A DNA stretch of 64,000 nt, from positions 1 through 64,000 of the forward strand of contig CAXHJY010001128.1 of the NCBI GenBank assembly GCA_964016885.1, in the 5' to 3' direction. The position numbers and the translations under genes were made by a program. This DNA comes from Eledone cirrhosa. Lineage: Eukaryota. This document shows, in pieces, positions 1 through 64,000 of this stretch (positions are counted from its first letter, which is position 1; each line of letters opens with the position of its first letter). A model generated the notes under the pieces. That model saw only the letters and a list, made by a program, of their open reading frames with translations. It was not told the DNA's origin and did no database searches.

Positions 1-29716: not shown

Positions 29717-30210
29717 ATCATCATTTTATGTTCACTTTTCCCTGCTTGGGTCCTATTCAGCACAGCATCTCCTCCGTGAGCTTCAGCGATCTGATGTCAG
29801 CTCTCACCACCTCTGCCCATGATTTTCGTGGTCTTCCTTCTACTGGGATTTCTTGGCACTTCTTTACTCAGTGGTCATCCTCCATGCGCATCAGATGTCC
29901 ATACAAACACAATCTTCTCTCTCGCACACCACAACTTATCCCTCTTATACACAGTTTCTCTCTCAACTCATTTATGCTTGGTTGTTCATGCACATTGACT
30001 TTGCACATCCAACAGAACATGCTTGCTTCATTTTTCTTCAGCCGTCGCGTATCCTCCGCAGTTGCTGCCCATGTCTCACTACCATGCAGCATCGCACATC
30101 TCACACAGGCATCATATAACCAGCCTTTCGTTCATAGGGAGAACCCCTTCTATGTCAACAGAGGAAGCAGCTCCCCAAACTTCTTCCAACCCGTCCTTAT
30201 TTGAGATACT
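29717..30210 (-). mobile_element. Older 5'-truncated RTE family A fragment
   Basis: ORF 29868..30104 AMLHGSETWAATAED... matches 34208..34696; degenerate (CAT) tail at 29717. Confidence 0.9.
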
Positions 30211-30219
30211 ATGGCCTTG

Positions 30220-30500
30220 GAGCAGGCTATATGATGCATGTATACAAACAACAATGTTGCACAACGAGACCTGGGCACTGTGTGCTAAGGACCTGCGAAG
30301 ATTGGAAAGAAATGAGGCCTCCATGCTTCGCTGGATGTGCAATAACAATATATGTGAATGGCAAAGTATAAATATACTGCATGAGAAATTAAGCATAAGA
30401 GGGATCAGTTGTTGCATGCAGGAGAGGAGTTTGTGTTGGTATGGACATGTGATGCGTATGAAGGATGACAGCTGTATAATAAGGTGCTGAATGCTCAAAG
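30220..30500 (+). mobile_element. RTE family B-like internal fragment
   Basis: RLYDACIQTTMLHNETWALCAKDLRRLERNEASMLRWMC...WYGHVMRM. Confidence 0.9.
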
Positions 30501-30636
30501 TCGTAATATCGAATCTACGAGATTTTGATATTATTTATTTTGTGAACAATACCTTAACATCTGTACGAGTAGCTGGTTTGAAAAGAAACAGCTGAGAGAA
30601 TTCTGACTGGATATGGCTGGTTTAAATGTTAAAGGG
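30500..30636. mobile_element. Partial piggyBac-type MITE (family P1)
   Basis: Aligns with ~36700-36843; ends TAAATGTTAAAGGG. Confidence 0.7.
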
Positions 30637-30715
30637 TCAATCAACTACTGGCCTGAAATCTGTAGGTTTCTTTGAAATCAATATCAAAATGAATAAAAGA
30701 AAGTTTCATCTTTAC

Positions 30716-30749
<34 letters not shown>

Positions 30750-31007
30750 AACACATACACACACGTCTAGTTAAGAAATTTGCTTCTCATTTAGGTAGAT
30801 TTGGGTCCATCGCGTCTTGGGCAAGTGTCTTCTATTATAGTCTTTTTCTGACCAACGCCTTGTGAGTGTATTTTAAACTGTTTATCATCATCATTGTTTG
30901 TATGTCCTCTTTTCCATGCTTGCATGGGTCGGACGGATCCTTCTCAGCACAGCATCTCTCCACTTGTCATGTTCCTCCGTGATCTCTTCCATCTTAGTGA
31001 TTTGCTT

Positions 31008-31152
31008 CCATCATAATCTTTTGTAAGAACCTTTGTTACATTATACTTTAAACACTAGCTTAATAATGAAAAAGTAAATTATATTGCTGGATTACTTTAA
31101 ACATTATTTGAAAATCATGCAGTGTTTCATTAGAAATATTGTCACAAAAGGG
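31008..31152. mobile_element. Partial piggyBac-type MITE (family P2)
   Basis: Ends ATTAGAAATATTGTCACAAAAGGG|TTAA, the reverse complement of the P2 left end. Confidence 0.65.
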
Positions 31153-31239
31153 TTAAAAACAAGTGAGGTAGCTGGCTGTAGAATTGTCTCCAAATATTAT
31201 CTAATCTATGTTTTCATGGAAAAATGTAACCTGATAAAA

Positions 31240-31543
31240 GCACCCAGTTCATACTGTAGGGCAGTAATGTTGGTTCCATGATACAGTCTGCACTGTAATG
31301 CAGTAGTGCTGGTGCCATGAAAAAAATCTCCCAGTTCACCATGTAAAGTGGTAGTGCCAGAGACAACAAATTTTCCCAGTACATGCTGTAAAGTGATTTG
31401 CATTAGGAAGGGCACCCAGTTGTAGAAACCAAGTCAGAAACAGAGCATACAAACAAGATTTGGTCACCTGATCAGTCTAGCCTCAATATGTGAATACTCG
31501 TCTAATCCATGTAAACATAGACATTTGATGTTTGATGATGATG
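31240..31543 (+). mobile_element. SINE-like fragment with an RTE-type 3' tail
   Basis: TTAGGAAGGGCACCCAGTTGTAGAAACC motif and (GAT)n end, shared with the RTE family B 3' UTR (61555-61700). Confidence 0.7.
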
Positions 31544-31635
31544 CTAACTGTTGTTAGTAACTATTTCACATCTACTGTATACAGTATAGGCTAAGAATCC
31601 CATATCTAAAAAATGCTTCGGACTAGAAGTATTTT

Positions 31636-31675
<40 letters not shown>

Positions 31676-31785
31676 GGGATGTTTGTATTGAACATCTATA
31701 AAATAGGACAGCTTGGGGATAGAACCCAAGCCTGAACACAATGCCCCTTTACATTTCAGTGTGTCTGTGTAATATACATACATAC

Positions 31786-34696
31786 ATAGTCGTAGGCAAG
31801 CGTCTTAGCTATAAGCTATTCTGGGTAGGTAAGGATGATGGGTTAGAGGGAGTAGGCATTTTCCTGGCTGAGAAATGGATCAATAAGACAATAGAGGTAG
31901 TTCGAGTTAGTAATCGAATAATTAAGCTTAGATTAGTTGTAGGTAGGAGACTACTGACAATCATCTCGGTCTATGCTCCCCAAGCAGGCCTAGGCAAAGA
32001 TGAGAAAGACTGCTTTTATGAGCAACTTTTGCAAACAACCACAATGACAGAGGACGGAGACATCGTTATGCTAGCAGGAGACTCCAATGGTCATGTTGGA
32101 CAGCTCCAGGATGGTTACACTGGGGTACATGGTGGGCACGGTTACGGTTCAAGAAATGAAGAAGGAGCGAGACTTCTTGAATTTTGTGATGCAAGTACAT
32201 TGACTATTTGCAACACAAACTTCCAGAAACCTGCCAACCACCTAATAACATACAAATCTGGTGAGCACATAAGCCAGATTGACTTCCTGCTAGTTAGGCA
32301 GTGGGACAGGCAGATAGTGTCTAATACCAAGGCATACCCTGGGGAAGAATGTACCCCACAGCATAGGTTAGTTGTTAGTGATATCTCAGTAAGCAAGAGA
32401 TGGAATGAGACATATAGGAAGGTGTGGAGAAGAAAGGTCTGGAAGCTAAAAGACCTTTCACTAAAATTCAAATTTAGGAAAGCCCTTCAAGATGTATATG
32501 ACGAAAAAGAAGACGATTTAGAGACGTATGACATAGATAATAACTGGAAGTTCTTACGTGACAACTTGCTGAAGGCTACTGATGAAACCTGTGGCTGGAG
32601 CAGAGCTCCAACCAGACAGAGAGTGACCTGGTGGTGGAACAGCAGTGTAGATAAGGCTATTAGAGACAAAAGACTAGCATGGAAGGCTTGGAATAAGGGT
32701 GGGAGTAGGGAAGAATATACAGCCACTAAGAGAGAAGCTAGACGTCAGGTGTACTTAGCACGCAGGGAGGCAGAGAGTAGGAGGTTTGCCAATGTTCTGC
32801 GACGGGAAGATCAGAGGCGTGCGGTGTTCCACATTGCAAGGCAGTGTGTCAATGCAAATCAGGATGTTGTTGGTGATAAATGTGTCCGGGATGATGCCGG
32901 TGTACTTAGTGTCACGAATGACCAGAAAAAGGAGGCCTGGAAATGTCATTATGAGAGACTGATGAATGTGGAGAACGAATGGGAGAGAGAGAAATTACCC
33001 TTGGTAGATCCGACAGAGGGACCAGCTATTGAGATTGACGAATATAGGGTCCAAGAGGCGATTAGGGAAATGAAAAATGGTAAGGCTGCCGGACCATCGG
33101 GAATAGTTGCTGAGATGCTGAAGGCATCAGGGGACGTAGGCACTAAACTGGTTGCACGCATAATCAATCAGGCTATATATGGTGGTGTCATACCCAAAGA
33201 CTGGTGCAGCAGTATTCTCATAAATTGCTACAAAGGTAAAGGGGATGCTTTGGAGAGGAGCAATTATAGGGGTATAAAACTGATAGATCAGGTTATGAAA
33301 GTGGCAGAAAGGATTTTAGCACAGCTAATTAGAGAAAGGGTCAAACTAGATGAGATGCAGTTTGGTTTTGTGCCTGGGAAGAGTACAACAGATGCCCTCT
33401 TCTTGGTGAGACAAATGCAAGAGAGGTTCTTAGAGAAGAATAAGCCACTATACTTAGCCTTTGTTGACCTAGAGAAGGCCTTTGATAGGGTACCCCGATC
33501 TGTCATCTGGTGGTCCCTAAGGAAGCTGGGTGTTGAGGAATGGCTTGTAAGGACAGTGCAAACTTTGTACAGAGGTACTCTCAGTAAAGTCAGGGTAGGA
33601 ATGGAGTTTAGTGAGGAATTCCAGATACAAGTAGGAGTACATCAGGGTTCGGTCCTCAGCCCGCTCTTGTTCATTATAGTCCTCCAAGCCATAACAGAGG
33701 AGTTTAAGACTGGCTGTCCATGGGAACTTCTCTATGCTGACGATCTGGCTCTTATGGCAGAATCAGTAGAGGAGCTAGAGAATAAATTCCGGCTATGGAA
33801 ACAGCAGTTGGAAGCAAGAGGACTGAGAGTAAATCTAGCTAAGACAAAAGTGTTGATGAGTAGAAAAGAGGACAAAACCCTGATTCCGTCAGGGAAATGG
33901 CCATGTTCGATATGCAGAAAAGGAACTGGCATAAATTCTATAAAATGGTCCTGGGTACACAAGAGATGTAGCGGGATAGCAGGCAAACTAACAGGTAGGG
34001 AGAAATATGTATGCAGTAGATGTACAGGGAAATTAGACAGTAGAAGTCGCACTGATAGACACATTTTTCAAATGCGAGAGGGCGCTATAGAAGTGGTGGA
34101 TAGCTTCCGGTACCTAGGAGATCAGATTAGCATGGGAGGAGGGTGTTCCGGGCATAGTATCTAGAATAAGGACGGGTTGGAAGAAGTTTAGGGAGCTGCT
34201 TCCTCTGTTGACGAAGAAGGGTTTCTCCCTGCGTACGAAAGGCCGGTTGTATGATGCCTGTGTGAGGAGCGCGATGCTGCATGGTAGTGAGACATGGGCA
34301 GCTACCGCAGAAGATATGCGACGGCTGGAGAGAAATGAGGCAAGCATGCTCCGTTGGATGTGCAGTGTAAATGTGCGTGAACGACCCAGCATAAATGTGT
34401 TGAGAGAGAAACTGTGTCTGAGAGGGATAGAATGTAGTGTACGGGAGAGGAGACTGAGGTGGTATGGACATGTGATGCGCATGGAGGATGACCGATGGGT
34501 GAAGAAGTGCCAGGAAATGCCAGTTGAAGGAAGACGTGGTAGAGGTAGACCACGAAAAACATGGGCGGAGGTGGTGAGAACAGACCTCAGATCATTGAAG
34601 CTCACGGTGGAGATGACGAGGGACCGTGACGAGTGGAGAGATGCTGTGCTGAATAAGACCCGTCCCACCCTTGCAAGCAGGGAAAAGCGGACGTAA
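31786..34696 (+). pseudogene. RTE endonuclease/reverse-transcriptase ORF, 5'-truncated, one frameshift near 34150
   Basis: ORFs 31741..34164 and 34208..34696 join across a frameshift; the Cys-rich motif also looks shortened (NSIKWSWVHKRC). Confidence 0.92.
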
Positions 34697-34720
34697 AATG
34701 ATGATGATGATGATGATGAT
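31786..34720 (+). mobile_element. Young 5'-truncated RTE LINE (family A), ~2.9 kb
   Basis: APE motifs (YAPQ, GDxNGH, IDF, HRLVV), RT motifs (QFGF, DLEKAFD, GVHQGSVLSP, YADD at 33733-33744), Cys-rich region, (GAT)n tail 34699-34720; begins mid-APE at a CATA microsatellite. Confidence 0.97.
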
Positions 34721-34902
34721 ATATAATAATAATACTATTTATAGTTATGTATATAGATAGTATAAACAACTATAAACAGGAAGGTCAGTAATTTCTTATT
34801 ACCTTATTACCAGTAGGAGAAATAGCTCAATGTATGAACATCAGTTGTTATACAGAGCAGGAAAATAAATCAATTATACAATTATCAAAGTTGTGTTCAA
34901 AT

Positions 34903-34966
34903 CATTTAATAGCTGACAATCGTTTCTTCCAAACTCTCGTTTGGAGTCATCGGAGCATTATCAATG
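34903..34966 (-). ncRNA. Minimal type I hammerhead ribozyme (U4C variant), Penelope-like/retrozyme type
   Basis: Minus strand reads CAUUGAUAAUGCU-CCGAUGA-CUCCAAAC GAGA GUUUGGAA-GAAAC GAUU GUC^AGCUAUUAAAUG; stems I, II and III and the core are in the correct order. Confidence 0.75.
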
Positions 34967-35609
34967 TTTGCACATATAATTAACCTCCTATTCAACTGAA
35001 CAATAATATAGATACATATAAATTGATGTGAGCAACAGTTTTGTATTTACAGGGTGGAATGGATGTATGTGACATATATTTTATGATAATTGTACAAACA
35101 TTCAAGTTCAAATTAAAACATTCAATTAAACATTCAAGTTCAAATTCAAGTTATTCACTTCTGGAAATTAACGATTGGAAAATTTAACGGTTGATCAAAT
35201 ATAGTATATGAATATGAATACATTAAGACTAATTTGCAATCCATTGCTCTAACTAACTTAAAACATTCAATATAAACATTAACTAACATTTTATTCAACA
35301 TATGTCATGGAAAAGTCTGCAAAAACTGTTTCTCAACACATACAAATTCGAACACTATCCGCATACAGCATCCACCATAGATTCTAATACATTAACATAT
35401 TTGCTTAAAGTGCATTATTTATTCATCTATATAGAAGTTGGGAGGGTCACGAATGGAACACATTTGATCATAGGTCTGAGTGAATGAGTGTTTAACCCAT
35501 TTAGAAATCTTTAACCAGCAACACATTTATTTACAAAACACTTGATGTTAAATTTCATAACAATGTAGGATAGAGTGGGCACTTTAATCTTGTCAAGGAC
35601 TTTACAACC

Positions 35610-36078
35610 TCTCTAGTGCTGGTGTCATGATAAAATGCATGCAGCAAACTCTGTAAAACGGTTGGTTTTAGGAAGGACATCTAACTTTAAAAGCATGCCA
35701 AAATCTGAAATGTACAATTCCCTAACTCATCTAGTCCCCTAACTCATCTAGGAGGTTAGTGACTTTGAATATGAACTGTCTTGGGCTGTAATAACCTGTC
35801 TGACCCATGCTAGCATAGAAAATGGATGCAAAAATGATGATTAAAACCTTTTTTTATTCTATGTTTACCTGTTGAGTATGACAACTTCTAGTGCTGATAT
35901 GTTAAAATGCATCCGGTACACATTGTAAAGTATTAGTGTTGGTGCTATTATAAAACAACCTCAGGCCACTCAGTAATTGCCATTAGAAAGGGCATCCAGC
36001 TGTAGAAACCATGCTAAATATGAACTGTAACAATCCATCCAACCCATGCCAGTATAGAAGAGACACAAACTGATAATG
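35610..36078 (+). mobile_element. Two degenerate SINE 3' fragments with RTE-type tails
   Basis: TTAGGAAGGACATC / TTAGAAAGGGCATCCAGCTGTAGAAACC ... ACCCATGC ... (GAT) motifs. Confidence 0.65.
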
Positions 36079-36267
36079 TAACACACATAAGCTGTAATAC
36101 AGATTTTGGAACAGGATATTTTGTTTGCCATAGATTGAATATTCATCATTAAATACATTTTTGTAATTGATTGATTGGTGAGAATTATTTATGACAACAG
36201 CTGGAGAATTCTTGTAAGATTACTTTATAATTTCTGTCATCAAGTACTATGGTGACAAAAGGTTCAA

Positions 36268-36470
36268 CCCTTTAGCATTTAAACCAGCTGTATCCGGCCA
36301 GAATTCTCTTGCCCCTTTCTGTTCAAAACAGCTGTAACCAGCCACTCATACTGATATTAAGGTATTGTTCTCAAAATAAATATCAAAATCTCAGATTTGA
36401 TATTATGTGAGGTAAAGCCTTTACTGTGAAAATATAATAGTAAATATAGAGTAATGTAAATGCTAAAGGG
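36268..36470. mobile_element. piggyBac-type MITE (family P1), complete
   Basis: 14-bp TIRs CCCTTTAGCATTTA / TAAATGCTAAAGGG; flanks TCAA and TTAA. Confidence 0.85.
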
Positions 36471-36634
36471 TTAAAGGAGGGGGTGTTAGGCTCACCATTG
36501 TAAGATTGTGAGTGGGCAAAGTCACATATCTCGCATTGCTCCAGTCCATTCAACTGGAAAAAAAAAAGGAATTGTATATGTATTTCAAAGGACCAGCCAT
36601 ATATCACACTGCCATGCTGAATCTTCCATAGAAC

Positions 36635-36843
36635 TACATTACTCTATATATACTACTGTATTTTTATAGTAAAGGCTTTACCTTACATAACTATCCCACA
36701 TAATATCGAATCTATGAGATTTTGATATTATCTATTTTGAGAACAATACCTTAACATCAGTATCAGTAGTTGGTTACGGCCGTTTTGAACAGAAAGGGTT
36801 GAGAGAACTCTGGTCGGATACAGCCAGTTTAAATGCTAAAGGG
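36635..36843. mobile_element. piggyBac-type MITE P1, inverted copy lacking one TIR
   Basis: Reverse-complement match to 36268-36458; ends TAAATGCTAAAGGG|TTAG. Confidence 0.8.
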
Positions 36844-37829
36844 TTAGAGGTACACGTGTCTGTGAAATATTCGGTCACTTGCATTTCATGAGCAAATTCT
36901 GTTGTTCAAACCGATGGAGGTCCAACACATTACTATTGATATAAGCCAGCTAAACCTTTATGGGTGTGAGCTGTAAAGTTTACATTTTATTATATATATT
37001 TTCACTGTTTCAATGTTGTTTTTATCTATTCTAATATTTAACTTGTTCAGTCTAAATCCTCTTTCTAACTTCTATTTTTATTAGTTTTCTTCTTTTTAAA
37101 AAATTCCTAACCACTTAAATGCTGTTGTTACTGTTTCTTTCTGGATTAAATCTGTTTATAAGTCTTAAGCAGGTAATTAGCTTATAGAGTACTGACACTC
37201 TCATTTCTTGTCTTTCGTTGTAATCAGAATAGTAGTAGTAGTAGTAGTAGTAGTAATAATAATAATAATTAATAATGATTTCTTTATTTTTATTTATTTT
37301 TTTTTTTTTTATTTATAATAATAATAGAAATATTAATCCATTTCAATCTCCTCTCTCAGAACTACACCACCCACATTCCAACCATATTATTTCTCTCCTA
37401 CTAAATATGTAGATTATAGTGATCACTTCACAGTATATTTTTTATTTACTCAGTTGGTTGGCATTCTTTCAGCTTACTGGCTGGCAACTTTGGCAGTTTA
37501 TTAACATTTTTTTGTGTGTGTATATATGAATGTGTGTGGGTGGGAGGGGGTGTTGAATTATGTCTGTGGGTGTACACATAGACATATATCTTTTTTCTTA
37601 TTTTTATTTAGCTAGCCTCCAAGACTGGTTGGAGGGAGGAAGTTTATCTCCCAGCCAGAGACCTAACCCAAATGCCTGCAACACAGCGGATACCCCCAAT
37701 GCCACCCGAGGAAGATGATGGTTAAATTAAACTACAAATTAAGTCTACCACCCATGTAGGCCAAGGCAGGGTTTGAACTCAGACTGCAAGGAGCTGGAAC
37801 AATTACTGCAGGGCATTGTGTCTAAAACT

Positions 37830-38017
37830 TAGGGCGGTGAATTGGCAGTATCAGTAGAGGGTTGGACGCCATGCTTTCTAGCATAGTTACGTCCCTTTAC
37901 AGTCAAATCTTTAGAGTTCAAATCCGGCCGAGGTTAACTTTGCCTTTCATCCTTACGGGGTTGATAAAATAAAGTACTGGATAATTGCTGGCCTTGTGCC
38001 TAAAGTAGAAACAATTA
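37830..38017 (+). mobile_element. tRNA-like SINE with an 11-bp TSD, nested in an older antisense SINE
   Basis: A-box-like TGGCAGTATCAG, B-box-like GAGTTCAAATCC, core GCCTTTCATCC..GGGGTTGATAAA; TSD TGTCTAAAACT at 37819-37829 and 38018-38028. Confidence 0.88.
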
Positions 38018-38481
38018 TGTCTAAAACTCACAATTTTACCAATCCATTGCCCTGGACTGGTAGTTTATTTGGAATTTGAATACAGACCATGAAGAGTTGT
38101 AACAAAACAAAAAAAAAAAAAACGACAAAGCATTTATCTGTTGCTCCAATGATTCCACCAATCTTTATGAACTGATGTAGCAAAATATGAAATAATGAAC
38201 ATATTTATCAAGATTTTGATTCTGTTAAACCAGTGATTCTCAAATGAGAGGCACTTAGCTCTCAAGGGAGGAATTTTAGCCAAGGGAGTAGGAAAGAATA
38301 GCATATGTTGTGTGTATATATAGCAAATGAAATATTAATATGGCCCAACTATTAGGGCGATCACAAATTTACATTTCACAAAACACTGCTGCTTCAGACT
38401 TTTGGAGACTATACAATTATGTGGCGGCGGTTGATGTTTTGAATTTGAAGAACATTTTATTAATATCAACTTCTTCATTAA

Positions 38482-38718
38482 CCCTTTTGTTATCATATTT
38501 CTCGTGAAATACTTTGTCTATGATTTTTGAATAATTTTTGAAAATTAGGAAGAATTTAGAGGGATTTAATAATTAACTAATTTTCTCGTTTTTAACTTGG
38601 TAATTTAACAAAGGTCTTTACATAAATTATGATAGGTTTTTAGATATATATTAACATTTTGAAATAGTTTTGTTTCTTCGAACCTGCAGTGGTGTCGAGT
38701 AGTTTAATATCAAATGGG
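38482..38718. mobile_element. piggyBac-type MITE (family P2)
   Basis: TTAA|CCCTTTTGTTAT ... ATATCAAATGGG|TTAA; homologous to 40775-41018 and 53046-53285. Confidence 0.8.
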
Positions 38719-39170
38719 TTAAATAATTGAAATACAGTGTGTTTTATTAGAAATATGGTCATGGAAAGGTTAAAGAATTGAAGTTCTTGAAGAACTTAAT
38801 TGACCTATTTTACCTAAGATGAACAGCTCTTAACAAGTTGTTCAGTGTAATGTACTGAAAAAATTCTTAACAAAGTCCTTCATCTCTGTATATCTTGAAC
38901 CATTAATTGCTAATCAGTGTGTGTTGAAGCATCATTTCAATATTTTAATGTTAAGGATATCAATTACAATATAACAATACAATATGAAAAGATGTGACCT
39001 TATTGTTTTAATGGACTGTGCATAAACCACTTCATTAGTAATCACCGGACTACTTTACACCATTCACTACCCATATCAATTTGTTTCTCTTCTAAACAAT
39101 TCCTGCTAATTTTCAACTAAAGTTCATTTTAATCTATAGTTTATAGATTTTTTTTTACCTTTCACTCCTC

Positions 39171-39396
39171 ATAATAATAATAATTGTTTCTACTTTAGGC
39201 ACAAGGCCAGCAATTTGAAGGGGAAGGGAAAGTTGATTAAATTGACTGCAGTACTTACTGGTGCTATATTTTATCAACCCCTTTAAGGATGAAAGGCTAA
39301 CCTCAGCAGGATTTGAACTCAGAACGCAATGGGCCATAACTCTGTTGCTAAGCATGCTGTCTGGCGCTCTACGAACTCTGCCAATCCACCGTCCTT
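39171..39396 (-). mobile_element. tRNA-like SINE (same family as 37830-38017) with (ATT)n tail
   Basis: Reverse-complement match including the B-box and core. Confidence 0.85.
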
Positions 39397-39397
39397 A

Positions 39398-39760
39398 TTA
39401 ATGATAATAATAATAATAATTTCTTTTATTGACCACAAGACCCCAGGACATTGGGGACAATACAAGGACAAAGGCAACATAACATAAAGTAAGGTTTACA
39501 TCAAGTAAACGAAGGGACATCACTGAAGTGAAATCAGTAGGAATAACAATAAAAGAAATTAATAATAAATATACAAAAGATAAAATAAAAACAATAACGA
39601 GGATCAATAAGGGCAAATCCCCAATAGTAGGTTAATCCCAGGGAAAAACTCGACACAAAGCCCTAGATTACTGCTTTCTCCCGATTTCCTTTCTCCTAGT
39701 TAGATCAAGCTTGTTCACATATGTCAATCTCGTTGCTCCCATCCATCTTTCATAAAACAC
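39398..39760 (-). mobile_element. 3' end of a probable L1/Tx1-like LINE
   Basis: Minus strand: short ORF end VFYERWMGATRLTYV..., T-rich UTR, AATAAA, then an (ATT)n tail; clade assignment is tentative. Confidence 0.45.
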
Positions 39761-39769
39761 ACAATAATA

Positions 39770-40681
39770 TCTATATATATAAAACTGAGGATGTCTGTGT
39801 GTGTGTGTGTGTGTTTGAATCCCTAACCCTCGAGAAGCACCCAACCGACTGTTTTCAAACTTTACACATGTAATACTTATGTTTCAGGGAGTGTTCTGAG
39901 CAAAAAAAAAATTTCAAATTTTCAATGCCCTAGGGACCACATTTGGCGATTTAGCAATCTCTCTCTATAATTCTTAGTCTTTCTCTTTTTAGATACATAC
40001 ATACATATAACGTCGCGCCCTTATAATATCTGTCTGTATGTCTGGCTGTCTGCATTATGTCACTTCCCTGAGGATGTCTGCCTGTGTGTGTGTCTGTGAG
40101 TTTGAATCCCTAAAACTAGAGAAGTACCCAACCGATTCTTTTCAAACTTTACACGTGTATTACTTATGTTTCAGGGAGTGTTGTGCACATAAAAAATTCA
40201 ACTTTTTGATCTCCTAGGGTCCGCATTAGGTGAAAAACTGCGTTTTTAAAGCCTTTTAGGGGTCTTTTGAGGCGTTACGTCGGACCAATTTCCTTGAAAT
40301 TGTAATTATGTATTAGTCAGTCTCTTCTTCATACCGTGAACAAAGAAAATCCAACTTTTTAATGACCCGGGGCTCGCATTAGGTGAAAAACTTCATTTTT
40401 TCAGCTTTTTGGAAGCGTTACTTCTAGCCGATTTTCCCGAAATTTCAAGGCATATTATGCACATAAAAAAATTTATTTTATGATCCCCTAGGTGAAAACC
40501 TGCATTTTTCCTGCTTCATCGAGGAAAATCTTAAAGATTATCCAGCCATCAGAGTATTCGGTTTATTTTATTTACATATTGTCCCAAGCATGCAGTTTTT
40601 CCACGATTAGGTCTGTTGGTGGCCCGCATCCCCCCCCCCCCCAAATACCTTATCCCATGCAACGCCGGGTACCACAGCTAG
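39770..40681 (+). mobile_element. Non-autonomous Helitron with internal tandem sub-repeats
   Basis: A|TCTATATATATAAAA 5' end; imperfect hairpin CCCATGC-AAC-GCCGGG at 40654-40669, then CTAG|T; no TSD; ~282-bp internal repeat (39785.. vs 40067..). Confidence 0.85.
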
Positions 40682-40774
40682 TAAATAATAATTTGCACCT
40701 GCTTGACAGCGTTCTAATGAAGGAGCTTCTATACAGCTGCTTGACCTATTAGAAATGGCAACCAAATTTCCATA

Positions 40775-41018
40775 CCCTTTCACTGCCATATTTTTTATGA
40801 AATACACTGTCTATGGTTTTTGAATCATTTGAAAAAAGAAACAAGAATATGAATTTATTTAGTTATATAACTTTCTTATTAAGCTGGTGTTTGGAACATA
40901 ACTTAAAGGTTCTTGTATAAAATTATGATTTGAAGGTTTTAGATAAATATAAACTCTTAAAAATTAAGTTTTATATTGTAGAACCAGAGCAGTTTCAGCG
41001 GTGTTGGTATTGATAGGG
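40775..41018. mobile_element. piggyBac-type MITE P2
   Basis: CCCTTT ... ATAGGG|TTAA; internal similarity to 38482-38718. Confidence 0.7.
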
Positions 41019-41724
41019 TTAAAAATGATAAAATAATATTGTTTCCGCTTGATACCACCTTCTAATGAAGGAGCCTCAATGTAATTGCTTGAGCTGCAAT
41101 TTCTAGCAGTATTACTGATTAAAAGTAAAGTCATCATCTGGTTTCTAGTTTTTTTTTTCTCACTGTTTAATCTAGAGTGGAAGGAGGGTGAGAATGAAAT
41201 TTACAGCTTGCACCCATGCAGAGTAAGCTGGTCTCTATGAGGTTGCCTCTCATATGAGGTTTCTTAGGTGGTGTATCACAAAAAGCAACATAAATTGAAG
41301 CATCTTGTTAAAAAATGCAATGTGCTGTTTGGTTCAGGAATCAAACCCATGATCTTATGATCATGGGTCTAACAGCCTAACTTTTAAGTGGATGAAATAA
41401 GAGATGCCTTGTAGTTGTTCTTGCTCTTTAAATTTGGCTCTGATCCTGTTTAGTAATTAAACATGTTGATGAGATGCAGATGTTATAGAATGGGATTTTC
41501 CCTTAATGAAGATAGTGTTGATTTTTTTTTTTTTTTTTTGTATCTGAAAGTCTGTTAGTCATTGTATATGTCCTGTATGTTGGTGTTTTATATCTGAAAG
41601 CCTCTATTAGTCATTGAGTATGTCAGGAAACTCCATTATGTTGTATGAGAGGAAGAGTGGCTAAGTTTAATTTTCCTTCCTATAAATGCACATGTGACTA
41701 TGTATTAGTGTAACTGTGTATAGG

Positions 41725-42550
41725 CATCATCATATTACATCTGCTTTCCATGCAGGCATGGATTGGATGGTTGCAGTTCGAGACCAGATGGGATGCAGCA
41801 ATCTGTGTTGCTCATATGTTCCATATTTGGCATTGTTTCTATAACTGGACACCCTTCCTTACACCAACCACTTTACAGTGTGTGCTGAGTTCATTTTATC
41901 ATGGCAACAATGCTAAAGAGGTTGTCATCCAGAGAGTAAGGTCCTCTTAAACCCCATATTGTCTGTTTGATTGCCAACACTGTAGCCTCTGGTGACTCTA
42001 CATTTAATTTTTCTGTCACAGTACTTGTACAGGTTATATTATGGCATATCACCAGTCAGCTTTGTCCAGTGTCATCTCCTTCATGAGGTTCAGTTTCTCA
42101 GGGTAAATCTCCATAACTTTGTCTCATGTCTTCCTAGGTTTCCCTCTTGCGCAGGTTCCATCCATTTCAAGTGCCCAGCACTTTTTTTTTTATACAACTC
42201 TCGCTCTCCTTATGCATCACATGATCATACCAATGCAATCACCTCTCTTGCATTCTACATTCAATTCCTCTTAAGCTCTGCTTTTCTTTCGACTTGTGCT
42301 TTATTGTTCATATACACCAACATTACATATCCAGAGTAGCGTGCATGCTTCATTTCTTTTTAGCCTTTACAGAGCTTCTGCAGCATAGCAGTTTGAACAC
42401 AAGCATCATGTATTCTACCTTTCACTCTGAGAGAGAAGCATTTTGTGGCTAGCAGAGATAACTGCTCCCTGAAATTCTTATAACCTATTCTCACTCGGGC
42501 TATAACACTTTCAGTACATCCACCTCCACCTAGATAGCAAAAGCTTCAAG
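41725..42550 (-). mobile_element. Old degenerate RTE 3' portion with a long 3' UTR
   Basis: Reverse complement retains GGG/CTESVIARVRIG, KFRE, GHVM and GKPRKT-like remnants and the tail motif CCATGCCTGCATGGAAAGCAGATG. Confidence 0.75.
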
Positions 42551-43847
42551 TATCCTTTACTATCATTCTGGGCTGACAAATACCTTGAGTGAATTTGGAA
42601 GAAGGAAATTGTACAATCCACCATATGCATGTATTTGTGTGGGTATCTGTGCCTTTGCTGTGTGTCTTAGTCTTCATTTTATATTTGACATGGCTAGCAG
42701 TGACGTTTGTAAAGAAATGTCTTGCGGCTTTTCACATTGCAAATCGGTACCTTTTGGTTTATTGCGTATTTTGACAATGATCTGCCCACCAGTAAAGATA
42801 CTATAAATATTTGAATTATCAAACCACATTAGAAAAACATTCTTTATAGTACAAAACTTAACTGTACCATATTGCATTAAAAATTAAAGTCTTTGCTCTA
42901 ATACTGCAAATTTTCGCAATATGTAAAGATACTATAAACATTTGGATTAATAAACACTTTTTAAAGATATTTTCTACTAAATTATTACAGGTCGTTAAGA
43001 CTTAAATACTAGATATAGGATTATTATATGTAAACATATTACATATGGCTTCATATGCACATTTACCAAGTTTATTTCAAATAAATAAGCTCTCTACTGA
43101 AGCTAAAATGTCTGTAGAAATACAAAAAAAATGTATATTTTATTTTATTTCTATACGGACGTAAAATGATGATACTAAAACTTATCTCATGATAAATTCA
43201 AGAGAAATGTTTTAGTTATGCTTAAAATGGGGCTACATATCTAGATCCCCCTCTCTCTATATATATACATATTTTTATCTGTGTTTATCCCCCCCCCCCC
43301 CCCCCCCACGCGCACAGAGTTATGTTTGAATTTGCTGTATCAGTGGGTGAAGAAGCCATTTACAAAAGATAAGATTGTATGTTTTCATAGTCAATTAGTT
43401 TCTCTGCTATTTATACATTAAATATTATATATTTGTTTGGTGAATTGATGTTTCTAACCAACAAATCAAGTTAAACTAAACATCATTTTAGGCATTCCAC
43501 TTCTGAAATAAAGAGCCAAATTGTGTTGTTATGACACCATTAGAGGGATGAGAGCAATTTGGGCAGGTAAACAAAATCAAAAGTTTGGTCATATCTTCAA
43601 CCCATCTAGGAGGACAGTAGCGCCAACTAAGTACTGATTTAGTCTGTAATGACCTGTCCAACCCATGCCTAAATGGAAACTTGGACATAAAATGATGATG
43701 ATTATTAGCACACAGCACGAAATATCTTTAGAAATACTAATATTCCAGTTGAATATTTGATATTTTTTCAGACTTGACATTTTTTAATCATGTAAAATGA
43801 GTTAAATTTAATTAGATAACACTTGTGGTTTAATTATACACTTGACT

Positions 43848-44038
43848 AGGATAGTGGATTGGCAGAATTGGTAGCGCGTGGGACAAAATGCTTCACAGTA
43901 TGACCAAGGTCAACTTTGCCTTTCATTCCCCCAGGGTTGATAAAAAAAAGTACCAGTTAAGTACTGGAGTTGATATTATTTGCTTTTCACTTCCCCACAA
44001 TTGTTGGCTTTGTTCCAGTGTTAGAAATCATTATCATA
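43848..44038 (+). mobile_element. tRNA-like SINE, internally deleted
   Basis: TGGCAGAATTGGTAGCG head and GGTCAACTTTGCCTTTCAT core. Confidence 0.75.
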
Positions 44039-45699
44039 CTCTTAATTTCATTAACTCTCTATCTTTATCCATGGTTAGGAATTTAGATAAACCTTTCTGG
44101 GTATACCCTTATTCATTGGTGTACTTACTTTTTGATTGTCAGTTTTTGTTTTTGCGTGATACACGAAGACACCAACCAAGAAACATCTCTTTTATATTAT
44201 GTATAAATTATATACACACACACACACACACACACAAATGATATAATCATTTTGAATAAAAAAAAATTTCAGTGTTGTCATAGCTAACTTTACCACCCTC
44301 TTTTGCAGTGTGACAGACGTTTTACACAATATACAACAACTTTAATGTAATAGATACTTGTAATAAGGGAACTGCAGAGATGATGAAAATATTAGATATA
44401 TATTTTTGTTTTACTCTATGTCCACTCTTGTAACAGTTGTCATTTTTTTAGACTGTTTTTAGGTTGACTATTTCATAGATATTACTTTTGTGGGGCTGAA
44501 ATTCATGCTACAATTCAAAATACCATAAGCAGAAGTTCAAATAGATAATAATCATCGTCCATTTTCCATAGAAGCAAGGGTTGAATGTGTCTTCACAGAT
44601 CAGTCAGTACTGAAGTGGAGCCAGGGTGCCTGGGATATGGTCCTGCACTCTGAGTGCATTTTCTTGTGGTTTTAATACTAGGGAAGTTGTCATGTCTGAC
44701 ACAGCTGAAGAGTCCTCCTGACCCTTTGTTTGGAAGTGTACTTCCTATCACCAACCACTTCATAGTGTACTTGGTGTGTTTGTCTAGATCAATGGAGGTT
44801 GTCATGTCTATAGTACAACTAAAGTTTTCCCACTAAAAATCAATGAATTACAGTAGCAATACCAATGTTTCTATGCATCAAAACAGTTCTTACTAACAAA
44901 ACATAAATAGAACCATATAGAAAAATTCCTTTCTTCACCATTACATCTATATTCAAAATAATTCTGTGATTTGCAAATGTTTTCCCTGAAGAACTAGAGT
45001 TGACTTTTACACGAGATACATAGAGAAATACAAATATTTTTCAGAAAAAGTAGGGGTTCAACTTTCATGTGAGTGTATATGGTACCTTTCCCTAACTAAT
45101 TAGTAAAAAAAATTCTGTATCAGTCAGCTTTTTAGAATATTTGAGACTTAATATCATCAAGCTGAAGACATAGCTAAATGCTTGCAACAGTAAACTCCAC
45201 TAAAGGCACTCAAGACCCATATGAAGGTGTTAAATTGAGCAACATGTTAAGTCCACCACTCAAGTAGACTACATGCAGCAGGATTTGATCTTAGAGTACA
45301 GAGAGCCAGAACAAATATGGCCAATCTACTGCCCTGAATTGGTACTTTATTTCATCACTTTATTTCACTCTGAATTGGTACTTTATTTTTGAACTCAGTG
45401 CAGAAAGCTAGAGCAAATACTGCATGGTATTTTGTTCTGTACACTAACAACTATGCCAATTTGTTGCCTGTTGAAACTGCATTAGTCATAAAGTAATCCT
45501 ATGGTTGCGTGTGTTTGTGCGTTTTTGTTTTGTTCTTCAGTAGCTGATTGGCAGTCTGGCTTCAATATGTTCCATTGTAGTTTAAGTGGTGTTTACACAG
45601 TAGATGAATAATAAGGATGTGTGAGTAGTATTTATTATAGATGCTTCATAACTGTCAGCCAAGCAATTGCAGTCATAGTAGAACAAATACTAATCAACC

Positions 45700-45900
45700 A
45701 AAGGTAGGGAATTGGTAGAGTTATTAGAACATTTGATTAAATGGCTCGGTCTTTGTTTTAGTTCTGTGTTTTGAGTTCAAATCCCATCAAAGTTAACTTT
45801 CTTTTCATCCTTTTGAGGTTGATAAAGTAATAGTAAAATACTGAGGTTGATATAATTGATTTTTTTTTTTCCCCTTCTCATAAATTACTGGCCTTATGGA
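45700..45900 (+). mobile_element. Degenerate tRNA-like SINE
   Basis: GAGTTCAAATCC B-box and TTTCATCCTTTTGAGGTTGATAAA core. Confidence 0.7.
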
Positions 45901-46204
45901 ACTTGTCAAATCAGTCCAAGGAAACAATGTTTCCATTGGTTTTTCCATTTTTGATACTATCTACTGACTGCAACTCCTGTCATATAGAGCAATGTGAAAT
46001 AAGTGTCTTGCTCAAAGACATAAAGCATTGCTCGGTTCGGAAATTGAAATTGCAACCTTATGATTATGAAATCAATTTTCTAACCACTAAGCCATGTGCC
46101 TGAAAACCATTGATTTTTCTGACAGGTATTATGACTGACTGACAGTATCAGCAATGGAATGACCAATGGAAACATAGTTTCTATGGTCGGTAAAAGAATC
46201 ATCT

Positions 46205-46435
46205 TTTTTTTACTTTCGTCCTTCTTCGCCCACTTATTCCTGAGAGTCATGGAGGCAGAGTCCTCAAACACTCCTTCCAGCTGGTCCTTGTCAGAAACAA
46301 CCATCCCCAGTTGATTCAACTGGATCCACAAGTGAGACCAGCCAAACTCAGATGTTTCCAACCATTTTGCTTGTAAGATCTGACCAGTGACCCCCCCCCC
46401 CCCCCTCCTGAGACATTCTAACCACATTTCCTTGT
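46205..46435 (-). mobile_element. Decayed LINE 3' end (RTE-like)
   Basis: Minus-strand remnants resembling the KW...SDKDxW C-terminal region followed by a short simple tail. Confidence 0.4.
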
Positions 46436-48313
46436 CTTTTAATTTTTTATGACAATGGAAACTGGAGTGAATCTTGTGATGATAGGTAGATGGAGCTTGC
46501 TATGGTCAACATATCAGAAAGCAAAGGCTATATGGATGAGTGTTGAAGAAGTATTTATGGCGTGTTGTCAGATTTGCTGAGCTATATTAAATTTTGCTAA
46601 TCTATATCTGGAGAAATTTTATTTTAAGTGGTAGCATTCTTGTGACAATTAATTTTCTTTATACATTAAAAACATTATGCATAACAAAAAAGTACATAAC
46701 CAGAAATCCCACACGTTATAAAATAGGATGGTTCAGGGTTTCAATATGTAAACTAAATGACTAATTCTGGTTTTTAAAAAAAAAAATCAATGGAGACAAT
46801 CTAGAAAAAAATTACTGAATCTTCTCCCTCCCACACACACTATTATTTGGGACCCAAGAGTACTTTTAGCAAAAAAGAGGGTTGTATTATGTGAGTACAC
46901 AATCCCAGAAATTTTTACTGAGCTTAAAAATTCTCATTTCATATGGCAACATTGCAAATACACTGAGTGGGTGCTTCTACACATTATTTAACTACACAAG
47001 AAACTAAATATTCAAGAGAAATATATATGAGATTGAGATTTTAATAGAAAACATGGTACAAGTATTCCGGAGAGTGTATCATACTTAAGGATGAAATATT
47101 TATCTTTTGTTGGCTTAAAAAAAAAAGGGTTGTATTATATACAAATGCAGAACTACAGTAATTAAGAATTTAGAAGAATTTAGTAATAAAACTTTCTCAT
47201 TAATAAGCTGGTATTTGTAACATTTCAACAAAGGTTTTCACATAAAATTGTGGAAGATTTTTAGATATAAACAGTTTAAAAGAGATTCTTTTGTTGATAG
47301 AACTAGATATTTAAGTGATTGTGCTAATATTGTTTCAGTCTACTTTCCAAAAAACATTGACTAACTGTATACCCAGTTCTGTCTCTTTGAAAGTGAGTGA
47401 AATGATTTAAAGAAATGTTATTCCAATACTGGACATAGCATTATCTAATGTCCCTTTAAAAGTAGAATGAAGTGATTTTGAGTCTTGAGCTCAGCTGGTT
47501 CCAGTTAACAGTACCTGCAATGGTTATGTGCCCACCCTGATTTTGAAATGCTAAGGTAGTTTTGAGCTTGTGATGAGAAGAGATCATGATGGAGAATGAG
47601 GTTAGCAACTTTAACTCTGTTGATCAAAATTGCTACAGAAACGCTGAACAGATAACTATCCTGGGAGCAGGCCCGTGGCAAGGTTTTCAAGCATATAGAA
47701 TGGAGATATCTCATGGCCCAGTGCTCCATGGGGGAGAAAAAGGAACTAAAGAAGAGTAGCTAAGATTTTGTGTACGTCATTCAATCCATAGTAACAGTAA
47801 AATGCTAATCTGTATTGATTATAACCAGACACTACTGCTTTGTGAGACAGATAAGATATCTTTGCATTTTCTGTATTTTTTTTAGCCATCAGTTATCAGT
47901 GTCATCATTTGTCAACACTACTTTCTTCTGTAGATAACATTTAGGCTACTATCAACTTGAATATCTTTGCTGTTCCTAAAATGATTTCTAATTTAGGCAC
48001 AAGCCCAGCAAAGTTGATTGTACTTGACTAGCACTTTAGTTCCTGTACTTGACTAGCACTTTAGTTTATTGTCACTGAAATGTTTTTGTTCATATCAGAA
48101 ATTAGCAATCTGTATCAAGTTTTCTGTCAGCCCCCCTCTCGCTCTCTTTCTCTCTCTCTCTCTCTCTCTACTATAATGATCTCCAGAAAGACAGCTGGTG
48201 GGTGAGAGTTGTCCATGTTCTTGTCTCTTCTGTGTTATCCATATTTCTCCCACATATTTTCATTGTAACCACATAGCTTAATTTATATATTATATTTACA
48301 CACACACTGTATG

Positions 48314-48344
<31 letters not shown>

Positions 48345-49435
48345 GTGTGTGTGTGTATTCTGTTTAGAATAGGTACACCATATCCCTGCATGTTGTAAGA
48401 AGCAAATGAAGGGGTTAATGTCAAGAAGGGCACCCCACTGCAAAGCATTACCTTAAAAGTTCCCTCCAACCCGTGCCAGCATGGATTGGCATAAAAAGAA
48501 TGTTGATTATATATACATATATCCACTATATAGCTTTGGTGGTGAAGAAACTAAATATTATTTATTCCATCTATAAAACAATGGGTTATCTACTAGTAGC
48601 AATAATAATTCTTTCTAATTTAAGCATAAGAGCAGCAGTTCTAGAAGAGAGTTAAGTTGAGTATTTGACTGCTAATTTATTTTATCAATCCTGGAAAGAT
48701 GAAAGACAAAGTTGAATGTAGGTGGATGTAAACTCAGTCAGAACAAATAGGGCATAGCATTTTATACTAATTTTCTTATTAGGTTGATATAAAAAGAATT
48801 ATCTACTAATATATATAATATGCTTGTGTAGTTGTCCATCACAAGAGATGACTGAGGAAGTAAAGGGTGATGACCAACTGAGAACGGAAGGGGTGGCAGC
48901 ATCCAATATTCACTACATCTGTTTGTGTCTATATGTATAGCGAATTGGCTACACACATTGGCTGTTATGATTGTGTGTATGTGTTTGTATAAATTATATT
49001 TATATATATTTGTGTGTGTGTTTATTTAGAAAGATACATAGACAATAGAATTACAAACACGTGCAAATCAACACATACATATATATAAACAGACACACTT
49101 AGAAAAAATAATGATTACATACACACACATGTATGTGATGACTGAGGAAGGAGGGGTGTGTGAGACACTATAGAAGTCCAGTGTTCTAAGATTTGTCACA
49201 GCTATGTAGTGATTTGGCTACATACATTGTGTGTTTGTATGTTTTATCACTAGTGTGAGTGAACGCGAAGGAACCAACAAACAAACTATGTATACATATT
49301 ACAATTAGTCGTCATTTTTGACTGAATGGAACCAGCTAGTACATATATAATCCACAATAAGCTTTGTTGGTGAAGAAAATGAATATTATTCTATCTATAA
49401 AACTATGAACTAACAGTAATAGTAATGATTTCTAA

Positions 49436-50913
49436 TAGATATCGTTTTGAATTTTTGAAACTATTTAATTCTAACTTCACTTCTACTGTACCTTTTCTTT
49501 GAGTGCATCCAAAAAGAAACGTTTTGATACCTTATTTGTGAAATTTGGATGAATAATTTAGGAAATATGACAATTTGAATGGTCAGTGAATTGCTCGAAA
49601 TCTTGCCTAATTAGGCCTAAATGAATAATTAGCCATATTTGTGATGTCGTATCTTTGAAACTGAGGTGATAAAATCATTTTCAAATTACACAAATACAAA
49701 TTAATAGTGTCCATGAAAGAGCCTATTCCTTTTCTTAAGTTCTTGAAAATGAAAATTTTTGGGTAATTTTAAAAATATTTATGTAAAGCCTATTTTGTTG
49801 TGTGTAACAAACAGTCGATTTTGTGACACACACACATAAGCTTTTCATGTGTTTTCAGACCTAGCTAAATCCAGAAGTACAAGCCACAGGGATTGAGTTT
49901 TAGCACATTTGTAGTAGGTATAGAACTAAATAAGTCCTGAGATTTTGGGACATGAATAAAATTTTAATGGGCTATTAATAATGGCTATAAACAATTAAAT
50001 TACAGTGATTAAAGGTTGTTGCAAGCTTTTCATGCATTTTCAGATATGGCTATATTGTGATCTGTTAATTGTAGGGGGCTCAGTTTTAATACACTGATAT
50101 GGGCAATAAAACTGAATACTCTATATAAGTTTAGAGCTTTACAATACATTTAATAGGTATCCCTGTAGAAGGGGTGATATGTATGGTTTGACCATGCAAA
50201 AACCCACTTTTTACTTGATGGTTTTCATGTCAAAATTCATTTTTTCTGTGGACAATTATGTATCATGGAAAGTTCTGAATGTGTACTCACATATCATGTC
50301 AGGTTGCGAATTCAATATGGCCATTGCTGAGGCTTAAAAGTTAACCAAAGTGTTACTAACAGTCCTGTTACAAAGTGTTAGTGATAATTACAATAATTGT
50401 TTCTACTTTTGGCACAAGGCCAGCAATTATCCCAGTGCATTACTGGTCCTTTATTTTATCGACCCCGTAAGAATGAAAGGCAAAGTTAACCTCGGCGGGA
50501 TTTGAACTCAGACCGTAAAGGGGTGTAACTCTAACAATTAGTTTGTCCATTTCTTGAAATTCTGGCTCAAACTCGTTATTTGAAGTCTTGGATTCATGTT
50601 CTGTTTCAGCTCTTGCTGCTCAGGAATACACCATTTTGACAAGTAACATCAATATGCATTTTGAACATCCATGGTATTCCCTTTTTTATTGGTTTTGTGT
50701 TTTTGTGCCATCTTGTTGCCAGAATTGGCAATGGCTGTATTAAATTCAATCTTTCTTTCTTGTGTGGTATAAAAATCTTGAAGACAATTCTTTTCCAAGT
50801 TAAAATTAATAATAAAATGTTCACTTTTATATTTCATAATGATTATCTGGCCAACCCCATCGATTTTTTATTTTTTTTATTTTTTTATTTTTTTTTTTTA
50901 AATCTCAAAATAA

Positions 50914-50947
<34 letters not shown>

Positions 50948-51277
50948 CCTTTTCATGACTGCATTATTTTCAACACAAATCCACCACATTGAACTAGAAT
51001 TAATGCTACTATTCAGTAGTCAACAAAAAAAAAAACGGGTCAAATATTGTAAATAGGTGTAAATATGAGGGTGATTGAGGGCATCTGGGATATGTAAGTG
51101 TCAGATTTTGATCAAAAGTATTTGAGGAAAAAGTTCATATCTAGAATTTTCAAATGATATCTAATTGTCCACAGAAAAAATTGTATATTGACATGAAATT
51201 GATCAAGCAAAAAGTGGGTGTTTGCATGGTCAAACTGTGCACGACGCCCCTTCCACAGAACTCTACTGTGATACCTA
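49436..51277. mobile_element. Composite non-autonomous TIR DNA transposon (1.84 kb); inner unit 50152-51279 has ~130-bp inverted arms
   Basis: Ends TAGATATC / GATACCTA; flanks TTTCTAA / TTTCTGA; 50152-50280 is a diverged reverse complement of 51140-51279; an uninterrupted paralogous site exists at ~48520-48785. Confidence 0.7.
50392..50525 (-). mobile_element. tRNA-like SINE (5'-truncated) nested in the TIR element
   Basis: Reverse-complement match to ~37910-38017. Confidence 0.85.
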
Positions 51278-51803
51278 TTTCTGATTTAAGCATAAGGCCA
51301 GCAATTCTGGGAGAGGGATAAGTCAAGTATTTGACTGTTACCTTATTTTATCAATCCTGGAAAAATGAAATGCAAAGTTGAACTCAGATTTAAACACAGT
51401 CAGAACAAATATGGCGTAGCGTTTTATAATAATTTTCTCATTTAGGCACAAGGCTAGCAACTTTTATTTATGCAGGCATGGGCAGGGAGATAAGTTGATT
51501 AAAGCACCCAGTACTTGATTGATACTTTGCCTTTCATCCTTCTAGGGTTGATAAAATAAAGTTGACTTTAGTCGCATTTGAGTTCAAAGTACTGACAGTC
51601 AGAATGAATACCTACCCAACACCCATTTTGTCTAACACTATAATGAAACCTTTCATGGCACTTCCAAGGCTAACATCTGCTTTAGCAGGGGAAACTGGCC
51701 TTAAAGTACTTGCTGCATCAATTCAGTTCAGTTCAAATTATGGAGATTGTTTTTGTTTTATACTCTGACTGTAATAAATTTATTTCGTTTATTTAATCTT
51801 TAA

Positions 51804-52455
51804 CCCTTTTTATATTAAACTGCCTGAACTTGTCCTTGGACCTACAATACAAAATTGTTCATTTTAAAGTGTTTATATTTATCTAAAAATGTTCTATCAT
51901 AATATATGTTCCAAACAGCAGCTTAACAATATAATACCTGAGAATACCAACTCTGGTTTTATGATTCAAAACTTATCATCATCACCATTTGATGTCTATT
52001 TTCACATGGGTTTGATGAGTTACCACCTTCTGAAGCTAGATGAACTGGATAACTGTTTAGCTCATCTGTTCCATTTTTAGCATGGTTTCTACAGCTTGAT
52101 GCCTTTCCTTATACCAACCACTTTACAGCATGCACTGTGAACATTTTATCATGGCAGTATTGGTAGAGGGTTGGATGCCATGCTTTGCAGCATAGTTACG
52201 GCCCTTTATGGTCTGAGTTCAAATCCCGCTGAGGTTAACTTTTACCTTTCAAAAGGACCAGTAATGACAGGTAAATGTGCCAAAAGTAGAAACAATTATT
52301 TCCATCATAATTTTATGGAGTTATGTTTCAAGCACCAGCTTAATAATGCAAAAGTTAGTTATTTTACTAAATCCCTCCACATTCTTGATTATTTAAAAAA
52401 AATGATTTAAAAATGATAGGCAGTGTCTTTCATTAGAAATCTGGTAACAAAAGGG
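51804..52455. mobile_element. piggyBac-type MITE P2 (reverse orientation) interrupted by SINE fragments
   Basis: TTAA|CCCTTTT ... AAAAGGG|TTTA; inserts at ~51975-52155 (RTE-tail SINE, minus) and ~52155-52300 (tRNA-like SINE, plus). Confidence 0.6.
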
Positions 52456-53045
52456 TTTATACTATTTGTGTGATCCTCCAGTAGTAATTCTTCCTCCTCC
52501 ACCCTGACTACATTGATGTTGTCTAATCACATGTTTAACTCTTGTTATTTAGAATGATAAAATAAATACTAGATAGAGTACTGGGATTTAATATAATCAA
52601 CACCAGCCCTTGAAAGTAGCTGCAGTCCAATGACTGAAGCCTGGAAAAGAAAAGTGTCCTGGACTAACGTAGCCAACATGTCTTTCTTTAAGATTGTAGT
52701 GTGTAGTTTGAAGGTGATATTTTGCTGCTATTTCTAACAGGTTGAGGGACCATGTAGTCTCCTTCTTTATGTGAATGGTTGTAATGTATACCATTGTACT
52801 CCATACATATTTGAAACTGAGTGATTTAAGTGAGTGGAGTAAGTATGATAATAAAATACTGTTTTCAAGATATGTCAGAAAGAAACAATAGCTATTTCAC
52901 CAAGGAAGGATGGCCAGTGCCCATGACCCTTTTTATGGGTGTGAAGTATCCTCAAACCAGAAACTTGGCCCAAATGCTTGAAACAAAATGAACTCCACTA
53001 AAAGATGCCAAAATACAGGTGATGTTAAATTGGGCAATAGATTGA

Positions 53046-53285
53046 CCCTTTCGTTATCATATTTCTAATGAAACATGCAGCCTATAATTTTCAAATCATT
53101 TTGTAAACGATCAAGAATTTTGAGGGCATTAGTAATATAACTAACTTTCTTATCTGGTGTCTAGAACATAGATTCTTACAAAGAATTATTATGGAAGATT
53201 TTTTTAGATAAATATATCACTTTGAAATAAACAGATTTGTATCATAGATTCAGGGTCCATTTCAAGTGGTTTCATATCAAAAGGG
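53046..53285. mobile_element. piggyBac-type MITE P2
   Basis: TTGA|CCCTTTCGTTAT ... ATATCAAAAGGG|TTAA. Confidence 0.8.
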
Positions 53286-54129
53286 TTAAGTCTGACATCC
53301 AAAATTATGCTTTTATTTCTTCTTGCAAACAAGACACTCTGTCATGTCTTGCCAGCACCAAGTGACTGATGAATTATCTTATAGATGAGACAAAATAACA
53401 GAAATGTCCTGAACATAATTTTGAACACATGTGAATGCAGCACAGCTGAATGGTTAGTGAGTTCACTTCACAATCATTAGGTTCTAGATTTGACCTCACT
53501 GTATGGCATTTTGGGCAGGTAACATTTATCATAGCCTCATATATATTTGAAAGTGGTTTCATGAACAATTAGATTACTCAGTATGCTGTGAAGAGTAAAA
53601 ATATTTATATCAGATGGATAAGACTTGAGCAAAGGTCTTCTGTCAGTCAAATAGTGCCTCTATTCAAGTGATCCTCATTTGTAGCAGCATGTTATCAATT
53701 TCTGTGTATGTGTACTATTGAAACTAACAAAGGAGCCTATAAACAGTTGTTCATTTTGCTAGAATTAGCAAACAACAAATCACCCTACAGTCTTACAAAG
53801 GAGGGACACATTTGATAAGGATATAGTTGAAATATTATGTCTTGAATGAAAGATGAGATGGTTTTAGCTAGAATAGTTTTGATGTTAGGTTTGCTTGATC
53901 ATAGCTGACCTGGGGCTAAACATCAACAACAACAATGGTAACCCACTTAAAGCCTGTGAAATGATGATTGTATGACATTTCACTCACATCAAACATTAAC
54001 AATGAAGAGATGGACAGCAAAGAGTATTATATATTACTCTAATTAATAACTGCCATTTCCTGTATATAACTAAGGGAATATATAATAGTTGACATAGTTT
54101 CCAGACAGTGTTTCTATATCTAGGATTGG

Positions 54130-54290
54130 TGGTAGTTTGACTACTGTAATGTGTAGGTGATAAGTTTGACTGTTCTGTAGTGTATAGGTAGGAGTTTGAC
54201 TGTTCTGTAGTGTATAGGTGGAATATTATAATGTAATGTACTGTAGTTGTAGTGGTAGTTTGATTGTTCTATAGGTGATAGTTTGACTAA
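54130..54290. repeat. Degenerate ~30-bp minisatellite (GTTTGACTGTTCTGTAGTGTATAGGT...)
   Basis: GTTTGA(C/T)T recurs about 5 times. Confidence 0.8.
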
Positions 54291-54794
54291 GTACTGTATG
54301 GAGAATGGTTAGAAAATGTTTGATTAGTCGATGAGTTGTTACAAGCCATGTGTTATTCAGGTTTAACCTTTTTCTTACTATATTTCCAATGAAAAATATT
54401 TATGATTTTCAAATAGTTTCAAAAATATTTAGGAATATGGAGTGATTTAGAAACTTTCTCAATTTTAAGCTGGTGTTTAGCATGTAACAAAGGTTCTTAC
54501 TTAAAATAATCAACTTAGTATCACAGGTTAGAATCATAAGGTTGTGGGTTTGATTCCTAGATTAGCCTATGAATTGTTTTTCAGCAAGATGCTTCATATT
54601 ATGTTACTTTTCATTAAAACACCCAAGATATTACTCCTTTGAACATCTAATATTCTGACTTCCTTCATCCAGAAAAAGTGGGCCAAAGTAAATTTAATTA
54701 TTCTCATTAAGTACTTGAACCAATTACAGTTTTAGTTTTTCTCCTGAGAAATCACCATCCAATATCTATTTATACTACTTTAGATTATTTTCTT

Positions 54795-55380
54795 TGTAGG
54801 TTCTATTCAAAATAGGAGATATGTTAAATGGAGAGGGTGGATTAGACCTAGTAACCGTTGCTAAGAGTGAGATCTGTTTTGAAGAAATTTTCGGAACTGA
54901 GCGACATGCTAATGAGGAGAGAGGTATTGCTGAAACTGAAGAGAAAGGTGTATGTTGCATGTGGCAAGTGGAATGATTTATGGGAGTGGGACATGGGTGA
55001 TGAATGTGAAACAGGAGAGAAGGTTGGTAAAAACAGAAATGAGAATGGGTTCACAGGATGAGCAGAGTTTCACTTAAAGAGAAGAAAACAGTGAATTGCA
55101 GAGGATGATAGGAATATAGCTAGTGATGGTTGTTGTGAAGAGAAATGGAATGAGATAGTTTGGTCATGTGTTGAGGAAAGATGAAAATGATTGAGAGAAG
55201 TGATGAAAATGAATGTGGAAAGAAGTAGAGGAAGAATTCCAAGAAAGACAATTGGGGAAGTAGAAGGAAATGAAAGCCATGGTCGTAGTGAGAGTGGATG
55301 TACAAGATAGAGTAAAACAGAAGCTTCTCATGGGGCCAAGAACACTAAACCCTGCTTTAGAAGGGAAGAAGGCTTTAAAA
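54795..55380 (+). mobile_element. Old, heavily decayed RTE 3' portion
   Basis: GDMLNGEGG, RVRSxxKKFxEL, LKLKRKVYxAC and FGHVLRK remnants. Confidence 0.7.
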
Positions 55381-57220
55381 CATTTGTATTATTCAAACTG
55401 ATCATCTGTTTGTACTGGTTCAACCTGAATAAAAGCCATCTGGAATTTGAGCCTCTATTTCCTGTGTAGTTTTTTTTTGGTCAATGTAGATTGGCATTAT
55501 CTTGTTTGAAGTCATTTTTCTAAATAAATTCATGGAATGTTACCAAGTTATCTCTTACACACAGACATATAGAATTTCATAATCACAATTACTACACATT
55601 TCATCATCATTAACTCTTAACATCTTATAATGGCTTAGCAAAAAATATCTAAAACTTTACGAGTGTACAGTGGTTGTGGAGTCAGGGATAACATTTTAGC
55701 TGGGGTTCATATGGCTAGAAATGGAGACAAGGACTAACATTCACCTGAGGCTGGGAATAGATACAGATAACATTGTAACTGGGGCTTCATGTGGTTGGAA
55801 ATAGGGATAAGGATAAAATATAGCCAGGGCCTCGTGTGGCTGGATGTTGAGACGGATAATGTATAGCTGAGGTTCTGGGACTTGGTGGTAATTGATTAAT
55901 AGATTAGATGGATCATGTGTGCAATGAAGATGTTTCAGAATATTTTTGTTATAAAGTAAACAAGAAATTGATTGTAAACAAATGTCATATAAAGGAAATA
56001 CAAGCATTATCAAAAGCCAACAACTGTTCAGGAGTAAAACAATTCAGGTGTTAAAGTAAGAAATAGCACATACTTTGAGTTTGTCTAGCTTAAGAAATCA
56101 GAAAAAACATATTTATCTTCACATGAAATTGTGATATTTGTGTATTGTGTACTAAAACCTGCTTAATCTTGCTTTATTGACAGTAATTGACTTTAGTGTC
56201 AAAAATCAATTAGAGAAGTCAGTTACAGAATATCACAGTTAATGGCAAAGAAATTGTACTAAATGGGAGATATTTGGCATAAAAAAAATCTTTATAAGGT
56301 ATTTAGGTATGAAATGTCTTTATAAAACTTAACAGAAACAGAAAGAGCTCAATGAGAGTGAAATATTTTGTCACTGGAAGATAAATTCTTTTAGTCACAA
56401 GACTATATATATAATATATCATCATCGTTTGTCTATCTTCCATGCTATTACGGGTTAGATGGGTTTGTTCCATTAGAGGCAAGTTGGGTCGGGTAACCAT
56501 ATCTCGCTCATATAGGACTGTTTCAGGCTGGATGCTTTACAGTTTTATGAGTACATTTTCTTTTTCTTATATAAAAAGATGTACTCATAAAACTGTCTCT
56601 CTTATCCATGATATTGAAACTCGGGTTGATACCATACTGAGAAAATCCTAAGGAATACAAATCATAGTGCTTTAGGTCTGTTTACAAAGAAAAATTGGCG
56701 GATTATATGATCAACAAACTTTCATTAATTGAATATATATATACACACACCTGTAAATAAGAAAGTTATTGCTCCAACCAGTTTACTCATCCTCAACAAC
56801 TACCCCCCCCCCCCCCCTCTCTTACTCTTTCTAGCTATCTCTCTCTGTATGTATGTATGTATGTATGTATGTATGTATATATATATATATATATATATGT
56901 TTACACACACCTAAATGTAAATATTCATAGAACAAAGTAACTATTGAATGCCCTATACATAAACAATACACTTAAAACAAAGCCAACAATAAACAAAACA
57001 TCAAGTGGATAAGACCAGATACTTCCAAACTCGTAACTAATACATACATACACACACATATATATATATAGAGCCCTCTAGCTTTAGGTTGCTCAACTAA
57101 GACTCCATCCCAAGCGTAAGTTGCTTGTGTATTTTTTCTTATTTTTGATTACTTTAATTGGAACTACCTGTTGGTCGTTCTGTATTTTTGTTTAATATTC
57201 TCTGTCCCTTTCTCTTTCCT

Positions 57221-57265
<45 letters not shown>

Positions 57266-57985
57266 CATGTACGTATGTGTTTCAGGAAATGAGGCGTAAA
57301 GGTCTGACTTCACTACAACTAGAAACCTTGCTCAGAATATAGACACCATAAACAGGGATAGAATTAGAAAACTACATAGATCTAATAATATTGGTAGCTT
57401 AGAACAAAGGTTCTCAACCCATTTCGGCAAAACTTTTGCCCCTCGAAATCACGAGCCCCCCCCCCCCCCCCATTTTTCCATTTTTCAATATACTAAGTTA
57501 TGTTAGAATCTTTAAAAAATACTTGTACAAATTAAATACAAAAAAGTTTGTCAAAAATAAAAGCAAGCTATTTCAAATTATATATTTAAAAAAAAAAAAA
57601 AATTTGATCCCAGTCGAAAAAGCTTTTTTTTTTTTTTTAAAATTATATATTTCACTGATAGCTGTTGTAATATTTTGAGTGGATAGACAATTCTACAATT
57701 CAAACTGTAAAGTCAAAATACAAAAAAGATGCAAAATATGAAGAATTTCTTACCTTTCTATGAAATCACAAACTCGGGGAAAATAGTACCTGGCAAAATA
57801 AAATACCTCGTAGCAAAATGAAATACTTAGCAACGAATGAATTGAGAAGCTTGGTGACAGTGAGAAATCCCTTATTTATATATATATATACATACAATCT
57901 TTGCTTTTCTCTTCGATAATTCTAGCGTATTTTTCAAAACAAATCTTGTATTATTGTTTTATGCTTATTAAATTATGCCCAAAAT

Positions 57986-60900
57986 ATGGGGATCTTAACC
58001 TTCTCGCTAACTACCCAATATCCCTCCCACCCGCCCCCACGCACCACCATTATAACGTGGGCCAATCATAAGTCAGAGGCCTATGCTATCGCTTACCTGA
58101 TTGCCTTTCATGATGGATAGACTACGGAATTCTGGAGAGTTTGAAAAGAAAAAATTTGGACACTCAGTGACAATGCCAAAGATAAAGACAAATTCACCTC
58201 ATGGACGAGAATGCAAGGACTCCTCCTCTTTGTTTCGGCCGCGGATGGCTAACATACCCCCCCCCCCCCCTGCACCCCACCGCTCCCACCCTCCAAACGC
58301 AATCCAAAACTTCAGAGTTGGTACCATGAATGTAGGCACCTTAAAGGGTCGCTCTAACGAGGTTGTAGAAATGCTTGAACGTAAGGAGGTCGATGTCTGT
58401 TGTATTCAAGAGACCAGGTGGAGGGGAGGGTCTGCTAGATTCATCGTGGGTAAAGAACGATGCTATAAGCTTTTCTGGGTGGGAAATGACAATGGGCTGG
58501 GTGGAGTAGGAATCATGGTAGCAGAAAAGTGGGCAGATAAGATAATAGACGTAAATAGAGTGAACGACAGAATAATGAAAATAAGACTTGTCCTCAATAG
58601 AACTACTGTGACAGTAATATCTGCGTACGCACCCCAATCCAGACTGCCCGGCACTATAAAAGACAGATTCTATGAGACACTGATGCTCACTACCTCCCAA
58701 ATAACTGACAGTGACTATATAATTATTGCTGGCGACCTAAATGGTCACGTTGGACAACATTGTGACAGCTATGATGGAATCCATGGAGGCTATGGGTTTG
58801 GTACTAGAAATGAGGAAGGCTCCAGAATCCTGGAATTCTGTGACGCAAATAACCTAACTATCTGTAACACTAACTTCAAAAAACGAGACAATCACTTGAT
58901 CACCTATGGATCGGGGAACACACAAGCCAGGTAGATTATATCCTTACCAGGAGACGTGACAGAGTGTCTGTCGTAAACACTAAATCCCTCCCTCATGAAG
59001 AATGCACCTCTCAACATACTCATAATTAGCGACCTCATAGTCAGGACAAGACGTATTCGACAACAGAAGAGGACTATCCTCAGGAGAAAATTATGGAAAT
59101 TAAGGGAGCCCGCAGCCAGTAATAAATTTAAAAGCATATTACTTGATGCTTTTGATAGTAAGGAAGAGCAATTAGTCGTACAATATAGAGGAACAGTGGG
59201 AATTCCTGAAAGCTATCCTGCTGAAGGCGACAGATGAAACCTATGGCTGGAGCAGGCCTATAGGCAGGAGGAGAGTAACTTGGTGGTGGAACATTAAGGT
59301 GGAGAGGTCAATCAAGGCCAAAAAGCAGGCTTGGAAAGCATGGCGAGATGGGGGAAGTAGAGAAGACTATCAAGTGGCCAGGAGGGAAGCTAGGAGACAA
59401 GTGTACTTCGCAAGAAGGGAAGCAGAGGAAAGAAAGTTCAAGCATGTTCTACAACGCGAGGACCAAAAACGTGAGGTGTTCAGGATTGCTAGGCAATGTG
59501 TCAAGGAAAGCAGTGATATTGTCGGGGAGAAGTGTGTCCTTAATGATGATGGTGTACTTGCCATCACTGACACTGATAAGAAGGTAGCTTGGAAGTGTCA
59601 CTACGAAAGGCTACTAAATGAGGAGAATAATTGGGAGAAAGACAGTCTCCCTCACATCAACCCAATAGAGGGACCAGCAGTGTAAGTTGAAGGTAGTATA
59701 ATAAGTAAGGCGATCAAAGACATGAAGACGGGCAAGGCGGCCGGGCCTTCGGAAATAGTTGCCAAAATGCTGAAAGCATCTGGAACGGTGGGACACACTA
59801 TGGTCACCCAGATAGTAAACCAAGTCATACAGAATGGGGTCGTTCTGAAGGACTGGCACAGCAGCATCATCATTAACTGCTACAAGGGTAAAGGTGAAGC
59901 CCTAGATAGGGGAAACTATAGAGGCATTAAATTAATTGACCAGGTCATGAAGGTTGCAGAAAAAGTAATAGCGCAACTAATCAGAGAGCGAATTGATCTA
60001 GATGAAATGCAGTTCGGGTTTGTGTCAGGTAAAAGTACAACAGACGCTCTTTTCATTGTACGACAACTACAGGAGAAGTACCTAGCTAAAAGTAAATCCC
60101 TATACTTAGCTTTTGTTGACTTGGAGAAAGCCTTCGACAGAGTCCCCCGTTCCATTATCTGGTGGGCTCTTAGAAAACTAGGTGTTGATGAATGGCTTGT
60201 GAGAGCTATACAAGTCATGTATAAAGAAACAGTCAGCAAGGTTAGAATTAACAAAGAATATAGTGAAGAGTTTAGCGTAAAAGTTGTTCATCAGGGCTCC
60301 GTCCTTAGCCCCCTACTATTTATTATTGCCCTTCAGGCGATAACAGAGGAGTTCAAAACCGGCTGCCCATGGGAACTCCTATATGCAGATGATCTAATGC
60401 TCATAGCTGAATCAATGGCTGAATTAGAGAAGAAATTCCAAACATGAAAGCATGGCCTAGAATCAAAAGGCCTTAAAGTTAACTTGTCTAAGACTAAAGT
60501 TCTAGTTTGTAGGAAGGAAAATAAGGCACCGGTCCCATCTGGGAAATGGCCATGCTCAGTGTGTAGGAAAGGAATAGGTAGAAACTCCATTTTATGTCCC
60601 AAATGCAAAGATGTAGTGGGATCACAGGTAAGCTAACTAAGAATATAGATTTTATATGTGGCTGGTGCTCTGGTGCAATAAGTAGCAACAAGTGCCCACA
60701 GAATACTAACTCATTCTATTGCACAGATGGTTCTATAGAAATAGTGGACAGCTTCCGTTACCTGGGTGACAAAATCAGCAGTGGGGGAGGGTGCTCTGAA
60801 AGTACAGTAGCTAGAGTCAGAACGGGATGGAAAAAGTTCAGAGAGCTTATACCACTATTGGTCGCTAAAGGGTTTCTCTAAAAATGAAAGGCAGGCTGTA

Positions 60901-61701
60901 TGATGCCTGCATACGAACAGCAATGTTACATGGCAGTGAGACCTGGGCATTGTGTGCAGAGGATATACGCAGACTGGAGAGAAACGAAGCTTGCATGCTC
61001 CGCTGGATGTGTAATAGTAATATACGTGAACGGCAAAGCATAAACGAACTAAGGGAGAAATTAGGAATAAGAGGGATCAGATGTTGTTTACTCGAGAGAA
61101 GACTACGTTGGTATGGTCACGTGATGCGCATGAAAGACGACAGCTGTATAAAAAAGTGCAGGGCAATAAAAATAGACGGTAGCCACGAAGTAGGCAGACC
61201 CAGAAAAACCTGGGATGACTTGATAAATTCCGACCTCACACACTTACACCTCTCCAAGACAATGTCACTGGACCGAGATCCTTGGCGCTACACAGTAATA
61301 GAGAAGACGCGCCTTACCTAAGTGCAAAGTGAAACCTACTACAGTCAGGAGGCACCTCTAACAAAATACACCCCCGTCCCACTACCCCCACCCCATCCAC
61401 ACCACCCCTTTCAATGTAAAGTTGTTGGTACCACAACATCCAGCCCGAAACAAATGAGGTCGTGTAGGTGTCAAGACAAAAAAACACAGTCCACGCTGTA
61501 ATGTGGCCGTGTAGGTAACACGGTAAAAACCTCCCAGTCCACACTGTAAATGTGGTTGGTGTTAGGAAGGGCATCCAGCCGTAGAAAACCTGCCAGACAG
61601 TCCTATGCCTCAACCACTCTTGCTTCAGGTGGGAAAACTCCCGTCCAAACCCATGCAAGCGTGGAATATGGACGTTAAACGATGATGATGATGATGATGA
61701 T
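57986..61701 (+). mobile_element. Near full-length RTE LINE (family B), disabled; 5' boundary approximate
   Basis: APE in 58101..58934 (GTMNVGTL, QETRW, YAPQ, GDLNGH); RT in 59722..60447 (YADD 60382-60393); C-terminus 60884..61321; several frameshifts and stops; 3' UTR and (GAT)n tail 61681-61701. Confidence 0.96.
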
Positions 61702-61737
61702 CTATACATTTATATATATATATTTATATATATATGT

Positions 61738-62101
61738 ATATACGATATTAATAAATGGAAACTATATTTATAAAACCATATTTATTTCATTATACATATT
61801 TCAGGGATACCAAATTAAAATATGGTATGCCTTCATCAGACATAATACAATATATAAACAGTTTTATAAATAATTTTGACGTTCCCTATTAAATGCAACC
61901 ATTATTTTTGGAAGCTGTCTGGATAGTGAAATGTTTATATTATTTTATTAGTTATATTGTTAAGCACAATTAGAAAAAGACGGAGCGAAAAAACGGAGAG
62001 AGAGAAGGAGAGAGAAAGAAGGTATTTGGTATCCCTGAAATATGTATAATGAAATAAATATGGTTTTATAAATATAGTTTCCATTTATTAATATCGTATA
62101 T
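61738..62101. repeat. Perfect 78-bp inverted repeat with a 208-bp spacer (Penelope-like inverted pseudo-LTR arrangement)
   Basis: 61738-61815 is the exact reverse complement of 62024-62101. Confidence 0.93.
61784..61850 (-). ncRNA. Minimal type I hammerhead ribozyme-like motif
   Basis: Minus strand reads UAUUAUGU-CUGAUGA-AGGCAUACCA(UAUUUUAAUU)UGGUAUCCCU-GAAAU AUGU AUA^AUGAAAUAAA; perfect core and 9/10-bp stem II, but weak stem I. Confidence 0.65.
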
Positions 62102-62185
62102 CTACTCCAAAAACTTGTCGAGTGCTTTATATCAGTTATAAAATATTTACTTGTTGTATCCCAACAATTTTAAATAGAACTTTTG

Positions 62186-62307
62186 CATATATATGTATAT
62201 ATATATATATGTATTTATATATATATTTATATATATATATATATGTATTTTTATATATATATTTATATATATATATATATGTATTTATATATATGTATTT
62301 ATATATA

Positions 62308-62377
<70 letters not shown>

Positions 62378-62571
62378 GGAACAAGTAAGATTGGGTAATA
62401 GGAACAAGTAAGACCCCGACGGTTGAGCTCAAGCCGTCGGGGTCTTGTTCCTATTACCCACTCTACTACACTAAGTATTGAGTACTTTGGAGCGTTATGG
62501 TCCACCTGGTTCCTTACTACATTTCCTTCGTTATATATTTATATATATATATATATATATATTTTTATATA

Positions 62572-62612
<41 letters not shown>
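62186..62612. repeat. (TA)n/(TTTA) tracts flanking a ~155-bp island (62378-62531) that contains a long hairpin
   Basis: Direct sequence. Confidence 0.9.
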
Positions 62613-62613
<1 letters not shown>

Positions 62614-63134
62614 GATATAAATACGGCTCCTTAATTGGAGAGCTATTTCTGTTGAAGGGAATTTGACTGCTATTTCTAGTTGTCGAAAACCTATTCACGC
62701 CACTGAAATGAAGCTGCTGTGATGTGTAGAGGCAACACGTGGTAGCGGATAGTTGAAGATTTGAACTCGCTGTGTGAGCATGGATCGCTGGACATTATTC
62801 TTCCTTGTTGACAATCCAATAATATCCACTTTCCGTGACTTACCATCTGATTAATTGGTGAAATATATTTCTTTAATGGGATATATACAGGGAAGATTAA
62901 TCATACTTAAAGGTATATGTTTATTTGTACCCAACTAGCCATGCGTGGTTACACGCTTGTAAAAATTATCTCCTGTGATTATCCATGTATATATATGTTA
63001 ATAAATTTCTAGTTATTATAAAATGCTCGGACATATCTTTGACCTTATTTCCATGCGATATGGCGCACGCCGTTATGGCACGACACCCACAATTTCGATT
63101 TAGATTAAATTCATTTAATTTATCTTAATTTTGG

Positions 63135-63185
63135 ATATAGATATATATATATTTATATATATATATATTTATATATATATATATT

Positions 63186-63218
<33 letters not shown>

Positions 63219-63311
63219 ATATATTTATTTATATATATATATTTATTTATATATATATTTATATTTATATATATATATTTATATATATATATATTTATAT
63301 ATATATATATT

Positions 63312-63368
<57 letters not shown>

Positions 63369-63369
63369 T

Positions 63370-63400
<31 letters not shown>

Positions 63401-63447
63401 ATATTTATATATATTTATATATATATATATTTATATTTATATATATT

Positions 63448-63478
<31 letters not shown>

Positions 63479-63567
63479 ATTTATATATTTATATATATAT
63501 ATTTATATATTTATATATATATTTATATATATATTTATATATATATTTATATATATATTTATATATA

Positions 63568-63612
<45 letters not shown>

Positions 63613-64000
63613 ATATTTATATATATATATATTTATATATATATATATTTATATTTATATATATATTTATATATATATATATTTATATATATATATATTT
63701 ATATATATATATATATATATTTATATATTTATATATATATATATATATATTTATATATTTATATATATATATATATATATTTATATATTTATATATATAT
63801 ATATATATATTTATATATTTATATTTATATATATTTATATATATATATATTTATATATATATTTATATATATATATATTTATATATATATATATTTATAT
63901 ATATATATTTATATATATTTATATATATATATATTTATATATATATATTTATATATATATATTTATATATATATATATTTATATATATATATTTATATAT
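63135..64000. repeat. A/T-only (TA)n microsatellite with TTTA interruptions, running to the window end
   Basis: No G or C after ~63140. Confidence 0.98.

Follow-up and report, generated by a model that had tools for sequence, protein, structure and literature searches.

The window, that is, the whole 64,000-nucleotide stretch analyzed here, consists of animal-type DNA with several RTE-type LINE copies. Downstream of the (GAT)n tail of one such copy, a cassette is located within a TA tract, the left part of which (61703-61742) directly follows the (GAT)n tail and the right part of which covers 62187-62377. The longest exact inverted match is a perfect 78-bp repeat (61738-61815 versus 62024-62101), and no further real copy of this arm was found elsewhere in the window. 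The arms are separated by a 208-bp spacer, which is the 5' continuation of the left copy and contains the other half of a ribozyme. Copy 1 (61743-62023, minus strand) is the 5'-truncated 3' end of an element, of about 281 nt, with a complete ribozyme, no tail, and a 3' end running into TA. Copy 2 (plus strand, 163 nt) is composed of an arm of 78 nt (62024-62101), identical to 61815-61738 and without the CUGAUGA half of the ribozyme, followed by an 85-nt 3' extension (62102-62186), hereafter the tail, which many but not all family members possess. The arm begins at the mirror of 61815, inside loop 2 (61822-61813). The tail is found at one end only, the left flank being without it, and folds no better than shuffled sequences (z -1.15). 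An initial annotation of this locus had already described the perfect inverted repeat and the start of the second arm in the stem II loop, and both descriptions hold. Its statement that both 3' ends point into (TA)n is correct for the left arm, which does so directly, but the right arm continues for 85 nt of the same family before reaching TA.

A 15-bp direct repeat flanks the cassette as a weak candidate target-site duplication, with a left copy at 61728-61742 and an identical right copy at 62187-62201 (plus strand); this sequence is found a single time per flanking tract, as against 292 occurrences in the TA array at 1-27150. From the identity of the arms, divergence is bounded at about 1.9% per arm, and three near-private changes in the 208-bp spacer (61843, 61883 and 61957) are consistent with this bound, so the earlier description of the insertion as young fits. 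As annotated, no meaningful ORF is present in the cassette, nor in the 184 nt upstream of the hammerhead core. A linked RT or GIY-YIG ORF, proposed with the annotation as something to look for, was found neither in the cassette nor, by a Pfam scan, among 79 window frames of at least 58 aa from 34700 onward; in these frames, from which most RTE frames were excluded, the scan returned the RTE endonuclease, three sub-threshold hits, and nothing else.

Several other features of the window were recorded. A second cassette between TA tracts (62378-62531) contains a near-perfect hairpin (62393-62460, z about -8), with unequal arms that both point outward to TA and no CUGANGA motif; it looks like the head-to-head truncated end of another TA-targeting element. 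Unique islands in TA tracts are located at 62624-63140 and 16020-16152 (single-copy in the window, as checked for 62624-63140), and they are possibly other microsatellite-targeting retroelement ends. Positions 1-27152 form a degenerate TA/TG array of 27 kb that is strongly strand-biased, the GC skew being near +0.9 in many bins. Within it, two near-identical 1.06-kb truncated RTE 3' ends (5650-6707 and 9876-10939), differing mainly by homopolymer indels, could be explained either by array duplication or by assembly duplication. Positions 31723-34734 and 58101-61700 are occupied by long RTE-type LINE copies, both frameshifted and both with AP endonuclease and RT domains, and the repeat near 43860-44030 is presumably a tRNA-type SINE. 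Such a SINE, the RTE LINE tails, and the huge TA arrays would suggest an octopus-like host.

On the minus strand of copy 1, a type I hammerhead was delineated at 61783-61847 from a descriptor match and from family variants, with the core elements CUGANGA, GAAA, and UH present in type I order. From 5' to 3', the 5' strand of stem I (61847-61840, paired with 61790-61783) is followed by the core CUGAUGA (61839-61833), stem II (61832-61823 paired with 61812-61803), GAAA (61802-61799), and a helix III made of a self-complementary octamer (61799-61792), with U at 61792, A at 61791, and the predicted cut at 61791/61790. The motif AAUAAA (61786-61781) lies within the 3' strand of stem I. The core, the cut site, and the adjacent AAUAAA thus match the initial annotation. 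The 10-bp stem II that it also described needs correction, as 9 of 10 pairs are formed, with a C x C mismatch at 61829/61806. AAUAAA was also considered as a poly(A) signal, a reading that is unsupported, as the observed 3' ends run into TA and not into poly(A).

Two computational checks proposed with the annotation gave different outcomes. The type I descriptor, which was written post hoc, had a single match on both strands of 27150-64000, at the cassette site, and any match to this post hoc descriptor was obtained in only 1 of 300 local shuffles. The Rfam search (E <= 10, 58000-64000) returned nine weak matches, none of them to a hammerhead family.

In this copy, stem I has 7 of 8 pairs, the exception being an A x A mismatch at 61843/61787. 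It is caused by a near-private substitution at 61843 that breaks the fourth pair of the stem, since nearly all other copies carry the pairing base: 604304 of 604396 summed depth in run X1, 271.5 of 271.5 in X4, 181.3 of 181.3 in X6, and 2910 of 2943 reads in X11. Alternative registers of the ribozyme were considered, one with a cut after GAAAUA and one with stem I shifted by four, the latter corresponding to the minimum-energy fold. Both were set aside, since the base that the family carries at 61843 restores pairing in the chosen register and disrupts the shifted one. Read in this way, the family base supports the cut site at 61791/61790 and would mark this copy as damaged. The minimum-energy fold of the copy is not a hammerhead (-13.4 versus -2.2 kcal/mol for the constrained monomer), a gap that would be expected of a dimer-type ribozyme and does not prove activity. 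A minus-strand transcript of the whole locus is predicted to fold into the 78-bp duplex, with loss of the hammerhead. The ribozyme in this copy is predicted to be impaired.

Variation among copies provides a second view of the motif. Among the 40 top-ranked variants listed of 93, there are 14 variable places in 61783-61847, one of them mirrored from the right arm, and all 14 avoid the 12 core positions that are invariant in the consensus (p=0.04, hypergeometric test). The only variable core position among these variants is N7, which takes U, C, and A, a change allowed by the consensus. At 61843, the family base turns the mismatch into a Watson-Crick pair and brings stem I to its full 8 bp. Wobbles become Watson-Crick pairs through the changes at 61788, 61841, and 61795, the last of them giving a perfectly palindromic helix III, the change at 61813 adds a pair, and 61804 and 61826 remain wobbles. 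Taken alone, changes at 61803, 61810, or 61831 (without its partner) each break a stem II pair. Seven of ten single changes at stem or stem-adjacent positions therefore keep or improve pairing, and one of the other three is compensated in X4, where 61804 and 61831 together replace G-C with A-U on both sides of one stem II pair. The co-occurrence of these two changes is deduced from depth (100.3 for both, from two contigs that correspond to records 9 and 11 and span both sites). Judged from these variants, helices I, II, and III can form and seem to be kept among copies, and the ribozyme core is apparently under constraint; loss of the core among copies, one of the outcomes that would have spoken against the annotation, was not what the listed variants revealed.

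The family was followed further in sequencing runs. The run search listed 13 runs, 10 of which contain the stretch or part of it, with no RNA run among the listed holders. Four were mapped: X1 and X11 (both organism A), X4 (organism B), and X6 (organism C). Runs X5 and X7-X10 (organisms A and D-G) carry small shares and were excluded from counts. Copies were found in 6,154 contigs of X1, 35,851 of 12.5 million reads of X11, 83 contigs of X4, and 20 contigs of X6. Because summed contig depth is not a copy number, and because X1 is possibly related to the window's own sample and X11 is a reduced-representation library, the family is described as high-copy without a figure. The cassette belongs to a very abundant repeat family sitting in TA microsatellites, and the thousands of family contigs dispose of the concern, raised with the annotation, that the sequence might be single-copy. 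Exact-pattern scans for the 3' half of the ribozyme gave no match in viral contigs, metagenome contigs, or prokaryote genomes.

Two alternative 3' ends are found in the family, TA right after 62101 (5,281 reads in X11) and the 85-nt tail, which is at high depth in all four runs; they lie 48 and about 133 nt beyond the predicted cut site. A loose end before 61745 (948 reads in X11) appears to represent a tail variant of about 25 nt, whose two ends seem to coincide with those of the 85-nt tail (at a consensus agreement of only 0.61). With respect to orientation, 12 of the 15 joints listed are head-to-head inversions with varied breakpoints, one is tail-to-tail through TA, two are artefacts produced by the mirrored arms, and head-to-tail joints are absent from these 15 (29 more joints lie beyond those listed). 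Record 1 of X1 is a second locus carrying both arms. A direct partial-tandem pseudo-LTR is absent from the locus, and no such joint is found among the 15 listed. The intervening letters at a joint from 61804 to 62035 (X1 and X11) point to a possible subfamily in which the same GAAA core adjoins another stem II 3' strand.

These features are probably best explained as one insertion made of two 5'-truncated 3' ends (281 and 163 nt), placed head to head, of a longer TA-targeting Penelope-like element (PLE), in which the hammerhead is a conserved terminal-repeat motif that is predicted to be impaired in this copy. The locus presents 5' truncation, an inverted 5'-truncated copy, and a tail at one end, as in endonuclease-bearing PLEs. 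Both the motif and the architecture of the family support the annotated reading of a Penelope-like terminal region that carries a type I hammerhead and was inserted in TA together with an inverted partial copy. All of the enzymatic steps are borrowed from published PLE biology. The RT/GIY-YIG protein of a master copy would nick (TA)n on both strands, and reverse transcription would prime at two internal RNA sites, namely an internal TATAT (62097-62101), which matches the TA target, and a site 85 nt further 3'. Both cDNAs would stop early and would be joined 5' to 5', that is, head to head. As the tail of the right copy is absent from the left flank, the right copy is not a simple fold-back and would need a priming event of its own. 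In the tandem precursor RNA of the master, two ribozymes may associate via their palindromic helix III to form a cutting dimer, perhaps assisted by protein. Cutting is unlikely at the present locus, which has only one complete ribozyme, with a disrupted stem I (61843); moreover, in any transcript containing both arms, the ribozyme's 3' half would be sequestered within the 78-bp duplex.

Whether the family derives from a longer element bears on a competing explanation, namely a dedicated short non-autonomous PLE derivative of about 300-400 nt that would be ORF-less in every copy and mobilized in trans by a PLE protein. It would account for the lack of an ORF in the 184 nt upstream of the core, most of the mapped sequence lies within the last 130 nt plus the tail, and precedents among PLEs are described in two sources (Chlamys MRC1, PMC8557442; preprint 10.64898/2026.07.22.740005). 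However, depth decays steadily 5' of the ribozyme (in X1, from a summed depth of about 2.0 million at 61770-84 to 8,800 at 61980-94), without a fixed 5' boundary within the mapped stretch, a decay that may partly reflect divergent subfamilies below the 80% mapping cut-off. The absence of an ORF may therefore reflect truncation only; the stretch retained upstream of the core is so short that all of it could be 3' UTR. No 5' continuation of the element was given by the mapped contigs. A dedicated derivative is accordingly a possible but rather improbable explanation, and the label "non-autonomous" in the annotation was not borne out, as the gradual decay is that expected for random 5' truncation of a longer element. 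A bolder form, in which a very high-copy, ORF-less, hammerhead-bearing Penelope derivative ("PLE-SINE") with an unusually long 85-nt tail has colonized the TA arrays of this lineage, is regarded as doubtful. If it were true, its 5' ends and inverted pairs would form a genome-scale record of whether ribozyme-cut RNA ever templates transposition, and the family would be a large source of perfect double-stranded RNA hairpins.

The role of the ribozyme can be approached through the ends of the copies. No mapped 5' end among 24 is within 2 nt of the cut, 14 being downstream and 10 upstream in this small sample, which is biased to short arms. As copy 1 also spans an uncut ribozyme, these data do not demonstrate a ribozyme-processed template, and with 3' ends 48 and about 133 nt past the cut, the annotated "ribozyme-processed" character was not sustained. 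The same annotation had raised a non-LTR retrozyme, that is, a monomer of a head-to-tail tandem whose RNA self-cleaves, circularizes, and retrotransposes. Such an element would agree with the type I hammerhead, its palindromic helix III, and the ORF-less sequence, and solo monomers are described in preprint 10.64898/2026.07.22.740005. This reading is nevertheless unlikely, and the term "retrozyme" was dropped: none of the 15 joints listed is head-to-tail, the listed loose 3' ends at 62101 enter TA, and no tandem unit of retrozyme-monomer size is present at the locus.

The symmetry of the locus, with its perfect inverted repeat, TA flanks, and missing ORF, could also suggest a DNA element of the MITE or fold-back type that has inverted repeats at its termini, targets TA, and carries the hammerhead as a passenger. 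Yet the right arm is non-terminal because of the 85-nt tail, and the spacer extends the left arm in the 5' direction and holds the other ribozyme half. Arm lengths and breakpoints vary between copies, many of which are single linear ends, and the variable breakpoints largely refute this very improbable reading. An assembly fold-back artefact, a chance hammerhead motif, or both (suggested by 100% identical arms, a junction at 62023/62024 that adjoins a masked stretch and is outside the coverage of the four mapped runs, the empty Rfam result, and the post hoc descriptor) is hardly credible given the same architecture in independent contigs and reads, a tail that cannot derive from left-flank fold-back, variants that respect core and stems, and the single matching shuffle of 300. 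For copy 1, family coverage extends over 61740-61985, and 61995-62022 were masked as repeat during mapping.

The paired, truncated ends of a PLE thus stay the preferred reading. Their architecture is that of published PLE anatomy, in which head-to-head truncated ends are already described, and would therefore be unsurprising to a specialist. The value of the family lies elsewhere: its abundance and apparently constrained core make it testable from genome sequence whether 5' ends pile up at the cut site, and it supplies natural stem variants for dimer cleavage assays.

Among known systems, PLEs are characterized in PMC8557442 by truncation at the 5' end, by an inverted copy that is likewise 5'-truncated, and by a tail on one side only, of 30-40 bp there and of 85 nt in the cassette. 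For the anole Poseidon element, PMC11167929 reports that the tail is delimited by two RT start sites, that cutting and extension take place on both strands, and that the hammerhead is protein-assisted with a predicted dimer; this in vitro study found the hammerhead dispensable for insertion. What the hammerhead does in endonuclease-bearing PLEs is described as unclear in PMC8557442. In cephalopods, 31 recently active Penelope-like families are reported from O. vulgaris (PMC13282606). A literature search combining hammerhead and octopus found no paper on such a family, and the cassette family may already have an entry in Repbase or Dfam, or in the Zenodo library for O. vulgaris that PMC13282606 cites. 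Nine short cassette motifs were compared with the consensuses in the supplement of PMC8557442, giving three matches in unrelated contexts and no family match, a comparison in which the 70-letter line wrap may hide matches.

Minimal and type I hammerheads in the pseudo-LTRs of metazoan PLEs were reported, together with a dimer model, by Cervera and De la Pena (2014; PMC4209133). As with the cassette, helix II is larger than usual and helix III palindromic, truncated PLEs leave scattered single motifs, pairs on opposite strands occur at distances of 100-700 bp, and the families show abundant covariation. The minimal forms differ, as they are described there without helix III, which is present in the cassette as an 8-nt palindrome; stem I is 8 bp in the cassette family, and the closing pair of stem II is A-U instead of the usual G10.1-C11.1. 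Non-LTR retrozymes (preprint 10.64898/2026.07.22.740005) are likewise non-coding, PLE-related, and equipped with a type I hammerhead, but are defined by head-to-tail tandems, whereas the joints listed here, artefacts aside, are only head-to-head and tail-to-tail. Naiad (Naiad_Obim, Naiad_Ovul) and Neptune PLEs share the microsatellite or (TA)n bias, tandem or inverted insertions, and a tail (by description for Neptune). Naiads are without a canonical hammerhead, unlike the cassette family, which sets the family apart from them, and the cassette bears no resemblance to the 3' ends that precede the Naiad_Ovul and Naiad_Esco headers.

PLEs of the Hydra clade, including Hydra-1_Obim and Penelope-13_HM, carry canonical type I hammerheads about 80-200 nt from the 3' end (measured from the start of the listed motif), with a mostly palindromic helix III and (TA)n targets (Craig et al. 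2021; PMC8557442). Helix III is 3-4 bp long with a 1-3-nt, mostly palindromic loop, and a U often precedes GAA, as in the cassette; Penelope-13_HM also carries a 5'-truncated inverted copy in this account. Differences from the clade lie in the longer stem II of the cassette (9 of 10 pairs versus 3-7), in its 85-nt tail, and in position 15.2, which is U in the cassette and C in all Hydra rows examined, and the cassette hammerhead sequence matches none of the rows examined from that source, including Hydra-1_Obim. At the protein level, the clade is defined by RWK, DKT, and CxCX5C motifs and by the lack of CCHH. Altogether, the cassette likely works like a PLE terminal region, and its ribozyme layout and TA target appear closest to those of the Hydra clade, to which it may or may not belong.
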